Shown here: piece after piece, positions 1 to 64,000 of the stretch
Layout of the letters: the number at the start of each line of letters is the position of its first letter
Position numbering within the stretch: position 1 is the first letter of the stretch
Notes under the pieces: model-generated
The model's database searches: none
Seen by the model: only the letters and a program-made list of their open reading frames with translations
Told to the model about the DNA's origin: nothing
Source of the DNA: Escherichia phage KKE7M
Strand: one strand, 5' to 3'
Length of the DNA stretch: 64,000 bases
Sequence record: PQ356295.1
Program-made: the position numbers and the translations under genes

Positions 1-14
1 CACAAGAAAAAGTA

Positions 15-43
15 TTGACAGTCTCTGAAAAACTTGATAAAGT
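15..43 (+). promoter_or_regulatory. sigma70-like promoter (TTGACA-17 nt-TAAAGT)
   Basis: TTGACA at 15-20, 17-nt spacer, TAAAGT at 38-43, about 55 nt upstream of first ORF. Confidence 0.45.
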
Positions 44-99
44 ATCCTCTGATAATTAATCTATCATAAACCCCCTCAAGGGGGTTATTAGGAGGAGAT

Positions 100-528
100 A
101 TGTTACCAGTACCTGTAATATTTGTAGAAAAAGCCTACTACTCTTTAGAACAAAACTGTAAAAGAGCTAAAAATTTTATTGAAAGTTTAGCAGAACAACG
201 TTACACTGTATCTAAAAAGGGATGGTTTAGAAATTCACAATATTTAGTCAACCCTTTCGGAGAAGTTCGTGTGTTGTACGGCAACACAGAAAACATCTTA
301 GAAAGAATGTTAGAACTAGATAGGATCTCCTCCTGTGATTATCAACTGTTGAAATTTTACGATGTGTCAGAAAACATTAAAAACTTTCTTGACGATTTGT
401 CTAAACGAAAAACAGAAGAAGATACAATACCAGTATCTATGGAAGAATTAACGTTCTTAAGAGATATTATGGTTTTTGAAGAAAACCCTGAAATTACAAA
501 AGAGGAGATTTTAAGTAGTGGCAAATAA
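100..528 (+). CDS. hypothetical protein (142 aa)
   Basis: ORF with AGGAGG RBS 6 nt upstream of ATG; no recognisable motif. Confidence 0.6.
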   Translation: MLPVPVIFVEKAYYSLEQNCKRAKNFIESLAEQRYTVSKKGWFRNSQYLVNPFGEVRVLYGNTENILERMLELDRISSCDYQLLKFYDVSENIKNFLDDLSKRKTEEDTIPVSMEELTFLRDIMVFEENPEITKEEILSSGK

Positions 529-1027
529 GTATGATCGTCCACCAACTGATTACTATCCTACTCCACAAAAATGTATAAATGCATTATTTAGTGTAATAGA
601 TTTTAATAACCTTAAAGAAGAAGGTTTTATTTTTGCAGAACCGTGTAAAGGCGCTGCTGCTGCAATTTATCAACATTTTCCAGAAGGATCAGAATATTGT
701 GAGTTAGAAGAAGGGAAGGATTATTTTAACCACGAATGGCATACTAAGCCGGATATTATAATCACAAATCCACCATTCAGACTTGCACTTGAGTTCTTGC
801 AAAAGAGCTTAAAAGAAGCAGACGTTTGCATATACTTGTTGCGTCTTGGGTTCCTAGAGTCTATTAAACGAAGGGAATTCCATAAACAGAATCCACCAAC
901 AAATTTGATTGTTCTCTCTGAACGACCATCTTTTGTTGCAGGTGGCACTGACAAGACAGCATATGCTTGGTACGTCTACGACCCAAAAAACAGGCTGGGT
1001 TTAACTCAACCTTTCTATTTTGTTTAA
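518..1027 (+). CDS. putative phage DNA N6-adenine methyltransferase (small Dam-like)
   Basis: GTG start overlapping upstream stop with GAGGAG RBS; DYYPTP near N-terminus and IIITNPPF (motif IV-like NPPF) preceded by EPCKGAAAA. Confidence 0.5.
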   Translation: MANKYDRPPTDYYPTPQKCINALFSVIDFNNLKEEGFIFAEPCKGAAAAIYQHFPEGSEYCELEEGKDYFNHEWHTKPDIIITNPPFRLALEFLQKSLKEADVCIYLLRLGFLESIKRREFHKQNPPTNLIVLSERPSFVAGGTDKTAYAWYVYDPKNRLGLTQPFYFV

Positions 1028-1040
1028 GAGGAGCATTTTT

Positions 1041-1271
1041 ATGACCGAGAAATTTATTGTTACTATGGAACTCACCTTTGATGAAGAAGATTTTGATCTT
1101 CACGTATCAACTAAAGCAGATAACATTCACACAACACAGAGTGTTGCAATCGCTATGTTCTTTAAACAAGCAATTGCAAAACAAGCTGAAGTGTGTGCTG
1201 GTTTAGCTGTAGAGTATGCAGAAGTTGTCAAGGTTCTTGAAAATGCTCGTAACAACGATTGGGAAGAATAA
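1041..1271 (+). CDS. hypothetical protein (76 aa)
   Basis: ATG 21 nt inside listed ORF, preceded by AGAGGAG RBS. Confidence 0.55.
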   Translation: MTEKFIVTMELTFDEEDFDLHVSTKADNIHTTQSVAIAMFFKQAIAKQAEVCAGLAVEYAEVVKVLENARNNDWEE

Positions 1272-1474
1272 TGGCATACAATTACTATCTGGTATATTTT
1301 AACGAAACTAAGAAAAAAGACACAGGGACTAATGTTTATGCGGAATCCGAAGAACACGCAAAAGCTATTGGTTCAGTGCTTCTTTCTAGAATAGCAGGTG
1401 AAGAAATTCCTGTAGAAGCTATCTTTGCAGAAGTTGATCCTGGTATTCAAGAAGATGATATTACCACTACTTAA
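1271..1474 (+). CDS. hypothetical protein (67 aa)
   Basis: ATG overlapping upstream stop (TAATGG); coupled translation. Confidence 0.5.
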   Translation: MAYNYYLVYFNETKKKDTGTNVYAESEEHAKAIGSVLLSRIAGEEIPVEAIFAEVDPGIQEDDITTT

Positions 1475-1531
1475 CTGTTGACTTTAACGTTAAGGTAGTG
1501 CATACTTCCTGTAACAGAACAGGAGGGTATT

Positions 1532-2194
1532 ATGAAGTTTGTACTGTATCATCGACTTTCTAAGAAGAAACAACAAGGCAACCAGTATGGTATAGAATCA
1601 CAGGAAGCAGATATCCAACGCTTCCTGGATTCACAAGAAAATTATACTATTGTAGGTAGCTTTGCAGAGTTTTATTCTGGTAAAGGCGATTGGAAGCAAC
1701 GTAGAGAGCTTGTAAAAGCTGTTAATCTTTGCAAAGAAACAGGTGCTACACTTGTTGTTGCTAAGGTTGACCGTCTTGGACGTAACACAGCTTCTGTTGC
1801 AACCTTGTTAGAGATGATTAATGTACGAATAGCAACGATGCCCTCCGCTGAAAATATGATAATAAATATTTTAGCAGTTCTGGCAGAAGAAGAGGCTCGT
1901 GCAATATCGGATCGTGTTAAGAAGAGCCTTAAGGTAGCAAAAGCGAAGGGAACGCTTCTTGGTGCAGCAAACCCTAAATACAAAAGAACAGATTATACGA
2001 AAACGGAAGAAGCAAAACGCTCAAAAGAGTTTGCGCTTTCTTTAAAAGATTCTTTAGTTGCATACAGGGCTTGTAAAACGCCATATATGACGATTGCAAA
2101 GCATCTGAATGAATCAGGAAAGAGAACTATTCGTGGGAGTTTGTTCGATGCCAAAGCGGTACAACGTCTTTGTGCAAAATTGAATATTAAATAA
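1532..2194 (+). CDS. small serine recombinase (resolvase/invertase family)
   Basis: N-terminal YHRLSKKKQ with candidate catalytic Ser, VVAKVDRLGRN resolvase core motif, C-terminal HTH-like segment; AGGAGG RBS. Confidence 0.75.
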   Translation: MKFVLYHRLSKKKQQGNQYGIESQEADIQRFLDSQENYTIVGSFAEFYSGKGDWKQRRELVKAVNLCKETGATLVVAKVDRLGRNTASVATLLEMINVRIATMPSAENMIINILAVLAEEEARAISDRVKKSLKVAKAKGTLLGAANPKYKRTDYTKTEEAKRSKEFALSLKDSLVAYRACKTPYMTIAKHLNESGKRTIRGSLFDAKAVQRLCAKLNIK

Positions 2195-2203
2195 GGAGGA
2201 AAC

Positions 2204-2407
2204 ATGGCAGTTCAATCTTTTGAGGAGACTGTTAAAAAACAATTCCTATCGAAGCGAGCGATGGTTGAATTTTTGCATTTTCTCGAAGTAGATAGGGTAC
2301 TTATTGAGACTACACCAGATGGTAACTGGCAAGTCTCGTATATTGCCACCAGGCATATCGTAGACAGTACGAAAGAAGAAATTTCGGAAGTTACGGTTGC
2401 TAGTTAA
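2204..2407 (+). CDS. hypothetical protein (67 aa)
   Basis: AAGGAGG RBS 5 nt upstream. Confidence 0.55.
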   Translation: MAVQSFEETVKKQFLSKRAMVEFLHFLEVDRVLIETTPDGNWQVSYIATRHIVDSTKEEISEVTVAS

Positions 2408-2418
2408 AGGAGTTAAAT

Positions 2419-2991
2419 ATGCGTTTAGCTTTTAACGGGAAGATAAGCACAGCAAACATATTATCAGCAATAGGATTATTAGGTAAAAAATTCACACCTT
2501 TCAGTTTACCCGTTTGTGTAGATTTTGATCATGTATTTGATATTAATAATCCTTCACGTTGTATCGCCAGAAGTAATATTGATAACCCAAGTGAAAATCT
2601 GTTTTATATTACTAAACCATCCCAAGCAATTTTGAATCAATGGGAAGCAGGTCTGATTAAACCAGGTAAATATTTTGCATTACTACCTTGTAAATCATTG
2701 GCTATAGAGGACAGTCTAAACTATGCAAACAATCTTATTGTTACAGCATTCATTGTCTCAGAAAAAGAAGAAACTGCGGCACTTGCAAACACTGTTAAAT
2801 CTTTGTATGATTCTTTGGGTGTTACTTACACTACATTCGTTTGTGAAGATATTCCTCATTGCGTTGAATTTGTAGTAAATGGTGTAACTGTATGTCGTGT
2901 AGAAACAACGCAAGATGAGGACGTTTTTATTACTGTAGCCGATGTAATATCTGAACCTGTGTTTAGTTACGCAGTTTCATTAACACATTAA
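2419..2991 (+). CDS. hypothetical protein (190 aa)
   Basis: AAAGGAG RBS; no motif recognised. Confidence 0.6.
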   Translation: MRLAFNGKISTANILSAIGLLGKKFTPFSLPVCVDFDHVFDINNPSRCIARSNIDNPSENLFYITKPSQAILNQWEAGLIKPGKYFALLPCKSLAIEDSLNYANNLIVTAFIVSEKEETAALANTVKSLYDSLGVTYTTFVCEDIPHCVEFVVNGVTVCRVETTQDEDVFITVADVISEPVFSYAVSLTH

Positions 2992-3001
2992 GGAGAAGGG
3001 G

Positions 3002-3328
3002 ATGAAAATAACGACAGAACAGGCTTTAATAGACAAAGGAAGGGAAATCTTAGAAAGTCATTTGGAGGATATTCAAAGGACTCCAGGGTATCTCGGCTGG
3101 CGTATACAAGAAGCCGTCGATTTTCTACCCCGAAAAAATAAAGAGATTGAGGTAAGATCTCTATTCCTCCTTGTTAAAGTAGATGGTGACGCTATATACA
3201 AAGATGTAGCGTCTCACATTGAACAAATAGAAGAAAAAGCCTACAAAGAATTTGCAGATCTTGTTGTAGAACATAATATAGAAGGTAAAGTTAATATCTT
3301 TATACTTATGGATTTTGAGGAGAATTGA
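3002..3328 (+). CDS. hypothetical protein (108 aa)
   Basis: AAGGAGAAGGGG RBS directly upstream. Confidence 0.6.
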   Translation: MKITTEQALIDKGREILESHLEDIQRTPGYLGWRIQEAVDFLPRKNKEIEVRSLFLLVKVDGDAIYKDVASHIEQIEEKAYKEFADLVVEHNIEGKVNIFILMDFEEN

Positions 3329-4071
3329 TGCTAGTATATCAAGAAATTAGTGTAAAAGATGATCAAGACCTGTTTATTATTGGTGATTTACATGGTTGCT
3401 TTGATTTGTACCAGAAAGGTGTTAATACTTTAGGTATCCGAGATCAAGATGTTGTTGTATCTTTAGGAGATCTTACAGATCGCGGCAAGCAGAATTTTCG
3501 TTGTACCGTTGAATTCACCAGAAAGCTAAATCGCTATGGTATTCGTGGAAATCACGAAGATATGATGATTAAAGGGTTGCTAGAAGGTGATAGACGATAT
3601 TACGAATGTTGGTTTCAGAACGGAGGCCATACAGTTCTAAATGAGTGTGGAGAAGAAGGTGCAACTGCTCTTGCTTTGATGCTAGAAGACTTACCTGTTG
3701 TACTTGTTGTCAATTATCGTAATATGAAACTAGGCTTTATTCACGGAGGATATCCTTCAGTTTTGGAACATCTGCCAGTGACGGAAGTTTTGCCATTTTG
3801 TTCGAATATGAATAAAGAACAAGTATCTCGATTCACAGAATCTTTAATGTGGGATCGTGATATGATAGATTGCGCCCTTGAAGGGATTCTTCTTCCTAGA
3901 GTTTCAGGAGTAGATTATGTATTTCACGGGCATTCTTATGTTCCTAAACCTGTGATTAGCAGTAATAGGGTATATATGGATACAGGATCTTGCTTCAATG
4001 GTAATTTAACCTTTGCATATTTTGATGATTCAAATACGTTACAATTTTATTCTACTTTAGAGGAGGACTAA
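3328..4071 (+). CDS. calcineurin-like metallophosphoesterase (Ser/Thr phosphatase-like)
   Basis: GDLHG, GDLTDRG and GNHE motifs in canonical order; GAGGAG RBS. Confidence 0.8.
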   Translation: MLVYQEISVKDDQDLFIIGDLHGCFDLYQKGVNTLGIRDQDVVVSLGDLTDRGKQNFRCTVEFTRKLNRYGIRGNHEDMMIKGLLEGDRRYYECWFQNGGHTVLNECGEEGATALALMLEDLPVVLVVNYRNMKLGFIHGGYPSVLEHLPVTEVLPFCSNMNKEQVSRFTESLMWDRDMIDCALEGILLPRVSGVDYVFHGHSYVPKPVISSNRVYMDTGSCFNGNLTFAYFDDSNTLQFYSTLEED

Positions 4072-4391
4072 TGTATAAAGTCACAATTAAAGAGACGGTA
4101 GGGAATATTACGAAAGAAACTACTATTGAAACAGAAGATGTTGAGTTAGTCAAAGAGCTTTTATTTCCAAAACCAGAAATAAAAGATAATGACGAACAGT
4201 TGGATGAAGATAATGAGACAGCAAGGGATAAATGGAAGAAACAACTAGCGGAGATTTGGAAAAAGCCTCAAGTAACGCCTCCATTTGATCCTCGTACACC
4301 TTATAATCCCTGGGAAATTGGAAGCCCTTGGTATACGTATCCTATTACTCCAATTGTTACTCCTAATATTATTCCCAATATTACTTGTTAA
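4071..4391 (+). CDS. hypothetical protein, Pro-rich C-terminus (106 aa)
   Basis: ATG overlaps upstream stop (TAATG); GGAGGA RBS. Confidence 0.55.
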   Translation: MYKVTIKETVGNITKETTIETEDVELVKELLFPKPEIKDNDEQLDEDNETARDKWKKQLAEIWKKPQVTPPFDPRTPYNPWEIGSPWYTYPITPIVTPNIIPNITC

Positions 4392-4401
4392 GGAGAAAAC
4401 C

Positions 4402-4980
4402 ATGAGCGATTTATTCTACACAGGTGTTGGTAGCAGAGACATTACAGACGAAGAATGGGACACTATGGTAGCTGTTGCAAAATGGTTATCTACATGGTTC
4501 ATTTTGCGATCTGGTAAAGCAGAAGGTGCAGATTCCGCATTTGAATGCGGGGTATATGATAGTGGAAACAATACAAAGAAAGAAATATACATTCCTTGGC
4601 CTTCGTTTAAAGGTAATGAGATAGAGGGAGAGGTTATTGTTCTTGACAGACCCGATAGTGTAAACTATGCTCTAACTTTGCAATATGCAAAAGAATTGCA
4701 TCCAGCTTGGGACAGATTATCTCAAGGTGCTAAAAAATTACATCAAAGAAATATCCACCAAGTTCTTGGCAGAGATCTTGAGAATCCAAAACCATCTTGT
4801 TTTCTTTTAGCTTGTGCAAATACAGATAAGAATGGAGATCCTTTAGGTGGTACAAGAACAGCTTGGATGTTGGCTAAAAAGTTTAATGTTCCTTGTTTTA
4901 ATATTCGAGGTAAAAGTAAAAAACAAATCTTCGAATTTATTAAACCTATTTTAGAGGAGAATGGTCTTGTCCAGAAATAA
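4402..4980 (+). CDS. SLOG-superfamily (DprA/Smf-like Rossmann fold) protein
   Basis: GVGSRDIT ... LRSGKAEGADSAFE resembles the DprA/SLOG nucleotide-binding motif; AAGGAGAA RBS; start trimmed from listed ORF to internal ATG. Confidence 0.5.
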   Translation: MSDLFYTGVGSRDITDEEWDTMVAVAKWLSTWFILRSGKAEGADSAFECGVYDSGNNTKKEIYIPWPSFKGNEIEGEVIVLDRPDSVNYALTLQYAKELHPAWDRLSQGAKKLHQRNIHQVLGRDLENPKPSCFLLACANTDKNGDPLGGTRTAWMLAKKFNVPCFNIRGKSKKQIFEFIKPILEENGLVQK

Positions 4981-5485
4981 TATAAGTGTCATTAAAGATA
5001 GCTTTATTGATGTAACAAACGATATTGTACCTACAATACAATATATAGTTGAGGCACAAGGTTTAAACTTCATACGTGATAAAGTTAAGATTGTTTTTCA
5101 TAACACTCCAGGTTTTGTAATAGTAGGTTCAACAGAAACGATGTATCCTACAGATCTGATCACTTTAGACAAAAACTTAACACAAGAAGAAGTAGAAATT
5201 CTTAACCTCTATTGGTTAGGTTTTAAAAGATATGAGGATACAGCTTTATCCCGAATGTCAACTATTTTAGCTAATATTCTGGTGCGGAAAATTTCTAAAA
5301 TATGGGATGAAGAAAACCCAGATGAAATAATTTTACACTTTGCTAAACCGGAAGACGGGGCATATGATATAGACACATCTGAAATGGCTTATGGGTTTAT
5401 TATTTCTGGTAATGTATTACAGATGGAATCTTTATTGTATGTTGAGACAGTAAAACACAATAACAATTACGAGGAGGTTGTATGA
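4961..5485 (+). CDS. hypothetical protein (174 aa)
   Basis: ORF overlapping upstream 3-prime end; GAGGAGAA upstream. Confidence 0.55.
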   Translation: MVLSRNNISVIKDSFIDVTNDIVPTIQYIVEAQGLNFIRDKVKIVFHNTPGFVIVGSTETMYPTDLITLDKNLTQEEVEILNLYWLGFKRYEDTALSRMSTILANILVRKISKIWDEENPDEIILHFAKPEDGAYDIDTSEMAYGFIISGNVLQMESLLYVETVKHNNNYEEVV

Positions 5486-5739
5486 AAGGTTTAGAGTTTA
5501 ACTTTGTAGATGCGTGGGAAGGATGGGATGAACTAGGAGTAGGGGATTTATGTTTTTATGATGTTACCTTGAAGGAAGAATACAAACATCTAGCTCCTAG
5601 TGAAGATTGCGATGTGATTCTATCTATTCTATTAAGTCAGTCTATAGTGCAATTCGATTTCTTAAAAGGTAGTGAATGTATTGAAAGTAAAGCATTCCGT
5701 TTGGAAGTTTCTCTTGGTGAAGAAATTCCTGTAGAATAA
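5482..5739 (+). CDS. hypothetical protein (85 aa)
   Basis: GAGGAGG RBS; ATGA overlap with upstream gene. Confidence 0.55.
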   Translation: MKGLEFNFVDAWEGWDELGVGDLCFYDVTLKEEYKHLAPSEDCDVILSILLSQSIVQFDFLKGSECIESKAFRLEVSLGEEIPVE

Positions 5740-5743
5740 TATA

Positions 5744-5766
5744 AACCCGCTTCGGCGGGTTTTTTG
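5744..5766 (+). terminator. rho-independent terminator
   Basis: ACCCGC-TTCG-GCGGGT hairpin followed by TTTTTG. Confidence 0.7.
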
Positions 5767-5795
5767 TTGACAACACCAGTTTTTTCGAATAAACT
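5767..5795 (+). promoter_or_regulatory. sigma70-like promoter (TTGACA-17-TAAACT)
   Basis: TTGACA immediately after terminator, 17-nt spacer, TAAACT; 26 nt upstream of next RBS. Confidence 0.5.
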
Positions 5796-5821
5796 ACAGA
5801 AAAACAGAAGAGGAGATTAGC

Positions 5822-6235
5822 ATGTACTATAGTGACTATTTTGTAAACCCAACAAAAGAACAACTTCAATCGGCAGTGGATAAGATGCAGATTGTAGTTA
5901 AAGAATGTGAGAAAATAAGAAAACAACTACAAGAAGAAACTGTTGTTGTTAATAAATGGTTTGGTCTTAGAAAGAAGGTTGTTAGTAAACACAATATCAT
6001 CCTTGAAAAAGCAAAAACGACAGGGACTAGTTACGCCTTACAAGGCTTGTTGCTAAATTACATTGATATAGAACAACATTCTCTTCTGCACTGTTGGCTT
6101 CACAGTCCTAGTATTGAGGATCTCTTGTTCTGGTTGTCGTGTGAATCTGTACTTTTAAACGAAAATGAGGCTTACCGTTTAAACTTCTGCCTTAAGGCAG
6201 AGTTACCAGCTAGTGTTAAGGAGAAGAAGCAATAA
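5822..6235 (+). CDS. hypothetical protein (137 aa)
   Basis: AGAGGAG RBS 6 nt upstream. Confidence 0.6.
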   Translation: MYYSDYFVNPTKEQLQSAVDKMQIVVKECEKIRKQLQEETVVVNKWFGLRKKVVSKHNIILEKAKTTGTSYALQGLLLNYIDIEQHSLLHCWLHSPSIEDLLFWLSCESVLLNENEAYRLNFCLKAELPASVKEKKQ

Positions 6236-7224
6236 TGAAAGTTTTAAGTCTTTTTGATGGTATGTCAGGAGGAATGCTTGCACTAAAAAGCGCAGGTATT
6301 GAAGTAGATAAGTATTATGCCTCAGAATTGGACAAATTTGCCATAGCTGAAAGCCAAGCCAATTTTCCAGATATTATTCAATTAGGTGATGTTACAAAAT
6401 GGAGAGAATGGGATATCCCGTGGGGAGAAATTGATCTTTTGTTAGGTGGTAGCCCGTGCCAAGGCTTCTCTTCTTCTGGTAAGGGTTTGAACTTTCAAGA
6501 TCCGCGATCTAAACTGTTCTTTGAATATGTTGAAATTCTTGAACATATTAAAAAGTTTAACCCTAATGTTAAGTTCATGCTTGAAAACGTTAAGATGAAG
6601 GTGGAGTGGGAAAACGTGATCACAAGTTACTTAGGTGTTGATCCCGTATTCATTAACTCCGCAGATTTCACGGCACAGAATAGGCAACGTTTATACTGGT
6701 GCAATTGGGAAATAAAACCTTGGGATATTACCAATGAAGTGTTGCAAGATATCATTGAAGATGATAGTATCGTAGACAGAGATAAGGCTTATTGCATAGA
6801 TGCAAATTATGCCAAAGGTGGTAATATAGAACAGTATTTTGAAAAGAGTCGCAGACAACTGGTTTTTTATCCGGCAGCAATATATGGGCGTAGAATTAAT
6901 GAAAATGGCAAACGTAGTACATCTAAAACTGATCGTTTGGTACATTGTTTGGAAGTTCAGGACAGTGAAAAAACTCGTTGCCTCACGACTGTGCCTAAAG
7001 ACGTACTACTAGCTTACATTCCACCTGGAAGATATCTAGATGCCTTTGAAAAATTGAGTGAAGGCGTACATTATAGAAAGTTAACGGTTAAAGAGTGTTG
7101 CCGCTTACAAGGTGTTCCAGATGATTACTTTAAAGTGAGTAGTAACACACAAGCATATAAGATGTTAGGCAATGGTTGGACTATACCTGTCATTGCGCAT
7201 ATTCTTAAATCTATGGAGGAATAA
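6235..7224 (+). CDS. DNA (cytosine-5)-methyltransferase
   Basis: Motif I LFDGMSGG, motif IV GGSPCQGFS, motif VI FMLENVK in canonical order; AAGGAGAAG RBS. Confidence 0.9.
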   Translation: MKVLSLFDGMSGGMLALKSAGIEVDKYYASELDKFAIAESQANFPDIIQLGDVTKWREWDIPWGEIDLLLGGSPCQGFSSSGKGLNFQDPRSKLFFEYVEILEHIKKFNPNVKFMLENVKMKVEWENVITSYLGVDPVFINSADFTAQNRQRLYWCNWEIKPWDITNEVLQDIIEDDSIVDRDKAYCIDANYAKGGNIEQYFEKSRRQLVFYPAAIYGRRINENGKRSTSKTDRLVHCLEVQDSEKTRCLTTVPKDVLLAYIPPGRYLDAFEKLSEGVHYRKLTVKECCRLQGVPDDYFKVSSNTQAYKMLGNGWTIPVIAHILKSMEE

Positions 7225-7346
7225 TGGAAACATTGTGGAAAGGCTGGAAGACTGCTCTGATAGCTTTTATAATTCCATTAACTTTTCTTGGTTGGTGTTT
7301 TTGGGAATTTATCTTTTGGGTAATTTCCCATATACATTGGGGGTAA
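7224..7346 (+). CDS. small hydrophobic protein (40 aa)
   Basis: ATG overlapping the methyltransferase stop (TAATGG), single predicted TM helix, stop 1 nt before next ATG; not in ORF track (<60 aa). Confidence 0.35.
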   Translation: METLWKGWKTALIAFIIPLTFLGWCFWEFIFWVISHIHWG

Positions 7347-7347
7347 T

Positions 7348-7959
7348 ATGACTCAAAAAGTTGCATATCAAGTAGATCGTGAAGATGGTGAAGGTAGCGT
7401 TGTAGTTTTTGATACACATGGTCTTGCAGCAAGACGCAGAGGCGCTTGTCTATTGGACATTGGTGGTGAAGATGAATACTGCACTGTACGTAGAGTAAAA
7501 GAATTTGATCAATACGCTGAAAAAGGTTTTGTACCTGCAAAAGCACTATTAGAAGCTGGATGGTGGATACCTAGTGCACATGATTATGATATTTTGGAAT
7601 CAGATACAGACGAGTTTAACAGTGAAAATTTTGTTTTCTCTCTGGATGAAAAATGCGTTTGGAAAGATTGGGATGAAATGGAACGCCATGCTTATTTTAT
7701 AAACGAAGCATTAGATCGTAAAACTTGGTTTGAAAATACAGTTAAAGCAGCGTATCCTCAATTTACTTTTACAGAGTTTTGGGGTGGCCCACACCATATT
7801 ACTCATGTGGCATACTTCGAGTTCCCAGGCTCACGCTATAAAGGTACTGTCTACTGGGATTGGGACGAGGACAAAGAACCTTCTGCTCAAGACTTCCGTT
7901 GCTATGTTTGTCAAGGTGATCAAGAAGCCCTTGACAAGTACCTTAAAAGTCTGGTATAA
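7348..7959 (+). CDS. hypothetical protein (203 aa)
   Basis: ORF tightly packed after upstream gene; no motif recognised. Confidence 0.6.
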   Translation: MTQKVAYQVDREDGEGSVVVFDTHGLAARRRGACLLDIGGEDEYCTVRRVKEFDQYAEKGFVPAKALLEAGWWIPSAHDYDILESDTDEFNSENFVFSLDEKCVWKDWDEMERHAYFINEALDRKTWFENTVKAAYPQFTFTEFWGGPHHITHVAYFEFPGSRYKGTVYWDWDEDKEPSAQDFRCYVCQGDQEALDKYLKSLV

Positions 7960-7976
7960 TCCGTAAAACTTAACCA

Positions 7977-8000
7977 AAGCCCCAAGCAGGGGCTTTATTT
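7977..8000 (+). terminator. rho-independent terminator
   Basis: AGCCCC-AAGC-AGGGGCT hairpin followed by TTATTT. Confidence 0.65.
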
Positions 8001-8013
8001 GTCTGGAGGATAT

Positions 8014-8547
8014 ATGGGTTTTGATGACATGTTATTATATGAGGAGGCTTGTGTGAAAGAAGCTATGGCTTTACCAGTTTTATCTATTGATATTACAACA
8101 GTAGACACTTTTTCAGATTGTGAAACGTGTGGATCGTATTCATCTATTGTACATGAAGTCAGTGGGGATTTAGGCACTTACGAAGATGGAGATTATGCAA
8201 GTTGTTTAGGTGATAATCGAGATGGTGAAGTGGCGAATGTTGCAAACTGGATCGCTTCTAAGTTAAAAGAAAGAAATCGTCCGTTCCCTAATCTTCTTAC
8301 ACCAGAATCTATGCTTAAAGCTGAACAAGAGATGGATGACTATGGTTATAAAGTAGATTATGACTATAATGATCCTACTTATAAAAAATTGAGTGACAAG
8401 TATTGGGAACTAGCTAATGCTTATGATAAATACTACTCTACAGAAAACATTGTTAAATTATTTTTAGATTTTGGAGTAGAAATTAATTGGGATTTCGAAG
8501 AGGAAGAGCGTTACGATGCATCTTATTGGGAGGACGAGGGTGAATGA
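8014..8547 (+). CDS. hypothetical acidic protein (177 aa)
   Basis: GGAGGA RBS before internal ATG of listed ORF. Confidence 0.55.
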   Translation: MGFDDMLLYEEACVKEAMALPVLSIDITTVDTFSDCETCGSYSSIVHEVSGDLGTYEDGDYASCLGDNRDGEVANVANWIASKLKERNRPFPNLLTPESMLKAEQEMDDYGYKVDYDYNDPTYKKLSDKYWELANAYDKYYSTENIVKLFLDFGVEINWDFEEEERYDASYWEDEGE

Positions 8548-9284
8548 TAGAACGAAAACCCTTACCAGATAGAGATTACTTGTTATCAAGGTTTAGTGTG
8601 GAGAATGGTCGTCTTGTTTGGAAACCTAAACCTTCTACAACAAAAGAGAACAAAAGGTGGAATAGCAGATACGCAGGGAAGATTGCAGGGACTATTGATA
8701 AAGTTGGTTACTCTCATGTCAAAATAGATGGTATTGTATATTTGGAGCACAGAATTTGTTTTAAAATGTATCATAATTACTGTCCAGATGTTATAGACCA
8801 TGACGACGGCAATAAACTTAATAATGCGGAAAGTAATTTATTGGATAGTAACTATTTATTAAATAATAACAATAGACACGTAGATGGGTTAGAAGGTATT
8901 TATGAAAAGGATGGTGTTTTTCTTTGGGTTATAAACTACAACCAAGAAACTTTCTCTGTTTCAGGTTTCAAAACTAAAGAGGAAGCTACTGTAGCTAGAG
9001 CTTTAGCAAAACAAGAAATTTTGAAAGGATCTTATATCAAAAAAGAAAAGAAGCGTATAGATAACACTTCAGGATTAAGTTGTGTGTTTGTGGCAACAAG
9101 AGAGAGAACATTCTTTTTCAAGTTTGTGTTTGACAAGACCGCTTATTGCAAATATGGTTTCAACGATCCAGAGAGATGTGCTATAGCTCTGGAGAAGTTA
9201 AGGTTGAAGGTGATGAAAGAAAAATATAAACCTGCAAATAAAAGCATTTGCGAAAAATATAAGGAGGAGATTTATGCCGCGTAG
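8544..9284 (+). CDS. HNH homing endonuclease-like protein
   Basis: YLEHRICFKMYHNYCPDVIDHDDGNKLNN matches the HNH_3-type motif (H..DH.DGNK.NN) typical of phage homing endonucleases. Confidence 0.7.
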   Translation: MIERKPLPDRDYLLSRFSVENGRLVWKPKPSTTKENKRWNSRYAGKIAGTIDKVGYSHVKIDGIVYLEHRICFKMYHNYCPDVIDHDDGNKLNNAESNLLDSNYLLNNNNRHVDGLEGIYEKDGVFLWVINYNQETFSVSGFKTKEEATVARALAKQEILKGSYIKKEKKRIDNTSGLSCVFVATRERTFFFKFVFDKTAYCKYGFNDPERCAIALEKLRLKVMKEKYKPANKSICEKYKEEIYAA

Positions 9285-10089
9285 AGTCATATTCATAACT
9301 GGCGCAGGACTATCTGTGGATAGCGGTATCCCAGCTTTTAGAACAGATACTTCTTCAGGGGAGGCGTTATGGTCTTCTTATGATCTTTCTGAGGTCTGTG
9401 ACATTTTCAACTTCCGTGATGGTTATCAGCAAGAACAAGGTGTTCTTGATGCTATGGGTGGTTTAGATGCGGAAGGATATAACCTCTACCGTAAAACTCA
9501 CGACTTTTACAATAAACGTCGCGTGGAATTAGCGAAAGTTGACCCGAATCCAGCACATCTTCAGATTGGAGAATGGTTCAAAAAATATGGCCCAGAACGA
9601 ATTCTTAACATTACTACTAACGTGGATGACCTCCTTGAACGAGCAGGAGTAAATAGGGAAGAAGTGCTACATGTGCACGGTTTTCTTCCTGAAATTACTT
9701 TTCAAAGAAAAGCTGGACAACCTACAATTGTAAAAGATGTTGGTTATCAAGCCATAGATGTAGATGACTACCATTATGTAAAACCTAATGTAATTTTCTT
9801 TGGAGAAGCTGCTCCACTTTACACAGATATGTATCATATTCTTGATACACTAACGGCTCAAGATATGGTTGTAGTAGTAGGATGTTCAAACCAAGTTATC
9901 AATTTTAATTGGGAATTATTCCCTGCACTTAATATGGGTACAAAAATGATCGTTGTTAACCCAGGAATTAATTACGAAGAAACTCTTCTTTACGAAGATA
10001 GAGGAGTCTTTGTTTATCGAGAAAAGGCCGCAGATGCTTTTAGCAATCCTGCTTTCATAAAAATGATAGAAGATCATTTGACTAAATAA
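9274..10089 (+). CDS. Sir2-family NAD-binding protein
   Basis: FITGAGLSVDSGIPAFR Rossmann motif (GAGxSxxSGIPxFR) and downstream HVHG catalytic His; AAGGAGGAG RBS. Confidence 0.8.
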   Translation: MPRRVIFITGAGLSVDSGIPAFRTDTSSGEALWSSYDLSEVCDIFNFRDGYQQEQGVLDAMGGLDAEGYNLYRKTHDFYNKRRVELAKVDPNPAHLQIGEWFKKYGPERILNITTNVDDLLERAGVNREEVLHVHGFLPEITFQRKAGQPTIVKDVGYQAIDVDDYHYVKPNVIFFGEAAPLYTDMYHILDTLTAQDMVVVVGCSNQVINFNWELFPALNMGTKMIVVNPGINYEETLLYEDRGVFVYREKAADAFSNPAFIKMIEDHLTK

Positions 10090-10097
10090 CTTAACCA

Positions 10098-10121
10098 AGG
10101 GGGCGAAAGCCCCTTTTCTTA
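10098..10121 (+). terminator. rho-independent terminator
   Basis: GGGGGC-GAAA-GCCCC hairpin followed by TTTTCTT. Confidence 0.65.
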
Positions 10122-10133
10122 TAGGAGAATATT

Positions 10134-10391
10134 ATGACCACAGAACAAATCGTTAAAGACCATTTTATGATGCACTACGTTTATTACTTCAATAATAATC
10201 AGCAGAAAGGTGAGGGATTTTGTTATCTATCCGCACAACAAGGTTTTGGTATCCGTCAAGCAGATATTAACGGGGCAGTAGCTGGGATTACAAAAGGCTT
10301 GGTTGCAAACCTTAAAGATAATGTTGTTGTTGTCCCAACGTGCATTTCTTATCTCTCAACCTGTCCTGAAGAAGATTTTATGCATTCCTAA
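10134..10391 (+). CDS. hypothetical protein (85 aa)
   Basis: AGGAGAA RBS; last gene of forward block. Confidence 0.5.
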   Translation: MTTEQIVKDHFMMHYVYYFNNNQQKGEGFCYLSAQQGFGIRQADINGAVAGITKGLVANLKDNVVVVPTCISYLSTCPEEDFMHS

Positions 10392-10461
10392 AACCTCCTG
10401 TAACGCATTCTAACGCACTTTTTATTTTAGTAATACGTTTCCCTACCTTATGCAAACAAAA

Positions 10462-10493
10462 GCCCCTAGAAGCGATTCTAGGGGCTTTATTTT
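10462..10493. terminator. bidirectional rho-independent terminator at convergent junction
   Basis: GCCCCTAGA-AGCGAT-TCTAGGGGC hairpin flanked by A-run and T-run, between converging blocks. Confidence 0.7.
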
Positions 10494-10566
10494 AGTCTTC
10501 TGTAAAATATCCTATGACAACAATGATAAAGATGATTAACACTACAATACTCTCTAATAAAGTCAT

Positions 10567-10788
10567 CTATAGATCTCGTTCATATAGTTCAATTATCAAT
10601 TCATCCTCTGCTGTTATCGTACCAATTTGCCAAGTGTGAAGATAAACCTCTGTATAAGAGTGTATCTTACTATCTAACAAGCACAGCCACGTATTGTTGC
10701 TTACCTTTTCTTGAATATGAACCTTAACCACGAAAGGGTGAGGGTTATCTACTAAGAAACCAATACTACCTTCTACAACTACAGACAT
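10567..10788 (-). CDS. hypothetical protein (73 aa)
   Basis: GGAGG RBS upstream on minus strand. Confidence 0.55.
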   Translation of the reverse strand: MSVVVEGSIGFLVDNPHPFVVKVHIQEKVSNNTWLCLLDSKIHSYTEVYLHTWQIGTITAEDELIIELYERDL

Positions 10789-10848
10789 AATACCTCCTAT
10801 TGTTTATGCTAAAAGTGTTTATAACATATAAAGAGCATATATACAAGA

Positions 10849-10872
10849 AAACCCGCCGAAGCGGGTTTATGC
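10849..10872 (-). terminator. rho-independent terminator (minus strand)
   Basis: ACCCGC-TTCG-GCGGGT hairpin with T-run on minus strand after upstream gene stop. Confidence 0.6.
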
Positions 10873-10873
10873 G

Positions 10874-11197
10874 TCATACAATGTGTTTTGTTTTAACGTG
10901 CGAAGATTTAAAAATCTTGTTATGTAATGAAATACGATTATCACGGAACACATAATAGTTAGCAACATCTGGTTTATCAACACAGAGTGTAGCCACAACT
11001 TTCATAGGTATAGATACATTCTCACGAAGAGTAACACTACCTTTCAAACGTTCAGATGAAATGTGAATCAAACCTTCTTTTTCATCAATGATGACTTCTT
11101 TAACATTTTTGAAATTATAACAAGAGTTATCAATATAAGACACCCTTGCTTTTGTTTGCTTCTGTTTAGGACGAGAACCAGTGTTTATTTTTTGCAT
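10874..11197 (-). CDS. hypothetical protein (107 aa)
   Basis: AAGGAAAA RBS upstream. Confidence 0.55.
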   Translation of the reverse strand: MQKINTGSRPKQKQTKARVSYIDNSCYNFKNVKEVIIDEKEGLIHISSERLKGSVTLRENVSIPMKVVATLCVDKPDVANYYVFRDNRISLHNKIFKSSHVKTKHIV

Positions 11198-11205
11198 AGT
11201 TTTCC

Positions 11206-11493
11206 TTATTTGCTTTCACGAGCAAAATAATAATTTTCATATTCATTACGTGTAACGATTTCTGGATGATCAGGTTCACCGTAACTAAGTTTAACTTCAG
11301 GATACACTTTGGTGTTGAATAGACACGTAACACCTCTCATATAATATCCTGTAGGACTTAAAACAACATCATCTTCACTTACACTTGAGAATTTTATTTC
11401 ACCATTAGTATCTTTGACGACAATAAGAGCATGTTCAGGCCAATCAAGATTCTCTTCTTTTAGTTTTTCATAAACTTCTTGTACTAGTTCCAT
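11206..11493 (-). CDS. hypothetical protein (95 aa)
   Basis: GAGGAGG RBS upstream. Confidence 0.6.
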   Translation of the reverse strand: MELVQEVYEKLKEENLDWPEHALIVVKDTNGEIKFSSVSEDDVVLSPTGYYMRGVTCLFNTKVYPEVKLSYGEPDHPEIVTRNEYENYYFARESK

Positions 11494-11503
11494 ATTGCCT
11501 CCT

Positions 11504-11675
11504 CAGATTACAAATTTTTCTTCTTCTGGTTTCTCGTAGTTGGGAGAATAAACGTGGGATGGATTAAAACCTTTAAAGCTACCTCGCCCTTTTCGTGGAC
11601 AATTGAACGTCTTAGCTTGGTGATCACCAAAAGATTTACCACAATGTACACATTTATAATTGGTATCTTTGAACA
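11504..11675 (-). CDS. small Cys-containing (zinc-ribbon-like) protein, about 57 aa
   Basis: Alternative frame to listed ORF 11508..11705; AAAGGAGAG RBS, CVHC...C...C pattern; coordinates approximate. Confidence 0.4.
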
Positions 11676-11724
11676 TTTTACTCTCCTTTGAAAGATAGGC
11701 TGCACAATAGTACAGCCTTTTAGA

Positions 11725-11832
11725 AAATTAGTGTTTAAATTTTTCGATTACTTCGTCAACTTTAGCGATGATAACATCCTGATACTTGTGACCAAAATAA
11801 CCAACAACAACACCAACAATAAACGTCATCAT
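11725..11832 (-). CDS. tiny hydrophobic protein, about 35 aa
   Basis: AAAAGGAGAAG RBS then ATGATG; not in ORF track; coordinates approximate. Confidence 0.3.
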
Positions 11833-12432
11833 TTACTTCTCCTTTTTAACTATAATGGCTTCTTCATTCAGAGTAAACAGCAAGGAAGATGTATCACCAA
11901 CACACCTTGCACCTGGAATGAGTTCTAAAATTTTAGAGGATATAGCAATAGTAGTGTCATCCAGTACGTATTCCCCAGGTAACAATCTTAATGTTATTGG
12001 AAAATCTACAGATGCCAGACCAGAGAACATCCCATCATTCAGAAGAATAACTTCTAAACCGCTATCTTCTTGTTGTGCATTATGCACTTTTTCAGGTAAG
12101 AAGTCAATACATTGATTTAAAATTTCTACATCTAATTCTACACCAGTCCTAGCCTTATAAACTCTAGCCAAATCTATGATCCGAGAATCAATGCTGGCGT
12201 AAGGAGATTCCAAGTGTTTTGGGTCAATAGGAGCAACGCGTAATTTACTATCGAGAGATATCCACGTTACAATCCACATTTCACCAACCCCAGGTTGATC
12301 TCGCGCAGTAAGGAATTCTACTAATGCTCCAGGATTAGGCATTATGTAATCTTGTGTGATCAACATGTTCTTTACTCGCAAAAGCATTCCTGGCTTTAGC
12401 AAGCCCTTCTCACCACTCCAATATTCTTTCAT
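11833..12432 (-). CDS. hypothetical protein (about 199 aa)
   Basis: Internal ATG preceded by AGGAGTAAAA RBS chosen over upstream alternative start. Confidence 0.6.
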   Translation of the reverse strand: MKEYWSGEKGLLKPGMLLRVKNMLITQDYIMPNPGALVEFLTARDQPGVGEMWIVTWISLDSKLRVAPIDPKHLESPYASIDSRIIDLARVYKARTGVELDVEILNQCIDFLPEKVHNAQQEDSGLEVILLNDGMFSGLASVDFPITLRLLPGEYVLDDTTIAISSKILELIPGARCVGDTSSLLFTLNEEAIIVKKEK

Positions 12433-12445
12433 TTTTACTCCTGAT

Positions 12446-12718
12446 TTAATGTCGTAGTTCACTAAACTTACAAACAAAGTGAACGTTAAGAAAAGTTAGT
12501 TTTCGATCTGGTGTAAACTCTGTTACTGTTTTATACACCTGTGCAATACCGAACCTGTTGACAGCAGGTACTGACAATTGGCTTATACACTTTATAGCTG
12601 ATAGTTTTGCCTCTTCTTCAGATGCAAAATAAGTAAACATACCTTCTTCGTCAACTATAATTTCTTGTGTAACGCAATCTACAAAACAAAAGAAAACGTT
12701 AGGTAATTTTTCCGACAT
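12446..12718 (-). CDS. hypothetical protein (about 90 aa)
   Basis: Start trimmed to internal ATG adjacent to upstream gene stop. Confidence 0.5.
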   Translation of the reverse strand: MSEKLPNVFFCFVDCVTQEIIVDEEGMFTYFASEEEAKLSAIKCISQLSVPAVNRFGIAQVYKTVTEFTPDRKLTFLNVHFVCKFSELRH

Positions 12719-12719
12719 A

Positions 12720-12932
12720 TTAGTTGTTCCTGTACTTAGAGAACAAAGTATTGACCAACCAATCAGCAAACAGTAGTCCAAGTGTACCAATACCGTAACC
12801 AATAAGCATAATGTAAGGCACGGCTTTATTTTCATTACCTGTCATTACTTCAGGAAAAATCAAAAATACGATACCGTTACCAACGATAATCCAGAACATA
12901 AGAAACACAAAAATACGAAGCAACATTGTCAT
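12720..12932 (-). CDS. small membrane protein (70 aa, 2 predicted TM)
   Basis: GGAGGAAG RBS; hydrophobic segments. Confidence 0.55.
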   Translation of the reverse strand: MTMLLRIFVFLMFWIIVGNGIVFLIFPEVMTGNENKAVPYIMLIGYGIGTLGLLFADWLVNTLFSKYRNN

Positions 12933-12933
12933 A

Positions 12934-13116
12934 TTATTCTTCCTCCTTCACTTCTTCAACTTTACGAAGCATACGTTTATCAAATGTAGCTTTCTGTAGT
13001 TGCTCATTAACATCAAACCACACTACTTCGCAAGTATCATAAGTAGATACCATTACAGTCATTAACATTTCTTCACTGGCAAGACGTACAATATCACCTG
13101 TTTTAATATTTACCAT
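12934..13116 (-). CDS. hypothetical protein (60 aa)
   Basis: GGAGGAG RBS upstream. Confidence 0.5.
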   Translation of the reverse strand: MVNIKTGDIVRLASEEMLMTVMVSTYDTCEVVWFDVNEQLQKATFDKRMLRKVEEVKEEE

Positions 13117-13520
13117 AACTCCTCCAGAAGTTTACCAAGTTTAGTTTTAAATTCATTATCCCACGCTGTGCTAACTATGTCAAGATTACCTTGTGAATTA
13201 CGTTTTGTCTCTAAATAGTAACCACCACGCTCATAGCGATGTTTTATATGCTCGATCAGACGTTCTTTATCACTCTTAGATAAATAATCATCAAACTCCC
13301 CATTGAAAAGATCTAAGATTGTTTGTCTATTATCTCCTAATTGAGTGATTCTAAAACTAATCAAACATCCCTGTAAACCTATATCTGTTTGTTTAAGGGA
13401 AAACCCATGACCAAAGCCGCCTGTAACTATAACAAGCGGTTTTCCTGTGATAGAGCTTTTAATAACATCTTGCTTAGGTTCTGCCAAAGATGTTAGAAAC
13501 CCTTTTAACCATTTGAACAT
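13110..13520 (-). CDS. hypothetical protein (136 aa)
   Basis: AGGAGAG RBS upstream. Confidence 0.6.
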   Translation of the reverse strand: MFKWLKGFLTSLAEPKQDVIKSSITGKPLVIVTGGFGHGFSLKQTDIGLQGCLISFRITQLGDNRQTILDLFNGEFDDYLSKSDKERLIEHIKHRYERGGYYLETKRNSQGNLDIVSTAWDNEFKTKLGKLLEELW

Positions 13521-13625
13521 AAACTCTCCTATGTGGCGTGGCTTTGCCTAAGCGCCGAAGGCGCGGATCAAATATAAGCTGAATTTATTACGCCCAGGTA
13601 GCCAGGGCGCATAAATATCAGAAAT

Positions 13626-13874
13626 TTACCATCGAATAACTATTCGAGTAAAGTTTTCATCGTAGTGGGATGTTTCTGTATCAATAAAAGTTGAAAAACC
13701 TTCAGCATCCAAGCTAACTTTTACAAAAGTTGGATAAAGCGTGTAGATAGCAACTTCTCTGTCCCCGTCTTTAGCTGCTCTCTCAATATACGCGTAGATA
13801 TTTTGTAAACTCTCCTTTGCTTTGTTAAGTTCTGCGTTTTCTGCCAGTTCTCTCATTTTATCTGCTACAGTCAT
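13626..13874 (-). CDS. hypothetical protein (82 aa)
   Basis: ATGA overlap with upstream gene; AAAGGATA upstream. Confidence 0.55.
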   Translation of the reverse strand: MTVADKMRELAENAELNKAKESLQNIYAYIERAAKDGDREVAIYTLYPTFVKVSLDAEGFSTFIDTETSHYDENFTRIVIRW

Positions 13875-14134
13875 TTGTCAGTATCCTTTTCAATAAAGCC
13901 TGTGGTTTTACAAGGTACACATTCATACATTTGTCCAACATCTGCAACCACCCAACCCATTCCACTGCAATAAGGACATATTGTTTTGTTCTCTTTAGCA
14001 TACACAGCCAGAAGTCTTTCTTCTAGCTTATTGTAATCAGCAAGAAGAACATAATCCCCTTCTGGATCTGGTACAATATCACATTGACCAGCAGCACCTT
14101 GGCTGTACACCTCTAAACCATATCGTGTAACCAT
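13871..14134 (-). CDS. hypothetical Cys-containing protein (about 87 aa)
   Basis: Start trimmed to ATG with GGAGTGGGAATA upstream; CPYC...CVPC pairs suggest a zinc ribbon. Confidence 0.55.
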   Translation of the reverse strand: MVTRYGLEVYSQGAAGQCDIVPDPEGDYVLLADYNKLEERLLAVYAKENKTICPYCSGMGWVVADVGQMYECVPCKTTGFIEKDTDK

Positions 14135-14352
14135 TATTCCCACTCCGCAATCAGTTTTGGATTTTCTGCACGAGAATAGAATGTTGTAATGTCACCGTAA
14201 GTGTACTCTTGTTCTGACAGCTTTACAAGAGAGATCATTTCACGATCTGGAGTACCAGAGATCCAATCAAATACAGCAACACCTCGTGGTGTTACATAGA
14301 AACCAGATGTATTACCCGTAAACTTATCTTTTGCTTTATATAATTTGTACAC
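14134..14352 (-). CDS. hypothetical protein (72 aa), GTG start
   Basis: GAGGAGTAGAAA RBS then GTG. Confidence 0.5.
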   Translation of the reverse strand: MYKLYKAKDKFTGNTSGFYVTPRGVAVFDWISGTPDREMISLVKLSEQEYTYGDITTFYSRAENPKLIAEWE

Positions 14353-14410
14353 TTTCTACTCCTCATAGATAAAATCTATTAAAAACCTGCTATCAATCAG
14401 TATAAACAGT

Positions 14411-14478
14411 TTTACTTTTCGTAAAAAACATGCTACCCTAATCTTATATACCGAGCGATAGCGAGGTAGAGAATATTC
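14411..14478 (+). repeat. copy A of a ~65-bp element (AAAAACATGCTACCCTAA ... GAGCGA-AGCGAG-TAG)
   Basis: Near-identical to copy B at 42238..42306; lies in a 200-bp gene-free gap. Confidence 0.4.
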
Positions 14479-14559
14479 CATGTTATACATGGAAAGAGTA
14501 TATGTAATGTTACTAACTCTATAACTAACTATATACTCTTTATATCTTACTTACTACTC

Positions 14560-14802
14560 TTATTGCAGTTCAAAGATATCCCCATCTCCATCATATCCAT
14601 ACTCTAACTCTCCTGTATCATATAATACAATAAAGTCTGTATCATCTTCAATAAAAGATTTAGCATAATCTACTAACTCTTCATTATCTTCATAACCTTC
14701 CAGGTACTCAATACGACCATTGATACACTTAGCTGCAACAATTCCTGGGCCATTGCTTGGAGTCCACTCACTGTATACTCGCATCCCTAATTCTTTAATC
14801 AT
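14560..14802 (-). CDS. hypothetical protein (about 80 aa)
   Basis: Start trimmed to ATG with GAGGAGACAAACA RBS. Confidence 0.55.
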   Translation of the reverse strand: MIKELGMRVYSEWTPSNGPGIVAAKCINGRIEYLEGYEDNEELVDYAKSFIEDDTDFIVLYDTGELEYGYDGDGDIFELQ

Positions 14803-15019
14803 TGTTTGTCTCCTCATAATCAATGTAATTGTAACACTTATTCTTTAAGAAATCTTCTGCTTGTTTATTGTGTTTTAGAATGGTGCACTTCTCTATATTG
14901 TGTTCTACATTATTATGTAGCTTGTATAAGTTAGATGCACCATACAGAATACCAATTAACAAAAGCAAAAAGATTGCTGTTGATAACAAAAATTGTTGCA
15001 ACTTGTTTACAGACTTCAT
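14795..15019 (-). CDS. small membrane-anchored protein (74 aa), paralog family B
   Basis: AAGGAGGG RBS; N-terminal TM helix; C-terminal motif shared with 19514..19732. Confidence 0.55.
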   Translation of the reverse strand: MKSVNKLQQFLLSTAIFLLLLIGILYGASNLYKLHNNVEHNIEKCTILKHNKQAEDFLKNKCYNYIDYEETNND

Positions 15020-15072
15020 AAACCCTCCTTATCGTTAGTACATACTGATACTAACAAGAAGTTAAGATCGTG

Positions 15073-15246
15073 TCAACATCTTTGTGTTAATTTTATCCAC
15101 TGTTCACATTCCTCTTTTGTGTCATACTCTACAGGCTTCCCTGTATCATTTCCACAACCATCTCCGAACGTAGCCCACCAGGAGAATAGAAAACAAGTTT
15201 CTCTTACTCTCCACTTATTGGCATAGGGTACAACATAATAACTCAT
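15073..15246 (-). CDS. small Cys-rich protein, about 57 aa
   Basis: ATGA overlap with upstream stop; not in ORF track; coordinates approximate. Confidence 0.4.
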   Translation of the reverse strand: MSYYVVPYANKWRVRETCFLFSWWATFGDGCGNDTGKPVEYDTKEECEQWIKLTQRC

Positions 15247-15494
15247 AAGATTGTGATCCTTAGCTCATTTTCTAAGGTATGTCTCACACACTCTTTGAAA
15301 TTGTTATCAATATACACCACACGTACTCCATGAGGTGTGTCTTTACATTCAAACACATTATATACAGTATCAGATAAGACATGTTGTACGTTTACTTGTC
15401 CAATGCCATCTTTAACCACAACCATTACTTTCAGTAAACTTGTATGGTTTTTAACTTCATCTTCTACGTATGCTACAACATCTTTGATATTCAT
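15243..15494 (-). CDS. hypothetical protein (83 aa)
   Basis: CAGGAGAA RBS upstream. Confidence 0.6.
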   Translation of the reverse strand: MNIKDVVAYVEDEVKNHTSLLKVMVVVKDGIGQVNVQHVLSDTVYNVFECKDTPHGVRVVYIDNNFKECVRHTLENELRITIL

Positions 15495-15790
15495 GGTTTC
15501 TCCTGTTTAAGTACGATATAAGATTGACGAGATTTCCATCGCCCTATCTTAACAAGGCAAATAATGCCTCTCTTTAACAAATATTTCATATCTTCGTCAT
15601 AAGCTGTTTGCAATTGCCACTTACTGTTAACAGGAAGCGAACCATGTACCCTTAAATGAGCTAACAAATACTTTCTTCGCTCTTTTCCATAAGGCAGGTA
15701 TTGCCATTCTTTCTTTGATACAGGTTCATGTACTTTGCGATGCCAGTAAGTAAGGTGTCTTCTTTTATGTAAACCCCTATTCCTTACCAT
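15491..15790 (-). CDS. basic His-rich protein (99 aa)
   Basis: GGAGGTAGAGG RBS; highly basic, His/Arg rich. Confidence 0.55.
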   Translation of the reverse strand: MVRNRGLHKRRHLTYWHRKVHEPVSKKEWQYLPYGKERRKYLLAHLRVHGSLPVNSKWQLQTAYDEDMKYLLKRGIICLVKIGRWKSRQSYIVLKQEKP

Positions 15791-16029
15791 TATACCTCTA
15801 CCTCCGTTACCCCAGGATCTCTAGTCCAGGTGTAGTAGAGCATACCATCTTCTTTCAGTGCAATGCGATCACTTTCGTCTCGAAGATATAGGTCACAAAC
15901 CACACGCAGTTGCGGATCTGATCCTAGTAGTTCGGAAACAATAAAGTCATCACCACTCATACGAGCAACAATCACTGCATATTGACCAGTATCTTCATCA
16001 AAAATTGGTTGTCCGATGTTTAATTGCAT
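15790..16029 (-). CDS. hypothetical protein (79 aa)
   Basis: AAGGAGACAA RBS upstream. Confidence 0.6.
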   Translation of the reverse strand: MQLNIGQPIFDEDTGQYAVIVARMSGDDFIVSELLGSDPQLRVVCDLYLRDESDRIALKEDGMLYYTWTRDPGVTEVEV

Positions 16030-16077
16030 TGTGTTGTCTCCTTATTCAGTACGTTGTTTTGTGCTGCGCACCAGCAC

Positions 16078-16215
16078 TCATAAAAACCTTGGGTTAATGG
16101 CATAGTGTAGTTTCCAGAAGGATCTCTTTCGAGATCCCCCATCTGCATAACAACCACTACCTAAGAACCATTTTTCAAAATCGGATAAATCATCCCAATC
16201 TACACTATGTTTCAT
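16078..16215 (-). CDS. small protein, about 45 aa
   Basis: Internal ATG 1 nt after upstream stop; weak RBS. Confidence 0.3.
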   Translation of the reverse strand: MKHSVDWDDLSDFEKWFLGSGCYADGGSRKRSFWKLHYAINPRFL

Positions 16216-16216
16216 A

Positions 16217-16675
16217 TTATACAGTCTTATACCCGACAATAGCAACCTGATTCGTAGGCTTCCAACGACCAATAATCTCACCAGAAATCTCTGTGCTACT
16301 GTTTATGTATTGGTAATGGGTATCATCATGATTAACCCACGCCATAATGTCAAGGGTAGGGGTTTTCACGTGTACCAGTAGTGTAGCCCATTCTGGGGCT
16401 TCTTTAATATCCACAGAATCTTGCCAATCTTCTTCGATGTGCCAAGTAGGTTCACCATCAACATCTGTAACGAAGAAACGAGCTTTCATACGTTTAAAGA
16501 ACATTGGTGTATACCCATGATCGCACTCTGGGATAAAATCATCCATCGTCTCGTCATAGGTGAAATATTGTCCATCTTTGTAATGAAAAGATGCACAAAA
16601 CAGTTCATTACGAGCAGGAACATGCCATACAGCTACAAAACTACGACCATGTGGATAATGTTTAACCTCTTGCAT
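16217..16675 (-). CDS. hypothetical protein (about 152 aa)
   Basis: Start trimmed to ATG with AAGGAGAAAA RBS. Confidence 0.6.
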   Translation of the reverse strand: MQEVKHYPHGRSFVAVWHVPARNELFCASFHYKDGQYFTYDETMDDFIPECDHGYTPMFFKRMKARFFVTDVDGEPTWHIEEDWQDSVDIKEAPEWATLLVHVKTPTLDIMAWVNHDDTHYQYINSSTEISGEIIGRWKPTNQVAIVGYKTV

Positions 16676-16691
16676 AGTTTTCTCCTTATTT

Positions 16692-17036
16692 TTATTCAAA
16701 AGAATCAATTCGATTTTGTTCTATGTCAATTGCAGCATCTAGGATAAGTTTTAATGCTTCAAATTGCAAGTGTTCTTCTAAAGAGAAGACATATAAAACA
16801 ACGGATTCCAAGTAAGACAGCACCCCAAGACTAAGAGTTGCAATTTCTACTCCTGCATCGGAGAAGCCTGTTTGCAAAACTTCTTTGAAGAAACGTTGTT
16901 TATCAACAATAGCAGATAAAATAAGCGTTTTACGCTCCTCTGCTGATCGTACTGTGCAGTATATGTTGCTAAAAGAGTCCAGCCACATTTTGATCATACC
17001 TTGTCGGTACATAAGGATTTCAATATCAGCCAACAT
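16692..17036 (-). CDS. hypothetical protein (about 114 aa)
   Basis: Start trimmed to ATG with GAGGAGAAATAAT RBS. Confidence 0.55.
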   Translation of the reverse strand: MLADIEILMYRQGMIKMWLDSFSNIYCTVRSAEERKTLILSAIVDKQRFFKEVLQTGFSDAGVEIATLSLGVLSYLESVVLYVFSLEEHLQFEALKLILDAAIDIEQNRIDSFE

Positions 17037-17037
17037 A

Positions 17038-17205
17038 TTATTTCTCCTCTGGAGAGAGATTCGAATTGATTTGATAGTAAAAATCAAAATCCTTGTGTTG
17101 ATTGCACCATTCTTGAGCTTCTTTAAACGACGCAAATTGCATAGTGAATGTTGCCATCCACGTGTTCATATTTTTATTGAACTTGTCGATAAAAAATGTT
17201 TGCAT
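17038..17205 (-). CDS. small protein, about 55 aa
   Basis: GGGAGGAATA RBS before internal ATG. Confidence 0.45.
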   Translation of the reverse strand: MQTFFIDKFNKNMNTWMATFTMQFASFKEAQEWCNQHKDFDFYYQINSNLSPEEK

Positions 17206-17423
17206 TATTCCTCCCATTTTATCCAAAGGCAGTATTCTGGAACATAAACCTCTTTCCCTTTGTTATTCACAAAGGTGTACTCCACAAATTCTGCTTTATA
17301 TGTTTTGTTATATTCCTGTGCTGCTGGCACAGGACATTTTGTAATGCGCGTTTCAGTCCAACGGCGGTGTATAACCGCCTTGTTCTTTGGATCAAACGGA
17401 TGTATAAAGTGTGTTTTACTCAT
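17205..17423 (-). CDS. hypothetical protein (about 72 aa)
   Basis: Internal ATG overlapping upstream gene end by 8 nt. Confidence 0.45.
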   Translation of the reverse strand: MSKTHFIHPFDPKNKAVIHRRWTETRITKCPVPAAQEYNKTYKAEFVEYTFVNNKGKEVYVPEYCLWIKWEE

Positions 17424-17820
17424 GTGCCATTTCCACAAGATTTTTAATCATAGTTTCTCGACAGAGATTCCACATATCTGAAGCAACCATAGAGGCATAT
17501 TCATCGGGGTTGGATTCTGGTAAAATCTCTTTGACTGCTTCTGGTGTCGGATTGCACATAGCAGGTAGTGCTTTAAGTGCATCTTCAATAGAGAGCTTCT
17601 TACCTTCACTGTAAATAATCTCGTAATCATAGTCATTTACATCTTCCGAAATATCCCGATCCAGGTAACGTACAGTGGAGTTATGCATTTTGTTCATAGA
17701 TTCACTAACACCAGCACCACAAAGCTGTGCAACTTCTTTAGAGATACAGTCACAAATAACAACTTCGTAAGGCTTTCCACCATAATACTGCGCATTATAT
17801 TTGATTTTAACAGACCACAT
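17416..17820 (-). CDS. hypothetical protein (134 aa)
   Basis: AAGGAGAG RBS upstream. Confidence 0.6.
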   Translation of the reverse strand: MWSVKIKYNAQYYGGKPYEVVICDCISKEVAQLCGAGVSESMNKMHNSTVRYLDRDISEDVNDYDYEIIYSEGKKLSIEDALKALPAMCNPTPEAVKEILPESNPDEYASMVASDMWNLCRETMIKNLVEMAHE

Positions 17821-17830
17821 ATTACTCTCC

Positions 17831-18517
17831 TTATTTAACGTGTTTTAGCAATTCAATGTTAGCAGAATAGTTTTCACCACAATTAGTAACGCTCAACAGT
17901 GACCATTTACAAGAGAATACACCTTTTAGATGATCTGGAATACACATCAACGGAACATAAACTGTTTCTGAATCTTCTGTTTGCTCTGTTTTGTTAACAT
18001 TGCAACAAAATGGCAATACATCATCATGAATCATTTTACATTCACTCAAATTGTCTAACATATGTGAAACTTGTTCTGAAGTTTCAAACATTTCTGCTTC
18101 ACAAGCCAGTGCACCAACCACTTGATAAGCCTCTCCACACAAATCTTCTAGTTCTAAAATACGTTCAGACATAGTTTCGATGATTGCTGATCGTGCTTTC
18201 ACTTTAGTTTCTGCTTCTTTAATTTTATTCTCAAGTTCGGCAATGTACTTCAGTAGTGCACTAACAACATCTTGAGTATTTTCTTGATCATCTTGGGAAA
18301 TTTTTACCAAAGAAGAAGCTGCTTTGCAGCGCACTTTAGGCTCTACGTAGCCAAAAGTCATATTTTCCGAAGAAGATTGTTGTGAAAACCAGTGTTTGTT
18401 CGAAGAAAACACAGGTTCATCTTCAAACCAGAACACATCCCCAGTAATATCACGAGCCATGAAGTTTGCATTATCTGGAACTTCGTAACGATGCCCTTCA
18501 AACATAATCTCTTTCAT
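17831..18517 (-). CDS. hypothetical protein with coiled-coil segment (228 aa)
   Basis: GGAGGATG RBS upstream. Confidence 0.65.
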   Translation of the reverse strand: MKEIMFEGHRYEVPDNANFMARDITGDVFWFEDEPVFSSNKHWFSQQSSSENMTFGYVEPKVRCKAASSLVKISQDDQENTQDVVSALLKYIAELENKIKEAETKVKARSAIIETMSERILELEDLCGEAYQVVGALACEAEMFETSEQVSHMLDNLSECKMIHDDVLPFCCNVNKTEQTEDSETVYVPLMCIPDHLKGVFSCKWSLLSVTNCGENYSANIELLKHVK

Positions 18518-19101
18518 TACACATCCTCCATTTGGAACATCTCTTTGTGGTTAGAATAGATCTGTTTGAAAATCTTGTCAAGGCGTTCATATGATTCTTT
18601 ATGCTCTTGTTTCCATCCGTGATTTCGGATTTTATCTGCCAGGTCATAAACCTCGCATAAAACTTTGGCAAAGTTGGTATTATTTATAGCACAAGCCTCA
18701 AAACCTTGAACTAAACCCTCTACATCGTACCACGTATAGTCAGAGTCACTAGGAGGCTTTCCTGCATCGGCTAAACGTTGCCTTACCCATTCAATACGTT
18801 TTTCATTCAAATGGCACTTACCTTCTCTGCACTCTTGTTCTAATTCTTCTTTAGATTCATTGAATGGGTGAAGGACAGGAAGTTCTGCTTTTTGCAATTG
18901 CTCCAGGTATTCACCTACAATGCGCATAGCTTCACTGTGTGTACACTTTCTGCCTGTGTGCCAGTAACGGAAGATACTTTCTGTTAAACAGATGTTTTTA
19001 CTAAACATCGCATTGTCTTTAACATTCGATCTAGTAACCCAGTCTATATAATATACATAAAACTGCAATAATTCATAACTGCTTGGTATAATTTTACTCA
19101 T
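18517..19101 (-). CDS. hypothetical protein (194 aa), paralog family A
   Basis: AAGGAGAAG RBS; shares LLQFY ... LHPFN ... motif set with 19725..20093 and 22021..22386. Confidence 0.65.
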   Translation of the reverse strand: MSKIIPSSYELLQFYVYYIDWVTRSNVKDNAMFSKNICLTESIFRYWHTGRKCTHSEAMRIVGEYLEQLQKAELPVLHPFNESKEELEQECREGKCHLNEKRIEWVRQRLADAGKPPSDSDYTWYDVEGLVQGFEACAINNTNFAKVLCEVYDLADKIRNHGWKQEHKESYERLDKIFKQIYSNHKEMFQMEDV

Positions 19102-19110
19102 GACTTCTCC

Positions 19111-19278
19111 TTAGTTGTGCAAAATGTTATCGATCAGTATGACTAGTAGTACGAGGATAGAAGGGAGCAGGAATAGAAATCTTAACATTATGTGATGCGT
19201 GTGAGAAGCGGCTTTAGCTCCAGCCGCCAATAAGCCTACTAGTCCTACAATAAAGAGGAGTTGTTCAGGGACACCCAT
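19111..19278 (-). CDS. small membrane protein, about 55 aa
   Basis: ATG adjacent to upstream stop; hydrophobic; not in ORF track; coordinates approximate. Confidence 0.35.
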   Translation of the reverse strand: MGVPEQLLFIVGLVGLLAAGAKAASHTHHIMLRFLFLLPSILVLLVILIDNILHN

Positions 19279-19279
19279 A

Positions 19280-19504
19280 TTATGGAACACTTGGATACTC
19301 CGTAAGTTTAGCTAACAGTTGAATATGTGGACACGTAAATTGTTGTCCTGGATAGCGTGAGCTAATATCCTCCAGTAAAGCGATCACAGCATTGTGCAAT
19401 GCTTCGTAATCTTCATAATACACCATTTCTCCATTAGGATCTTCAACAATATCGCAGTGACAAGCGTGAGCAGTACACGCATCCCATTCCAGACGTTTTA
19501 CCAT
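19280..19504 (-). CDS. hypothetical Cys/His-containing protein (74 aa)
   Basis: AAGGAGGA RBS upstream. Confidence 0.55.
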   Translation of the reverse strand: MVKRLEWDACTAHACHCDIVEDPNGEMVYYEDYEALHNAVIALLEDISSRYPGQQFTCPHIQLLAKLTEYPSVP

Positions 19505-19513
19505 AAATCCTCC

Positions 19514-19732
19514 TTACTTATACATTTGATATGATACATAACGATTGCAATCAAGTGCGAGAAACTTTTCAGCATCCCTTTGATGCTTGAACACAATACA
19601 CTGTTCTTTTTTAGCTTCACTTTCACGAGCTTCTCTTGCCATATAATCACCTAAACGAACGATATTAGAGAACAATACGTATGCAAGAATAAGACAAACA
19701 GTAATTGCACAGAAAATTTTAAACTTAACCAT
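19514..19732 (-). CDS. small membrane-anchored protein (about 72 aa), paralog family B
   Basis: Start trimmed to ATG with GGAGGGATACA RBS; TM helix plus C...FKH..AE.FL...C..Y motif shared with 14795..15019. Confidence 0.5.
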   Translation of the reverse strand: MVKFKIFCAITVCLILAYVLFSNIVRLGDYMAREARESEAKKEQCIVFKHQRDAEKFLALDCNRYVSYQMYK

Positions 19733-20093
19733 TGTATCCCTCCATATCACGAATACGATCAATCACCCATTGTACACGTTCTTTGTTAAGGTGTGCAGTG
19801 CCTAGCTCTGTTTCCGTAAAGTAATGTGAGAAATCTGTATTAAATGGATGTAAATGGTTCAAACCCGCTTTCTTAAACTGTTCCTTCATTTCCTCTCGTA
19901 CAGAGGATTGGAGTTTTGATACATTTTCAACATCTTTTATCCAAGCGATGTTATATAAGAAGTCTACAAGACACGTGCAAAGACCATAGTGCTTTTTGCT
20001 AAAGTTTGTATCTTCTTGTTCCAACCACCACTCATAAAATTGTAGCAAATAGGGGCTGCTTTTCATGTTACACACTTTATTATTCTCTTGCAT
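19725..20093 (-). CDS. hypothetical protein (122 aa), paralog family A
   Basis: AAGGAGAAG RBS; LLQFYEWW ... GLCTCL ... LHPFN ... QWVIDRI motifs. Confidence 0.6.
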   Translation of the reverse strand: MQENNKVCNMKSSPYLLQFYEWWLEQEDTNFSKKHYGLCTCLVDFLYNIAWIKDVENVSKLQSSVREEMKEQFKKAGLNHLHPFNTDFSHYFTETELGTAHLNKERVQWVIDRIRDMEGYNG

Positions 20094-20102
20094 GGCTTCT
20101 CC

Positions 20103-20402
20103 TTAATGCCAGTCTACGATCACTGAATCTACAAAACCCTCTTTGGTGTTTAAAGCATACACCTTACTAAGTCCACGCTCTCGTAGTGCTTCCATAGCAA
20201 GATCAATCAAATCAACTTGGCGTTTCCTTGCTTGTTCATTTGTCGGGTAGTCATCCAAACCGAAAACAGATGGTTTAAATGCTTTGGAGTATTTACCAGT
20301 CTTAGCCTGATCATAACAGTCCTGAATGACTTCATCAATAGGAAACCACAAGCCTTCTCCACTTTGTTTTGCAATACAACGCAGTTTTTCTGTAACAGTC
20401 AT
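20103..20402 (-). CDS. hypothetical protein (99 aa)
   Basis: AAAGGAGAGGAAG RBS. Confidence 0.6.
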   Translation of the reverse strand: MTVTEKLRCIAKQSGEGLWFPIDEVIQDCYDQAKTGKYSKAFKPSVFGLDDYPTNEQARKRQVDLIDLAMEALRERGLSKVYALNTKEGFVDSVIVDWH

Positions 20403-20611
20403 TCTTCCTCTCCTTTCAATTTACACTCAAAGATACCATTCTTAATGTTATCTGTCAAATAAAGGCTATCTTCTATCTCTTCTTTTGTATACACATAAGC
20501 CTCCTTTTCCACGTCAGTCAGACCTTGCATCGGAGCTAGTAGCCACCAGCCCCGCCAGTCAAACATAGGAGACTTATCAGATACACGAAGAATGTATCTG
20601 TCATTACACAT
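20399..20611 (-). CDS. hypothetical protein (about 70 aa)
   Basis: ATG close to upstream stop; weak RBS. Confidence 0.45.
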   Translation of the reverse strand: MCNDRYILRVSDKSPMFDWRGWWLLAPMQGLTDVEKEAYVYTKEEIEDSLYLTDNIKNGIFECKLKGEEE

Positions 20612-20612
20612 A

Positions 20613-21065
20613 TTATACAATGTTCACATGAACATCTGCAACACCAATAAGAGAATAGACTTCAACTACACTCTGTGTACGATCCAGCTTGTAACGTTTT
20701 GCCTCTTTTTCAACTTCCTCACGGTAGATGGTTTCCACGATTGGAACTCCATCCACTACAAGCAGGTATTTCTCTTCATGCTTACTTTTTGGTGCTTCTT
20801 CTAATACCTCTACAAAGTATTCAAACTCACTCTCTACAAGCAATGTGTAACACTGAAGAAAATCTCCTTCATTTTGAGTGATAATTTCTTGCTCTCCTGC
20901 TAAGGATTGCAAAGAAGTGACACCATACCAGTCATCAATATCTAATACACGAAAATAGGAATCACCTAAGAAAGAAGCAATCCTGCTATTGAACTCAGAC
21001 ACATTAGCAAACTTACGGATATAAGATTCGTTCTTAAAACGATACACTTTACCAATTTCAAACAT
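20613..21065 (-). CDS. hypothetical protein (150 aa)
   Basis: AAGGAG RBS upstream. Confidence 0.6.
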   Translation of the reverse strand: MFEIGKVYRFKNESYIRKFANVSEFNSRIASFLGDSYFRVLDIDDWYGVTSLQSLAGEQEIITQNEGDFLQCYTLLVESEFEYFVEVLEEAPKSKHEEKYLLVVDGVPIVETIYREEVEKEAKRYKLDRTQSVVEVYSLIGVADVHVNIV

Positions 21066-21076
21066 TACACAACTCC

Positions 21077-21259
21077 TTATTGTTCAATAGTAAAAGGAAT
21101 GATTTCACCATAACTGTGTTGCATTTGCATGGCATCCACTTCTGCTTCTGCGCGTTGTGCTAGTTCTAATGTTGCACAGATCTTGTAAGGGACAGTGCTG
21201 CATTGGTTCCAGTCTAGGGTATTCTTTGTTACTAAGTACACAGTAGTTTGTTTATCCAT
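21077..21259 (-). CDS. hypothetical protein (60 aa)
   Basis: AGAGAGGAAAAG RBS. Confidence 0.5.
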   Translation of the reverse strand: MDKQTTVYLVTKNTLDWNQCSTVPYKICATLELAQRAEAEVDAMQMQHSYGEIIPFTIEQ

Positions 21260-21274
21260 CTTCTTTTCCTCTCT

Positions 21275-21490
21275 TTAAACAGTATATTCGTGTGGAAGGA
21301 AAACATAGTCTTCTCCTTCAACAACATCAACTACTTCCCAATTCCAGCCAGGTACTTGGCTCATTGTCTTGAATGACACATAAGCAACTCCGCTGTAAGC
21401 TATATCGGCATCCAATATAAGAGGGAAAGCAACGTGTGTCAACCCCAGATAGCCACAATTATTCTCGATACACACCCTAATGCTTTTCAT
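21275..21490 (-). CDS. hypothetical protein (about 71 aa)
   Basis: Start trimmed to ATG with GGAGCATAAC RBS, 1 nt after upstream stop. Confidence 0.5.
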   Translation of the reverse strand: MKSIRVCIENNCGYLGLTHVAFPLILDADIAYSGVAYVSFKTMSQVPGWNWEVVDVVEGEDYVFLPHEYTV

Positions 21491-21491
21491 G

Positions 21492-21950
21492 TTATGCTCC
21501 ATTAAAGACGGGGCGTGTAGCGTTACGTTCATCATTCACTGTAATAAGGTTTTTCATAACCATAACACCCTGAATATAGCCTAGCCAACGATGGCGTTTG
21601 GTTTCAGACATACCATTACACCCATCCTGAATTTCATTCAACATCCACAGCAAGTGGGAAGCACCTGTTTCACTAGTATCTGGATCTTCTACAGAACTAA
21701 GAATCGTTTCATAGCGTTCACAAATTTCTGGGTAGAATTCATAATCCTGTAGTACATCTCGCATTTCTTGAATGAAGTGACGAGCAATAGGTTTTCCACG
21801 AAAATATTCATTGAGGAAATCAATAACACACATCTCACTGCCTGTCACCACGGAAGGCTTTCCTATGTTAAATTGAACACTCACACCGCATTCTTTTACA
21901 AGATTATGTACACGCTCCGTGTTAGCAAGATACAAAGATACAGTTTTCAT
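21492..21950 (-). CDS. hypothetical protein (152 aa)
   Basis: GAGAGGTG RBS upstream. Confidence 0.6.
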   Translation of the reverse strand: MKTVSLYLANTERVHNLVKECGVSVQFNIGKPSVVTGSEMCVIDFLNEYFRGKPIARHFIQEMRDVLQDYEFYPEICERYETILSSVEDPDTSETGASHLLWMLNEIQDGCNGMSETKRHRWLGYIQGVMVMKNLITVNDERNATRPVFNGA

Positions 21951-22020
21951 TTACACCTCTCATTAGTAGTTTGTTATGCGCGATATTGTATATCTTATGG
22001 AACACAGTGTACAGACATTT

Positions 22021-22386
22021 CTATTCAATGCAAGCATTATTTGCATCTTCGATTCTGTCTTTCACCCACTGCAATCTCTTTGGGTTGGTATGGCAAGAAT
22101 GTGTCTTACCTTCATCTTCATAACACAGAAGATCATAATTAAAGGGTAGGAAGGAGGATAGCCCAGCACACGTGAATTGCAGTTTCATCTCTTCCAGTGT
22201 TTTACTACGAACCATCTTGAAATATTCTATATCTTCTTCCGTAGGTTTTTTCTTTGACATAGTGGTTGCCAGGTAATCCATAAGGCAATTACACAAACCA
22301 ACATTCTCACGATGCATTGAGGAATGATCTTCCATCCATGCTTTGTAAAATTCTAACAGCAGAGGACTGCTAAGAGGAACACACAT
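22021..22386 (-). CDS. hypothetical protein (about 121 aa), paralog family A
   Basis: Start trimmed to ATG with AAAGGAGTC RBS; LLLEFY ... GLCNCL ... LPFN ... LQWVKDRI motifs. Confidence 0.55.
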   Translation of the reverse strand: MCVPLSSPLLLEFYKAWMEDHSSMHRENVGLCNCLMDYLATTMSKKKPTEEDIEYFKMVRSKTLEEMKLQFTCAGLSSFLPFNYDLLCYEDEGKTHSCHTNPKRLQWVKDRIEDANNACIE

Positions 22387-22747
22387 ATCAGACTCCTTTA
22401 TAAATTTACGTTTCATGCTACACATCATACAGCGTCTTTTCATCTATTACAAGAACAGCAACCTAGAAACATCATTAATAGAGGAATTAGTATAGGATTT
22501 CCCTATCAATTATTCTATATATACCTAATATTTTTAACACACCCCTTTGTACATAATATAGACAAATAAATATCTATGCCACAAAAATTTTCCGGTATAC
22601 CCGATTTATTTCGACACACCCCCTTTTCATAAGCGTAAAGCCAATAATATCAATAACTTGCCGCAAAATACTGCTCGCTTGCGAGAGGTGCTTAACGCGA
22701 TTTTTAGCGCCCCCGATTTCTGCCGACCGTCCCCCTCAAATATCAAT

Positions 22748-22776
22748 GAGAATTATTATCATTTGCATTATCATTC
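22748..22776. promoter_or_regulatory. Fur-box-like AT-rich palindrome
   Basis: GAGAATTATTATCATTTGCATTATCATTC resembles GATAATGATAATCATTATC. Confidence 0.3.
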
Positions 22777-22942
22777 AATGACTTATAAGACTTTTGATTA
22801 TTTTCTGAGCAAGAAAGGCACTACTCACAACAAAACAGATAAATTATAAGTAAATCAATGACTTGGCAAGTCTAAACATCTATATACACCTTGCCAAATG
22901 AAATGATCCTGCGTGAAATAGTGCTACCCGTGGAAGATAGCT

Positions 22943-22963
22943 GATAATGATTATCATTTGCAT
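22943..22963. promoter_or_regulatory. Fur-box-like AT-rich palindrome
   Basis: GATAATGATTATCATTTGCAT. Confidence 0.3.
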
Positions 22964-23272
22964 ATTTTCTATACTATAAAACTACCTAAAAATCAAGATA
23001 ATTCTGATTTATTGCGCTTTTAAGAGAATAGGCTCAACAAATAGGCTATAACTATGCTCAACAAATGATAGGTTATATGGGGCAATAGTATGAAAAACCA
23101 TCTATTCAGATATAAATAATTTTGCGCAATAATGGTGATATTTTTCTTGACAAGAAAGATTTCTTTGTGTTCACATAGCGTCCCCTGGAAGGTGGCGCAT
23201 TATGATCATCAATGTCATTGTTCACGATGTTTATTATTGAATAGCTTATTATATGTAGCTTATATTATAGCC

Positions 23273-23456
23273 AATGTTCCAAACATTAGCTAATAATAAC
23301 GCACCGCAACAATGTAAGGGATACAATATACCATGTATATTGTTGCGCTTGCAATTGTTGCAAGCTACATAAGCACAAATAATAACTATCGGTGATGGTT
23401 ATTATGTGGGGTGTGTAGTTGCGTTATTATTAGCCGCCTATGTGTCCGGCATAGGC
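23273..23456. other. nested inverted-repeat (multi-hairpin) structure in gene-free region
   Basis: 15-bp perfect inverted repeat GCTAATAATAACGCA / TGCGTTATTATTAGC encloses three internal hairpins; a fourth GCCTATG / CATAGGC hairpin follows. Confidence 0.5.
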
Positions 23457-23499
23457 TGCTAATGATACGCTTGCTAATTATATTTCTTGTTATAATTAT

Positions 23500-23826
23500 T
23501 GTATGAAATGATTACGGTATGAAATGATTATTTAGGTAATAGATAGTAAGGTAAAGATTAGATCATAAATAGATAGGATATTAATTATTTAGTAATGTTA
23601 CTAACAATTTAATAGTTACTTTGTGCAACAATTCGATAGATTATAGTTATAGTTTTAAAGGTTAGATAGATTATATTTAGCTTGGTAATGATTTATATTA
23701 GTTATTGTTGTTTAATATAAGGTTATCAATGAGATAGTAACAGTAAGTTATAAATAAAGGTGAAATAATTAGCTTTAATTTAGTTAGATAACTTATTATT
23801 TTATAGGTTAGATGGTCATAAGTTAA
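23500..23826. repeat. AT-rich iteron-like short repeats
   Basis: Dense reiteration of TAGATAG / GGTTAGAT / GATTATA words in about 330 bp without ORFs. Confidence 0.35.
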
Positions 23827-23899
23827 GAATGATTATCATTATTGCATTATGCAGTTTATTGCATAAATAATCAGCTATAAATGAGAATGATTATTATTT
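23827..23899. promoter_or_regulatory. pair of Fur-box-like palindromes
   Basis: GAATGATTATCATTATTGCATTATGC and GAGAATGATTATTATTT. Confidence 0.3.
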
Positions 23900-24104
23900 A
23901 AGAGGAAAGACAAGAAAAAGGCTGTTTTTGCCAGATAGTTACATGGAGAAATTAAAAATAAGCGGTCTAAAACACGTTGTAAGCGCCTTATGATCTTCAT
24001 GGTATGGTTGTTCATCTGCTCCTTGATTAGCTCGATACCGCGATCTATTCACTTTTTTCGGTGAACGTTTTTGATAGGTAAAAGCTATCATCTTTATTTA
24101 GGTA

Positions 24105-24130
24105 AAAAGAAAGGGCGCTTTGTGCGCCCT
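24105..24130 (-). terminator. rho-independent terminator (minus strand)
   Basis: GGGCGC-ACAAA-GCGCCC hairpin followed by TTTCTTTTT on minus strand after gene stop. Confidence 0.6.
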
Positions 24131-24145
24131 GGTGTGAAATGTTAT

Positions 24146-24529
24146 TTACTGATAAGCTGGATCGTTTGTTATATCAATCCAATGAGCTAAATTAATTTTA
24201 TTTTTTGCTTTCATTTTCTCGATCAAACGTTCGGCTAATGTCTCGGAACGAATATAAACATGCTCGCTAAAATCTTGCCCCGTTTCCTCGTCGATCATCT
24301 CGCGATATTCAATTTTCCCGATAAACGCATGATTCAGCGCATAAGTTTTACCCGTGTACCAGTTGTGCAAATGAATCTCACATTTATAATCATCGCTATA
24401 ACCTTCGGTTGTTCTAACTTCAACCAGATCGCCTTTAAACACTGATAAGCACCACATAGGATCACGATCTACAGCGCCGTTAAAGTCTTTACCGTTTACA
24501 GTAGCCGCCAGGTTGATGATATTGCTCAT
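24146..24529 (-). CDS. hypothetical protein (about 127 aa)
   Basis: Start trimmed to ATG with CGAGGAAT RBS downstream of a sigma70-like promoter. Confidence 0.6.
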   Translation of the reverse strand: MSNIINLAATVNGKDFNGAVDRDPMWCLSVFKGDLVEVRTTEGYSDDYKCEIHLHNWYTGKTYALNHAFIGKIEYREMIDEETGQDFSEHVYIRSETLAERLIEKMKAKNKINLAHWIDITNDPAYQ

Positions 24530-24575
24530 GGTGATTCCTCGTTTACCGTTTAAAATGATTTGCCCTACGTGATAA

Positions 24576-24604
24576 ATAATAATGTAAGCGCGATCCGGTG
24601 TCAA
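24576..24604 (-). promoter_or_regulatory. sigma70-like promoter (TTGACA-17-TATTAT), minus strand
   Basis: Consensus -35 and good -10 about 45 nt upstream of start codon. Confidence 0.5.
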
Positions 24605-24616
24605 TAAGAAAGTTAA

Positions 24617-24853
24617 TTATTTTGCATAATCAATAACAGCGCAGATTTTATCATTTACATCTTGTAAATCAAAAGCATAGGCGATCTTACCTTGCAATTT
24701 CCCACGGGTGAAACAGATACGATAAACGCCGTTTTTACTATCCTCTTCTGATTTTAGTATTTTTGCAACCGTTGCAATTAACAGATCATCAGAGTAAGCG
24801 ATAAAGCCACCACGTAAAATAGGTGATTTTTTGAGGATCATGACTTCTTTCAT
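24617..24853 (-). CDS. hypothetical protein (78 aa)
   Basis: AGGAAAAAG RBS upstream. Confidence 0.55.
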   Translation of the reverse strand: MKEVMILKKSPILRGGFIAYSDDLLIATVAKILKSEEDSKNGVYRICFTRGKLQGKIAYAFDLQDVNDKICAVIDYAK

Positions 24854-24901
24854 TTTCTTTTTCCTGTTTTCGTTTTGGGTATGTTCTACCCTCTAAAAAC
24901 A

Positions 24902-24930
24902 ATATTAAACTGCTATGATTTATCGGTCAA
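24902..24930 (-). promoter_or_regulatory. sigma70-like promoter (TTGACC-17-TAATAT), minus strand
   Basis: -35/-10 pair about 50 nt upstream of 24853 start. Confidence 0.45.
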
Positions 24931-25275
24931 TAGATGAGATTGTAAAGATTTGATAGTTTATTCCTTTGATGTTTTGTTGTTTGATAGTTATTAGCTATCA
25001 ATATATAGCGGGATCTTCCGGTGATTATCTTCCCCTGTCCCCAGGTGCCGCCCGTTCCATAATAATAATCAAAAGCAGGGTAAAAGGCAAGATAAAAAGC
25101 AAATTATTTCCTATGTGCTTTAAACGCTCTAAACAGCTTTATAACAGCTTTTTCATCCTGGTAAGGGGATTAATCATCCCTACCTTGTTTAAGCGGTTAC
25201 AGTCGGTTTTAGATGGTTTTACGCCACCTTTACGCCTATTCTTTACGTGTTGTTTCCATCGTGAAAAAAGAATAC

Positions 25276-25308
25276 AAAAAAGGGCGCTTAGTGCGCCCCT
25301 TTCTTTTA
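25276..25308. terminator. bidirectional rho-independent terminator
   Basis: GGGCGC-TTAGT-GCGCCC hairpin flanked by A-run and T-run. Confidence 0.6.
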
Positions 25309-25315
25309 CCGTGTA

Positions 25316-25705
25316 TTAATATTCGTTATAATACATCGCTAATTTTTCATCAAAAGCCGATTGACGATCAGCATACTCCCAAAACATTTCCTGATCCTGT
25401 TGGTCATCTTCATCCATCATGTTAAACTGTGCTACTTCCTGGTAAGTGATCGCCATATTATAACGATAGGTGATCTCTTCTGCGATGTTTTCCGGTAAAG
25501 ATGATTCTACACTGTCTAACAGCATATTTAACATCATTTCAGCCGCTTTTTCATCATTATCAAAGCAGTAAGCAGACCATGCCGCATGATGCTTATTCTT
25601 CATCTTTGCAATCAAGCCATTGACTAAAAAAGGCGCTACGTTGTTAACGATACCCTGTAAAGATTGGAATTTTTCAACGTTAGAAACAGAAACCAGGTTG
25701 CGCAT
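25316..25705 (-). CDS. hypothetical protein (about 129 aa)
   Basis: Start trimmed to ATG downstream of promoter-hairpin cassette; AAAAAGG RBS. Confidence 0.6.
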   Translation of the reverse strand: MRNLVSVSNVEKFQSLQGIVNNVAPFLVNGLIAKMKNKHHAAWSAYCFDNDEKAAEMMLNMLLDSVESSLPENIAEEITYRYNMAITYQEVAQFNMMDEDDQQDQEMFWEYADRQSAFDEKLAMYYNEY

Positions 25706-25728
25706 AGTATTTACCTTTTTGATTACCT

Positions 25729-25787
25729 GGCGGGAAACCATTTCCCGCCTACGTGGTAAATAATACCATACTGGGGATCGGTGTCAA
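25729..25787 (-). promoter_or_regulatory. promoter + leader-hairpin cassette 1 (TTGACA-17-ATTATT then GGCGGGAAA-TGG-TTTCCCGCC)
   Basis: On minus strand: consensus -35, -10, then perfect 9-bp GC-rich hairpin, then RBS and ATG. Confidence 0.6.
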
Positions 25788-25793
25788 TACTTT

Positions 25794-26180
25794 TTATTCA
25801 ATATAAATCAAATTATCTTCACCAATGTAAGCATGCACCGATGGCATTAATTTAGCGGCATTTGTTAGGCGGTTCGCCGTGTTAGTGGTGTATATTTCAG
25901 GGCGATCCCAAAAGCCTACGCCGTGACCGTTACGGGTAAAATGTAAATCATTCCCGATCTGGTTTGCTGTAGCGCCGTCGCTCATTGCCTCAGAGATAGC
26001 TGCAACATTGGCATTACAAAAGGCGGTCACATCGCTGGTAATACGTTTCAGGGCGCTAGAAGAAAAATCATAATCGTCTAGATTCTCAATATATTCCCCA
26101 TTGTGATCCGTCGCTGGTTCGGCAAAAATAAAGGCTTCTTTATAGCCGTTGATCATTTCGTTAATGATTTCTGTTTTCAT
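25794..26180 (-). CDS. hypothetical protein (128 aa)
   Basis: ATGA overlap with upstream gene. Confidence 0.6.
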   Translation of the reverse strand: MKTEIINEMINGYKEAFIFAEPATDHNGEYIENLDDYDFSSSALKRITSDVTAFCNANVAAISEAMSDGATANQIGNDLHFTRNGHGVGFWDRPEIYTTNTANRLTNAAKLMPSVHAYIGEDNLIYIE

Positions 26181-26392
26181 GCTGTACGCTCAACAATAAT
26201 AATGGTTTGCGGGATCTCGTTTTCTACTACTATCAAGGCTTTTTTCTGCGTGATAGATATCTTTACCCGCTTCAGCGTGGCGGTAAAGTCTTTCATTTCG
26301 TCACGTGGTGTTTTAGTGCAATACCAGATCTCAGGTTTACCTATTTGCAAGCCGCGTAAAAATTCCGTTTTACCTGTCTTATTCGTGATCAT
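26177..26392 (-). CDS. hypothetical protein (about 71 aa)
   Basis: ATG with AAGGTGA RBS. Confidence 0.5.
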   Translation of the reverse strand: MITNKTGKTEFLRGLQIGKPEIWYCTKTPRDEMKDFTATLKRVKISITQKKALIVVENEIPQTIIIVERTA

Positions 26393-26402
26393 TTGTTTCA
26401 CC

Positions 26403-26507
26403 TTATCCAATACCGTGGGAAGATAGGATCATGTTAGCCATAGTTGCAATCACTCCAACCGATAACGCCAGGCCCACTATTACAACCGTGAAAATTTTCT
26501 CTAACAT
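26403..26507 (-). CDS. tiny hydrophobic peptide, about 34 aa
   Basis: GAGGGTAGC RBS directly downstream of cassette 2; one TM helix; not in ORF track. Confidence 0.35.
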   Translation of the reverse strand: MLEKIFTVVIVGLALSVGVIATMANMILSSHGIG

Positions 26508-26525
26508 GATGCTACCCTCATTAGT

Positions 26526-26587
26526 GGGCGTTGCCTTATTGCCCCGCCCTATGTGATACATATTATCAGCTTATTAGCCGTTGTCAA
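26526..26587 (-). promoter_or_regulatory. promoter + leader-hairpin cassette 2 (TTGACA-16-TAATAT, variant hairpin)
   Basis: Same architecture as cassette 1; hairpin variant GGGCGGGGCAA...GCAACGCCC. Confidence 0.55.
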
Positions 26588-26692
26588 TTACTTTTTTAAA
26601 CTTCTTTCAAAGAGAAGATCATCGATCTCAGAAACAATAAGCGTTATCAAAGGAATAATAACCGCCGCGCACATCATGGTAAGAATAATCAT
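26588..26692 (-). CDS. tiny hydrophobic peptide, about 34 aa
   Basis: ATG downstream of cassette 3; AGAGAGAA ribosome site; not in ORF track. Confidence 0.35.
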   Translation of the reverse strand: MIILTMMCAAVIIPLITLIVSEIDDLLFERSLKK

Positions 26693-26709
26693 TTTAGTTC
26701 TCTCTATTC

Positions 26710-26769
26710 TGGCGGGAAACCATTTCCCGCCCTACGTGGTACACTTTACCAGATAACCGCATATTGTCA
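26710..26769 (-). promoter_or_regulatory. promoter + leader-hairpin cassette 3 (TTGACA-16-TAAAGT + GGCGGGAAA-TGG-TTTCCCGCC)
   Basis: Identical hairpin to cassette 1. Confidence 0.6.
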
Positions 26770-26771
26770 AA

Positions 26772-26966
26772 CTATTTTTTACAAGGGATCAGTAAACTTC
26801 TCGCTACTGCTTCACGAAAACCTTTACTTTTTATTAGATCTATTGTTGCAGGGTGACAAGTAAAAGCCTTTGACCATTTTTGATCACCTGGTTTACGGGC
26901 GAAAATGTATACTTCCCCGTCAATTTCATCCCAACGAGTATTGCTTGTTAGTTTTTTAAGCGCCAT
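26772..26966 (-). CDS. hypothetical protein (about 64 aa)
   Basis: Start trimmed to ATG preceded by AAAGAGAAATC leader downstream of cassette 4. Confidence 0.5.
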   Translation of the reverse strand: MALKKLTSNTRWDEIDGEVYIFARKPGDQKWSKAFTCHPATIDLIKSKGFREAVARSLLIPCKK

Positions 26967-26987
26967 GATGATTTCTCTTTTAGTTGT

Positions 26988-27045
26988 GAGCGGCACTATT
27001 GCCGCCCTACGCAATACATTCTACCCTATTTATAATTGTTGTCAA
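26988..27045 (-). promoter_or_regulatory. promoter + leader-hairpin cassette 4 (TTGACA-16-TAGAAT + GCGGCA-ATAG-TGCCGC)
   Basis: Hairpin variant retains pairing via compensatory changes. Confidence 0.55.
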
Positions 27046-27046
27046 A

Positions 27047-27316
27047 CTATTTTTTCAAGCTCGCCCAGTCAAAACACGGCGGGATCTCGTTAAAACTTGT
27101 GCCCTGTAAAGCACATAATTTTTTAGCAATAGCCGCCGTGACCTGGCGCTGTACGCGCGGATCTGCTACTGATTGGAGAAAGTAGGCGGCTTTATATGTG
27201 ATCATGCTTTCGCCTGTTTCCTTGTTAACATGATGCACTATTTTAGCCTTATCATCTTTTACCAGGGTGTAACCGGATTCGATGGCCTTGATTGCAACGT
27301 CCAATGATATTTTCAT
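27047..27316 (-). CDS. hypothetical protein (89 aa)
   Basis: AAAGAGATAAATC leader then ATG, directly after hairpin. Confidence 0.6.
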   Translation of the reverse strand: MKISLDVAIKAIESGYTLVKDDKAKIVHHVNKETGESMITYKAAYFLQSVADPRVQRQVTAAIAKKLCALQGTSFNEIPPCFDWASLKK

Positions 27317-27335
27317 GATTTATCTCTTTATTGAT

Positions 27336-27355
27336 GGCGGGGAATACTCCCCGCC
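27336..27355 (-). promoter_or_regulatory. intergenic leader hairpin without own promoter (GGCGGGG-AGTATT-CCCCGCC)
   Basis: GC-rich hairpin between two same-operon genes; no U-tract. Confidence 0.4.
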
Positions 27356-27362
27356 TTATTAA

Positions 27363-27533
27363 TTACTCTTCATCGTCGCCGTTGTAGTATTCAATGCCGT
27401 TTTCATCGGTTACGGTAATATTAACGCCACCGATAGCAACACGATCACGGGCAAACGTCATGGCTTCATTTAAATCTTCAGACCAAAAAATATTGTGACC
27501 TTTGCGCGATACGTAAAACATAGTCGGGATCAT
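27363..27533 (-). CDS. small protein, about 56 aa
   Basis: AGAAGAGAAACAAATC leader then ATG downstream of cassette 6; not in ORF track. Confidence 0.5.
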   Translation of the reverse strand: MIPTMFYVSRKGHNIFWSEDLNEAMTFARDRVAIGGVNITVTDENGIEYYNGDDEE

Positions 27534-27557
27534 GATTTGTTTCTCTTCTGCTGTGAG

Positions 27558-27616
27558 CGGGAAACCATTTCCCGCCCTATGTGATAAACTTTACTACGTT
27601 GTTTGCCTACTGTCAA
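27558..27616 (-). promoter_or_regulatory. promoter + leader-hairpin cassette 6 (TTGACA-17-TAAAGT + GCGGGAAA-TGG-TTTCCCGC)
   Basis: Same architecture. Confidence 0.6.
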
Positions 27617-27617
27617 A

Positions 27618-27902
27618 TTATTTTTTAATGTTTTGCCCTACAAAATTGATCACATCTTTAAGCTGTTTCTCAGTCATGATCGTGCCTGGTAGTTCCTCTT
27701 TGATTTCTTGCGGTAAATAGATATTACCGCGCCAGGTTAATAAACAACCGTTTTGATCTTCGCAGATAGAATAAGAGAAGATCCACTCATTATCATTCTC
27801 AAGCTCCCAAAAGCACAAAAAATCTTCTTTCCCTAAGTTTTCAACGGTTAAGCATAAGCCGCGACGTGCTGCATAGTTGGAAAGTGCTTTTGTGATCTTC
27901 AT
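27618..27902 (-). CDS. hypothetical protein (94 aa)
   Basis: AGAAGAGATAAGAT leader then ATG downstream of cassette 7. Confidence 0.6.
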   Translation of the reverse strand: MKITKALSNYAARRGLCLTVENLGKEDFLCFWELENDNEWIFSYSICEDQNGCLLTWRGNIYLPQEIKEELPGTIMTEKQLKDVINFVGQNIKK

Positions 27903-27921
27903 ATCTTATCTCTTCTGTTAA

Positions 27922-27985
27922 GGCGGGAAAACCATTTCCCCGCTCTATGAGATACAATATACCCCTTATCAGGTGTGCTGTCAAT
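27922..27985 (-). promoter_or_regulatory. promoter + leader-hairpin cassette 7 (TTGACA-17-TATATT + GCGGGGAAA-TGG-TTTTCCCGCC)
   Basis: Same architecture, 1-nt hairpin variant. Confidence 0.6.
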
Positions 27986-28308
27986 CAATAATCTTTAATA
28001 TTTTCCACATTTACAAAAGTGTGTTTATTTTCTAAGTTTTCGCCGTACCATTGCCCAATGTTGATTTCTGCGGTGCGCAACCAGGACATGCCGCGTTCTA
28101 TCTTTTTGCTTGCAATGTCGATCCGGCTTTTACATAGTGCTTTCGCTTGCAATGTAAAAACACTATTGCCCTGTAATGCTTCCAGGTCATCATGTGCAAG
28201 GCGATACTCTTTAAAGCCTGATTCTATCATTTCAATAGCATCAAGTAAACGCGCGCGATGATAGAAAAAATCAGAGTTATCCAAATAAACACCGATCACA
28301 GATTTCAT
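27985..28308 (-). CDS. hypothetical protein (about 107 aa)
   Basis: Start trimmed to ATG with AAAAGGG RBS. Confidence 0.6.
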   Translation of the reverse strand: MKSVIGVYLDNSDFFYHRARLLDAIEMIESGFKEYRLAHDDLEALQGNSVFTLQAKALCKSRIDIASKKIERGMSWLRTAEINIGQWYGENLENKHTFVNVENIKDY

Positions 28309-28329
28309 AATTTTACCCTTTTGTTTGCG

Positions 28330-28379
28330 GCCTTTGCCGTTTTCAAGATATAGTTTAAAGCATAACAAAAAATTGTCAA
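28330..28379 (-). promoter_or_regulatory. sigma70-like promoter (TTGACA ... TAAACT), minus strand
   Basis: Consensus -35 with plausible -10 upstream of 28308 start; no GGCGGG hairpin. Confidence 0.4.
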
Positions 28380-28408
28380 GCCTTTAAAGCGTACAACTAT
28401 AAAACCTA

Positions 28409-28528
28409 TTAAAACACAATGTATAACAACATGGCTATAGTAGCAATACAACATAAAGCCATGCTTGTTTTCCTTCCTTCCTCGTATGCTGGATTTATTA
28501 CGCTATATTGTACGGGAATAATTTTCAT
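28409..28528 (-). CDS. tiny hydrophobic peptide, about 39 aa
   Basis: AAGGAAACAGC RBS; not in ORF track. Confidence 0.3.
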   Translation of the reverse strand: MKIIPVQYSVINPAYEEGRKTSMALCCIATIAMLLYIVF

Positions 28529-28537
28529 GCTGTTTCC

Positions 28538-28633
28538 TTAATGTCTTAAAACGTGGTTTACAATAGAAACAAGTATACAGAAGAAAAAAGATCCTGACAA
28601 TAAGATCCCGAAAAATAAATGTAAATAGGGCAT
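28538..28633 (-). CDS. tiny hydrophobic peptide, 31 aa
   Basis: AAGGAGTAAAACC RBS 2 nt after upstream stop; codon-by-codon check gives MPYLHLFFGILLSGSFFFCILVSIVNHVLRH. Confidence 0.35.
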   Translation of the reverse strand: MPYLHLFFGILLSGSFFFCILVSIVNHVLRH

Positions 28634-28637
28634 GGTT

Positions 28638-28940
28638 TTACTCCTTAAAAAAATCATTGACAATTAAACTGATAACGCCCAGCACCAGATCACCAGGTAG
28701 CGCCGCGCTTTCGTTGTTGCTTGTTTGCACTTCCTCACTAGTACCAGCATGATAGATTGCATGGTAAGCAATAGTATAATAACCTTTCGTTATTTCTTTA
28801 AGATTAATGATTAGCACGTTATTTGTTTCATCTTGAAACAATTTAGCGGTGATAGTATTGTTTTCTTTTACACTATCGACTTTTATTGATGGATCATTTA
28901 CACCAGAAAAAAGAAAAAACGTTTTAGCTATGCCGTTCAT
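28638..28940 (-). CDS. hypothetical protein (100 aa)
   Basis: AAAGGAGAAC RBS. Confidence 0.6.
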   Translation of the reverse strand: MNGIAKTFFLFSGVNDPSIKVDSVKENNTITAKLFQDETNNVLIINLKEITKGYYTIAYHAIYHAGTSEEVQTSNNESAALPGDLVLGVISLIVNDFFKE

Positions 28941-28962
28941 GTAGTTCTCCTTTGTTGTGTGT

Positions 28963-28991
28963 ATCTTATAACGTGCTTTCTATGTTGTCAA
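28963..28991 (-). promoter_or_regulatory. sigma70-like promoter (TTGACA-17-TAAGAT), minus strand
   Basis: -35 overlaps stop codon of upstream gene. Confidence 0.45.
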
Positions 28992-29389
28992 TCTTTTATT
29001 TCGGTGCATTTTGCTAGGGTATACGTTGCAAGTGCTGACACTAGTTTTTCATTGTTACGATCTGCGGCTGTACTGTGTACTTTTTGGATACTTTTTAACC
29101 ACGGTGTAAAATTTTGAGTAGTGAGCACACTGGTAATAATTTCACATGGCACGTTTTCATTTAAGCCATTAACAATAGATTTATCTATTTTTGCCGTTAA
29201 TTGTGTAACAGCACCATAAGCGATCATGTGTGAATCCTCCATGATTTCATCGGGGATCGCATTATTAATGATCATGACGTTTTCCATTGCATCAACGGCG
29301 CTTAATTCTGCTACTGTGGAGGATATCGCCGCGTGAGATGTTCCAACCATGCCAAAAGAGATTAAACCAGCGATCAATAATTTTTTCAT
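28988..29389 (-). CDS. putative secreted/periplasmic protein with signal peptide (about 133 aa)
   Basis: MKKLLIAGLISFGMVGTSHA signal-peptide-like N-terminus; GAGGCAAGAA RBS. Confidence 0.6.
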   Translation of the reverse strand: MKKLLIAGLISFGMVGTSHAAISSTVAELSAVDAMENVMIINNAIPDEIMEDSHMIAYGAVTQLTAKIDKSIVNGLNENVPCEIITSVLTTQNFTPWLKSIQKVHSTAADRNNEKLVSALATYTLAKCTEIKD

Positions 29390-29397
29390 TTCTTGCC

Positions 29398-29580
29398 TCA
29401 TATATGTTTTATTGAGATTATATTGTCACTATATACAACGTTTTTCAACGTGTCAATAAAAATTTTATTGTCTTCAATCCCCAGGATCACGCCGCTAGTT
29501 ATAAAGCCATATTGATCACGATATCTGGCGCATAACCTTTGCCCCTGGGCTAGTGCCTTGCTTATTTCGTCTAATTTCAT
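29398..29580 (-). CDS. hypothetical protein (about 60 aa)
   Basis: Internal ATG preceded by CAGGAGC RBS. Confidence 0.5.
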   Translation of the reverse strand: MKLDEISKALAQGQRLCARYRDQYGFITSGVILGIEDNKIFIDTLKNVVYSDNIISIKHI

Positions 29581-29667
29581 TTTTAAAGCTCCTGTAAAGC
29601 CGTCTAACGTTGATTTATAGGCTTGCCCTGGCGTTACCATTGCCTATGGGTAACAAGCCTCTATATA

Positions 29668-29700
29668 AGCTAAAAGGGCGCTTATTGCGCCCTTTTTGTT
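29668..29700. terminator. bidirectional rho-independent terminator
   Basis: AGGGCGC-TTATT-GCGCCCT hairpin flanked by A-run and T-run. Confidence 0.55.
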
Positions 29701-29836
29701 ATTCGTTCCAGTGTCTTTTTGTGCTGCGATCTCTTTTTGTTTTGTTCCGCTTATCGCCTTTCTTGGTAATCTCTTCGTTCCAATTTTTACGCGCCTTGCT
29801 GCGGTTGAATTTTTCGATCTGCTGTGATGCGTTCAT
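29699..29836 (-). CDS. small highly basic protein, about 45 aa
   Basis: AAGAGGAAAAAAC RBS; K/R-rich; not in ORF track. Confidence 0.4.
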   Translation of the reverse strand: MNASQQIEKFNRSKARKNWNEEITKKGDKRNKTKRDRSTKRHWNE

Positions 29837-29851
29837 GTTTTTTCCTCTTAA

Positions 29852-30211
29852 TTACGCAACGTTATGCTGTTTTGCCAGGGTTACAATCATGCTTGCAATA
29901 TATAACCAATAATTTTCCCTCTCACGGGTAACGGTTGTTTCTTTGCTTGTTTCTTTTATGTACTTCCATTCAATTAACAAGTGATCGATCTCGTTATAAT
30001 CAAAAGCAATATTGACTTCTGACGGTAAACCTTGTAACCATGAGGCTATTGCCTTGATCACGTTATAATTGTAACGTTTTTGATTATCGGGATACCAGTA
30101 TTCAGAGTTAAAACGGCGCATCAGTTCGGTGATCTTTTCTTTTTCGGTTGTAGTACCATCAAAAGAAATAGCCGACACAATGTAAGTTTTAATTGCTTTT
30201 ACTGATTTCAT
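29852..30211 (-). CDS. hypothetical protein (119 aa)
   Basis: AAAGAGATAAGATT leader then ATG downstream of cassette 8. Confidence 0.6.
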   Translation of the reverse strand: MKSVKAIKTYIVSAISFDGTTTEKEKITELMRRFNSEYWYPDNQKRYNYNVIKAIASWLQGLPSEVNIAFDYNEIDHLLIEWKYIKETSKETTVTRERENYWLYIASMIVTLAKQHNVA

Positions 30212-30231
30212 AATCTTATCTCTTTATTGAT

Positions 30232-30290
30232 GGCGGGAAACCATTTCCCGCCGTTGTTGTTACTTTACTTATAAATGATGCTACTGTCAA
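30232..30290 (-). promoter_or_regulatory. promoter + leader-hairpin cassette 8 (TTGACA-17-TAAAGT + GGCGGGAAA-TGG-TTTCCCGCC)
   Basis: Identical hairpin. Confidence 0.6.
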
Positions 30291-30297
30291 GCGAATA

Positions 30298-30468
30298 TTA
30301 TTTATTTTTTAACGTTAATGTTCCCAGCTTATCAGCGTGACGCAGACCAGGAAAGATCCATTTTCCTGATTCATCTTTCACCGGGGCTTTAAGCGTAGCG
30401 CCCAGGTTGGCGGCGTTAACTTTACGTGCAACGTTGCGAGCGGCTTCACGGGTGGCGAAAGTGATCAT
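30298..30468 (-). CDS. small protein, about 56 aa
   Basis: AGAAGAGGAAACATC leader then ATG downstream of cassette 9; not in ORF track. Confidence 0.45.
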   Translation of the reverse strand: MITFATREAARNVARKVNAANLGATLKAPVKDESGKWIFPGLRHADKLGTLTLKNK

Positions 30469-30491
30469 GATGTTTCCTCTTCTCTTTGTTA

Positions 30492-30554
30492 GGCGGTGGG
30501 CTATTCCACCGCCTTAATGAATATAATTTACTTTATTGATGGCCCTGGAGTCAA
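30492..30554 (-). promoter_or_regulatory. promoter + leader-hairpin cassette 9 (TTGACT-18-TAAATT + GGCGGTGG-AATAGC-CCACCGCC)
   Basis: Variant hairpin with compensatory substitutions; -35 embedded in a second short palindrome. Confidence 0.5.
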
Positions 30555-30572
30555 GGCCATCTAAAAATAAAT

Positions 30573-30914
30573 TTACTCGTTTTCTTCCAGCTCTGAAAGA
30601 TCTTCTTTCACTTCTTCGAGCTCTGTCTGCAATTCTTGGTACTCTTCATCGTCCTCAATATCCAGGCTGCCGATGTAGTCGCTAAATCCGCAGCGGTAAG
30701 CGATAGGATCTAACTCCTTGAGGATACGCGACGGAAGAAAAGAAATGTCTCCGATCATAATTTCGCCGTAGATCTCGTCTAACCATTCATCATAGTTTTC
30801 GTCGTACTTGTCCTCGTCGATTTCAAAGTTATCGATCTTGTTCTCAAGGTCTGCGATCTGTTTTTTCAGCGCGGCGATCTGCATAGCTTTTTCTGCGGCG
30901 GTCATAGTAGTCAT
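30573..30914 (-). CDS. acidic coiled-coil protein (113 aa)
   Basis: AAAGGAGAAAAC RBS; Asp/Glu-rich with heptad-like pattern. Confidence 0.6.
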   Translation of the reverse strand: MTTMTAAEKAMQIAALKKQIADLENKIDNFEIDEDKYDENYDEWLDEIYGEIMIGDISFLPSRILKELDPIAYRCGFSDYIGSLDIEDDEEYQELQTELEEVKEDLSELEENE

Positions 30915-30939
30915 GGTGTTTTCTCCTTTTGTGTATTCT

Positions 30940-30994
30940 GGGAAGTTTTCCCGTTTACGTGTTTAAGTATATCGATTTTAGTTATCTTGTCAAT
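30940..30994 (-). promoter_or_regulatory. sigma70-like promoter (TTGACA-16-TATACT) with degenerate leader hairpin
   Basis: GGGAA-AAC-TTCCC mini-hairpin downstream of -10. Confidence 0.45.
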
Positions 30995-31001
30995 ATTATT
31001 T

Positions 31002-31229
31002 TTAGTTTAACTGATCCAGGCACAACAAGCGATCAACATTTAGATCGGTTAGGCTAATCGTTGGCACTTGGTAGGCTTCGATGTACTCAACGCTCGACCA
31101 TTGCCCAAAGTTAGCGACCGCCCAGCTATTCAAGGAGGAGTGAAGATCATCCCCTTTCTTCTCGGTGATAACTGCTACTACCTGGGATATTCCAACCGTG
31201 CCGGATACGCGAACAATAACGATAGCCAT
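31002..31229 (-). CDS. hypothetical protein (75 aa)
   Basis: AAAGAAAGG leader then ATG downstream of cassette 10. Confidence 0.55.
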   Translation of the reverse strand: MAIVIVRVSGTVGISQVVAVITEKKGDDLHSSLNSWAVANFGQWSSVEYIEAYQVPTISLTDLNVDRLLCLDQLN

Positions 31230-31251
31230 AATGTTAACCTTTCTTTGATTT

Positions 31252-31311
31252 GGCGGGAAACCATTTCCCGCCCTATGCGATAAACTATACCAGATTAAAA
31301 AACGTTGTCAA
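31252..31311 (-). promoter_or_regulatory. promoter + leader-hairpin cassette 10 (TTGACA-16-TATAGT + GGCGGGAAA-TGG-TTTCCCGCC)
   Basis: Identical hairpin. Confidence 0.6.
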
Positions 31312-31320
31312 CTGCTTTTA

Positions 31321-31560
31321 TTACATTCCTACCATAGCGGCGCGGATACTGGTTTTACTGAATTTATAGCCATCTGGCGTAGTATTTTGGCCCATTTCGT
31401 TAAGTAGTGACATCATTTCACGCGCGGCGTTATCTTTATTGTTGTTCACGGCTATAAATTCTTTTGCCATATTATAAAAACCTGGATCGTTATTAATCCA
31501 AAGGCTTACATTCCAATGAGTTTTATTTTTGTGACCGTTGTACATTTTAGATTTAGCCAT
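31321..31560 (-). CDS. hypothetical protein (79 aa)
   Basis: AAAAGAGATTAACATC leader then ATG downstream of cassette 11. Confidence 0.6.
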   Translation of the reverse strand: MAKSKMYNGHKNKTHWNVSLWINNDPGFYNMAKEFIAVNNNKDNAAREMMSLLNEMGQNTTPDGYKFSKTSIRAAMVGM

Positions 31561-31585
31561 GATGTTAATCTCTTTTTCAGTGAGG

Positions 31586-31642
31586 CGGGAACTATTCCCG
31601 CTCTCGATATAAGTATTATATGCTTTTTATTCGTGCTGTCAA
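31586..31642 (-). promoter_or_regulatory. promoter + leader-hairpin cassette 11 (TTGACA-16-TATAAT + GCGGGAA-TAGT-TCCCGC)
   Basis: Perfect consensus -35/-10; variant hairpin. Confidence 0.6.
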
Positions 31643-31648
31643 TGCTTT

Positions 31649-32014
31649 TTATAAATCTTTTTTGCGTTTAACATCGCTTGCATGACTGTATACAGCGATC
31701 CCATTGTCACGGCAAAAACGGGAAAGGTAAGCATAATTTGAAAAGTCTTTACCTTCCAGGTTGATAACCTTGCTAAACTCTTCCAGGGCAACGGTATCAA
31801 AATGATCACCATAACCATATTGAAACGGAACGTTAACGACTTCAATCAGTTTACCGCCGATCTCAACGTCAACCATCAAAGAGAAATAAGTATTACCATA
31901 CGACTTTTGAAACCAGCGACGGGCGCTAATATGTACCGCTTCAATGCTGGATAGCTCAATTTTAGCAGTGTTAGCCAGGGTAGCATAAGCAGAAACATTG
32001 ATATTTTTAGCCAT
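31649..32014 (-). CDS. hypothetical protein (121 aa)
   Basis: AAAAGAGATTAAAGAC leader then ATG. Confidence 0.6.
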   Translation of the reverse strand: MAKNINVSAYATLANTAKIELSSIEAVHISARRWFQKSYGNTYFSLMVDVEIGGKLIEVVNVPFQYGYGDHFDTVALEEFSKVINLEGKDFSNYAYLSRFCRDNGIAVYSHASDVKRKKDL

Positions 32015-32040
32015 AGTCTTTAATCTCTTTTGATTAGTTA

Positions 32041-32090
32041 GGAGTATTCCCGATAAAAGTTATTATGCTTGTGCTATCGTTCGTTGTCAA
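32041..32090 (-). promoter_or_regulatory. sigma70-like promoter (TTGACA-17-CATAAT)
   Basis: -35/-10 upstream of 32014 start; hairpin degenerate. Confidence 0.45.
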
Positions 32091-32109
32091 TAGCACAAGA
32101 CTAAAACTT

Positions 32110-32289
32110 TTAACGATAATCATCATAGGCTTTATTGACCTGGCGAATATAGCATTCAAAAGCTAGATCAATAGATTTATATTCACGGATATAATCACCA
32201 TAGGAAACCACATACATTTCTATAGCTTCCTCATATGCCAGGATGATAGAATCTAAACCTACGATCTCAGTCTTTGCAATAATAGCCAT
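32110..32289 (-). CDS. small protein, about 59 aa
   Basis: CTAAGGAATAAAAGC RBS; not in ORF track; coordinates approximate. Confidence 0.45.
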   Translation of the reverse strand: MAIIAKTEIVGLDSIILAYEEAIEMYVVSYGDYIREYKSIDLAFECYIRQVNKAYDDYR

Positions 32290-32348
32290 GCTTTTATTCC
32301 TTAGTAATGTTTCAATCTATATAAGCATTATAGCTTACTGATTTCAGG

Positions 32349-32432
32349 TGTCAAGTGATTTTTTATTTCACCTTATGGGGCGTTGCCCCGCTTTATGTGG
32401 TACATATTACGGGGCTTATTTGCATATGTCAA
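32349..32432 (-). promoter_or_regulatory. tandem promoters (TTGACA-17-TAATAT and TTGACA-16-TATAAT) flanking a GGGGC-AAC-GCCCC hairpin
   Basis: Two consensus promoters 70 bp apart on minus strand upstream of 32289 start. Confidence 0.5.
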
Positions 32433-32435
32433 GCC

Positions 32436-32990
32436 TTACACAATGCAATTTTCATAATTTTTTAGGGCTTGTCTTTTTTCCTCTTCTGTCGGCATGTATG
32501 GCTGGATCTCTTCCTCTTCCAGAGTAGGCATGATTTCTTCCTCTTCCTCCTGGTCGCCCTGGTCTTCCTCTTGCGCTATGGTAACAAGTTTATTGATCTT
32601 CTCCTGGGCTTTAATCAATTTTGCATCTAGCACCATTTTAGCGGTGTTGTATACAGTCCAGGCCATGCGCTTTTCTTCGTATGCCTTATCTAGTGCGGCT
32701 AATTTAGCGGGATACTCTTCCAACACCTTAAAAGCCGGATCAATGTTGTACAAGGGATTATTTTTAGCGTCATCGCTTGGATCTGCGGCGCTTGCAATGT
32801 CAGCGTTACCATTCGCCAGCCATCCAGGACGAACGGATCGCGTCCTGGTGTTGCCGTTGCTCTTTGCCGCTCGATTTCCTATCTGCTCCCCGCTATACCC
32901 TACCATGTGATCGATCATGTCATCTGGTATTATGCGCGGATCATTTGCGTCATGCTTTACCCAGGACTGGATCACATATTCACGCCCCAT
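32436..32990 (-). CDS. hypothetical protein with acidic C-terminal region (184 aa)
   Basis: AGAAGAGG RBS upstream. Confidence 0.6.
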   Translation of the reverse strand: MGREYVIQSWVKHDANDPRIIPDDMIDHMVGYSGEQIGNRAAKSNGNTRTRSVRPGWLANGNADIASAADPSDDAKNNPLYNIDPAFKVLEEYPAKLAALDKAYEEKRMAWTVYNTAKMVLDAKLIKAQEKINKLVTIAQEEDQGDQEEEEEIMPTLEEEEIQPYMPTEEEKRQALKNYENCIV

Positions 32991-32991
32991 G

Positions 32992-33252
32992 CTAGTTCGC
33001 CTCTTCTGTTAGTAGTTTACATACCTTAAACATGCTTGCAGCGTCTTTTGACGGTAGCCAGCCTATTCGATACACTCCAGGATCTGGATTAGTTACATCA
33101 GTCAGTTGCGCGTTGCGATGATTAAAAATAGTGTAACCGCCGCCAGCACGGGGATAAACATTATCTTTAAACCTGATAGCGTATCTCGCCAGGTCGAACG
33201 TTGTAGCATGTTCAAAAGCGATCACATTATCAAAAACTTTTAGAAAAAACAA
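32992..33252 (-). CDS. hypothetical protein (86 aa), TTG start
   Basis: GGGGAGGA RBS 5 nt before TTG. Confidence 0.5.
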   Translation of the reverse strand: MFFLKVFDNVIAFEHATTFDLARYAIRFKDNVYPRAGGGYTIFNHRNAQLTDVTNPDPGVYRIGWLPSKDAASMFKVCKLLTEEAN

Positions 33253-33254
33253 GA

Positions 33255-33401
33255 TTATCCTCCCCAGCGTTTAAAGCCCGTTGCACGGTTATTTTTTAGC
33301 TCTCGTTTTAGTCTCTTGCAACGGTTTACAAGTGCAAACCGTGCCGGAGTCGTAACAGTAGCGCCGTTTTTGGTATGAATACTCATTACATATTGTTTCA
33401 T
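33255..33401 (-). CDS. small basic protein, about 48 aa
   Basis: AGGATAAAACTTT then ATG downstream of cassette 13; not in ORF track. Confidence 0.4.
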   Translation of the reverse strand: MKQYVMSIHTKNGATVTTPARFALVNRCKRLKRELKNNRATGFKRWGG

Positions 33402-33420
33402 AAAGTTTTATCCTATATAA

Positions 33421-33473
33421 GCGGGAACAATTCCCGCTTTAAGATAGCTTATCAGGTTTTAGTGCAATGTCAA
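33421..33473 (-). promoter_or_regulatory. promoter + leader-hairpin cassette 13 (TTGACA-16-TAAGCT + GCGGGAA-TTGT-TCCCGC)
   Basis: Same architecture, variant loop. Confidence 0.55.
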
Positions 33474-33479
33474 CCGTTT

Positions 33480-33842
33480 TTATTCGTAAATTTTACCGCT
33501 TTCTACCCATACCATAACACGGCGCATGTTATCCCATGCATCTTGTTGCAGATTTAAGGCATGCAATTCTTCCGTGGTGCTCATACCTAGAACGGGCTTG
33601 CTATATGTTACAAAGAGATCGCCAGCATATTCATAAGCCAGGGTAAGATCACATTGAATCATCTTTTTAATCATAGCATCAAGCATCATATTAGCGGCAT
33701 GTTGATCACGTTTCAGCGGTAACGTTGCGATCTGTGTGCGATAGCTTTCGATCCGTGCATCCACTGCATCACGCGAAAGGTTTTTCACGTCATCGCGGAA
33801 AGATACCAGATTAAACATGATAGTATTGATTTGCTTGCTCAT
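33480..33842 (-). CDS. hypothetical protein (120 aa)
   Basis: AAAGAAAGGGTAACACA leader then ATG downstream of cassette 14. Confidence 0.6.
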   Translation of the reverse strand: MSKQINTIMFNLVSFRDDVKNLSRDAVDARIESYRTQIATLPLKRDQHAANMMLDAMIKKMIQCDLTLAYEYAGDLFVTYSKPVLGMSTTEELHALNLQQDAWDNMRRVMVWVESGKIYE

Positions 33843-33864
33843 TGTGTTACCCTTTCTTTGATTT

Positions 33865-33924
33865 GGCGGGAAACCATTTCCCGCCTTATGTGGTATATAT
33901 TACCAGATTATTTTTCAGTGTCAA
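33865..33924 (-). promoter_or_regulatory. promoter + leader-hairpin cassette 14 (TTGACA-16-TAATAT + GGCGGGAAA-TGG-TTTCCCGCC)
   Basis: Identical hairpin. Confidence 0.6.
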
Positions 33925-33927
33925 GCC

Positions 33928-34200
33928 TTAAAACAAAAATGCTATATCTTGCGCTTTTAGTGTAGTGTCGATCATTTTCGGGCTTTTATAATCGACAAAG
34001 CGCGCGGTTTTTTCAATAACGAAGCCGAGGTAATCTTGTTTATTGAAATCACATTCTTTTTTAAATGTTTCCCGTGCCACTGTGATCGCTGCGTCCAGGG
34101 ATAAACGTCCATCAATATTGATGTTAGCGAAAGATCCGCCACCGCGCATAGGTTTACCAGTGATACCCTTTACGATCATTGATGCGCTATATGATGCCAT
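33928..34200 (-). CDS. hypothetical protein (90 aa)
   Basis: AGAAGAGAGAAATAATC leader then ATG downstream of cassette 15. Confidence 0.6.
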   Translation of the reverse strand: MASYSASMIVKGITGKPMRGGGSFANINIDGRLSLDAAITVARETFKKECDFNKQDYLGFVIEKTARFVDYKSPKMIDTTLKAQDIAFLF

Positions 34201-34224
34201 GATTATTTCTCTCTTCTGTTATGA

Positions 34225-34280
34225 GCGGCACTATTGCCGCCCTATGTGATACATCTTATCAGATTAAAAAACGTTGTCAA
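34225..34280 (-). promoter_or_regulatory. promoter + leader-hairpin cassette 15 (TTGACA + GCGGCA-ATAG-TGCCGC)
   Basis: Same variant hairpin as cassette 4. Confidence 0.55.
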
Positions 34281-34289
34281 GAATATTTT

Positions 34290-34385
34290 TTAGAAAATAA
34301 CAACCGCTACTACAATCCAAAATGGAACGGCTAGAATGATAGCGTTAATCGTTCCAACCGTCAAGCTGTTTTCTTTCTTGATCAT
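34290..34385 (-). CDS. tiny hydrophobic peptide, 31 aa
   Basis: First ORF after the outermost promoter of the array; weak RBS; not in ORF track. Confidence 0.25.
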   Translation of the reverse strand: MIKKENSLTVGTINAIILAVPFWIVVAVVIF

Positions 34386-34512
34386 CGTTATCAACCTTTT
34401 ATAAGTAATGTTATTGTGACGGTGGATTGTGGAGATCCTCACCTTTGCCCGTCCTGCATTGCACCCGCCTTTTATTTATTGTCGTTGTGCCTTGCCCCCC
34501 TCGACAAGATGA

Positions 34513-34541
34513 ATAATATGTTATTACCCTGGTAACGTCAA
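34513..34541 (-). promoter_or_regulatory. sigma70-like promoter (TTGACG-17-TATTAT), outermost promoter of reverse array
   Basis: -35/-10 pair followed by about 120-nt GC-rich leader. Confidence 0.4.
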
Positions 34542-34651
34542 CCATTTTTTTAATCTTTTTTCATTTCTTTTTTGCTTGCTATCTATAAAGGAAACGGCTA
34601 TTATCTTTCTACCGCGCCAACCAGGGCGCACATCAAAGAAAGGGCGATACC

Positions 34652-34918
34652 ATGACAAATACTCCTTTACATCTCATGCACTCATTGGGCTGGCAAGGCG
34701 GCACGGTGCACCAGGTAGCAAGCGCAACGGGCTTAAAGGTTGAAACCGTTCTCAACCTGGGCGATCATAAGGTGGAAGAGATAGATCATTTTGATACGTT
34801 CGCAAATGGTTATCTATGGGCTTGCAGTGGCGGCGGGGAAAGCAAGATCCCACCAGGGGCGCGGGGCGACATGTATTTTTGGTTAGGTGTCCTATCCTGG
34901 CAAGAAAACAAAAAATAA
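34652..34918 (+). CDS. hypothetical protein (88 aa), GC-rich codon usage
   Basis: Forward ORF in otherwise gene-free region; weak RBS; composition differs from neighbours. Confidence 0.4.
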   Translation: MTNTPLHLMHSLGWQGGTVHQVASATGLKVETVLNLGDHKVEEIDHFDTFANGYLWACSGGGESKIPPGARGDMYFWLGVLSWQENKK

Positions 34919-34921
34919 TCT

Positions 34922-34950
34922 TGACAAGCCCAGGGATCGGGCTTATACTG
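34922..34950 (+). promoter_or_regulatory. sigma70-like promoter (TTGACA-17-TATACT) driving GC-rich non-coding transcript
   Basis: Consensus -35/-10 with no credible ORF downstream for more than 700 nt. Confidence 0.45.
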
Positions 34951-35180
34951 TTTTACATACAGAAGAGGAAGCGCCACCCCCACGGCGTAAAGGCGGGGCT
35001 AACATACCAGGGGGGCACTGGTTGGAAGGTTGATCGCCGGTAGCTCGTCTAAAATAAATTTGTAAAGAAATGTAAAGATAAAAATAATCGCTTGCTTTTG
35101 TTGTTGGTTATGCTATTCTTATTGTATGGCGAGGGGACACGGGAGCGCGAGACAAACACCACCCCTGCGCGTTATTCTCT

Positions 35181-35292
35181 AAATGAGAAAAATTCTCATT
35201 TGCTAACGATTCTCATTCTCTTACTGAGAATGATTATCACTTACATAATTAAATGATAATGATTCTCATTTACAAATGAGAATGATTATCAT
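35181..35292. promoter_or_regulatory. cluster of Fur-box-like palindromes
   Basis: AAATGAGAAAAATTCTCATTT, GAGAATGATTATCAC and AAATGATAATGATTCTCATTTACAAATGAGAATGATTATCAT. Confidence 0.35.
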
Positions 35293-35313
35293 ACGCACAC
35301 CTATAAAAACACG

Positions 35314-35520
35314 AAATTGAACTTTTCATTTTTGATTTTTCTACGGAAAAAGGCAAAAAAACTTTAAATAAACTGGGGAATTTTTAAAAAATTGAAGTTT
35401 TCATTTTCAAAATCTGGATAGAAATACATACAAAAACTTTAAATAATTTTGACCAAACTTGAACTTTTCATTTTCTAAATTTGTACCCAAAAATCTGTAA
35501 AAACTTTAAATAATTTTGTA
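35314..35520. repeat. three tandem direct repeats of about 67 bp
   Basis: Units start at about 35314, 35387 and 35455; each is AAAtTGAAcTTTTCATTTT ... AAAAACTTTAAATAA. Confidence 0.6.
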
Positions 35521-35732
35521 CTTTTTATAAAAATGATTTTACTGTTCTGTTATAAGTAGTAGTTAAGAGATAGTATGTCTTTTAAAGATCAGATACCATA
35601 GTCCAACAAACAAATTAAATACTTTATTAACAGGGTATAGAATACTACTTACTCTGGATATATTATTCAGAGGGTGAATTTCCGTACATGAAACCCACAC
35701 CCCTTTTTATAAAAATAAAAATTTTCAAAATA

Positions 35733-36284
35733 TCAGGAAATATCAGATTGTGCTTTTAGATAAACAGCAAGGTCTGTATGCCATTTTCCTAAAAGATTTT
35801 GTCCTTTCCAACAATCCTTATTTTCCACGTCACGATCCCACATCCCCATTTTGATACCATAAATAGAATCATAAGGGCTTGCCTCTACGAACTCCTTATC
35901 TGCGTAAGCGATAAGTTTATTTTTGAGATCTTCATTTTGTGTGTATTTAAGATACAAACCACGCTTGACAATCTTCTCCCGTAAAGAAGCCCAAGTATCT
36001 TCATCGTAATCTTTAACTAATCTACCTAGTCGCTTATAATATGCCTGTTCTTTTTCTCCTGTATATCTTAGATCTCCGGTTAAAATAGAAGATGCAATGT
36101 TGTAATCATAAAACAAACATGCTTTTCTCCACATCATATATTGTTCCACACAAGTAAATTCAACAGAACTTGTAATAGAATTATTATACTTGGGTGCTAA
36201 AGGTTCAATAAAAGATGATAGATACCAGTTGCTAAATTCATCTTTTGCTGAAAAGAAGAACACATACTTATCAGTAATCCGCAT
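35733..36284 (-). CDS. NADAR (YbiA-like, DUF1768) domain protein
   Basis: FFF...FSNWY.S.F ... EQYMMWRKA.LFYD pattern of the NADAR family; AAGGAG RBS. Confidence 0.7.
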   Translation of the reverse strand: MRITDKYVFFFSAKDEFSNWYLSSFIEPLAPKYNNSITSSVEFTCVEQYMMWRKACLFYDYNIASSILTGDLRYTGEKEQAYYKRLGRLVKDYDEDTWASLREKIVKRGLYLKYTQNEDLKNKLIAYADKEFVEASPYDSIYGIKMGMWDRDVENKDCWKGQNLLGKWHTDLAVYLKAQSDIS

Positions 36285-37274
36285 TTACATCTCCTTACTG
36301 TATACTAATTTGCCACCATATTGTGTAATAATTTTTTGAAGATTTTCCAAATCAGAAACACTTACTGTTTCTGTATAACCGTCTTTCAACTCTCTTTCCG
36401 TTAAAATACCAGTTTTTAATTTTTTCTTTATAGCTCTTTCAGCAGCCTTACATTGTTTTACTGTGCTAAAATCATATAAACAAATACGCTCCATAGGAAA
36501 CATATTACGGCTATTTTGAATTTTTAATCGTCTATCACTATCTTTAGCTATACCAAACTTAAGAGCAACTATAATATTATCATCCTTAACAATATTAATA
36601 TATAACTGCTGCTGACTATGACCAGCACACATAGGACAACCTCGACCGAGGCTTAATAAATTATGAGCACTCCCTATCTGCTCACCATGCACAAGACAAA
36701 AATATTTAAACTTACCTATAGAAGAGGGTTTGGTAATCCAATCTACCCAGACATACCCTTTCCCTTCTACTTCCTTTTTTACCCTATAGGTGATCTGGTC
36801 TTCTGTATACCGATAGTTCCCACAACGACACGGAATATACCCTCGTTTAAGGTTATCTCCTTCAGAGTAAAATTTACCATCACAAACACCTGCTTGAACA
36901 TATTCATCATGAGAGCAAACAGGACATTCAACCATCCAGATAATATTCCTACATCCTTTACCCCGTGTTCCTGTGTTAGTGAAGATAGTGCCTTCCTTAA
37001 ATTCCCCTGTAGAAAAGAAATCTGCAATATGTTGATCGTCGGACATTGTTTGTGACTTCCTTATATTCTTCCTCCTACATTGTGGACAACCGCTACCACA
37101 TTTAAAACTGTTAATACTTGTAGTATCCCATTTATAACCACAATGGCACAACAAATCAAGTTTTGTGTGGACCCCTTTCCATTGTCCCGTCCATCCTAAG
37201 ATTTGGATTTGCTTACTCTCTGCTATTGGTATACACTCTTCTTTATATTGTTCCCATGATTTTGGTGCTGCCAT
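36285..37274 (-). CDS. Cys-rich zinc-ribbon repeat protein with C-terminal T5orf172/GIY-YIG-like domain
   Basis: Four or more CxxC pairs (GSGCPQC, ECPVCSHDEY, IPCRCGNY, GRGCPMCAG) then KFGIAKDSDRRLKIQNS ... AERAIKKKL ... DGYTETV; AAGAGGAG RBS. Confidence 0.55.
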   Translation of the reverse strand: MAAPKSWEQYKEECIPIAESKQIQILGWTGQWKGVHTKLDLLCHCGYKWDTTSINSFKCGSGCPQCRRKNIRKSQTMSDDQHIADFFSTGEFKEGTIFTNTGTRGKGCRNIIWMVECPVCSHDEYVQAGVCDGKFYSEGDNLKRGYIPCRCGNYRYTEDQITYRVKKEVEGKGYVWVDWITKPSSIGKFKYFCLVHGEQIGSAHNLLSLGRGCPMCAGHSQQQLYINIVKDDNIIVALKFGIAKDSDRRLKIQNSRNMFPMERICLYDFSTVKQCKAAERAIKKKLKTGILTERELKDGYTETVSVSDLENLQKIITQYGGKLVYSKEM

Positions 37275-37313
37275 CTACTACTCCTCTTATTAAATCTGGC
37301 ATTAATGCAAGAA

Positions 37314-37337
37314 AACCCGCCGAAGCGGGTTTTTATT
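37314..37337 (-). terminator. rho-independent terminator (bidirectional-capable)
   Basis: ACCCGC-CGAA-GCGGGT hairpin with flanking T/A runs after AAA ATPase gene. Confidence 0.65.
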
Positions 37338-37348
37338 TGCTGGCTTAC

Positions 37349-38476
37349 TTAAAACACACTTGCCAAAGTTGCACCATTGGTGATAGTTGGTTCCAGAACA
37401 ATACGGAAAGAATCTTCTGGATCATCACTAAACACAACGATTTTACCGCCTGTGATAAGATCTGCTTTCATTTTTGTCGCATTCAATGGAATTCGAGCAT
37501 CGCCTTCATCATCAAAAACCACGTAAGAGCTATTAGCAAGGGCTTCTTTAGAGTCTGCATCACTTGGAGATGACAAGTACACGTCTAGTGTGCACGAACC
37601 ACCTAAAAAGATTGCAGGTGTAAAGTTATGCCAACTAGATACCCAGCTAACTTTCTGAAGTTTTCCATTAATAACAACGCTGCTGATATCCCATTTATTA
37701 CCACCACCTAAAGAAACGCCCATCATAGAGATGCATTCTTTAAAGGATAAATCAGGGTAGAAATTAAGTTCTTCTACTATACCTTGGATCACATCAAAGG
37801 ACAACTCTAAACTTACATCCCAAAGTCTTTGGAAATTATCAAAGTGTGCTTTGTTATCCAGGTTTTTATCTAAATAGTCAATCATAGTTTCTAGTGAGAT
37901 TTTATCATAATTAAAATTATAAAACACACGACTAGGACGATTTAAAAAGAATTCAGAGATAAAACCACTGTTTTTAGTCAGAATAAACAGTTTATTACCA
38001 CTGCCAGTACCATCTAACAAAGTGAGAAGTGCTTCTTGATCTTGTTTCTTCTCATATACTTTATCAAACTCGTCAAAAATAATCACTGCTTTGTCGGTGA
38101 TCTTGCTAATAAGTTCAATGAAATTAGCATCACTGTAGGCTTGAGTAACCATAATAGTTGGAATACCTTCTTCTACAAGATCACGACTAATGAGTTTGGC
38201 TAACATAGTTTTACCACTACCCTTAGTTCCTGTCAGAAGCAAGCCTGTATTTTTACCTTGTGCACTCCGGCGATGGAATGTACGGATAACGTGATTTGCT
38301 CGTTTTTCTGTTTCACCATACAGAACATCCGGTACACCTGTTAGATTACCACGGCTTAAAAAATAATTGCCAAGGGGATCACGACTAACAGTATAGAATC
38401 CAGGTGGAAGATAGTTAGATTCCACGCCCATATCTTTATTTACACTTACAATATCACCATAAATCGTGTATTTCAT
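37349..38476 (-). CDS. AAA-family ATPase (paralog 1)
   Basis: Walker A GTKGSGKT, Walker B IIFDEFDK, downstream LLTLLDG ... LFILTKN; about 45 percent identical to 52455..53615. Confidence 0.8.
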   Translation of the reverse strand: MKYTIYGDIVSVNKDMGVESNYLPPGFYTVSRDPLGNYFLSRGNLTGVPDVLYGETEKRANHVIRTFHRRSAQGKNTGLLLTGTKGSGKTMLAKLISRDLVEEGIPTIMVTQAYSDANFIELISKITDKAVIIFDEFDKVYEKKQDQEALLTLLDGTGSGNKLFILTKNSGFISEFFLNRPSRVFYNFNYDKISLETMIDYLDKNLDNKAHFDNFQRLWDVSLELSFDVIQGIVEELNFYPDLSFKECISMMGVSLGGGNKWDISSVVINGKLQKVSWVSSWHNFTPAIFLGGSCTLDVYLSSPSDADSKEALANSSYVVFDDEGDARIPLNATKMKADLITGGKIVVFSDDPEDSFRIVLEPTITNGATLASVF

Positions 38477-38487
38477 TTTAACCCCTT

Positions 38488-38925
38488 TTATTTTTGTTGA
38501 GATGAACGAATTAAATCAGCAGCAAATTCAATCAGATACACTTTTGGTGCAATAATGATTTTTAGCCAATCAAAATTCGAAAAGAAAATAACAAATCCTA
38601 AAAAGAAAAAGAAAGCACAGACAACAAGACCAACAATAGGTAAAGCAGATACTTCACCATAACGATCTCGTGACCACAGGCATTCTTTATCTTTAATTGC
38701 TTTTACGATGTTCCGCACAGCAATAAAAGTAATAAACATAAAGCAAATACTAAAAAGTTGCCATAAACCTGCGGATACTGCTTTCCACACTAATAATTGA
38801 TGGATTACTTCTGGAATTTGTTGTTTTCCAAACTCTACAACATCACTCATTGTTTGAATAGTGACGTTAACCATGTTCAGAAGTACATCCGTTGCTTTAT
38901 CTGCGATTACGTTTGTTTTACTCAT
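38488..38925 (-). CDS. membrane protein (145 aa)
   Basis: GAGGAATAAAGA RBS; several hydrophobic helices. Confidence 0.6.
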   Translation of the reverse strand: MSKTNVIADKATDVLLNMVNVTIQTMSDVVEFGKQQIPEVIHQLLVWKAVSAGLWQLFSICFMFITFIAVRNIVKAIKDKECLWSRDRYGEVSALPIVGLVVCAFFFFLGFVIFFSNFDWLKIIIAPKVYLIEFAADLIRSSQQK

Positions 38926-38940
38926 TCTTTATTCCTCACT

Positions 38941-39113
38941 TACCTTTTAAGGAAACCAATCATAATGAAGAACCACATCCAGGCAGGAGAGATAATAAAG
39001 CCAAAGAAACCGCAAATAACCGCTTTCTTAATCTCTTCCAGACAACCCACTAGGAAAAGAACGAGTGAGACTACAATCCAAATAGCCATAAATACTGTAA
39101 CAAAGAAACTCAT
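38941..39113 (-). CDS. small membrane protein, about 57 aa
   Basis: ACGGGAGAAAGGT RBS; hydrophobic; not in ORF track; coordinates approximate. Confidence 0.35.
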
Positions 39114-39133
39114 ACCTTTCTCCCGTCTGTATT

Positions 39134-39385
39134 TTAAAATTCAACCACCACTTTATCGAGGTGCTCTGCTTCAACTTGATCTAATGTTAACACCTCAACT
39201 AAACCCTTGTCAATACCTAATTTAATAACATCAACATATTGTCCAAACAGATCCTGGATAGATATCTTGTGTTCGACAACAACAACCACTTCATTCCCTT
39301 TTGTGAATTCTCTCCATACACGTCCACATTTGAAAATAAAGTCTGCTTCATCTGCTGTTATCATTTTAGGTTTGATACTTAACAT
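39134..39385 (-). CDS. hypothetical protein (83 aa)
   Basis: ATGA overlap with upstream gene. Confidence 0.55.
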   Translation of the reverse strand: MLSIKPKMITADEADFIFKCGRVWREFTKGNEVVVVVEHKISIQDLFGQYVDVIKLGIDKGLVEVLTLDQVEAEHLDKVVVEF

Positions 39386-39936
39386 TATAAAACTCCGTAT
39401 TCCGGCTCAAAATCATATTTTTCACAAATCATGTCCCAGCGTTCGTTACCGAAGCTGCGACCACAAATTGCATCGTAAGCATAATGCTCTGCTAACCATT
39501 TTACAACAGTGTCTACATCATTATCAAGTGGTAATCTGAATTCTTTGCCATAGCGCATACGAAGAACAAATTCACCCCCTTCTTCAAACAAGTGCATATG
39601 GCTTTTTGCATAAGAAGCCAGGTTGAAAAAAGATACCTCTTCCCAGCATTCTTTTTCCACTGCAATCCCGTGATCAACAACTAAAGCACCGATGACGCGA
39701 TACATAATAGGGCTAAACAGTGCGCTTGAGTTAGGCTGATCTTCAACTATAGACCAACCTGTTCCCTGCCAAATTTCATTTTTGAACCATTGTTCCATGT
39801 TATTTCCTTTTTCGTCTACAAGGGATTGGTTACGCATTTCAAACCATTCCCCTTCGCAAAAGTATGTATGTTTAACACGTTTGCCTTTTAACATTGCTTC
39901 TTTGGCTTCTACCCAAGTCAGATCGGTGTTTTGCAT
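39385..39936 (-). CDS. hypothetical protein (about 183 aa)
   Basis: Start trimmed to ATG with GAGGAGATAAACGA RBS downstream of promoter. Confidence 0.6.
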   Translation of the reverse strand: MQNTDLTWVEAKEAMLKGKRVKHTYFCEGEWFEMRNQSLVDEKGNNMEQWFKNEIWQGTGWSIVEDQPNSSALFSPIMYRVIGALVVDHGIAVEKECWEEVSFFNLASYAKSHMHLFEEGGEFVLRMRYGKEFRLPLDNDVDTVVKWLAEHYAYDAICGRSFGNERWDMICEKYDFEPEYGVL

Positions 39937-39968
39937 TCGTTTATCTCCTCTCATTTGTGTATGCATTA

Positions 39969-39996
39969 AGATTAGCACAATAAAACAGTATGTCAA
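39969..39996 (-). promoter_or_regulatory. sigma70-like promoter (TTGACA-16-TAATCT) at divergent junction
   Basis: -35/-10 pair about 30 nt upstream of first gene of reverse operon. Confidence 0.45.
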
Positions 39997-40052
39997 TACT
40001 TGATCTGAAATTAGTTTCTGGTACTCTGTGTGTATCGTAACAAAAGAGGTAG

Positions 40053-40346
40053 ATGATGAACATTACTTTAGCAACTAAGAATATTTCTGAAACAATTAAC
40101 GGTTTTGGTGTGATTGTAGCCTTGCACGGTAACAATGAGAAATGGTTGGCTTCTTTTGAAGAGGATCGTCAGCACAACATCATTTTAGATGCTCCTATAA
40201 AAGTTATGCATATTGTTGGTGAAAGCAAAGTGCTCACTTCCTCCCGTTCAAGGGAACAAATTACAAATGAATTAGTAAAACTGCTTGACAATGTTCTTAA
40301 CATGTTTGATGATGCTCCCATCAACACAAAACGTGTCTTAATGTGA
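40053..40346 (+). CDS. hypothetical protein (97 aa)
   Basis: AAAGAGGTAGATG RBS; first gene of forward block. Confidence 0.6.
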   Translation: MMNITLATKNISETINGFGVIVALHGNNEKWLASFEEDRQHNIILDAPIKVMHIVGESKVLTSSRSREQITNELVKLLDNVLNMFDDAPINTKRVLM

Positions 40347-40358
40347 GAGGAGAACCAA

Positions 40359-40646
40359 ATGTATTATTCACAAGACGAAGTAGCAAACATTAAACTGGCA
40401 GTGGGCGATCTTATTGTGTCACCTAACTACTATTGGGATAACACAGACTTGGTTGAAGTAGTAACCTATGTTGGAGTTGAAGGTATTGTGCTCTACACAC
40501 TAGGTGGAGGTGTTGTTGGGGAAATGGAACGTTATACGACAACGAAGAAACTGGTAAGCTCTTATCACATGTTTTTACACCAAGGTTCGGAAGAGTATAC
40601 AGATTTCTTGTTGAAATTAGATGCAGATCGGGAGAAGGCACGATGA
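40359..40646 (+). CDS. hypothetical protein (95 aa)
   Basis: GAGAGGAGAACC RBS. Confidence 0.6.
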   Translation: MYYSQDEVANIKLAVGDLIVSPNYYWDNTDLVEVVTYVGVEGIVLYTLGGGVVGEMERYTTTKKLVSSYHMFLHQGSEEYTDFLLKLDADREKAR

Positions 40647-40996
40647 AAATTGTACACGATGAAATTCAATTTGAAGAGAGTGATCTTCTTGATCTGGATG
40701 TGACACTAAGTAAACTGATCTACAATGCACTTTCTGCGTATCGTGCAAAAGTGATAGCCACAAACAATGTTAAAATTCCTAGTGGGTTACTTCGTCGGAT
40801 GTACCCACACGCTAAAGGTGACTATCTACCTTATATGGAAGAACGAGCAGCAGAACACTGGTTAGAAATTCTTGAAAAAATGGAGTCTTCTTTTAAGGAC
40901 TCAACTCCACCAGAAGAAGTTAATGAAAAACAACGGCAAGATCGTTTAGAAGGTCGTATTTTGTTTGCTAAGTATTTTCATAACCTGTGGATGTAA
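40643..40996 (+). CDS. hypothetical protein (117 aa)
   Basis: ATGA overlap; GGAGAAGG upstream. Confidence 0.6.
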   Translation: MKIVHDEIQFEESDLLDLDVTLSKLIYNALSAYRAKVIATNNVKIPSGLLRRMYPHAKGDYLPYMEERAAEHWLEILEKMESSFKDSTPPEEVNEKQRQDRLEGRILFAKYFHNLWM

Positions 40997-41008
40997 CAAG
41001 GAGTAAAG

Positions 41009-41164
41009 ATGGTTATCTACAAAAATAAGTTCACTGGCTGTCTGCGTAAATTTATTGACAAAAAAGGGTATGTTTCTGTTGACAATGGTGTTACGTGGGT
41101 GCAAAATGGCACTTCAGAACAACTGATCAGGGCTTTACCTTACTACGAGGAGTCTACAAAATGA
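41009..41164 (+). CDS. small protein, 51 aa
   Basis: ACAAGGAGTAAAG RBS; stop overlaps next ATG; not in ORF track. Confidence 0.5.
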   Translation: MVIYKNKFTGCLRKFIDKKGYVSVDNGVTWVQNGTSEQLIRALPYYEESTK

Positions 41165-41361
41165 CAGAATGGGTAAAAGTAGAAGATCCATACGATATCC
41201 CACTAGGTGAGTATGTGGTGGTAATGGAAGATGGTGGAAAAGGGTATTGTGAAGTGCATAAAAGTATGTCTGGTAAGATTATTGTGGTGAACCATCATTT
41301 TCACTTTGATTACCCTCCCATTGTGGCATATATGCCTTTACCTAAATATGAAGGGGATTAA
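41161..41361 (+). CDS. hypothetical protein (66 aa)
   Basis: CGAGGAG RBS before internal ATG of listed ORF. Confidence 0.55.
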   Translation: MTEWVKVEDPYDIPLGEYVVVMEDGGKGYCEVHKSMSGKIIVVNHHFHFDYPPIVAYMPLPKYEGD

Positions 41362-41508
41362 ATGTTATTCTTTAGACTTAATATTGCTTTTTGTTTGTTT
41401 GCAAATATTGCATTCTGGGTATTGGGTAGTGTAAAATTAGGCTACTTCTTTATTGTACTACAAGCTATTTGTTTAGCTGGTCAAATAATCACTAAGGGGC
41501 GAGTATGA
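41362..41508 (+). CDS. small membrane peptide, 48 aa
   Basis: AAGGGGATTAA then ATG; hydrophobic; stop overlaps next start; not in ORF track. Confidence 0.4.
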   Translation: MLFFRLNIAFCLFANIAFWVLGSVKLGYFFIVLQAICLAGQIITKGRV

Positions 41509-41933
41509 CACAACAAATCCAAGACAAGTTTAATGAACTCTATCCAGCAAGCGAAAGCGGCACTCATAACGTGCGTAAATCGCTCTATAACGTCTTTAAA
41601 GCAGGATGGGAGGCTTGCCTTCAGGCTCAAGAGGAACCAGCGTCAGGGACGCGTAACGGCTTTTATATCCCGATTGTTGAAAGTGAGGAAGGATGGGGTA
41701 GCAAACATGATGGTTATATGGTAGGATTCACCATAGAAGATCTTGAAGAACGCCGTAAAGTCTTTGAGGCAGCTAATACAGAAAAGTATGGCTACTATTA
41801 TGAACGACCTGTTCGTTACATTCCTGTTGTGCTTAGTCCTAAAGCTGTTGAAACAATGTCTGCAACAGAAAAAGAAAGGACTCGCCATTGTGTATGGTTT
41901 GATGATATTGACGATTTTCGATTTGGAGAATAA
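41505..41933 (+). CDS. hypothetical protein (142 aa)
   Basis: AAGGGGCGAGT RBS. Confidence 0.6.
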   Translation: MTQQIQDKFNELYPASESGTHNVRKSLYNVFKAGWEACLQAQEEPASGTRNGFYIPIVESEEGWGSKHDGYMVGFTIEDLEERRKVFEAANTEKYGYYYERPVRYIPVVLSPKAVETMSATEKERTRHCVWFDDIDDFRFGE

Positions 41934-41936
41934 ATT

Positions 41937-42209
41937 ATGAAAAATAAACACCCTTACTATAAATTATTGCATGTACTGCGCCGATTGCGCAATAAACAGA
42001 TTGAAGATTTCCGTCACTTCAAGCGTGATCGTGTGAATCGTCAATGGATGGATCATCGTTTCTTCTCTCTAACTATACGTAAGTTCCGTGAAGAGATTAA
42101 GAAGACAGACCAGGTAATTGCAGGTGCTAAACGTGCAATCTCTATGTCAAAGATCACAGGTGTAAATCATATGTACGACTTCAAAACAGACTCTGTTGTA
42201 CCTATGTAA
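41937..42209 (+). CDS. hypothetical basic protein (90 aa)
   Basis: GGAGAATAAATT upstream. Confidence 0.55.
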   Translation: MKNKHPYYKLLHVLRRLRNKQIEDFRHFKRDRVNRQWMDHRFFSLTIRKFREEIKKTDQVIAGAKRAISMSKITGVNHMYDFKTDSVVPM

Positions 42210-42237
42210 AAGTATTTTGTAAAGTTTTGTGGAGAGT

Positions 42238-42306
42238 ATTGACTTTTTCAGAAAAACATGCTACCCTAAACCTGAAAGGTGACGAGCGAAGCGAGTTAGT
42301 ATTCTC
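42238..42306 (+). repeat. copy B of the ~65-bp element (TTGACTTTTTCAGAAAAACATGCTACCCTAA ... GAGCGAAGCGAGTTAG)
   Basis: Matches copy A at 14411..14478; here begins with TTGACT and precedes a forward gene. Confidence 0.4.
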
Positions 42307-42373
42307 TATAGATATTGTTCCTGTCACTCATGGAGGGGCAGGAACAGAGTATATTACTGTATAGGAGAATACT

Positions 42374-42640
42374 ATGGATGTTACTACACTAAGGTTTATA
42401 CTTCTCTTCTTACTTATAGTTATAGGATTAATTGTTATACCCTATCTATATGTCTACATGTTATCTTGTAAGTATGGTTATGATCGTATACCATTTTACT
42501 ATTTAATACCTGTCTTAATTATCTATCTATTTCTCTTTTGTAGATATTGCCCTGAATTAGTCCCTGAACACTGGAAGTTAGAACCTGTTGAAGTTTACTA
42601 TTGTGAATGGAAGACAGAATACAGATCTAACAGTAATTAG
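42374..42640 (+). CDS. membrane protein (88 aa)
   Basis: ATAGGAGAATACT RBS; two hydrophobic helices. Confidence 0.55.
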   Translation: MDVTTLRFILLFLLIVIGLIVIPYLYVYMLSCKYGYDRIPFYYLIPVLIIYLFLFCRYCPELVPEHWKLEPVEVYYCEWKTEYRSNSN

Positions 42641-42700
42641 TTATTGACTCTATCTACTAAATAATCTAGACTCTATGTAAAATTTACTAAGGAGACTACT

Positions 42701-42865
42701 ATGCAAAACATTTCTATCACTAAAACAAAAAGATCTGTACCTAAACTTACTCACTCTACATATCCTGTTATCATCCGTAAAGGAAAAGAATGGATTAAAG
42801 ATGATCATGGTGGTTATGTAGAAGTGTCAAAGCTGAAAGAAGCAGAAGTTAACTTTGTACGCTAA
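42701..42865 (+). CDS. small protein, 54 aa
   Basis: CTAAGGAGACTACT RBS; not in ORF track. Confidence 0.5.
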   Translation: MQNISITKTKRSVPKLTHSTYPVIIRKGKEWIKDDHGGYVEVSKLKEAEVNFVR

Positions 42866-42875
42866 GGAGTAGACT

Positions 42876-43157
42876 ATGACTGAAGAATTTAAGCAATGGT
42901 TTGATAAAACCTTCCCACCACATATGTGGCCTAACGAAGAAGAACGTCAAGAAGTGATGATCTACACTTGGCTTGCCTGGCGGGATGGTATCCGTAGCAA
43001 AGAAGCACAGGAAGAGGAACCTATTGCCTACATCTTTAAACATCCAGCAGGTAAGTTGTTTTGGGCTTTAACAGATGAAAGTAATAAAGATCAACACGAT
43101 GTTATTCCTGTGTATACCAAGAGCAATGTAAAGGATCAATCAGATGACAAGGTATAG
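42876..43157 (+). CDS. hypothetical protein (93 aa)
   Basis: GCTAAGGAGTAGACT RBS. Confidence 0.6.
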   Translation: MTEEFKQWFDKTFPPHMWPNEEERQEVMIYTWLAWRDGIRSKEAQEEEPIAYIFKHPAGKLFWALTDESNKDQHDVIPVYTKSNVKDQSDDKV

Positions 43158-43626
43158 CATATGGGGTAGAATGGGCGAAGACCATGATTACTATTGCTTG
43201 AAAAGTAATGTTGAACAGGCAGATGTTGATAAAATTATAAAGCACTACCTAAAAACATGGCGTGAAGTGGAGTTTAGAGAGTTCGCTATCCTCCATAGTC
43301 AAGAAGGAGAAAAGGAGATAGACATGAGTACACTAACTAAAGCAGTACAAACGCATAAGGAGTATGAGGAAGCAGTTAAAGATGAAGTGAACCCTACTTC
43401 ACTGACGTTCGAAAACCTCACCCCTTTGTTTTGGTCATATGATGGTAATGAAATTTTTACACATGATACACCAGAGGCTGTTAAAAATTGGGAAGGCTGT
43501 TGTAATTCCTATGAGGTGTTATATGTTGTAGAAGAAGATGATACGTACATTATGTTCCGCATAGATAACGGTTGTGGTGATCAGTGGGATATTGTTCTTT
43601 CTAAACATTTGCAATTGGGTGGTTAA
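43144..43626 (+). CDS. hypothetical protein (160 aa)
   Basis: ORF overlapping upstream gene end. Confidence 0.6.
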   Translation: MTRYSIWGRMGEDHDYYCLKSNVEQADVDKIIKHYLKTWREVEFREFAILHSQEGEKEIDMSTLTKAVQTHKEYEEAVKDEVNPTSLTFENLTPLFWSYDGNEIFTHDTPEAVKNWEGCCNSYEVLYVVEEDDTYIMFRIDNGCGDQWDIVLSKHLQLGG

Positions 43627-43627
43627 A

Positions 43628-43990
43628 ATGCTAAAGTACCTGATGATCACTTGGTTATGTTTACTTTCATTTGCGGGGCATGCAACAGAAGGTTTTAAAC
43701 TTGGTGCTGACGGTACTAAATTCTTTACATATTGGGGTGGGAAAGCCTTATACCAAGAAGAAAAGAATAGCATAGAATGTACGGTTAGTAAGAAGATTAA
43801 ATCAGTAGATCAATATGGGGATGCCTATACTGGTGTAGGTTTTAACTGTGGAAAAGATTTATTTCTATTTGTTAAGAAGTATTTAGATGTTAACCTTGTA
43901 TTGCTTATTGTTATAGATCCTGCTAAGTTTGAAGAGCGTAAAGCATATCGTGCAGATATGTTCCTAGAATATGATGATAAGGAGAAATAA
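43628..43990 (+). CDS. putative secreted protein with signal peptide (about 120 aa)
   Basis: Start trimmed to MLKYLMITWLCLLSFAGHA signal-peptide-like N-terminus. Confidence 0.55.
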   Translation: MLKYLMITWLCLLSFAGHATEGFKLGADGTKFFTYWGGKALYQEEKNSIECTVSKKIKSVDQYGDAYTGVGFNCGKDLFLFVKKYLDVNLVLLIVIDPAKFEERKAYRADMFLEYDDKEK

Positions 43991-44341
43991 ATGCTTGATG
44001 TAACTATTAATGGTGTTAAATATATTCCTTATGTAGAGAAAAGCAATCCTGATGCCCTGGATGTTATGTTTGAGGATTCAGACCTTGGTACTGTCACTGT
44101 ACGGGAATATTTCCGACAACTACTCTCTACGTTATGGAGAGAAGAAGAGTGTTTTAATGGTAAACGTCCATTTGGTAATTCATGCTGGCAATTTGATATG
44201 ATCCGTGCCTTAATTGAGGCAGGGTATATTGAAGGTACAGTTGTGTACGATGAAGATGGATATCCAGAAGAAACTGATTACGACAGTAAAGAAGCTAATA
44301 AATTTATACAGGGCTTGATTGCACAGATGTGTTTGGGTTAA
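43991..44341 (+). CDS. hypothetical protein (116 aa)
   Basis: AAGGAGAAATAA RBS. Confidence 0.6.
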   Translation: MLDVTINGVKYIPYVEKSNPDALDVMFEDSDLGTVTVREYFRQLLSTLWREEECFNGKRPFGNSCWQFDMIRALIEAGYIEGTVVYDEDGYPEETDYDSKEANKFIQGLIAQMCLG

Positions 44342-44342
44342 T

Positions 44343-44729
44343 ATGAAAGTATTAAATTTCTACCATTTAGGTAAAGTAATACCTGAAGGTGCAGTGTACA
44401 TTGGCAGAGCTATGCCTCATATGGGGTTAAAAGCCTCAAAGTTTGCAAATCCTTTTAAGTTAAAGGATGATGAGCCACGAGGATCAACTATACAAAGATA
44501 TAAAGAGTGGTTGTGGGAGCAAATTCGTTGTGGTAAAATCACTCTTGAAGATTTGTTAGAATTAGAAGGGAAAGACTTAGTTTGCTTCTGCTCACCTCAA
44601 CCTTGTCATGGTGATGTGTTGGTAGCAGCGGTTGCTTGGGCTAGAACAGAGTGGGATAAAAGGCATCCTACTTACACAGATGATTATTGGATTTGGGAGG
44701 ATATTTATGAAGACTACACAAGAAATTAA
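44343..44729 (+). CDS. DUF4326-like protein
   Basis: GRAMPHMGLKASKFANPF ... YKEWLWEQI ... LVCFCSPQPCHGDVL pattern. Confidence 0.5.
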   Translation: MKVLNFYHLGKVIPEGAVYIGRAMPHMGLKASKFANPFKLKDDEPRGSTIQRYKEWLWEQIRCGKITLEDLLELEGKDLVCFCSPQPCHGDVLVAAVAWARTEWDKRHPTYTDDYWIWEDIYEDYTRN

Positions 44730-45072
44730 CGTATTTGATCTGTCAGGTTTAGATATGGAAAAAGCAACCCTGTATCATCACGATAAAGATAACATTACGT
44801 ACATCTACATCGGAGCAGATAAATATAACATTCCTGAAAACTCCCTGGCAGTAATGAAGGAAGGGGATATGCCTTTGCAAGAGAAGATGATTGGTTTTTC
44901 CTTTCGTCAAGATGTTAAGATGGATGGTGTTATTGCTGTCTTCCAGGTGGACGAGTTTTATATGGTTACTTTTGTCACACCAAATTTCACCAATATTAAT
45001 GGGGAAGAGGCAGCAAACGATGTTATTGTTTTAACGTTGGGTAATGCCTTAAAAGATTTAGAAAACGTTTAA
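44707..45072 (+). CDS. hypothetical protein (about 121 aa)
   Basis: GGAGGATATTT RBS before internal ATG. Confidence 0.5.
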   Translation: MKTTQEINVFDLSGLDMEKATLYHHDKDNITYIYIGADKYNIPENSLAVMKEGDMPLQEKMIGFSFRQDVKMDGVIAVFQVDEFYMVTFVTPNFTNINGEEAANDVIVLTLGNALKDLENV

Positions 45073-45093
45073 CAAACCAATAAGGAAAATATA

Positions 45094-45609
45094 ATGTTTT
45101 TTGATGCTCAATCTCCACTTGTTGACTCTGTAAGCAGGGCGGTAATATATCCAGACTTTGATGAAAGAGAAATATGGCTTAAGGAACACCACTATGATCC
45201 AGAAAATGTCAACTGGTGCAATCTGGATGTTGGTAAATATCCGCGAGATAAGGGCATCTTGAAATATTATGCTTGCTATACGGTGGATAACATCTATGAA
45301 TATTATGTGTTTCGTAGTTTGATTATCCATCTAAATAAATTGGGTGCTCTAACAGGGGATTCTCAATTCACTCTAGGCCACTATAAACCATTTAAGAAAG
45401 GTGGAGAGCACTTTCCAAGTAATTGGATTATACAAACATTAAAAGATAATTCTCGTGCTAGTGATGTTATCCCGGACAAAAAAGAAAAGTGGACATGGCA
45501 TGAGCAAATGGAGTATATTATACAACATATGCCACAACGTGTATTGTACGATGAAAAGTTGGTCAACCGTTGTGCCGAGTTAATACAAATTGTTAAGGGG
45601 TTTTACTAG
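45094..45609 (+). CDS. hypothetical protein (171 aa)
   Basis: ATAAGGAAAATATA RBS. Confidence 0.6.
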   Translation: MFFDAQSPLVDSVSRAVIYPDFDEREIWLKEHHYDPENVNWCNLDVGKYPRDKGILKYYACYTVDNIYEYYVFRSLIIHLNKLGALTGDSQFTLGHYKPFKKGGEHFPSNWIIQTLKDNSRASDVIPDKKEKWTWHEQMEYIIQHMPQRVLYDEKLVNRCAELIQIVKGFY

Positions 45610-45617
45610 GGGGAAAT

Positions 45618-46094
45618 ATGTCTAAACGTTTTGGTCGTAATCAAAAAAGAAAGTTAAGTGCTCAACTAGCAGCTTTGCAAAAAGAGGTTAACACTTTACA
45701 AAAAAGTGTTTGTGAACTCAAGGAACAAAACCAGCTTGAAAAAGAGTGTATTCAGCTTACACAGGAAGTTATTGGGGAGTATTTCCCTTCATTAGTGCCT
45801 AAGAAGGTGGCTCTTAGGGAAAATCTACCTTTTGCCTTATCCTTGATGCAAACAAGGGATAGATTCCAAACTGAAACTGATGATTTGATGTTTGCAATGC
45901 ATCAATTACGTGGTTTAGAATATACAGCACGAGTGGATAAACTTCGTAACATGTTATATGTGCGGGTAGAAACACCTAAAGGTGAGACAGTAGCATTTAA
46001 TTATAATTTCCAACAGCTACCTGATCACATTATTGAACAAATTTTAAAACGAGATTTTGTTCCTATGCTTGTTAAACAAATTAAGAGAGGTTGA
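45618..46094 (+). CDS. hypothetical protein (158 aa)
   Basis: GGGGGAAAT RBS. Confidence 0.6.
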   Translation: MSKRFGRNQKRKLSAQLAALQKEVNTLQKSVCELKEQNQLEKECIQLTQEVIGEYFPSLVPKKVALRENLPFALSLMQTRDRFQTETDDLMFAMHQLRGLEYTARVDKLRNMLYVRVETPKGETVAFNYNFQQLPDHIIEQILKRDFVPMLVKQIKRG

Positions 46095-46095
46095 A

Positions 46096-47832
46096 ATGGC
46101 TAAGAAAGAGTTGAGTTTTACTCCAACAGAAGAGCAAACAGCTATTAAGGAGGCTTTTCCAGATCATCGGTTTTTAACTATCCAAGCTAAATCTGGATCA
46201 GGAAAAACGTCAACACTTTATTTGCTGGCTAACAGTACAGAAGATCGCATTCTTTACTTAGCTTTCAATAAAAGCATGGCAGAAGAAGCACGGCGTAAGA
46301 TGCCACCAAATGTAGAATGCCGTACATTGCATTCCATTTGCTATCAATTCCTGGATCATCGTTTACGTGCAAAACTGTCACGACCAGAAGGACAGTATGT
46401 TAACGTTGCAGGTACAGGTAGTGAGATAGCAAAGAAATTTAAGATTAATAATCTTATTGATAAACGAGGGAAAACACTTTTAACTCGTGCTATGATTGGT
46501 TTAATGATCAAGCAAACCGTAGGTAAGTTTGAATTTTCGGATGATCCTTTTATCAGCCGTAAACATTTTCCTGGTGTACATCTTGCAGATATTAAAAGAA
46601 AAGGTATTAACGAACACAAACTAATTACAGAAGTAGTTAAGTATGCAAAACAATTGTGGCGAGAGCGCATTGACCCTAACACAGATACTTTGATGACGCA
46701 CGACACCTATGTAAAATTGTTTGAATTGTCTGGTGCTGACCTTGGTTATGACATTATTTTTGGGGATGAATTCCAGGATGTTAACCCTGCATTCTTGTCT
46801 ATTCTGCGGAATGCTAAATCTGCAAAACAAGTAGTGGTGGTGGGAGATGAATATCAGAGCATCTACCAGTTCCGTGGAAGCCAAAATATGATGAAGGAAA
46901 CCTCTACATATGGGGCAGAGCTTCCATTAACTGCTTGCTTCCGTTTTGGCCCCAAAGTGGCAAATATTGCGAATATGATTTTAAGTGATAAAGAACCTTT
47001 GCGTCATCCTTTGGTTGGTAAAGGCTTTGATACTGTAGTAGGTAGCTACAAATCAGATGTTGTAGACTATACAAAACCTTACACTATCATCTTTCGCAAG
47101 AATTTAACCTTGCTTATGGAGGCAATGGATCGTATTGCAGATGGGGAAGAAATTATTATTAACGTAGATACCAGGGATTTTATCTCTATGGTAGATAGTG
47201 TTAATGCTCTTCGGAGAGGAGATATTGAGAAAGTAAAACATGAAACTGTATTACCTTACGCAGACTGGAATGAATTTGTTGAGTGTGCAGAGGCTGATCC
47301 AGATGCTAAACGCTTGTTAAACATTGTAGTTTCTGGTAAGGCAAACACTATAGCACATACACTTAGAACGCATAGAAATTCTCCTACAGCAAAAGTCACA
47401 CTGACTACAGCACATAAGTCTAAAGGTTTGGAGTGGGATCAGGTTATTGTTGCTAATGATTTTCCTTCCAACTATGATAAAAAGACTGGTGAATGGGTAG
47501 GACTAGAAGAGGCAGAGCGAAACCTACTGTATGTAGCGCATACCCGTTGTGTTAAATGCTTACAATGGAACACAACCGTACAGGAGATTATAGATATCAA
47601 CCGTGTTGCAACAGAGAAAGTACCAACAAGCCCTACTTTACCGATCAATGGTATTAAACTTGGTGTATTTGGCGCTGGCACATCTCGAAAAACTGTAGAA
47701 AAATTTGTTGCAGATTCTTTTGATGGTAACTATAATCATGCACAAGCATATGAGAGTTGGCTAGAGGAAGGTGAAGGTGATTTCTTAGGTGAAATAAATC
47801 TTTTACCAGATATAAATAAACTGGTAAACTAA
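46096..47832 (+). CDS. UvrD/Rep-like superfamily 1 DNA helicase
   Basis: TEEQ then Walker A AKSGSGKTST, Walker B IIFGDEFQD, VVVVGDEYQSIYQFRG helicase motif; AAGAGAGG RBS. Confidence 0.8.
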   Translation: MAKKELSFTPTEEQTAIKEAFPDHRFLTIQAKSGSGKTSTLYLLANSTEDRILYLAFNKSMAEEARRKMPPNVECRTLHSICYQFLDHRLRAKLSRPEGQYVNVAGTGSEIAKKFKINNLIDKRGKTLLTRAMIGLMIKQTVGKFEFSDDPFISRKHFPGVHLADIKRKGINEHKLITEVVKYAKQLWRERIDPNTDTLMTHDTYVKLFELSGADLGYDIIFGDEFQDVNPAFLSILRNAKSAKQVVVVGDEYQSIYQFRGSQNMMKETSTYGAELPLTACFRFGPKVANIANMILSDKEPLRHPLVGKGFDTVVGSYKSDVVDYTKPYTIIFRKNLTLLMEAMDRIADGEEIIINVDTRDFISMVDSVNALRRGDIEKVKHETVLPYADWNEFVECAEADPDAKRLLNIVVSGKANTIAHTLRTHRNSPTAKVTLTTAHKSKGLEWDQVIVANDFPSNYDKKTGEWVGLEEAERNLLYVAHTRCVKCLQWNTTVQEIIDINRVATEKVPTSPTLPINGIKLGVFGAGTSRKTVEKFVADSFDGNYNHAQAYESWLEEGEGDFLGEINLLPDINKLVN

Positions 47833-47842
47833 GGGGGTTAAA

Positions 47843-48094
47843 GTGGCAGGGTATCATTTGAAGGAGATTAGCAAAGAGGAATATGGTTCTGTTGCTAAGA
47901 TTCAAGAAGAGCTTTATGAACTTCAAGATGCTATTGATCAAGATTGCAAGCTGATGCAACTTATTGAGTTATCAGATATTGTAGGCGCTGTTGAAGGTGT
48001 TCTTGAACAGCATTTTCCTGAGATGACGCTTCAAGATTTGATCACTATGTCAAACATTACTAAACGTGCATTCCGCAGCGGAGGTCGATCATGA
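47843..48094 (+). CDS. hypothetical protein (83 aa), GTG start
   Basis: AAGGGGGTTAAA then GTG. Confidence 0.5.
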   Translation: MAGYHLKEISKEEYGSVAKIQEELYELQDAIDQDCKLMQLIELSDIVGAVEGVLEQHFPEMTLQDLITMSNITKRAFRSGGRS

Positions 48095-48663
48095 ATGTTG
48101 CAGTAATAGCTCAAGCTATTGCTTACTATGGTCGGTTTGCACAAATGTTGGAAGTTCCATATCTCGTGGATGCTGATATACTGGCGTACACACTACCAGA
48201 AAATAAAGAGGATCGCCCGTTAGGGCATCCTAACGGTAAATACTATGTAGCTAGTGCAGAACAATCTTTCCTGCAAATGGAGAAGGATGGTTTTGAATTT
48301 GCAGCAGGTAATCCATATATGGCACTAACGCCATGTTACCGTACAGAAGAAAATTTAGATGATACCCATTTTAATATTTTCTTGAAATTGGAGTTGATTG
48401 AGTTCTACCCTGATGCTACAATTGAAGAGTATGCTAACGCTATGCGTTGTTTCTTCTCTACTTATTATGGAGTTAAAACATATTTAGTACCCACTAATAT
48501 TGGGGTTGACGTAGAGGATGAATATGGTTTAGAATTAGGTTCATTCGGTATGAGGGAGTCTCCAAAAGGTCATCCTTATATCTATGCAACAGGTATTGCA
48601 GAGCCTAGGGCTTCACTGGCAATAAACCGTGTTGTAAATAACATTCAAAGCATTAGCAAATAA
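48091..48663 (+). CDS. hypothetical protein (190 aa)
   Basis: GGAGGTCGATC RBS; no confident family assignment. Confidence 0.6.
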   Translation: MNVAVIAQAIAYYGRFAQMLEVPYLVDADILAYTLPENKEDRPLGHPNGKYYVASAEQSFLQMEKDGFEFAAGNPYMALTPCYRTEENLDDTHFNIFLKLELIEFYPDATIEEYANAMRCFFSTYYGVKTYLVPTNIGVDVEDEYGLELGSFGMRESPKGHPYIYATGIAEPRASLAINRVVNNIQSISK

Positions 48664-48675
48664 GAGGAGAATAGA

Positions 48676-49110
48676 ATGTCTATTGTGACACAAATGAAAG
48701 CAGATCGTATCTTAGCACGTACAACCGATAAAGGTGCTTTTGCTTTGTTAACTAATATTATTGGTGAGTTTGACCTTGCTCGTACTCAAAAGGCAAATCT
48801 AAACAAATCAGAAGACGATATTATGATTAACATTGTTAAGATTGGTATTGCACACGCTAAAGAGGAACTAGACTCGCTTAAGAAAGTTAATGCCTCCATT
48901 AGCAAATGTGAGCGAGCTATGCGTGATATCACCACTCTGGAAAAATATTTACCAGAAATGCTATCTGAAGATGATCTTCGCGCTATTGCTGAAGAATTTG
49001 CCTTGACAGGCAAGAAAATGCCAGATATGATGAAACACCTTAAAGCAGAGTATCCGAATCAATATGATGGAAAACTTGCTTCTACCATTGCAAAAGAAAT
49101 TTTAAACTAA
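48676..49110 (+). CDS. GatB/YqeY-domain protein
   Basis: Length and pattern (KADRIL ... EKYLPEMLSEDDLRAIAEE ... MMKHLK) match YqeY-like helical domain. Confidence 0.55.
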   Translation: MSIVTQMKADRILARTTDKGAFALLTNIIGEFDLARTQKANLNKSEDDIMINIVKIGIAHAKEELDSLKKVNASISKCERAMRDITTLEKYLPEMLSEDDLRAIAEEFALTGKKMPDMMKHLKAEYPNQYDGKLASTIAKEILN

Positions 49111-49127
49111 TTTAGAAGGAGAACATA

Positions 49128-50078
49128 ATGATTGCATTTTACGCTAATAAACTGGAAGTTAAAAAAGCAGCAGAAGAGATGGGTATCCTGCATATTCTTA
49201 ACGAAGCAATTCACAAAAGTTTTGGTTACACGTCTGAAGCAGAAATCAATGATCTGATTCACAGTGTTAATGACTTGTTCTTCTACCCTAACTTTCTACA
49301 GCAATTAGATGGTTGTGGATTTGAATATATGGAGCTTCATCCTGAATATACATTTATGGAAGTAACACCTGAAAATTTTCTGGAGATTATTCGTACTGAA
49401 TATCTTGCTAAAGAGGATAAAGAAAAAGATATGGCTGAAAAAGTACAACTGACTGTGCATAATACGTGTTTCCTGGATACTGATGCCACGGAAGAAGATA
49501 TTAGTTATCTGCTTTCCGTTTGTAATCCTCGTTGTCCACAACCACATTGGAAAAATGCAGATCATTATCTAATGTATTCAACTGAAGAAAACATTACTTT
49601 CTTCGATGAAAACAGTGGTATTAATGGTGCACATAAGAATTCTCCATATCGGAAAGATCGGTTTGTAGTTGATGTAAAAACATTTACTAAACTGTTTGAG
49701 GAGTATTATTCAAAAGATGAAAGTAAAACTGAATCTTCACCAAAACCACGTTTTCGCCGACCGCGTAAACCTGTGCCTACTCGTTCTGTAAGTTATGTTC
49801 GTATCATTTACACTACACAGCAGGTATATACTCTTAAGAACGTAAGTGTTCTTACTGTACAAGAAGATGCAATTAATATTGTGCGCAATAATGTTATTAC
49901 AGAGGGTATTGAGGAAAAGATTATGTCTGTTATCGATCCTAAACTTGTTATGGCAATCATTATTAATGAACCAAAAGGTGTAACAACATTGTTCCGAAAT
50001 ATTCACGGTACTTGGGAAACTCAAGTTGACGGTTTGACTTCTGACGGTTGTACACGTATTACCAAAAACCTTGACTAA
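49128..50078 (+). CDS. hypothetical protein (316 aa)
   Basis: GAAGGAGAACATA RBS. Confidence 0.6.
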   Translation: MIAFYANKLEVKKAAEEMGILHILNEAIHKSFGYTSEAEINDLIHSVNDLFFYPNFLQQLDGCGFEYMELHPEYTFMEVTPENFLEIIRTEYLAKEDKEKDMAEKVQLTVHNTCFLDTDATEEDISYLLSVCNPRCPQPHWKNADHYLMYSTEENITFFDENSGINGAHKNSPYRKDRFVVDVKTFTKLFEEYYSKDESKTESSPKPRFRRPRKPVPTRSVSYVRIIYTTQQVYTLKNVSVLTVQEDAINIVRNNVITEGIEEKIMSVIDPKLVMAIIINEPKGVTTLFRNIHGTWETQVDGLTSDGCTRITKNLD

Positions 50079-50126
50079 GATCAAGGACAATCTTACGAAA
50101 AAGATTTAAAATAAAGATCCACCCTA

Positions 50127-50155
50127 AAGCCAGCTTAATGCTGGCTTTTATTTTC
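50127..50155 (+). terminator. rho-independent terminator
   Basis: AAGCCAGC-TTAAT-GCTGGCTT hairpin followed by TTATTTT. Confidence 0.65.
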
Positions 50156-50167
50156 CACGGAGGATTA

Positions 50168-51967
50168 ATGACCCAAAAACTATATGAGGATGTAATCGGA
50201 TTCCTCGAACAAACATCCGAAGAATTTACTCGTGAAAATGCAAACAAACCTGCAATGATTGTTAATACTCACCGAGACTTACTAGCAGGTATCCTAAGCA
50301 AGCACATGGCAATGACCCATATTTTACCGGAAGATCTGGCAGAATGGCATAAAAGTGGGTATGGTCACATTCACGATTTAGATTATTTACTCTCACCTCT
50401 AACTAATTGTTGCCTGGTAAATTACCAAGATATGCTTGAGAATGGTTTCCGTATTGGTAATGCACATATTGAAAAACCAAAATCTATTGGTGTAGCAACT
50501 ACTGTTCTAACTCAAATTATTCAAGCAGTAGCTTCTAGCCAATATGGTGGACAAACTTGTGCACATATTGATACTGGGCTTAGTCAATACGTTAAAGCAA
50601 GTTTTAATAAAATATATGCCGATGTTGGCGATTATGATATTGCTATGCGTATGGTAGATAAACAGGTTTACGATGCAATGCAAACTTTAATCTACCAGGT
50701 GAACACCCTAATGAGTGTAAATGGTCAGTCACCTTTTATAACAATTAGTTTAGGTTTGGATACCTCTGCTTTTGGTAGAATGATCACTAAAAACTACCTA
50801 ATGGTGCACAAACAAGGATTAGGAAAAGATAGGGTAACTCCTGTGTTTCCTAAAGTTATCTTCTTCTTAGAAGATGGTGTTAACATGAAAGCTGGCGATC
50901 CAAACTATGATTTGAAGCAACTGGCAATGGAGTGTTGTGCTGAACGCATTTATCCTGATTTTATCTCTGTACCTTTAAACAAAGAAGTTACAGGATCTTC
51001 AGATGGTCGCGTCACAAGCATGGGTTGCCGTAGTTTCTTGTCATACTATGCAACAGAGCAAGGTGAAAAATATGATGGTCGTTTCAACTTAGGCGTAGTT
51101 TCTTTAAACTTACCTATCATTGCAGCGGAGTCCCGTGAAAAGGGCATCTTATTTACTGAACTGTTGGAACAACATATGGAGATGGCGTATAAGGCACATA
51201 TGCTACGTGTTAACCGTATTAGACATACCAAAGCATCTCAAAACCCTACATTGTTTATGGAAGGGGCTTTAGCTCGACTAGAAGCTAATGAAGAGATTGG
51301 TAAACTATTTGAAGGTGGTTATGCCTCTATTAGTATCGGTTATGTAGGTTTAGCAGAAGCTATGGAGATTTTATACCCAAATAACACCAATCCAAAAGCT
51401 ATGGGTAAAAACATCCTTCAATATATGAAGGATATCTGTTGCACATTTAAAGAACGTTCTGGTTTAGCTTTTAGTTTGTATGGCACACCAGCAGAATCCT
51501 TGTGTTATAAATTTGCCAAAGCATTAAATGATCGCTATCCTGGTTCTATTGATCGTGACTACTTGACAAACTCTTTCCATCAACCTGTATGGATGCACAC
51601 TACCCCGTTCCAAAAGTGGGATTATGAGGAAGGTTTTGCACAAATTAGTAATGGTGGGAACATAGGTTATGTAGAAACACCAAACCTTAAAAATAACTTG
51701 CAAGCACTGGAAACTCTTGTAGATTATGCCTACAATAAAATTCCTTATTTTGGCGTGAACCAACCTGTAGATCAGTGTTTCAAATGTGGTTTTCATGGTG
51801 AATTTAAAGCAACGGCTAAAGGCTTCGAGTGTCCAAGTTGCGGTAATCATGAAGAAGAATCCATATCTGTGATCAGAAGAGTGTCAGGATACCTTTCTGC
51901 CCCTAACTCTCGCCCTTATAATAAAGGTAAAATGCAAGAGGTACTAGAAAGGGAGAAACATTTTTGA
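50168..51967 (+). CDS. nrdD: anaerobic ribonucleoside-triphosphate reductase NrdD
   Basis: Length about 600 aa, C-terminal CxxC ... CPSC zinc site and glycyl-radical motif RRVSGYLS; immediately followed by NrdG. Confidence 0.9.
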   Translation: MTQKLYEDVIGFLEQTSEEFTRENANKPAMIVNTHRDLLAGILSKHMAMTHILPEDLAEWHKSGYGHIHDLDYLLSPLTNCCLVNYQDMLENGFRIGNAHIEKPKSIGVATTVLTQIIQAVASSQYGGQTCAHIDTGLSQYVKASFNKIYADVGDYDIAMRMVDKQVYDAMQTLIYQVNTLMSVNGQSPFITISLGLDTSAFGRMITKNYLMVHKQGLGKDRVTPVFPKVIFFLEDGVNMKAGDPNYDLKQLAMECCAERIYPDFISVPLNKEVTGSSDGRVTSMGCRSFLSYYATEQGEKYDGRFNLGVVSLNLPIIAAESREKGILFTELLEQHMEMAYKAHMLRVNRIRHTKASQNPTLFMEGALARLEANEEIGKLFEGGYASISIGYVGLAEAMEILYPNNTNPKAMGKNILQYMKDICCTFKERSGLAFSLYGTPAESLCYKFAKALNDRYPGSIDRDYLTNSFHQPVWMHTTPFQKWDYEEGFAQISNGGNIGYVETPNLKNNLQALETLVDYAYNKIPYFGVNQPVDQCFKCGFHGEFKATAKGFECPSCGNHEEESISVIRRVSGYLSAPNSRPYNKGKMQEVLEREKHF

Positions 51968-52434
51968 ATTACGCCGGATATGAACCTGTTGACATGCTCA
52001 ACGGTGACGGTGTAAGATGCTCTTTGTGGGTGAGCGGTTGTAGCCACGGCTGTCGTGGCTGCTTTAACCAGAAAGCCTGGTCGTATAACTACGGACAAGA
52101 GTTCACTGCTGAAACATTAGATCTTATCTTGGAAGATTTATCTCGACCTTTCATTAAAGGATTAACAGTTTTAGGTGGTGAACCTCTTGACAAAGAGAAC
52201 ATTGATACTGTAGAGTATGTTCTTGAGAAGGTAAGAGATTGTTTTGGAAACAAAAAAGATATTGTCTTATATACAGGATATCTTTTTGAAGAAATTCCAG
52301 ATAAAATTAAAAAACTGGTTGACATAGTGATAGATGGTAAGTATGATATGAATCAACCAACAACGAAACGTTATAGAGGTTCAGATAATCAACGAATGTG
52401 GGTTAAGAAAGACAACATTTGGGAATCTGACTAA
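51964..52434 (+). CDS. nrdG: anaerobic ribonucleotide reductase activating protein NrdG (radical SAM)
   Basis: MNYAGYEPVDMLNGDGVRCSLWVSGCSHGCRGCFN parallels the NrdG N-terminus including the radical-SAM Cys cluster; TTG start overlapping nrdD stop. Confidence 0.85.
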   Translation: MNYAGYEPVDMLNGDGVRCSLWVSGCSHGCRGCFNQKAWSYNYGQEFTAETLDLILEDLSRPFIKGLTVLGGEPLDKENIDTVEYVLEKVRDCFGNKKDIVLYTGYLFEEIPDKIKKLVDIVIDGKYDMNQPTTKRYRGSDNQRMWVKKDNIWESD

Positions 52435-52454
52435 ATTAAATAGAGGAGAAAACT

Positions 52455-53615
52455 ATGTTTACAGTATTCGGCAATCAAATCTTCCTGCGTCAGAAATCTG
52501 GTACAGATATTGAAGAAATTCCAGCAGGAACTTTTGGTGTAGGTGTTACTCAAAGTGGTGAGTTCTTCTTGTATCCTAAAAACGATATGGAAGTCCCTTC
52601 AGTAACATACGGTGATACTGATGATAAATCAGAACGTATTATCAAAACGTTCCTTAGCCGCAAAGGTAAAAACACAGGTGTTCTCCTTGAAGGTACGAAA
52701 GGTAGCGGTAAAACTTTGCAAGCTAAAATGCTGTCTTCTGCTCTTCGTGAAATGGGTATTCCTACTATTTCTATCGGTAGTGCTTTTAATGGTGAAGGCT
52801 TTATCAATTTTATGTCTAAAACCACACAACCTGTGATGATTATGATCGATGAATTTGATAAACTGTATGCTGAAAAAGATGCACAAGATGGTTTGCTTAC
52901 CCTGCTGGATGGTGTTGGTGGCTACGACAAACTGTTTGTATTGACTAAAAATGATGGTTATGTATCAGAATTTTTGCGTAATCGTCCTAGCCGTATTTTC
53001 TACAGTTTTAGCTATAAGAAACTACCTAAAGCTACTATGGATGATTATCTGGCTAAAAATCTGGAGAACAAAGCCTTCTTACCAGATTTTGAAACGCTTT
53101 ATAATCTCTCCGTGGATTTGAACTTTGATATTGTTCAGTCATTAGTAGAAGAACTTAACCGTTACCCTAATGACAAATTCTCTGATGCACTTGCATTGAT
53201 GGGTATCAGTATTACTGAACACCGCTATGCTGCAAAAGAGGTTAAACTTCTGAAAGTTAACGGTGTAGATCGTACAGGAGATGTTTCGGCAGATACCGAT
53301 ATTGACGGTATGACAGCACAAGGTTTGTTTAGCGGTAATCGTTATGTTGTAGCTGTAGACCATAAACTAGGTGAAGAGCATCTTCCTGAAATGGAAGGGA
53401 TCGTTACCGTAGAAGATAAAGATGAAGAAGGTGACTACTACTGGGGTGTAGACCGTATCTTGCTGACGTATGATGAAAAACACATTCGTACAATGGGTGG
53501 TGACGGTTATCACTTTATGTTCACCGATGATAAAGGTAACAACATTGAAGTTGTTATTAAAAACAAAGAACGTAAAAATTACACAGAGTATGTGTTTGGT
53601 GGTCGTTCTTACTAA
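52455..53615 (+). CDS. AAA-family ATPase (paralog 2)
   Basis: Walker A GTKGSGKT, Walker B IMIDEFDK, LLTLLDG ... LFVLTKN; paralog of 37349..38476. Confidence 0.8.
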   Translation: MFTVFGNQIFLRQKSGTDIEEIPAGTFGVGVTQSGEFFLYPKNDMEVPSVTYGDTDDKSERIIKTFLSRKGKNTGVLLEGTKGSGKTLQAKMLSSALREMGIPTISIGSAFNGEGFINFMSKTTQPVMIMIDEFDKLYAEKDAQDGLLTLLDGVGGYDKLFVLTKNDGYVSEFLRNRPSRIFYSFSYKKLPKATMDDYLAKNLENKAFLPDFETLYNLSVDLNFDIVQSLVEELNRYPNDKFSDALALMGISITEHRYAAKEVKLLKVNGVDRTGDVSADTDIDGMTAQGLFSGNRYVVAVDHKLGEEHLPEMEGIVTVEDKDEEGDYYWGVDRILLTYDEKHIRTMGGDGYHFMFTDDKGNNIEVVIKNKERKNYTEYVFGGRSY

Positions 53616-53623
53616 GTGATAAA

Positions 53624-53650
53624 AGGAGGCGAAAGCCTCCTTTATTTATA
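53624..53650 (+). terminator. rho-independent terminator
   Basis: GGAGGC-GAAA-GCCTCC hairpin followed by TTTATTT. Confidence 0.65.
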
Positions 53651-53661
53651 TGGAGGGTATT

Positions 53662-53853
53662 ATGGATCATTATTTTGTTTTTAAAGATAAAGTTGATACC
53701 GCAGGTGGTCACGTTGCTAAAAATGATCGTGACATTAAAGAAGTATTAGGAGATCTGATTAACATTTTAGAACAAAAAGAGTTGCTTTTAGATAAGGATA
53801 TTGCTAGACTTCTTGGTGTGGGGATAAGTGACATACAAAGATTACCATTCTAA
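53662..53853 (+). CDS. hypothetical protein (63 aa)
   Basis: TGGAGGGTATT RBS before internal ATG. Confidence 0.5.
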   Translation: MDHYFVFKDKVDTAGGHVAKNDRDIKEVLGDLINILEQKELLLDKDIARLLGVGISDIQRLPF

Positions 53854-53864
53854 AGGGGAAGAAA

Positions 53865-54020
53865 ATGCTTACAGATGATGAATATAAAGCTATCCAAGAA
53901 AAACTGACGGAGCTTGAAATTCTTGCTGTCAATATTAAAGATCAATCACATGCTGGAAAGTTACTACGTCAAGAGATTAATAAAATTAAGCAGATGATAT
54001 TCTTTTGGACGGAGGATTAA
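53865..54020 (+). CDS. small protein, 51 aa
   Basis: AAAGGGGAAGAAA RBS; stop 1 nt before next ATG; not in ORF track. Confidence 0.45.
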   Translation: MLTDDEYKAIQEKLTELEILAVNIKDQSHAGKLLRQEINKIKQMIFFWTED

Positions 54021-54021
54021 A

Positions 54022-54678
54022 ATGACTGTTAAGCATATTTCTTTTGATGTATGGAATACTCTTATTACTGCTAACCCTTTGTATGCAGAAGAGCGCAACA
54101 AGGTTATTGCCGAGTATGCCTCTTGTTCTGAGGTAGAAGCAGCTACCGTATATAAAGAGGTAAAAACTCTCCTGGATTTAAAAGCAGAAAAAGGCATTTG
54201 TGGAACATCTAGAAATGCTTGGGAAACACTTTCTGCTCATTTGAACATTGAGCTTGATAAAGTAGATGGGTTAAAAAGAGACTGTTTAGCAATGTTTATA
54301 AAACATCCTCCAACATTAAACCCTGAACTTTGCAAGAAGTTGGAAGAGCTAAGTTCAACCTATTCTTTGAGTATTAAGAGCAATACTAATTTTGTACCAG
54401 GTAGCTTCTTAGCTGTCTATTCTGGCTTGACAAAATTACCATTTGACTTTATGCATTTTTCTGATGAGTTTTGCTTGTGTAAACCAGATCCTAGGTTTTT
54501 TAAACTCTCTTTTGATGAAATGGTAACGTTTGATCTCGCACCAGAGGAGATCTTACACGTTGGAGATAGTTTGATTTATGATGGAAAAGCTGTTGACATA
54601 GGAATGAAGTTCTGTCATATTATTAATCCAGAAGACTTGTTGGCTAAACTTAAAAAAGAGGAACTTATTAATGCGTAA
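54022..54678 (+). CDS. HAD-superfamily hydrolase
   Basis: N-terminal ISFDVWNTLI (motif I with nucleophile Asp) and C-terminal HVGDSLIYDGKAVD (motif IV); GGAGGATTAAA RBS. Confidence 0.7.
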   Translation: MTVKHISFDVWNTLITANPLYAEERNKVIAEYASCSEVEAATVYKEVKTLLDLKAEKGICGTSRNAWETLSAHLNIELDKVDGLKRDCLAMFIKHPPTLNPELCKKLEELSSTYSLSIKSNTNFVPGSFLAVYSGLTKLPFDFMHFSDEFCLCKPDPRFFKLSFDEMVTFDLAPEEILHVGDSLIYDGKAVDIGMKFCHIINPEDLLAKLKKEELINA

Positions 54679-55528
54679 TCAAATTCAACATTTTGCTAAT
54701 ACTTTTACTAACCTGAAGGAAGCAAAATTTAACATTGCAGATTATTCCAAGCTAAAGTTTGGTAGTAACCAGGCAGCAAAAAGAATGGGGCGCATTCTGG
54801 CTGAAAGTTTCTTTTCTAAGTATGAAGAACGACTGGTAAATGAAAGTTTTGTTGTTATTCCATCTCCATATAACTATGTGAAAAATGCAGCTACAGTGTT
54901 ATCTGAACATTTTGTAGATCACCTCAACTACCTAATCTCTATCAAAGGAGGTAAAGCAGTGGAGTGGGATATCGTTCATCGTAAAGTGAGCTACATTAAT
55001 GATTATGGATTTCTTAGCAAAGAAGATCGTAAGGCTTTGATCGATGGTGACACTTTCTCTATCAATCGTGATTTCTGGGGTAATAAAACTCTGATTTTCA
55101 TTGATGATGTTAATATTACAGGAACACACGAAGAAAAACTTATTGAAATTTTAGACAAAGAAGGTGTTGAAAACGATACGTTTTTCCTGTACTTTGCAAA
55201 GTATGAAGGTACAGAAGCCAATACCGAAGCTGCACTTAACTTCAACTATATCAACAATCTGGCAGCTTTTATTAAAATGATTAAGCAAGAAACTGATGCT
55301 AAATGTTTGGTTCGTCCTATTAAGTATCTAATGAGTCAAAGCGAAGTTGATTTTAAAATTGCACTTTCACAACTTCCTTTGTATTATGTAGAACAACTGT
55401 TCTTTGGTTGCCTTGCAGAAGGTTACAATAACGTTGAAAAATACAAAGAGAACTTTGATTTCCTACGTCAATTTTTTGAAAGCAACATTATCAACAAATC
55501 TAATGTTAAAGGGGATTATTATGTCTAA
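54671..55528 (+). CDS. phosphoribosyltransferase (type I PRT fold) domain protein
   Basis: PRPP-binding loop TLIFIDDVNITGTHEEK; overlaps both neighbours. Confidence 0.7.
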   Translation: MRNQIQHFANTFTNLKEAKFNIADYSKLKFGSNQAAKRMGRILAESFFSKYEERLVNESFVVIPSPYNYVKNAATVLSEHFVDHLNYLISIKGGKAVEWDIVHRKVSYINDYGFLSKEDRKALIDGDTFSINRDFWGNKTLIFIDDVNITGTHEEKLIEILDKEGVENDTFFLYFAKYEGTEANTEAALNFNYINNLAAFIKMIKQETDAKCLVRPIKYLMSQSEVDFKIALSQLPLYYVEQLFFGCLAEGYNNVEKYKENFDFLRQFFESNIINKSNVKGDYYV

Positions 55529-56237
55529 TAAAGTAATGACTTTCGGAGATCCTATCACCAATATTACAGAAAAAGATTTTGGGCGTGTAGCAACAGATAA
55601 AGATGGTGTCTTAAGAATTCGTGTGCAAGGTATTACAGCACAGGATGAATACGCTGTGTATGTTTCAGGTCTTAACTATATTGATGATCGCATTACACAA
55701 AACTTTGCACTGATCGGTGGTGTAGAGAAAATGTACTGGGAAGATGAAATTGTAATAAGTTATCCAGCAGGTATCGTTGAGGTATACGGTGATCTTTTAG
55801 CAGCAGCCGAGAGAGGCGATATAGACGCTATAGCACACTGCTGTAACTGTTTTTGCACTATGGGTAGTGGTATTGCACCAAAAATTAAAAGCAAGTGGCC
55901 TGGTGCGTTTAAAGCAGATTGTGCCACTAAACGTGGTGATTATAAAAAATTAGGTACGTTTACCAAATATACAGAAAACAATTTGACAATTTATAATTTA
56001 TATGGACAATATGGTTATAGTAGTCGTGAGGAAGGTAAGCGTGACCTGAATTATGAAGCTATCTACAATGCGCTAGATAGTATGGGAGACGATGTTGTAT
56101 CTTCAGGCGGTAAAATTGTAGGTTTACCAATGCTTGGTTGTGGTTTGGCTGGAGGTTCTTGGAATATTGTAAAACTTATGATCGAAGAAACTCTAGTAAA
56201 CAAAGGTTTAAATGTAATTGTTTACAAACTGAAATAA
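55521..56237 (+). CDS. macro-domain-like (ADP-ribose binding/processing) protein
   Basis: DAIAHCCNCFCTMGSGIAPKI and later GLPMLGCGLAGGSW resemble the two glycine-rich macro-domain loops; about 80-aa N-terminal extension. Confidence 0.55.
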   Translation: MSNKVMTFGDPITNITEKDFGRVATDKDGVLRIRVQGITAQDEYAVYVSGLNYIDDRITQNFALIGGVEKMYWEDEIVISYPAGIVEVYGDLLAAAERGDIDAIAHCCNCFCTMGSGIAPKIKSKWPGAFKADCATKRGDYKKLGTFTKYTENNLTIYNLYGQYGYSSREEGKRDLNYEAIYNALDSMGDDVVSSGGKIVGLPMLGCGLAGGSWNIVKLMIEETLVNKGLNVIVYKLK

Positions 56238-56246
56238 GGAGAAAGT

Positions 56247-56453
56247 ATGGCAGGTGTTTTAGCAGTATTAGGTTGTTTTATTGTTGTGTTCTTGATTGTG
56301 TTAATCCCTAGTTGGCTACTGCTTTTAGCATACAATTATATGATTGACATTATCGGCTTAGACTGGCATCATGTTCCTGTAACGTTTTGGAGTGTAGTCT
56401 GTGTGACGTTCATTCTTGCGGTACTCCGTGGTATCTTTCAATCTAACAAATAA
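56247..56453 (+). CDS. small membrane protein (68 aa)
   Basis: AAGGAGAAAGT RBS; two TM helices. Confidence 0.55.
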   Translation: MAGVLAVLGCFIVVFLIVLIPSWLLLLAYNYMIDIIGLDWHHVPVTFWSVVCVTFILAVLRGIFQSNK

Positions 56454-56467
56454 GAGAGGATCTTTAT

Positions 56468-56716
56468 ATGCGTAAAGTAAATGTTGAAGTGCTTGAAAAA
56501 TTTATAAACACTCGTGATTGTACTATCGGCAAGGTTTACGAGGCTATTCTCATTGAAGATGGAGATGAAGTTCCTGCTCCGTATCATGCCTTTAATGGTC
56601 AGGTTAGCAAAGTGGAAGGTGGTCTTGCTATTTGCTTTATTGATGATGTAGGTGATGCTGTAGCTTTCCCTATCATTAACAAAGAAGATAAACTTAAAAT
56701 TACAGAACTGAACTAG
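56468..56716 (+). CDS. hypothetical protein (82 aa)
   Basis: AGAGAGGATC RBS. Confidence 0.55.
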   Translation: MRKVNVEVLEKFINTRDCTIGKVYEAILIEDGDEVPAPYHAFNGQVSKVEGGLAICFIDDVGDAVAFPIINKEDKLKITELN

Positions 56717-56793
56717 TTGACTTTCTTTAAAAACAGTTTATAGTATAAGACATAGAGCGGAGGATTGTCCTCCGCATTAAAGAGGAGAAGAGA

Positions 56794-57771
56794 ATGCAAC
56801 TGGGTTTCCCAATTATTGATGTGGTTGTTTTAGTGGGTATTTTAGTGTTGTCGATTTGTATTGATTTCTTTGGACACAGAGAAAACAAAGAGATTTCATT
56901 TAAATCGGCAGTTGGTTGGTCAATTTTCTGGATTGGGGTATCATTAGCCTACTATGGTTTTGTATACTTCCAACACGGTGCTGATTTTGCGAGCTTGTTC
57001 TTGAGTGGATATGTGTTGGAGAAATCTCTTTCTGTAGATAACTTAGTAGTATTTGTGGCAGTATTCGCAAGTTTTGGTATTAAAAGCACACACTTGCAAC
57101 ACAAGATTCTACTTTGGGGTATTGCAGGTGCGATTGTCTTCCGAGGTGTGTTTGTAGCAGTAGGCACTTACTTGTTGAGTTTGGGCTGGTATGTTAATAT
57201 CTTCTTCGGTGCGGTCATCCTTTTCTGTGCAGCTAAAATGGTATTCGCGGGAGATAATGACGCAGAAGTTGATTACTCTAAACACTGGGCTACTCGCATT
57301 GTTCGTAAGCTGTTCCCTGTATCTGATCAGATGGATGGTGAGAAGTTCTTCACAATCAAAAATGGTGTTCGTGTACCAACTCCGGCTCTGGTTTGTGTGT
57401 TTGTAATGGAAATGGTTGACGTAATCTTTGCAGTAGACTCTGTTCCAGCAGTAATTGCAGTGACACAAGAACCTCTGCTTGTATTTTCTTCAATGCTGTG
57501 TGCAATTTTAGGTCTACGTGCTCTGTTCTTTGTCCTTAGTGTTGCACTGAAGTATTTGGTTCATCTGGAGAAAGCAGTTATCGTAGTCCTGGTGTTTGTG
57601 GGTGTAAAACTGATGTATCACCCGTTTGCAGAAACTCTGCACGCAAAAGTCAGTTTCCTGCCAGCACACATTGATCCGACGATCAGTATGTATATTGTGT
57701 TAGGTACTCTTGGGCTGGGTGTTATTGCAAGTTTAATCTTCCCTGAAAAAGAAGACCAGACTGTTGCTTAA
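56794..57771 (+). CDS. terC: TerC-family integral membrane protein
   Basis: Multi-pass membrane protein with EKSLSVDNLVVF and AVDSVPAVIAVTQEPLLVFSSMLCAILGLRALFF TerC signatures; AGAGGAGAAG RBS. Confidence 0.8.
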   Translation: MQLGFPIIDVVVLVGILVLSICIDFFGHRENKEISFKSAVGWSIFWIGVSLAYYGFVYFQHGADFASLFLSGYVLEKSLSVDNLVVFVAVFASFGIKSTHLQHKILLWGIAGAIVFRGVFVAVGTYLLSLGWYVNIFFGAVILFCAAKMVFAGDNDAEVDYSKHWATRIVRKLFPVSDQMDGEKFFTIKNGVRVPTPALVCVFVMEMVDVIFAVDSVPAVIAVTQEPLLVFSSMLCAILGLRALFFVLSVALKYLVHLEKAVIVVLVFVGVKLMYHPFAETLHAKVSFLPAHIDPTISMYIVLGTLGLGVIASLIFPEKEDQTVA

Positions 57772-57777
57772 TTCATT

Positions 57778-57800
57778 AAGCCCCTTCGGGGGCTTTGTTG
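57778..57800 (+). terminator. rho-independent terminator
   Basis: AGCCCC-TTCG-GGGGCT hairpin followed by TTGTTG. Confidence 0.6.
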
Positions 57801-57810
57801 AGGTGATCTG

Positions 57811-58017
57811 ATGGTGGTTTTACGTGTTCTTTGGATTCTGTTTGAAAATATTTGTTTTGCTTTAGGGTTATTTTGTTTGATTTTTATCTTGACAACATAT
57901 ATTGATAACCATACAATTACTATCAACAGGAACGGAGAACAGATGTATTGTTTCTCTAGGGATTTTAAAAATTGTGTTGAGACTTTAAATGAGAGGGTTA
58001 CAAATGAAAAACATTAA
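57811..58017 (+). CDS. small membrane protein (68 aa)
   Basis: GAGGTGATCTG then ATG; hydrophobic N-terminus. Confidence 0.45.
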   Translation: MVVLRVLWILFENICFALGLFCLIFILTTYIDNHTITINRNGEQMYCFSRDFKNCVETLNERVTNEKH

Positions 58018-58594
58018 ATCTTTTATTGTTGCAGTTGTATTAGGTAGTGCATTGCTGGTAGGTTGTGATGATTCTGAAAATGTACAAAATCAACGTTACC
58101 AACAAACACCAAATCAGATGGTAGATGAACAATATGTGAATCAGCCTGCACCTCAAGTTGTTCAAGCAGCACCTGCACAACCTTCAACAGTTGTTGTGCA
58201 AGGAGGCGGCAGTGGTTCTTCTGGTGTAGGTGACTTTGCTACAGGTATGCTTCTTGGTCATATGTTGAGTGGTAACAGTGGCGGTGGTGGTTATAGAGAT
58301 GGTGGTAGCAATACAACCATTATTAATAACAATGCTGCCCCTACAACTAACAGTAAATCATATACAACACAAAAGCGTAGTTTTTATGATAAACCTGTAA
58401 ATACATATACAACCACTAAACAAAACACAATTAAGCAGCAAAGTGTACAAACGTATTCACGCCCATCAACAACAAAAGTGAATAGTGATTACTCTGCTCG
58501 TAAGTCTTACTCAAGTCCTATTAGCTCTTATAGTAAGTCTTCGAAAAGTTATTCTTCGTCGAAACGTAGTTTTAGTAGCTCACGTCGTCGTTAA
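58004..58594 (+). CDS. lipoprotein with glycine-zipper and Ser/Tyr/Lys-rich tail
   Basis: Signal peptide ending in lipobox LLVGC; GGGSGSSGVGDFATGMLLGHMLSGNSGGGG glycine zipper; low-complexity C-terminus. Confidence 0.6.
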   Translation: MKNIKSFIVAVVLGSALLVGCDDSENVQNQRYQQTPNQMVDEQYVNQPAPQVVQAAPAQPSTVVVQGGGSGSSGVGDFATGMLLGHMLSGNSGGGGYRDGGSNTTIINNNAAPTTNSKSYTTQKRSFYDKPVNTYTTTKQNTIKQQSVQTYSRPSTTKVNSDYSARKSYSSPISSYSKSSKSYSSSKRSFSSSRRR

Positions 58595-58629
58595 TAATTT
58601 AATACAGATTAAATAAGAAGGAGAAACAG

Positions 58630-59481
58630 ATGAAACTAGAAGTTGGTAAAGTGTATCGCCTGGAAGGTTGGATCTTTAATCAAGAAATTCTTGAGAAGAA
58701 TAAAGATGGTTTTGAGTTTGTTGGTACTACCAAAGAAAGTATGCACGATGACGAATATTGTAAATTCGTTGGTAAAAATACAGGTCAAGAACAATTTTGC
58801 TTTAAAAGCGCAATCGGTGATTATGCTTCTGTAATGCCAACACCAGAAAAAACTTCGAAGCCATATACTGTCTTTGGTGTAAAACTTGAAGAACTGGTAG
58901 AACACCCACGTTTTGAAGAGTTTAAGGTTGCTGCAATGTGCAAGCATTCTGAAATTAAGATACATAATTTGTTTGATTTAGAAGATCGTTTTGATATCTT
59001 TATGTATGATCGCAGGGGAAAGCATTTTGATGCAACGACTTCAAAATTTGCTGCAACAGAGGATATTAAAATCCTTGATGTTGATACCTTTCTTGATAGT
59101 GTATCGTTTGTATTCATTCCTAAGTACAAAAAACGTAGTGATCATAAACGTGTGAAAGGAACTCCTCGTAAGAAACGTACTGTAAACAAAGCAACTTTGC
59201 ATTTCACTTCTGGTGATAAGTATACTCTCAAAGGGTTTGAAAGTGTTTTGTATGATGCTGGAACGGGTAATATCAAGTTTATTATTAAGGCAACCTACAA
59301 AGGTACGGTATTGCACGAAGAGGCTGTTACACTGCCTGTATTCGATATCTCTCGTGTTGAGGTACGGGGTGTTAAAGAGTCCTTCGATCTGGATTTCTTA
59401 ACCACTAATGCTACTGGTTATGTTAATCTGGAAGCAGATGGAGCATTTATTACTACAAATTATTTAGATATGTTTGTTTAA
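58630..59481 (+). CDS. hypothetical protein (283 aa)
   Basis: AAGAAGGAGAAACAG RBS. Confidence 0.6.
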   Translation: MKLEVGKVYRLEGWIFNQEILEKNKDGFEFVGTTKESMHDDEYCKFVGKNTGQEQFCFKSAIGDYASVMPTPEKTSKPYTVFGVKLEELVEHPRFEEFKVAAMCKHSEIKIHNLFDLEDRFDIFMYDRRGKHFDATTSKFAATEDIKILDVDTFLDSVSFVFIPKYKKRSDHKRVKGTPRKKRTVNKATLHFTSGDKYTLKGFESVLYDAGTGNIKFIIKATYKGTVLHEEAVTLPVFDISRVEVRGVKESFDLDFLTTNATGYVNLEADGAFITTNYLDMFV

Positions 59482-59549
59482 TACTTAATTTGTGTTATGA
59501 TGGTGGTACAGAGGTATCACCATCTACTAAAGAATATGGAGGAAATTGA

Positions 59550-60653
59550 ATGTCCAGTCCTTTTATCAGTGCCGTAAAAAGCAAACCGTCTGAAATGAGT
59601 GTATTCACGGCAACAACAGAAAAAAGTAAGTCTTTGTTTGCTCCAAGTGCTATGGATGCAAGTCCTGTATATGCCCCTGCTGTTGCACGACCTGTACAAA
59701 TGCTGCCTCCAATGTCTCGTGAAGAGATTGAACAGGTTGGTGCTGATGCAGGACTTACTCTTCGTAACCTTAATGCTGAAGTGCTTAAACACCAGCGTTC
59801 ATCTCAGGGAGATGAAATGAGTGAACGTTTAACTGCACTTATTAAGCAAGCAAAGCAACTTGATCCTAATTCTATTAAACAATCTAAAGGTTTAGGTAAG
59901 TTAGTTAAGAAAGTATTAGGTATGAAAGAAGATTTGTTTGGAGAATTTGACACCATCAATAATCGTATTGAAGGTTTGGTAAAGACACTACAAACAGACT
60001 TGAAAAAAGAAGAAGATTCTTTACGATATCTGCAACGTTTAGAAGAGGCTATTGCAAAATATGCTCTTAGCTTAAACAGGGATATAGAGCTTCTAACAGC
60101 TACTTATGAAAAAGAAGAAGTTCGCCTTAATACACTACCTGAAAATGAAGTAGAAGAGCGTCAACGTACTCGTGATACTATGGATCTGCTTGAAATTCGT
60201 ATTGCAGACCTGAAAGCCTTGCGTTTACTGTGTGTTCAGATGGGGCCACGTGTACAAAGTATGCAGAAAGTATCTGCAAGTTTGATGCGATCAGCACGTA
60301 ACATTGTGAATAATGTTATCCCTGCTTACTCTGCAAACTTTTCTATGTATATTGAAAGTCTACGCCAGAAGAAAGCAGCCGATACGCAGAACAATGTACT
60401 GAATGAGTTTAATGCTGCTATTGCAATGGGTAGTGATCTGGCTGCACAAAACCAAATTGAAGCTACGCAACTTGCTAATCGTCAAGTATTGGATATTGAA
60501 ACATTACGTCGCGATCAAGAAAACTTAGTTAAAATGTTGGAAGAAACTAACCGAATCAACACTGAAGCCCGTGCTGCTCGTATTGATTACATTCAAGAAG
60601 TGCAATCTCTTGAAGATGGTATGATTCAAACTGTTAAACGTGGTCTACTTTAA
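59550..60653 (+). CDS. telA: TelA-like (toxic anion resistance family) coiled-coil protein
   Basis: About 370 aa, largely alpha-helical/coiled-coil, length and pattern consistent with TelA/KlaA; sits between TerC and TerD. Confidence 0.55.
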   Translation: MSSPFISAVKSKPSEMSVFTATTEKSKSLFAPSAMDASPVYAPAVARPVQMLPPMSREEIEQVGADAGLTLRNLNAEVLKHQRSSQGDEMSERLTALIKQAKQLDPNSIKQSKGLGKLVKKVLGMKEDLFGEFDTINNRIEGLVKTLQTDLKKEEDSLRYLQRLEEAIAKYALSLNRDIELLTATYEKEEVRLNTLPENEVEERQRTRDTMDLLEIRIADLKALRLLCVQMGPRVQSMQKVSASLMRSARNIVNNVIPAYSANFSMYIESLRQKKAADTQNNVLNEFNAAIAMGSDLAAQNQIEATQLANRQVLDIETLRRDQENLVKMLEETNRINTEARAARIDYIQEVQSLEDGMIQTVKRGLL

Positions 60654-60666
60654 GGAGAAATATATT

Positions 60667-60873
60667 ATGAATATTAAAATTTACAAACTGTCTGGTTCTA
60701 TGATCGCTGTCCAGTACGACAATGAAGATCGTTATGTTCTCCTCCAGGATGCTTGGTTAGATGATCCTAATGTATTTACTGTCCTGCGAGAACTACGTTC
60801 TGTCTATACCTATTCTTCTAAAGATGGTTTTGATAGTTCAACGATGGAATTGGTAAAAGAGGAGAATGTGTAA
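60667..60873 (+). CDS. hypothetical protein (68 aa)
   Basis: TAAGGAGAAATATATT RBS. Confidence 0.5.
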   Translation: MNIKIYKLSGSMIAVQYDNEDRYVLLQDAWLDDPNVFTVLRELRSVYTYSSKDGFDSSTMELVKEENV

Positions 60874-61073
60874 TGAGTAAAGATATTCACTTAACTCGTG
60901 AAGAGTTACAAACCATTATGGAAGATGCTTTCATTGATGGTTGGAAACAAGGTCAAGAGTCAGATTGGTATGATGCCGAAGATTTTTTGTATTATCATAT
61001 GACTGCACCTGTAGATGAGCAAACACACTCTGAAACAACTTTGGCTATAATTGATCTTAAGGCTGGTGTATAA
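60873..61073 (+). CDS. hypothetical acidic protein (66 aa)
   Basis: ATG overlaps upstream stop; GGAGAATG upstream. Confidence 0.5.
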   Translation: MSKDIHLTREELQTIMEDAFIDGWKQGQESDWYDAEDFLYYHMTAPVDEQTHSETTLAIIDLKAGV

Positions 61074-61636
61074 TGGGATGTTTTAGTTTCTTGTGCAAAG
61101 AATCTGGTCATGCTGCTCTTTCTACCTCTTTCGATGGCTCTCCTTGCTACCTATTTCTTTTGAAAGGTGGTAAAGTTGTTGAAGAGATGTATGGCAATTA
61201 TGATAGCTATGGTAGTGTTTTCTCTAACGAAGAAGATAAACATGGCAATCGTAAAAGATTCAAGTGGTCTATGCCTTGGGAAGAAGTTTGTAATTTGATG
61301 TTCTCTTCCGATCTTGGGGATGGTATTGCTATGGTGTTAGAAGAGCACTTTACAGGTGAGATCCCAACAGAAAGATCTGAAGAAGACCCTAACCAGGGCT
61401 GGGGTGATGGAGAAGAAGATCCAGATTGCTTCTTCAGCACTGAAAATAATAAATTTAAACGTGTTGACAATCCTTACCACAAAGTGCATAATACTTGCAT
61501 TGAGACAGAAGAAGACTCAAAGCTAGAAATTGAAGATGATTTAGTTGTAACTATCTCTTTAAACGAGTTGCAAAAGATCACCAGAGAGGCTTTCTATTTA
61601 GGCTTGAGAGCAGGTAAAGGAGAAGACAGTGCTTAA
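61073..61636 (+). CDS. hypothetical acidic protein (187 aa)
   Basis: TAATGG overlap with upstream gene. Confidence 0.55.
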   Translation: MGCFSFLCKESGHAALSTSFDGSPCYLFLLKGGKVVEEMYGNYDSYGSVFSNEEDKHGNRKRFKWSMPWEEVCNLMFSSDLGDGIAMVLEEHFTGEIPTERSEEDPNQGWGDGEEDPDCFFSTENNKFKRVDNPYHKVHNTCIETEEDSKLEIEDDLVVTISLNELQKITREAFYLGLRAGKGEDSA

Positions 61637-61898
61637 ATTTAATATCAAAGACGACAAATCAGATGAACCTAAATGTTTTGGAGAACTTGACGCAGGTGAT
61701 ACATTCGTATATTATGTTGCCTATCAAGATGCTGGTTTAGATACGTTCAGAAACTTAGTGTTTATTAAGGTTAATACAAACCAAGCAATGTGTCTGAATG
61801 GTTCACAAAGAGGTCAACTTAACTGTATTTTATATGATACAGAAGTAGTAGAAGTGGATTTAGAAGTTACTAACATTACACTCAGAAAGGAGAAATAA
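61629..61898 (+). CDS. hypothetical protein (89 aa), GTG start
   Basis: AAAGGAGAAGACA then GTG. Confidence 0.5.
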   Translation: MLKFNIKDDKSDEPKCFGELDAGDTFVYYVAYQDAGLDTFRNLVFIKVNTNQAMCLNGSQRGQLNCILYDTEVVEVDLEVTNITLRKEK

Positions 61899-61899
61899 T

Positions 61900-62694
61900 A
61901 TGTCCAATAAAATCAGTCTTAAAAAACGTCAAGAAACTCTTACTGTATCTCTGCGTAAGAAAAAGATTAACGATGTTGTTCTTCGTGTCGGTAGCGCCTT
62001 AGATATTTCGGGCAGTATGTGTGAACTGTATCGTGATGGCACTGTTAGTGATTTTGTAGGTAAACTGCTGCCGTTTGGTATGAAGTTTGATGATAATGCA
62101 CAGATTGACATGTGGGCTTTCAATAGTTCTTCTTTTGAACTGCCTCCTGCAACGGCTGATGTGTATGATGATTATGTCGGCTCTTGCATGTCTAATGTTT
62201 GCATCAACGGTGGTACAGCTTATGCTCCAGTAATGCAAGAGATTTATGATACATACTTCGGCAGTGTACCTATGAAAAATATTACACGCGAAGTCGTTGA
62301 GTATGAAGAAGTCCCAGCTAAGGGTTTCCTTGCTAAACTAACTGGTAAAAAAGAACTTGTAGAAGTAACACGTACTGTTGTAGAACAGGTTGTAGATACT
62401 GATGCACAAGTTGATCGTACTCCTGCAATGATTTTCTTCCAAACTGACGGGGAAAACATGGATACTTCAGCAGTACGTAGCTTACTGAACAAACACCGCA
62501 ATACGCCTGTTTACTGGTTTATGGTTGGTGTAGGTAATGCAAACTTTAAATTCCTGAAAGACTTGGCAAAAGAATACGATAATGTTGATTTTATCGGTAT
62601 TGCAGATTTGTCCTTGTCTGATGAAGAACTTTACGATAAACTGTTATCCGAAGAGTTTGGCGAGTGGGTTAAAAAATTTGGAGCAAAAGCGTAA
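61900..62694 (+). CDS. von Willebrand factor A (vWA) domain protein, TerY-like
   Basis: MIDAS motif LDISGSM after a TerD-like ISLKK ... VSL N-terminal segment; AGAAAGGAGAAATAAT RBS. Confidence 0.65.
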   Translation: MSNKISLKKRQETLTVSLRKKKINDVVLRVGSALDISGSMCELYRDGTVSDFVGKLLPFGMKFDDNAQIDMWAFNSSSFELPPATADVYDDYVGSCMSNVCINGGTAYAPVMQEIYDTYFGSVPMKNITREVVEYEEVPAKGFLAKLTGKKELVEVTRTVVEQVVDTDAQVDRTPAMIFFQTDGENMDTSAVRSLLNKHRNTPVYWFMVGVGNANFKFLKDLAKEYDNVDFIGIADLSLSDEELYDKLLSEEFGEWVKKFGAKA

Positions 62695-62766
62695 AAAACG
62701 CTTGACTTTGTAGAAAAGATTAGTAAAATAGACAACGTAAATTAACAACAAAGGAGATAATAAATT

Positions 62767-63363
62767 ATGACTCAGAAAATTTCCCTGAAAAAAGGTTCTA
62801 GCGAAAAAGTTTCTCTGAAAAAGATTGCACCAGCACTGAAACGCATTCGTCTGGAATTCTCTTGGAAATCTAACGAAAAACTGGATCTGGATGTTAGTGC
62901 TCTGATTTGCCGACACAACGCATCTGGTCTGCCGGAACTGTTGTCTCCTCGCCACCTGGTGTGCTACGCACAGAAATTTGATCCTGAACGTTCTACTTTT
63001 GCAGGTGAAGATGTTCGTGACGGTGTAGGACAAATGGAGCAGATTGATGTTACACTGGATAATATCTCTGCTGAAGCACAGGAAATTGCATTCGTAATTA
63101 CTATTGATGACGAAACGGGTAAGAAACGCCTTGGTCACGCTACCGAAGGTTTCCTTAAAATCTTCGATGATGAACGTAATGTTGAACTGCTGGACTTTGA
63201 CTTCTTGGCTCCAGAACTTGCAGGTAACACCATTTGCCACGTTGCCTCCCTGGTACGGGAAGATAGTGAATGGAAACTGAAAGCATATGGTGTAGGTAAA
63301 GCTGGGCTTGACATTTACGATGTAGTTAAAGCGTTTGGCGCTGGCGACGATTGGTTCGAGTAA
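62767..63363 (+). CDS. terD: TerD-family stress protein
   Basis: ISLKKG ... VSLKK start, LDLDVSALI, GEDVRDGVGQMEQIDV, LLDFDFL and WKLKAYGVG match TerD domain blocks; AAAGGAGATAATAAATT RBS. Confidence 0.8.
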   Translation: MTQKISLKKGSSEKVSLKKIAPALKRIRLEFSWKSNEKLDLDVSALICRHNASGLPELLSPRHLVCYAQKFDPERSTFAGEDVRDGVGQMEQIDVTLDNISAEAQEIAFVITIDDETGKKRLGHATEGFLKIFDDERNVELLDFDFLAPELAGNTICHVASLVREDSEWKLKAYGVGKAGLDIYDVVKAFGAGDDWFE

Positions 63364-63371
63364 TAAATCAT

Positions 63372-63395
63372 AGCGCCCTTCGGGGCGCATATTTA
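63372..63395 (+). terminator. possible terminator (weak T-tract)
   Basis: GCGCCC-TTCG-GGGCGC hairpin followed by ATATTTAAAA. Confidence 0.4.
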
Positions 63396-63415
63396 AAATA
63401 AAAGAGGAGAAAACA

Positions 63416-64000
63416 ATGAGTATTACTTTAGAAGGTCAAAAACTTATTCGTAGCGGCAATTTTCTTGTAGATATTGACAACAATGAAGATTATGCTTTAG
63501 AAGTTAGTGATGTGCTGTTTGATGCTTTGCAGTCTGGTTTCAATTTTGAAGTTTATGAAGTAATCCGTGGAACTAAACTCAGAGAAACCCTTGGATCATC
63601 TAGTGATGTTTATTCGGCAATCTGGCAATATTTCGGGTTAATGGAGGGTAAGACATATCTTACTGATAGTTATTCTGAAGATGTTGTTTATCTTGATATG
63701 GAAGAGTTTCGTCGTCTGTTCAAAAGTGAAGAAAATGAAGAAGAGGGCGAACTTTTTGAAGGAATTACTCTTGAAGGTAATGTTGAAATTGTGTATAAAG
63801 CAGGGAAAACATTCCATTTGCGCGAAAACGGTAAAGCAAAAGTTGATTTTGTAAACAAGACAGTGACAACTGAACATAATTATCTTAAAGATGGTCAACC
63901 AGCTTTTGAACGTGTAAAAATTAAATTTAAAGTGTTGTCTGCACTAGTTACGGATCAAGAACGTATTGATTTTGTAGAAGATGGTGTAGTAACTCATACA
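63416..64000 (+). CDS. hypothetical protein, 3-prime truncated by window end
   Basis: AAAAGAGGAGAAAACA RBS, ATG at 63416, open to end of window. Confidence 0.5.
   Translation, partial: MSITLEGQKLIRSGNFLVDIDNNEDYALEVSDVLFDALQSGFNFEVYEVIRGTKLRETLGSSSDVYSAIWQYFGLMEGKTYLTDSYSEDVVYLDMEEFRRLFKSEENEEEGELFEGITLEGNVEIVYKAGKTFHLRENGKAKVDFVNKTVTTEHNYLKDGQPAFERVKIKFKVLSALVTDQERIDFVEDGVVTHT

Follow-up and report, generated by a model that had tools for sequence, protein, structure and literature searches.

Why should a strictly virulent phage keep a gene-free stretch in which palindromes resembling operators of the host repressor Fur are followed by three direct repeats? The window analysed here, a stretch of 64,000 nucleotides from Escherichia phage KKE7M (PQ356295.1), belongs to a phi92-like myovirus (Justusliebigvirus). 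Both elements lie in one ORF-free island of 1.1 kb, which is located at the inner border of a ~12.5-kb terminal block of small early genes and is conserved across two subfamilies, Stephanstirmvirinae and Vequintavirinae. The initial annotation had described overlapping palindromes and, immediately behind them, three direct repeats, and this arrangement was reproduced: Fur-type boxes occupy 35182-35293 (n=5 palindromes) and the repeats occupy 35314-35520, between flanking genes that are on the minus strand throughout. The palindrome sequences quoted at that time were also verified, AAATGAGAAAAATTCTCATTT at 35181-35201 and AAATGATAATGATTCTCATTTACAAATGAGAATGATTATCAT at 35251-35292. As the best explanation, to which we give a probability of roughly 0.4, we propose that host Fur operators gate rightward transcription into a phage-specific repeat array.

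From left to right, the island begins with an 88-aa gene and continues with promoter P1, a structured-RNA candidate, promoter P2, a G-rich leader, the Fur-type box(es), invariably three repeats of ~65-76 bp and finally AAATATCA repeats. Its left edge is formed by a sigma-70-like promoter on the minus strand (TTGACG-17-TATTAT, 34513..34541, 10/12 match), which faces leftward towards the small minus-strand gene array. The 88-aa gene (34652..34918, plus strand, phrog_19316) is the only plus-strand gene within a 30-kb minus-strand block, and upstream of it there is a promoter-like site on the plus strand (TTGCTA-17-TATTAT, 34576..34604), which is a 9/12 consensus match only. This gene always adjoins the non-coding module, although in inverted orientation in one metagenomic relative. 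The AF2 model of its conserved protein has five helices (pLDDT 93) and gave no significant fold match. The 88-aa protein does not co-vary with the type of repeat box: in W70 it is 77% identical and the repeat boxes differ, whereas in Klebsiella phi1 it is only 42% identical and the repeat boxes are the same.

P1 (TTGACA-17-TATACT, 34921..34949, plus strand) is an 11/12 match, and a covarying hairpin (34926-34944), at the same time a terminator-like element for the 88-aa gene, forms its spacer; P1 is kept in 8 lineages with altered hairpin sequence. Downstream of P1, a GC-rich conserved segment (34956..35052, plus strand) is a candidate structured RNA with a consensus structure, in which one pair covaries between A-U and G-C (4:4). 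Two direct TGTAAAGA repeats, 10 bp apart and conserved in alignments (35061..35078, plus strand), sit just upstream of the -35 element of P2. P2 itself (35092..35119, plus strand) consists of a -35 TTGCTT, a 16-bp spacer and an extended -10 TGcTATTCT. With this weak -35 it falls below the promoter-scan threshold in this phage, so that its assignment as a promoter comes from its conservation in 10 lineages; the corresponding -35 in relatives is TTGATC, TTGACC or TTGACT. The G-rich leader that follows (GGCGAGGGGACACGGGAGCGCGAGACAAACACC...CCTGCGCGTTATTC, 35126..35180, plus strand) has 2/101 variable columns within the genus and does not constitute an ORF, given a frame-shifting indel between relatives. 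P2 and the leader share 78-90% identity across the subfamilies, whereas their flanks are unalignable, and the G-runs immediately past the start site persist even where the sequence has diverged. Moreover, related genomes contain further copies of the unit of promoter, leader and box, in one case immediately before genes of the same orientation. The Vequintavirinae carry a strong consensus promoter, P3 (TTGACA, 17-18 bp, TGnGAxAAT), directly upstream of repeat unit 1. It ends ~10 nt before this unit in PVP-SE1-, Cronobacter-, Erwinia- and W70-type phages, and the single Fur-type box of the Vequintavirinae ends 16 bp upstream of its -35.

To evaluate the palindromes, the Fur operator was modelled as the 19-bp 9-1-9 inverted repeat AATGATAATNATTATCATT (consensus also GATAATGATAATCATTATC) with 18 specified positions. 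Box 1 (AATGAGAAAAATTCTCATT, 35182..35200), box 3 (ACTGAGAATGATTATCACT, 35223..35241), box 4 (AATGATAATGATTCTCATT, 35252..35270) and box 5 (AATGAGAATGATTATCATA, 35275..35293) have 3, 3, 1 and 2 mismatches of 18, respectively, and resemble Fur operators in sequence; box 2 (TTTGCTAACGATTCTCATT, 35199..35217) is weak, with 5 mismatches. The array thus comprises four to five sites, whose centres are spaced by 17-29 bp. The footprinted fepA-fes, fepD-entS and fepB-entC operators of E. coli show 3-5 mismatches to the same model, and in 17 kb of E. coli DNA nothing besides the footprinted ent/fep operators scores <=4 mismatches. The earlier wording "Fur-box-like" was therefore well chosen, since the phage boxes match the Fur consensus better than these footprinted operators. 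Across the window, TGATAATNATTATCA with <=2 mismatches was found 9 times against 1.0 expected, a count reached in 0/100 shuffles, and 7/9 of these matches fall inside the two gene-free islands. Similarly, AATGATAATNATTATCATT with <=3 mismatches gave 7 matches against 0.21 expected (200 Markov simulations, maximum 2). According to Chen et al. (2007; PMC2189734), sites in genuine Fur clusters are shifted relative to their neighbours by 3 or 6 bp. The phage boxes cluster with the same offsets, which are 6 bp at 35223/35229 (box 3), 22745/22751/22757 and 22940/22946 and 3 bp at 23822/23825/23828.

Compared with the boxes of the E. coli Fur regulon (iucA, fepA-fes, fepD-entS, fepB-entC), the phage boxes have the same 9-1-9 inverted repeat, the same clustering and the same overlaps at 6-bp shifts, and they match the consensus equally well or better. 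On the other hand, the phage sites belong to a strictly virulent phage, where they occupy ORF-free islands and the terminal repeat, and no iron-related gene lies downstream of them. The stx1 gene is a Fur-regulated gene carried by a temperate phage. Another Fur-regulated cargo is the sitABCD operon of lambdoid prophages (PMC6969025). These cases have in common with ours that host Fur boxes reside within phage DNA, but the prophage boxes cover promoters of identifiable iron-related or toxin genes, whereas the boxes of the virulent KKE7M flank non-coding repeats and genome ends. Our literature search turned up no earlier description of Fur boxes in virulent phages. A BLAST comparison of the box cluster with 5,426 E. 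coli genomes, aimed at matching chromosomal operators, was uninformative and returned short matches only (E >=1). Among the distinct phage boxes, 29/31 are asymmetric, and position 6 of the half-site is T or G at a ratio of 31:30, where the Fur consensus has T. Thus, the boxes behave as protein half-sites and not as hairpins, and RNA or DNA hairpins are disfavoured as an explanation of the palindromes. Judging from their sequence, we interpret the palindromes as putative host Fur operators.

The three repeat units start at 35314, 35389 and 35456 in the self-comparison, that is, with spacings of 75 and 67 bp (TRF period 67, score 171). The number of three given in the initial annotation was therefore right, while its period of about 67 bp does not apply uniformly. 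Unit 1 (35314..35388), unit 2 (35389..35455) and unit 3 (35456..35520), all described on the plus strand, each contain a box A (TTGAACTTTTCATTTT; 35317-35332, 35392-35407 and 35459-35474) and a box B (AAAAACTTTAAATAA; 35357-35371, 35432-35446 and 35499-35513), with an offset from box A to box B of 40 bp in every copy. Box A matches exactly in copies 1 and 3, with a single mismatch (TTGAAG) in copy 2, and box B is exact in 3/3 copies. In part, each of the two boxes is an inverted copy of the other (TTRAASTTTT), and the core between them is variable and prone to inverted repeats; in unit 1 it contains the inverted repeat TTTTTC-tacg-GAAAAA. Among 7 genus members, boxes A and B have 0/93 variable columns and the rest of the repeat units 7/114, followed by a poorly conserved AT-rich spacer (35521..35690) with 24/170. 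Nothing of comparable quality to boxes A and B occurs elsewhere in the 64-kb window, and this confinement to the repeats excludes a general phage promoter or terminator motif. We also rejected three tandem sigma-70 promoters in the style of T7 A1-A3, because no conserved -10 follows the TTGAAC boxes on either strand; the sequence 17 bp past TTGAAC is different in each of the three copies, and the sole match of the promoter scan inside the repeats (9/12) is in unit 2. A CRISPR-like array was discarded by inspection, because linkers of unequal length separate the conserved parts and isolates retain the same 'spacers'.

Copy number, which the initial annotation had singled out for comparison across isolates, proved to be stable: three units are present in 17/17 lineages and loci inspected, with a period of 58-90 bp (mostly 64-76), and the exceptions concern four copies of box B in W70 and a degenerate middle unit in phAPEC8. 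The three-unit array is thus kept despite turnover of its sequence. The Fur-type motif is kept in phages of Escherichia, Salmonella, Klebsiella, Citrobacter, Cronobacter, Erwinia and Serratia and also in T5-like phages, which have no 88-aa protein. Such retention across seven host genera and T5-like phages fits a conserved host factor. Box 1 is the one box found in every lineage, usually as TGAGAATGATTCTCA; within the genus its central A-run has a length of 4 or 5, so that a 1-bp change in half-site spacing is tolerated. In JLBYU50, a 53-bp deletion has removed two Fur-type boxes, which indicates that the number of boxes is not strictly constrained. This deletion is the one observation that bears on the recombination hotspot suggested in the initial annotation, an option that was not confirmed. 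While the Fur-type boxes keep their sequence, the boxes of the repeats drift by phage lineage, and this difference makes a DNA array for a phage factor the most likely nature of the repeats. Accordingly worded, the triple repeat is most likely a cis element to be bound by a phage-encoded factor.

The same palindrome family had been noted in a second gene-free island at 22.4-24.1 kb, and the two islands had been proposed as functional boundaries of the small-gene array. The family was indeed found there, and the proposal of boundaries gains support from what the islands hold. Island 1 contains the direct terminal repeat (DTR) of 342 bp (342/343; 22693..23034), which is collapsed to one copy in the permuted record and represents the physical genome ends, and island 2 contains the conserved module described above. 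The DTR was mapped via three independent records, namely the annotated left and right DTR of UAB_1, the PhageTerm DTR of BME3 (whose 'DTR-L' coordinates are 73 bp off the true record ends) and the record end of PD06. A 'terminal repeat' in phiWec187 (148 bp, exact, inside the gene array) was dismissed as an assembly overlap. Fur-type boxes lie inside the DTR at 22745-22763 and 22940-22958, each <100 bp from a tip, and ~0.8 kb inside the terminus at 23822-23840 (4 mismatches) and 23880-23898 (2 mismatches). The box cluster of island 2 is ~12.5 kb from one DTR tip, which corresponds to 8.5% of the genome (7.9% in UAB_1 coordinates), and only small genes are located in between.

A comparable arrangement is seen in phage T5, whose 'Repeat Region 3', or injection stop signal region, comprises palindromes E-J and direct repeats C and D (annotation of Wang et al., 2005). 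Three of these palindromes, E, G and I (9473-9637), are of the Fur type, with 1 mismatch in G, and they lie next to the major nick at 7.9% (9661) and to the shear point calculated for first-step transfer (9618; Davison preprint, bioRxiv 10.1101/866236). The cluster of the T5-like phage Gostya9 shares a 69-nt alignment with the window (83%). The palindrome family is common to T5, Gostya9 and the window, and the T5-type cluster is conserved in 576 Demerecviridae records. Both regions are ORF-free, rich in direct repeats and better conserved than the neighbouring ORFs, and both are located ~8% from one end of a DTR genome at the inner edge of the small early genes. They differ in that the T5 region is within a 10-kb terminal repeat, whereas the DTR of the window is 342 bp. 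Moreover, T5 has paired DnaA boxes in 131-bp inverted repeats (IRC/IRD) and nine 'TGTGCAAATCCGA' repeats, whereas the island of the window has three 70-bp units without DnaA boxes, and the self-comparison of the window revealed no long inverted repeat apart from the box cluster.

From the observed sequences, their statistics, the conservation pattern and the genomic position, we infer Fur binding, promoter activity, a direction of regulation and some role of the repeats, which may be combined as follows. In an iron-replete cell, Fe-Fur dimers would coat the box array, and the bound array would be a roadblock or occluder for transcription from P2; in Vequintavirinae, the single box would act on the strong promoter P3 instead. 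When iron is scarce, Fur would leave and transcription would enter the triple repeat. The repeat would thus be the regulated target, a phage-specific cis element and most likely a DNA array for a phage-encoded factor. Downstream of this step, it might be an origin-like initiation or organising site, or an insulator of the early block from the rest of the genome. What speaks against this model is the geometry: the boxes do not cover a promoter in the manner of an operator but lie 60-170 bp downstream of P2, off its -35 and -10, and a roadblock at +60 to +170 would be unusual for Fur.

It is also conceivable, though unlikely, that the repeats work as RNA, that is, as a Fur-repressed repetitive non-coding transcript of three ~70-nt modules from P2 (or P3), which might sponge up an RNA-binding protein or be the phage's equivalent of an iron-starvation RNA. 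The position of the consensus promoter P3 just before unit 1 in four phage types favours such a transcript, as do the inverted-repeat potential that is retained in the unit cores, though the cores within one phage are not alike in sequence, and the lack of a conserved ORF. A coding sequence was excluded, because the ORFs called here in 92CQ are not conserved and its annotated 54-aa ORF is disrupted by indels in relatives. However, 44 units fold barely better than shuffled controls (mean z -0.7 for plus and -0.4 for minus) and without strand asymmetry, box B has no complementary target within the window, no clear terminator follows unit 3, and invariant boxes at a fixed offset suit DNA-protein recognition equally well. 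Rfam gave no match at the gathering threshold anywhere in the window, and its sole match at E up to 1 in 34500-35800 was a chance plant-miRNA far below its threshold; as an identity for the region, no known RNA family, tRNA or tmRNA was found. A replication origin, one of the options raised in the initial annotation, would use the units as iterons for a phage initiator, with the Fur-type boxes as accessories, and would be activated or primed by transcription from P2/P3 through the R-loop-prone G-rich leader. Iteron-type or transcription-activated origins include lambda ori, P1 oriR, T4 oriF/oriG and the T7 primary origin. The island resembles them in that its direct repeats are locus-specific and intrinsically bent, its surroundings AT-rich and its promoters directed inwards: the repeats are unique to the locus, three in number and equipped with invariant boxes, A-tract/T-tract junctions occur in each unit in a region of ~22-32% GC, promoters would fire into the element, and the G-runs after the start site are conserved. 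In relatives, short AAACCATTT and AAATATCA repeats are present further right, and the Cronobacter and Serratia phages have perfect DnaA boxes. Yet these are 2/9 lineages only, which rules out DnaA boxes as a common feature, and no DnaA box (TTWTNCACA) was found in 34900-35760 or in 6 other lineages. The units of ~70 bp are also much longer than classical iterons (~19-22 bp), there is no change of GC skew at 35 kb (skew is negative over 24-40 kb, confounded by gene orientation), and no initiator gene is adjacent, the replication genes being >5 kb off and beyond the divergent point. The analogous T5 region was moreover reported not to be an origin (bioRxiv 10.1101/866236). The origin option was not confirmed and appears unlikely.

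Another doubt concerns the binder itself: with T and G equally common at half-site position 6, a protein other than Fur could be the one that binds. The palindromes may serve another phage or host protein with the optimum TGAGAAT-N-ATTCTCA or have a packaging role at the termini, and their likeness to Fur boxes would then be convergent, given that they are AT-rich palindromes. The usual form of the universal box 1 agrees with this view, as do the two boxes in the DTR so close to each cut site and the proposal by the T5 authors that their palindromes are nuclease targets. We regard it as decidedly unlikely, for the resemblance covers the full set of 18 positions that the 9-1-9 model specifies, with the outer AAT/ATT among them, and perfect consensus boxes exist at the same position in two metagenomic relatives. 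The G variant itself (GAGAAT half-site) occurs 33 bp before iucA in the aerobactin sequence of >800 plasmids, and no protein is known to be common to T5-like and phi92-like phages, the 88-aa protein being absent from the former. The resemblance to T5 suggests yet another reading, in which the island is the counterpart of the T5 injection stop, a cis boundary ~8% from the leading end where transfer or early expression pauses, and the Fur-type boxes would belong to the signal. The distance of 12.5 kb to the DTR tip in three records, the small genes in between, the same box type next to the T5 nick and shear point, the alignment with Gostya9, the 576 Demerecviridae records and the shared ORF-free, repeat-rich and conserved character all point in this direction. 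Nevertheless, we consider it improbable. Two-step transfer is documented only for T5-like phages and is not known in phi92- or rV5-like phages with their contractile tails, the DTR measures 0.34 kb instead of 10 kb, and the inverted repeats of T5 with paired DnaA boxes are absent from the island. The early genes between tip and cluster point towards the tip, opposite to those of Gostya9, a cytoplasmic protein has no obvious means to halt entry, and the similar percentage may be a coincidence. Very improbable, finally, is the most far-reaching idea that host-Fur operator arrays are a common landmark of large virulent enterobacterial phages, marking the genome tips and the ~8% boundary in T5-like siphoviruses and in phi92/rV5-like myoviruses. 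Pre-existing host Fur, together with iron, would then be a factor in the injection-stop or early-boundary signal of T5, and the terminal 12.5-kb host-takeover block of phi92-like phages would be delivered or expressed as a separate, iron-tuned first step.

If Fur binds, a strictly lytic phage reads the iron status of its host via the host's own repressor. The places concerned would be the two DNA tips, a site just inside one of them and the border of the early block. Iron limitation is a dominant condition in the gut and during infection. It would thereby be tied to phage development, which would be relevant to therapy with phi92- and rV5-type phages. Moreover, the box family at the first-step-transfer boundary of T5 provides a testable candidate for a factor sought since the 1960s. 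The triple 70-bp repeat, the promoter-leader unit and the structured-RNA candidate are deeply conserved elements of two phage subfamilies. At the right end of the island, beyond the AT-rich spacer, two copies of AAATATCAGG (35728..35746, plus strand) overlap the stop of the minus-strand YbiA/NADAR gene, and relatives have 2-4 copies of AAATATCA at this site.

The non-coding region studied here comprises Fur-type boxes at 35182-35293 and three direct repeats at 35314-35520, which lie in an annotated gap of 830 bp. A long array of small minus-strand genes lies to the left, and to the right is a YbiA/NADAR-type gene (35733-36284), also on the minus strand. As judged by GC skew and by how relatives are annotated, every gene between about 10 and 40 kb has this orientation. 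Over 901 bases around the region, Escherichia phage 92CQ is 100% identical, and phi92, alia, PD06, BME3, JohannJBalmer and about 50 more phages of Justusliebigvirus (Stephanstirmvirinae) are 96-98% identical. We consider that the left half probably consists of operators for the host Fur, with a probability of about 0.8 for binding in vitro; a real regulatory role of these boxes has a somewhat better than even chance.

The boxes and repeats belong to a longer conserved module. In distant BLAST searches, 35105-35201 alone aligned (78-90% identity) to Phapecoctavirus and to Vequintavirinae of the Salmonella (PVP-SE1), Cronobacter, Erwinia and Serratia types, with unalignable flanks. When loci from these phages and from metagenomic relatives were compared, the order of elements was identical at every locus. 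The module begins with a gene for an 88-aa protein, which is a plus-strand gene in this phage and runs the other way in one relative. Its model is a confident fold of five helices for which no significant structural relative was found, and its divergence does not track the type of repeat box. The gene is followed by the promoter P1 (34921-34949, plus strand), a near-consensus TTGACA-17-TATACT. The P1 element has the appearance of a combined terminator (of the 88-aa gene) and promoter (of the next unit), because the 17-bp spacer is a covarying hairpin whose stem sequence varies while its pairing is kept in eight lineages. Downstream of P1, a GC-rich segment of about 100 nt (34956-35052, plus strand) is kept in phi92-like phages and in those of the PVP-SE1, Erwinia and Serratia types, with the invariant motifs CGCC...GGCG and ATCGCCGGT. 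RNAalifold gave it a consensus fold with one pair covarying between A-U and G-C (4:4), and it is a candidate new phage RNA, since it matched no Rfam family. Two TGTAAAGA direct repeats, 10 bp apart (35061-35078) and conserved in both subfamilies, lie directly upstream of the next promoter and have the layout of a putative response-regulator or activator site. This promoter, P2 (35092-35119, plus strand), has an extended -10 and is followed by a G-rich leader that is not an ORF, then by a Fur-type box present in all lineages (box 1, 35182-35200), to which Stephanstirmvirinae add three to four more at distances of 23-29 bp. In Vequintavirinae, the single Fur-type box is separated from the first repeat unit by a strong promoter P3 (TTGACA, 17-18 bp, TGnGAxAAT). 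The three direct repeats (period 58-90 bp, mostly 64-76) and a variable spacer come next. The module ends with two to four AAATATCA repeats, about 10-13 bp apart (35728-35746 in the window). In all lineages they run into the 3' end of the next minus-strand gene, at its stop; in Vequintavirinae, AAACCATTT repeats immediately precede them. Related genomes also carry a second promoter-leader-box unit, once directly upstream of co-oriented genes. Such extra units, with a GAGACAAACACC leader, were seen in the related phages L079 (IMG/VR 3300048919_000048, about 5750-5900 and 3366-3602; one unit in line with the flanking genes and a separate Fur-type-box cluster) and L063 (two units in tandem, 340-600).

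The initial annotation had described overlapping Fur-box-like palindromes here and in another gene-free island at 22.4-24.1 kb, and its quoted palindromes are indeed found where it placed them. They were scored against a 19-bp 9-1-9 model, AATGATAATNATTATCATT, which Chen et al. 2007 (PMC2189734) give as the minimal Fur unit of E. coli. The boxes at 35252, 35275, 35182 and 35223 have 1, 2, 3 and 3 mismatches and a weak one at 35199 has 5, while the shared family in the other island is represented at 22745, 22940, 23822 and 23880 (1, 2, 4 and 2 mismatches). Seven sites with three or fewer mismatches were observed against 0.21 expected from Markov simulations of the window, which bears out the Fur-like designation. 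With the 7-1-7 core TGATAATNATTATCA and up to two mismatches, nine matches were found against 1.0 expected (none of 100 shuffles reached nine), and seven of the nine are within the two islands. As a benchmark, 17 kb of MG1655 spanning the ent/fep cluster contained sites with four or fewer mismatches only in three known Fur-controlled intergenic regions, with 3-4 mismatches each. Thus, by mismatch count, the phage boxes are nearer to the consensus than these classical operators. Several phage boxes have a partner site at a 6-bp offset, an arrangement also seen in genuine Fur clusters. The favourite variant half-site of the phage, GAGAAT, also occurs within TTGATAATGAGAATCATTATTGACATAATTG, the aerobactin operator, which is found 33 bp upstream of iucA in more than 800 plasmids. 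Perfect symmetry is found in only two of 31 distinct boxes from 20 phage loci. At half-site position 6, T (31 times) and G (30 times) are about equally common, and many boxes combine a GAGAAT half with an ATTATC half, giving a G-A mismatch in a would-be hairpin. Because symmetric boxes are few and such mismatches occur, the boxes look like protein half-sites rather than RNA or DNA stems. In the metagenomic relatives L108 and L141, a perfect 18/18 Fur consensus AATGATAATGATTATCATT takes the place of box 1, some 130 nt downstream of the ATCGCCGGT motif.

With regard to the right half, three direct repeats are present as initially annotated, starting at 35314, 35389 and 35456 (TRF score 171); the proposed unit of about 67 bp holds for the second spacing (67 bp) and not for the first (75 bp). 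Box A, TTGAACTTTTCATTTT, is perfect in the first and third copies and has one mismatch in the second; box B, AAAAACTTTAAATAA, shows no mismatch in any copy and is offset by 40 bp from box A in every unit. The repeats are kept in close relatives: across seven genus genomes, boxes A and B have no variable columns (0/93), compared with 7/114 in the remainder of the units, 24/170 in the downstream spacer and 2/101 in P2 plus leader. The Fur-type cluster is less rigid within the genus; JLBYU50, otherwise 97% identical, has lost two of five boxes by a 53-bp deletion (1100-1150 of its locus against window 35205-35257), and the A-run of box 1 (A4/A5) shows a 1-bp length polymorphism in three of the seven members. 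Across lineages, the number (three) and size of the units are kept and box B differs: Stephanstirmvirinae have CTTTAAATAA, phages of the PVP-SE1, Cronobacter and Serratia types have CCGATCGAGTAC, and those of the W70 and Erwinia types have CCTCTCAAGT. Such turnover agrees with either a structural role or co-evolution with a partner encoded by the phage. In Salmonella-, Cronobacter- and Serratia-type relatives (loci L005, L008, L010, L100, L108, L134 and L138), each unit starts with an A5-6T5-6 tract, whose junction would be expected to bend DNA, and ends in CGATCGAG, a palindromic PvuI/Dam-containing motif. Several identities for the repeats were rejected: tandem sigma-70 promoters (sequence inspection and promoter scan), coding sequence, a known RNA family (no Rfam match) and a genome-wide phage motif, boxes A and B recurring nowhere else in the 64-kb window.

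Taking sequence, conservation and position together, on which all mechanistic steps here are based, the right half may be a phage-specific cis element under Fur control. With Fe-Fur on the box array, transcription starting at P2 (or P3) would be stopped before the repeats; under iron starvation, this block would be lifted. The repeats might instead act as a repetitive RNA, because P3 abuts the first unit; this is unlikely, and structure gives no support, since the folding z-scores of 44 units were weak on both strands (-0.7 and -0.4), neither being preferred. Origin-like iterons are a still less likely reading, as there is no GC-skew switch at the region, DnaA consensus boxes occur in only two of nine lineages and no initiator gene was identified; the origin hallmarks of the island are incomplete.

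Binding of the palindromes by a protein other than Fur seems slightly less probable than an origin. The box sequence is unchanged in phages from seven host genera, and T5-like phages have the boxes and lack the 88-aa protein; this conservation fits a binder conserved across Enterobacterales. A large non-coding region of the T5-like phage Gostya9 aligns to the window cluster (83%, 69 nt) and holds an array of the same boxes with adjoining DnaA boxes (1340-1610 of its locus). In 576 records of Demerecviridae the cluster is retained, at about 8-10 kb within the left terminal repeat. Three annotated palindromes of T5 (AY587007), E, G and I (9473-9637), are boxes of the Fur type; G is AATGAGAATCATTATCATT, with one mismatch of 18. 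They lie immediately left of the 'major nick 1, 7.9%' at 9661 and the first-step-transfer boundary, whose calculated shear point is 9618 (10.1101/866236). This adjacency speaks for the island as a T5-like entry or expression boundary, which we regard as the most doubtful of these alternatives. The T5 literature found lists the palindromes without giving a function or mentioning Fur. Our literature searches found no Fur boxes in virulent phages, only in prophage cargo operons such as sitABCD (PMC6969025).

The suggestion that the two islands are functional boundaries gained support at 22.4-24.1 kb. This island contains the genome tips, because the ends of three Justusliebigvirus records map there: the left and right direct terminal repeats (DTRs) of Salmonella phage UAB_1 (identical, 343 bp, author-annotated) at 22693-23034, the start and end of BME3 at 22694 and 23034, and the end of PD06 at 23034. 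The DTR of BME3 is 342 bp by PhageTerm (PMC12210895). In PQ356295.1, the DTR (22693-23034) is collapsed to one internal copy. It holds one Fur-type box near each tip, at distances of 52 and 76 bp, and two further boxes lie 0.8 kb inside the tip. The box cluster at 35182-35293 is 12.5 kb from the tip at 22693, or 8.5% of about 147 kb (7.9% in UAB_1 coordinates), with only small minus-strand genes between. A 148-bp exact end repeat of phiWec187 (LC739536) was rejected as an assembly overlap; it maps inside the small-gene array (28506-28653). In the BME3 record, the 'DTR-L' feature stands 73 bp away from its proper place, and a stretch of about 830 bp around the DTR is present twice. Finally, a 13-bp tandem repeat, AATAGGCTCAACA (3.2 copies, 23027-23066), spans the inner DTR boundary, and its copy number appears hypervariable because the alignments of BME3 and PD06 break there.

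Follow-up and report, generated by a model that had tools for sequence, protein, structure and literature searches.

Two genes that abut on the minus strand of a 64-kb stretch of Escherichia phage DNA (hereafter the window) are most likely two independent kinds of gene, each already described. The protein encoded upstream belongs to a known class of T5orf172 homing endonucleases, in which CapR zinc fingers are repeated, and the role of the downstream NADAR protein in reversing ADP-ribosylation is already known from a published ortholog. The pair is probably best understood as co-expressed neighbours in one leftward gene string that act independently, one an endonuclease of homing descent and the other a NADAR of the AdfN type. 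The main outcome is a tidying of annotation: a phi92-like gene that carries varied labels is the validated anti-DarTG1 factor AdfN, and its upstream neighbour is a CapR/T5orf172 endonuclease of homing type rather than a cofactor. The domain identities, orthology, conservation patterns and distribution of genomic contexts given below come from direct analysis, and the coordinates of the features are collected in Table 1.

Table 1. Features of the nuclease-NADAR locus, with positions in the window and strand.
Feature	Position (strand)	Details and basis
CapR-repeat/T5orf172 endonuclease gene, 329 aa; phi92 gp222, bas60_0110, bas61_0106	36285..37274 (-)	ORF, Pfam, PHROG 681
Three zinc-binding modules, hypervariable part (residues 1-218)	36621..37274 (-)	C43xC45...C63xxC66; C117xxC120...C149xC151; C193xxH196...C213xxC216
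T5orf172/GIY-YIG-like domain (residues 219-329 and stop codon)	36285..36620 (-)	LYI...KFGIA...RR...GYTE
NADAR gene, 183 aa; AdfN^Bas60 ortholog	35733..36284 (-)	Pfam, identity, aligned glutamates, dN/dS
Gene junction AAGGAGATGTAAATG	36282..36296 (-)	NADAR Shine-Dalgarno within the final codons of the nuclease ORF; TAA abuts ATG
Hairpin AAAACCCGC-UUCG-GCGGGUUUU, between ATPase stop and nuclease start	37312..37334 (.)	T-runs on both strands
AAA-type ATPase gene, 375 aa; phi92 gp221; upstream neighbour, context only, outside the pair	37349..38476 (-)	Pfam AAA, E 1.5e-9; PHROG 2376, E 7e-108

The source phage is a Justusliebigvirus (phi92-like) phage of E. coli, 99.7% identical to phage 92CQ and 97-98% identical to phi92, VEcB and the BASEL phages. 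A preliminary description of the locus had the stop of one gene abutting the start of the other, and this arrangement was confirmed, with both open reading frames on the minus strand: the TAA of the nuclease gene (36287-36285) directly adjoins the NADAR ATG (36284-36282) as TAAATG. The operon-like character of the pairing was likewise borne out, as the NADAR Shine-Dalgarno sequence, AGGAG at 36295-36291, lies inside the nuclease gene. The junction was kept in all seven Justusliebigvirus phages compared, the codon before the stop showing a single A/G difference, and the phi92 record annotates a ribosome-binding site at the same position. Because the 3′ end of the nuclease gene supplies the ribosome-binding site of the NADAR gene, the link between the two is transcriptional and translational as opposed to biochemical, and given the conserved Shine-Dalgarno/TAAATG junction, translation of the NADAR may depend on the upstream gene. 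The hairpin that precedes the nuclease gene has a 9-bp stem in its minimum-energy fold, is kept in seven phages and is annotated as a terminator in phages Paula and PATM. It was not flagged by a simple terminator scan, and it looks like a bidirectional intrinsic terminator, in which case the pair would be either read through or separately promoted. A sigma-70 promoter scan returned 24 sites against 19.9 expected, which is no enrichment, and no convincing promoter for the pair. The ATPase gene beyond the hairpin is syntenic in Justusliebigvirus, Phapecoctavirus and the Pseudomonas phage relatives.

The NADAR domain call of the preliminary description was firmly supported by Pfam (PF08719, E 2.5e-36). 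The protein shares 98.4% amino acid identity with its counterpart in PaulScherrer (Bas60) and 99.5% with that in EmilieFrey (Bas61), and the gene occupies the same genomic position in both. In alignment with the P. nicotianae NADAR 8BAU, whose chain carries a numbering offset of 2 residues, its E47 and E134 fall on the catalytic E43 and E125, and dN/dS values of 0.02-0.10 indicate strong purifying selection. In PADLOC, the NADAR also matches PDC-M42C, a model of a candidate system, which its domain would lead one to expect. AdfN^Bas60 is the NADAR of the phi92-like BASEL phages Bas60-62 (Johannesman et al. 2025, PMC11825919), and presumably corresponds to bas60_0111, since this is the sole NADAR match in the Bas60 genome. 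It is specific for guanosine-linked ADP-ribose, and when expressed alone it neutralises DarT1 and restores plaquing on DarTG1 hosts, rescuing three unrelated phages (PMC11825919). By sequence identity and position, the NADAR of the window is orthologous to AdfN^Bas60, so that one gene is seen in two isolates, and by analogy with this 98-99% identical protein it would remove guanine-linked ADP-ribose and counter DarT1. In phi92-like phages, adfN often carries labels such as 'hypothetical', 'GTP cyclohydrolase II' or 'YbiA-like N-glycosidase'. A Pfam search matched no ADP-ribosyltransferase family next to the NADAR; where DarTG1 has a DarT1 toxin beside its NADAR, the gene upstream here encodes the CapR/T5orf172 protein, followed by the AAA ATPase.

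The earlier proposal that the locus reverses ADP-ribosylation of bases installed by a toxin therefore stands for the NADAR, for which it had already been published in the form of AdfN^Bas60, and finds no support for the nuclease as its partner. In a partnership of this kind, the DNA-binding protein would bring the NADAR to ADP-ribosylated DNA, direct it there or stimulate it, or else excise modified bases that are beyond the reach of the NADAR. Strict adjacency in 55/55 Justusliebigvirus genomes, the conserved overlap of Shine-Dalgarno sequence and TAAATG, and synteny within about 0.6 kb in Phapecoctavirus and Pseudomonas phage relatives speak for such a two-component machine, and partners for NADARs do exist in principle, as T4 AdfN needs an unidentified phage factor (PMC11825919). 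However, AdfN^Bas60 acts by itself, and the authors state that no additional phage factor is required (PMC11825919); their text uses neither 'endonuclease' nor 'homing' and does not discuss the upstream endonuclease gene. The genomic distribution of the two families also argues against a machine of this kind. NADAR was found in 716 phage records, whereas the nuclease family as a whole accounts for 417, including 148 from Vibrio phages, so that most phage NADARs, with adjacency checked in a sample, occur without this nuclease. The nuclease family in turn occurs mostly without NADAR, as in ICP1, T5 and Aeromonas phages, and its closer homologs, at 41-47% identity, are non-syntenic and sit in unrelated neighbourhoods that lack NADAR, while the syntenic Pseudomonas-type relatives of the nuclease are 39-46% identical. 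In the sister genus Phapecoctavirus, two small ORFs intervene between nuclease and NADAR, and the Pseudomonas phage relatives keep this order of ATPase, nuclease, two small ORFs and NADAR. HNH endonucleases follow the NADAR instead in Seunavirus and in a Klebsiella phage related to it. Finally, the NADAR is 96-100% conserved while the DNA-binding repeats of the nuclease vary in number and sequence and evolve far faster, unlike co-adapted partners. Taken with the self-sufficiency of AdfN^Bas60, these patterns make a two-component machine very improbable, and the nuclease appears to be functionally unrelated to the NADAR. A suspected second nuclease-NADAR pair in Pectobacterium phage DU_PP_IV, in which a 176-aa gene abuts the nuclease stop, was discarded because this gene had no NADAR or other Pfam match and no tblastn match to NADAR.

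The 329-aa protein had been described as having zinc-ribbon-like repeats with at least four CxxC pairs. Zinc modules are indeed present, but the count needs a small correction: the protein contains three CxxC pairs (C63/C66, C117/C120 and C213/C216), two CxC pairs (C43/C45 and C149/C151) and one CxxH (C193/H196), which together make three four-ligand zinc modules. Pfam assigns these modules to the CapR homology domain (PF21817, E 6e-25), with two stretches recognised at E 0.01 and up to three at a looser threshold. The CapR zinc ligand set has been defined as CxxC...(24-26 residues)...CxC, and DNA binding via this zinc finger has been demonstrated (PMC8096241). Module 2 follows the same order with 28 residues between its ligand pairs, and modules 1 and 3 are CxC/CxxH...CxxC variants. 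In an alignment of 35 homologs, the zinc-ligand columns are invariant or nearly so. These homologs were gathered with the full-length protein as query, as the C-terminal 111 residues alone retrieved only one protein.

The C-terminal segment had been likened to the T5orf172/GIY-YIG-like fold, and the profile search that had been called for agreed with this, if marginally: the match to Pfam PF10544 (T5orf172) only just passed the cut-off of 20 bits, with a score of 20.6 (E 6.6e-4). The same family was matched by 21 of the 35 homologs (best E 3.5e-6) and MUG113 by 6/35, PHROG 681 'endonuclease' matched the 329-aa protein with E 1e-67, and orthologs in related phages carry the annotation 'endonuclease'. 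Both motifs quoted in the preliminary description were located, at residue 239 (KFGIAKDSDRRLKIQNS) and at residue 298 (DGYTETV), and structure prediction gave a confident GIY-YIG-like alpha/beta fold with matches to GIY-YIG folds. Y225, R249, E279 and E302 are invariant in the 35 homologs, down to 33% identity. Positions of the Y225/R249/E302 type are candidates for the catalytic Tyr, Arg and Glu, with the order of motifs suggesting equivalence to Y6/R27/E75 of I-TevI. A profile built from the 35-sequence alignment had no meaningful match among PDB sequences (ribosomal L31 zinc ribbon, E 0.08), and this search found no solved structure for the CapR/T5orf172 nuclease family; PADLOC returned no defence-system match for the nuclease. 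The product of this gene is predicted to cleave DNA. The same endonuclease lineage gave rise to CapR, which binds DNA as a repressor (PMC8096241), and members of this clade score only marginally for Pfam T5orf172, so the protein could instead have stopped cutting and, like CapR, repress or otherwise regulate transcription of nearby genes, perhaps the NADAR among them. Loss of nuclease features would be expected in a pure repressor, yet the C-terminal domain is kept in all homologs at 95% mean nucleotide identity, its candidate catalytic residues are invariant and its fold is confidently predicted, which renders a regulatory role quite improbable.

The nuclease is present at this site in 55/55 Justusliebigvirus records, and a flank-joined query run in both distant and near modes found no empty site in these 55 records, such as an active free-standing homing endonuclease gene would be expected to leave as its target allele. 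The alleles differ extensively all the same. Versions with 3, 4 or 5 CapR repeats and 325-467 aa occur in otherwise 97-99% identical genomes, and the ORFs are intact. The DNA-binding part has a mean pairwise nucleotide identity of 80% (minimum 66%) as compared to 97-99% for the flanking genes, and its dS reaches 0.5-1.2 as compared to 0.05-0.14 in the flanks, or 4-10 times the flanks in several pairs, pointing to allele exchange. Elevated dS together with the non-syntenic homologs is the signature of horizontal movement sought for homing genes. Between the two closest alleles, the DNA-binding part carries 20 non-synonymous but only 1 synonymous codon change (omega about 6); a test for positive selection on this pair gave a binomial p = 0.06, so that positive selection, not significant on its own, is suggestive only. 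Fixation at one site, with synteny in the sister genus, would not be typical of a homing gene that is purely selfish, and a role that benefits the lineage is conceivable.

One such role would be that of a domesticated, lineage-fixed weapon, an Odn-like or exclusion nuclease that, in place of active homing, directs a quickly evolving array of zinc fingers against satellites or competing phages in the same cell and merely shares a transcript with the NADAR. The lack of empty sites, the intact reading frames, the catalytic residues conserved across 35 homologs and the excess of non-synonymous changes between the closest alleles all agree with this idea, and inny, muut and Mt1B1_P17, members of the same phage group, encode Odn-like nucleases of the T5orf172/RepA_N kind that have been matched to satellites of E. 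coli (PMC10448857). However, the selection signal falls short of significance, and fixation could also come about if homing alleles kept displacing each other. No satellite counterpart or target was identified either: when satellite or chromosomal counterparts of the DNA-binding region were sought, 5,426 complete E. coli genomes gave no nucleotide match, and GTDB species genomes yielded two distant loci and no more. Domestication as a weapon is accordingly possible but rather unlikely. It is also improbable, though conceivable, that the two genes form a selfish cassette of drive and cargo, in which the nuclease, fixed in the lineage and quick to change the specificity of its zinc fingers, would cut the corresponding locus in relatives or satellites that infect the same cell, and repair would co-convert the anti-DarT gene, which lies close by and is coupled in translation, so that the counter-defence would spread from phage to phage. 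Such a cassette, if it existed, would account for the recurrent flanking of phage NADARs by endonucleases of unrelated families, T5orf172 here and HNH in Seunavirus and Klebsiella phages.

Under the favoured reading, that of independent neighbours, the three CapR-type zinc-finger modules of the first gene product would read a DNA site as beads on a string and its C-terminal T5orf172 domain, of the GIY-YIG superfamily, would cut DNA, with the repeats that determine specificity being quickly gained, lost, exchanged or replaced. The second gene product, an orphan-antitoxin-like NADAR of the AdfN type, would hydrolyse ADP-ribose from guanines modified on phage DNA by host DarT1, and phage replication would thereby be restored. 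The nuclease itself is of modest interest, combining a site fixed throughout the genus and retained catalytic motifs with whole-module and amino acid differences between genomes that are 97-99% identical. Its alleles offer a convenient natural series for studying how specificity changes in beads-on-a-string nucleases, and the locus is well suited to asking whether homing genes that have become fixed persist because their alleles are replaced or because they are domesticated. Were the nuclease to drive co-conversion of adfN, which is hypothetical here, selfish nucleases would be linked to the spread of an anti-defence gene.

Comparison with known systems places each gene separately. A class of T5orf172 homing endonucleases whose zinc fingers (CapR/DUF723/DUF4379) occur as repeats subject to in-frame indels has been described (Barth, Dunham & Seed 2023, PMC10448857), and the nuclease of the window resembles its ICP1 members gp165 and gp174 in having an N-terminal CapR-type zinc array and a C-terminal T5orf172 domain, in gaining and losing whole repeats in frame between close relatives and in being a free-standing gene of a large lytic phage; its identity to ICP1 'putative homing endonuclease' genes is 32% (tblastn). 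Unlike the ICP1 genes, it is not sporadic but fixed at one intergenic site in all sequenced Justusliebigvirus members, with synteny that extends to the sister genus, and it lies beside an accessory counter-defence gene in place of an essential one. It is also present in a single copy in the window, a search of which found no second copy and no Odn-like T5orf172 gene, and its cleavage activity is predicted. With ICP1 Odn and the Odn-like nucleases of coliphages (PMC8263062; PMC10448857), it shares a T5orf172 domain joined to an exchangeable DNA-binding module, but this module consists of CapR zinc fingers and not RepA_N, and no satellite sequence matching it was found in the E. coli genomes searched. 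As compared to I-TevI, the domain order is reversed, with the nuclease domain C-terminal, and the second motif is KFGIA where I-TevI and the Slx1/HIGLE GIY-YIG nucleases have YIG, with no significant match to solved structures. The pair as a whole recalls the DarT1-NADAR (DarTG1) operon, in which a NADAR that reverses guanine ADP-ribosylation is likewise the second gene of a tight pair. Here, however, the upstream partner is a CapR and T5orf172 protein in place of an ADP-ribosyltransferase, the NADAR has a YbiA-type glutamate as opposed to the DarG1-type aspartate, and the pair is phage-borne and serves counter-defence rather than defence. From AdfN^Bas60, by contrast, the NADAR of the window differs in nothing substantive: both are stand-alone NADARs with both catalytic glutamates, encoded at the same position and sharing 98.4-99.5% amino acid identity across the BASEL phages compared.

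Two minus-strand ORFs together fill exactly the interval reported in the preliminary description, and its observation that the stop of one abuts the start of the other was confirmed. The junction AAGGAG[A/G]TGTAAATG is common to seven related phages. A conserved hairpin, which looks like a bidirectional terminator, sets the pair apart from the upstream AAA ATPase gene. This hairpin was not picked up by a simple terminator scan, and a sigma-70 promoter scan yielded no convincing promoter. Escherichia phage 92CQ matches the region at 99.7% identity; phi92, VEcB, alia, muut, PHB05 and the BASEL phages PaulScherrer, EmilieFrey and JohannJBalmer match it at 96-98.5%. All of these phages belong to Justusliebigvirus (Stephanstirmvirinae). 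The phi92 counterparts are gp222 (nuclease) and gp223 (NADAR), downstream of the AAA ATPase gp221. Four records labeled as 'Campylobacter phage' with C. jejuni as host (MG065639, MG065645, MG065656 and MG065689) match the locus at 97% identity and include both genes of the pair; mislabeling of the host or contamination is the probable cause.

Coordinates of the gene pair, its junction and the non-coding features
Feature	Position	Strand	Remark
CapR/T5orf172 nuclease-like gene, 329 aa	36285..37274	minus	ORF
NADAR gene, 183 aa	35733..36284	minus	ORF
Nuclease-gene stop TAA	36287-36285	minus	directly touches NADAR ATG
NADAR start ATG	36284-36282	minus	sequence
NADAR AGGAG	36295-36291	minus	inside final codons of nuclease gene
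GC-rich hairpin, 9-bp stem, UUCG loop, T-runs on both strands	37312-37334		between ATPase and nuclease genes; conserved
Non-coding stretch, ~800 bp	34919-35732		between convergent 88-aa ORF and NADAR gene
Three ~70-nt direct repeats TTGAACTTTTCATTTT...AAAAACTTTAAATAA	35314-35534		within non-coding stretch 34919-35732
Fur-box-like palindromes TGATAATGATTCTCATTT, AAATGAGAATGATTATCAT	35180-35292; 22943-22961; 23825-23843		consensus match

The NADAR assignment of the downstream protein is secure in Pfam (PF08719, E 2.5e-36), and its dN/dS of 0.02-0.10 indicates strong purifying selection. Bas60, Bas61 and Bas62, phi92-like phages of the BASEL collection, encode a NADAR named AdfN^Bas60 (Johannesman et al., PMC11825919). 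Expressed alone in E. coli, this anti-DarT factor neutralized the guanosine-targeting toxin DarT1 and let three unrelated DarTG1-sensitive phages regain plaquing; it was ineffective against the thymidine-modifying DarT2 (PMC11825919). Bas61 is EmilieFrey and the bas60_ locus tags are those of PaulScherrer. The window protein shares 99.5% identity with the EmilieFrey protein and 98.4% with the PaulScherrer protein at the same genomic position, and each of these genomes has this single NADAR match. By sequence, the window NADAR would effectively be the published AdfN^Bas60. Given the activity of that ortholog, the earlier proposal that ADP-ribosylated bases placed by a defense toxin are reversed appears correct for the NADAR, for which it has already been published. 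GenBank labels for this NADAR are inconsistent ('GTP cyclohydrolase II', 'YbiA-like N-glycosidase', 'NADAR family protein' and 'hypothetical protein').

The upstream protein contains 17 cysteines. The zinc-ribbon-like modules described for it are present, but as three ligand sets (C43xC45...C63xxC66, C117xxC120...C149xC151 and C193xxH196...C213xxC216) and not as four CxxC pairs. A CapR homology domain covers the N-terminal 220 residues in up to three stretches (Pfam, E 6e-25), and PHROG 681 'endonuclease' spans residues 27-328 (E 1e-67). T5orf172, at residues 231-288, barely exceeds the Pfam cut-off of 20 bits (20.6 bits), and this assignment was therefore tested further. The profile was matched by 21 of 35 homologs with identities down to 33% (best E 3.5e-6), MUG113 was matched by six, and Y225, K239, G241, I242, R249, E279, D298, G299, E302 and T303 are invariant across all 35, which together support the T5orf172 identification; the motifs quoted in the preliminary description lie at residues 239 and 298. 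Foldseek gave no significant E-values for this protein, and no solved structure matched it by sequence. Its identity is 32% to genes annotated in ICP1 as 'putative homing endonuclease' and 28% to one T5 gene. In the T5orf172 homing endonucleases described by Barth, Dunham and Seed, 87% have a DNA-binding region built from one or more CapR, DUF723 or DUF4379 zinc fingers arranged as beads on a string, with in-frame repeat deletions and domain swapping (PMC10448857). In CapR itself, the CxxC...CxC cysteines are needed for DNA binding (Netter et al., PMC8096241). The upstream protein is unlikely to act purely as a CapR-like repressor, because the nuclease motifs are conserved across the 35 homologs.

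A classical homing gene is expected to show presence/absence polymorphism. None was found at the nuclease locus: a query joining the NADAR-side and ATPase-side flanks revealed an insert in 55/55 Justusliebigvirus records and no empty site among them. The inserts measure 978-993, 1173-1212 or about 1400 nt; the respective proteins have three CapR stretches at 325-330 aa, four at 390-403 aa and five at 465-467 aa. Pairwise nucleotide identity among seven genomes averages 97.2%, 98.3% and 98.1% in the NADAR gene, the ATPase gene and the gene after it, respectively; within the nuclease gene it averages 95.2% over the nuclease-domain part and 80.3% (minimum 66%) over the DNA-binding part. Synonymous divergence in the DNA-binding part reaches 0.5-1.2, as compared to 0.05-0.14 in the flanks, which indicates that its variability is due largely to allele exchange and not to relaxed constraint alone. 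Between the window and EmilieFrey, the closest alleles, this part differs by 20 non-synonymous codons and one synonymous codon (omega about 6), a suggestive excess that is not significant (p = 0.06). Either one nuclease allele is continually replaced by another, or the nuclease has been domesticated in this lineage. Domestication is plausible, as the same phage group has nucleases of the Odn-like T5orf172/RepA_N type, which have been matched to E. coli satellites, although a search of complete E. coli genomes found no nucleotide counterpart of the nuclease gene and only two distant bacterial relatives of it were found. Mt1B1_P17 carries a second T5orf172-related gene, gp053 (comparison locus L002, 9364-10350), ~5 kb from its CapR nuclease (tblastn E 2.5e-6); this gene probably encodes the Odn-like RepA_N nuclease that Barth et al. 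described (PMC10448857). Window positions 40000-44500 contain small ORFs only and no counterpart of gp053.

A functional partnership between the two proteins, as initially proposed, is not supported. In favor of a link are the strict adjacency throughout Justusliebigvirus, the conserved junction, and the order ATPase-nuclease-two small ORFs-NADAR kept in Phapecoctavirus, Pseudomonas phage PsgM04F and metagenomic relatives. Against it, AdfN^Bas60 works alone (PMC11825919), and closer nuclease homologs (41-47% identity) lie in unrelated neighborhoods with no NADAR within 4 kb, as compared to 39-46% identity for the distant relatives that keep the gene order. The whole nuclease family occurs in 417 phage records (148 of them Vibrio phages), often in several copies per genome, as compared to 716 records with NADARs, and Seunavirus and a related Klebsiella phage have HNH endonuclease genes beside the NADAR gene instead. 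Partner-like conservation is also absent, the NADAR being nearly invariant while the nuclease swaps whole modules. We conclude that co-expression is probably the only link. In Salmonella phage GEC_vB_MG (L006, 4001-4959) and Klebsiella phage K54_rec1 (L007, 3998-5424), one or two HNH endonuclease genes come immediately after the NADAR gene, with an exonuclease next in order; with a T5orf172 neighbor here, phage NADAR genes therefore adjoin endonucleases of unrelated families.

The stretch beyond the NADAR gene also contains nested inverted repeats, is labeled 'repeat_region' in phages alia, muut and inny, and might hold iterons or an origin, or else carry promoters or a small RNA. The consensus of E. 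coli Fur, GATAATGATAATCATTATC, has four matches at ≤3 mismatches in the window (0.04 expected by chance), all within long non-coding stretches, with a TATACT hexamer just downstream of the site at 22943. Such sites could be iron-regulated phage promoters or serve in Fur titration.

Of the original interpretation, the domains and the NADAR function stand and the partnership does not. Both components are of known kinds. The upstream gene is a putative nuclease, an uncharacterized member of the described CapR/T5orf172 class. The closest solved relative of the NADAR is that of Phytophthora nicotianae (8BAU, E 2.7e-13), with whose catalytic E43 and E125 its E47 and E134 align. The window NADAR therefore belongs to the glutamate (YbiA-like) type, unlike DarG1, which is of the aspartate type, and T4 gp30.3, which is of the histidine type.
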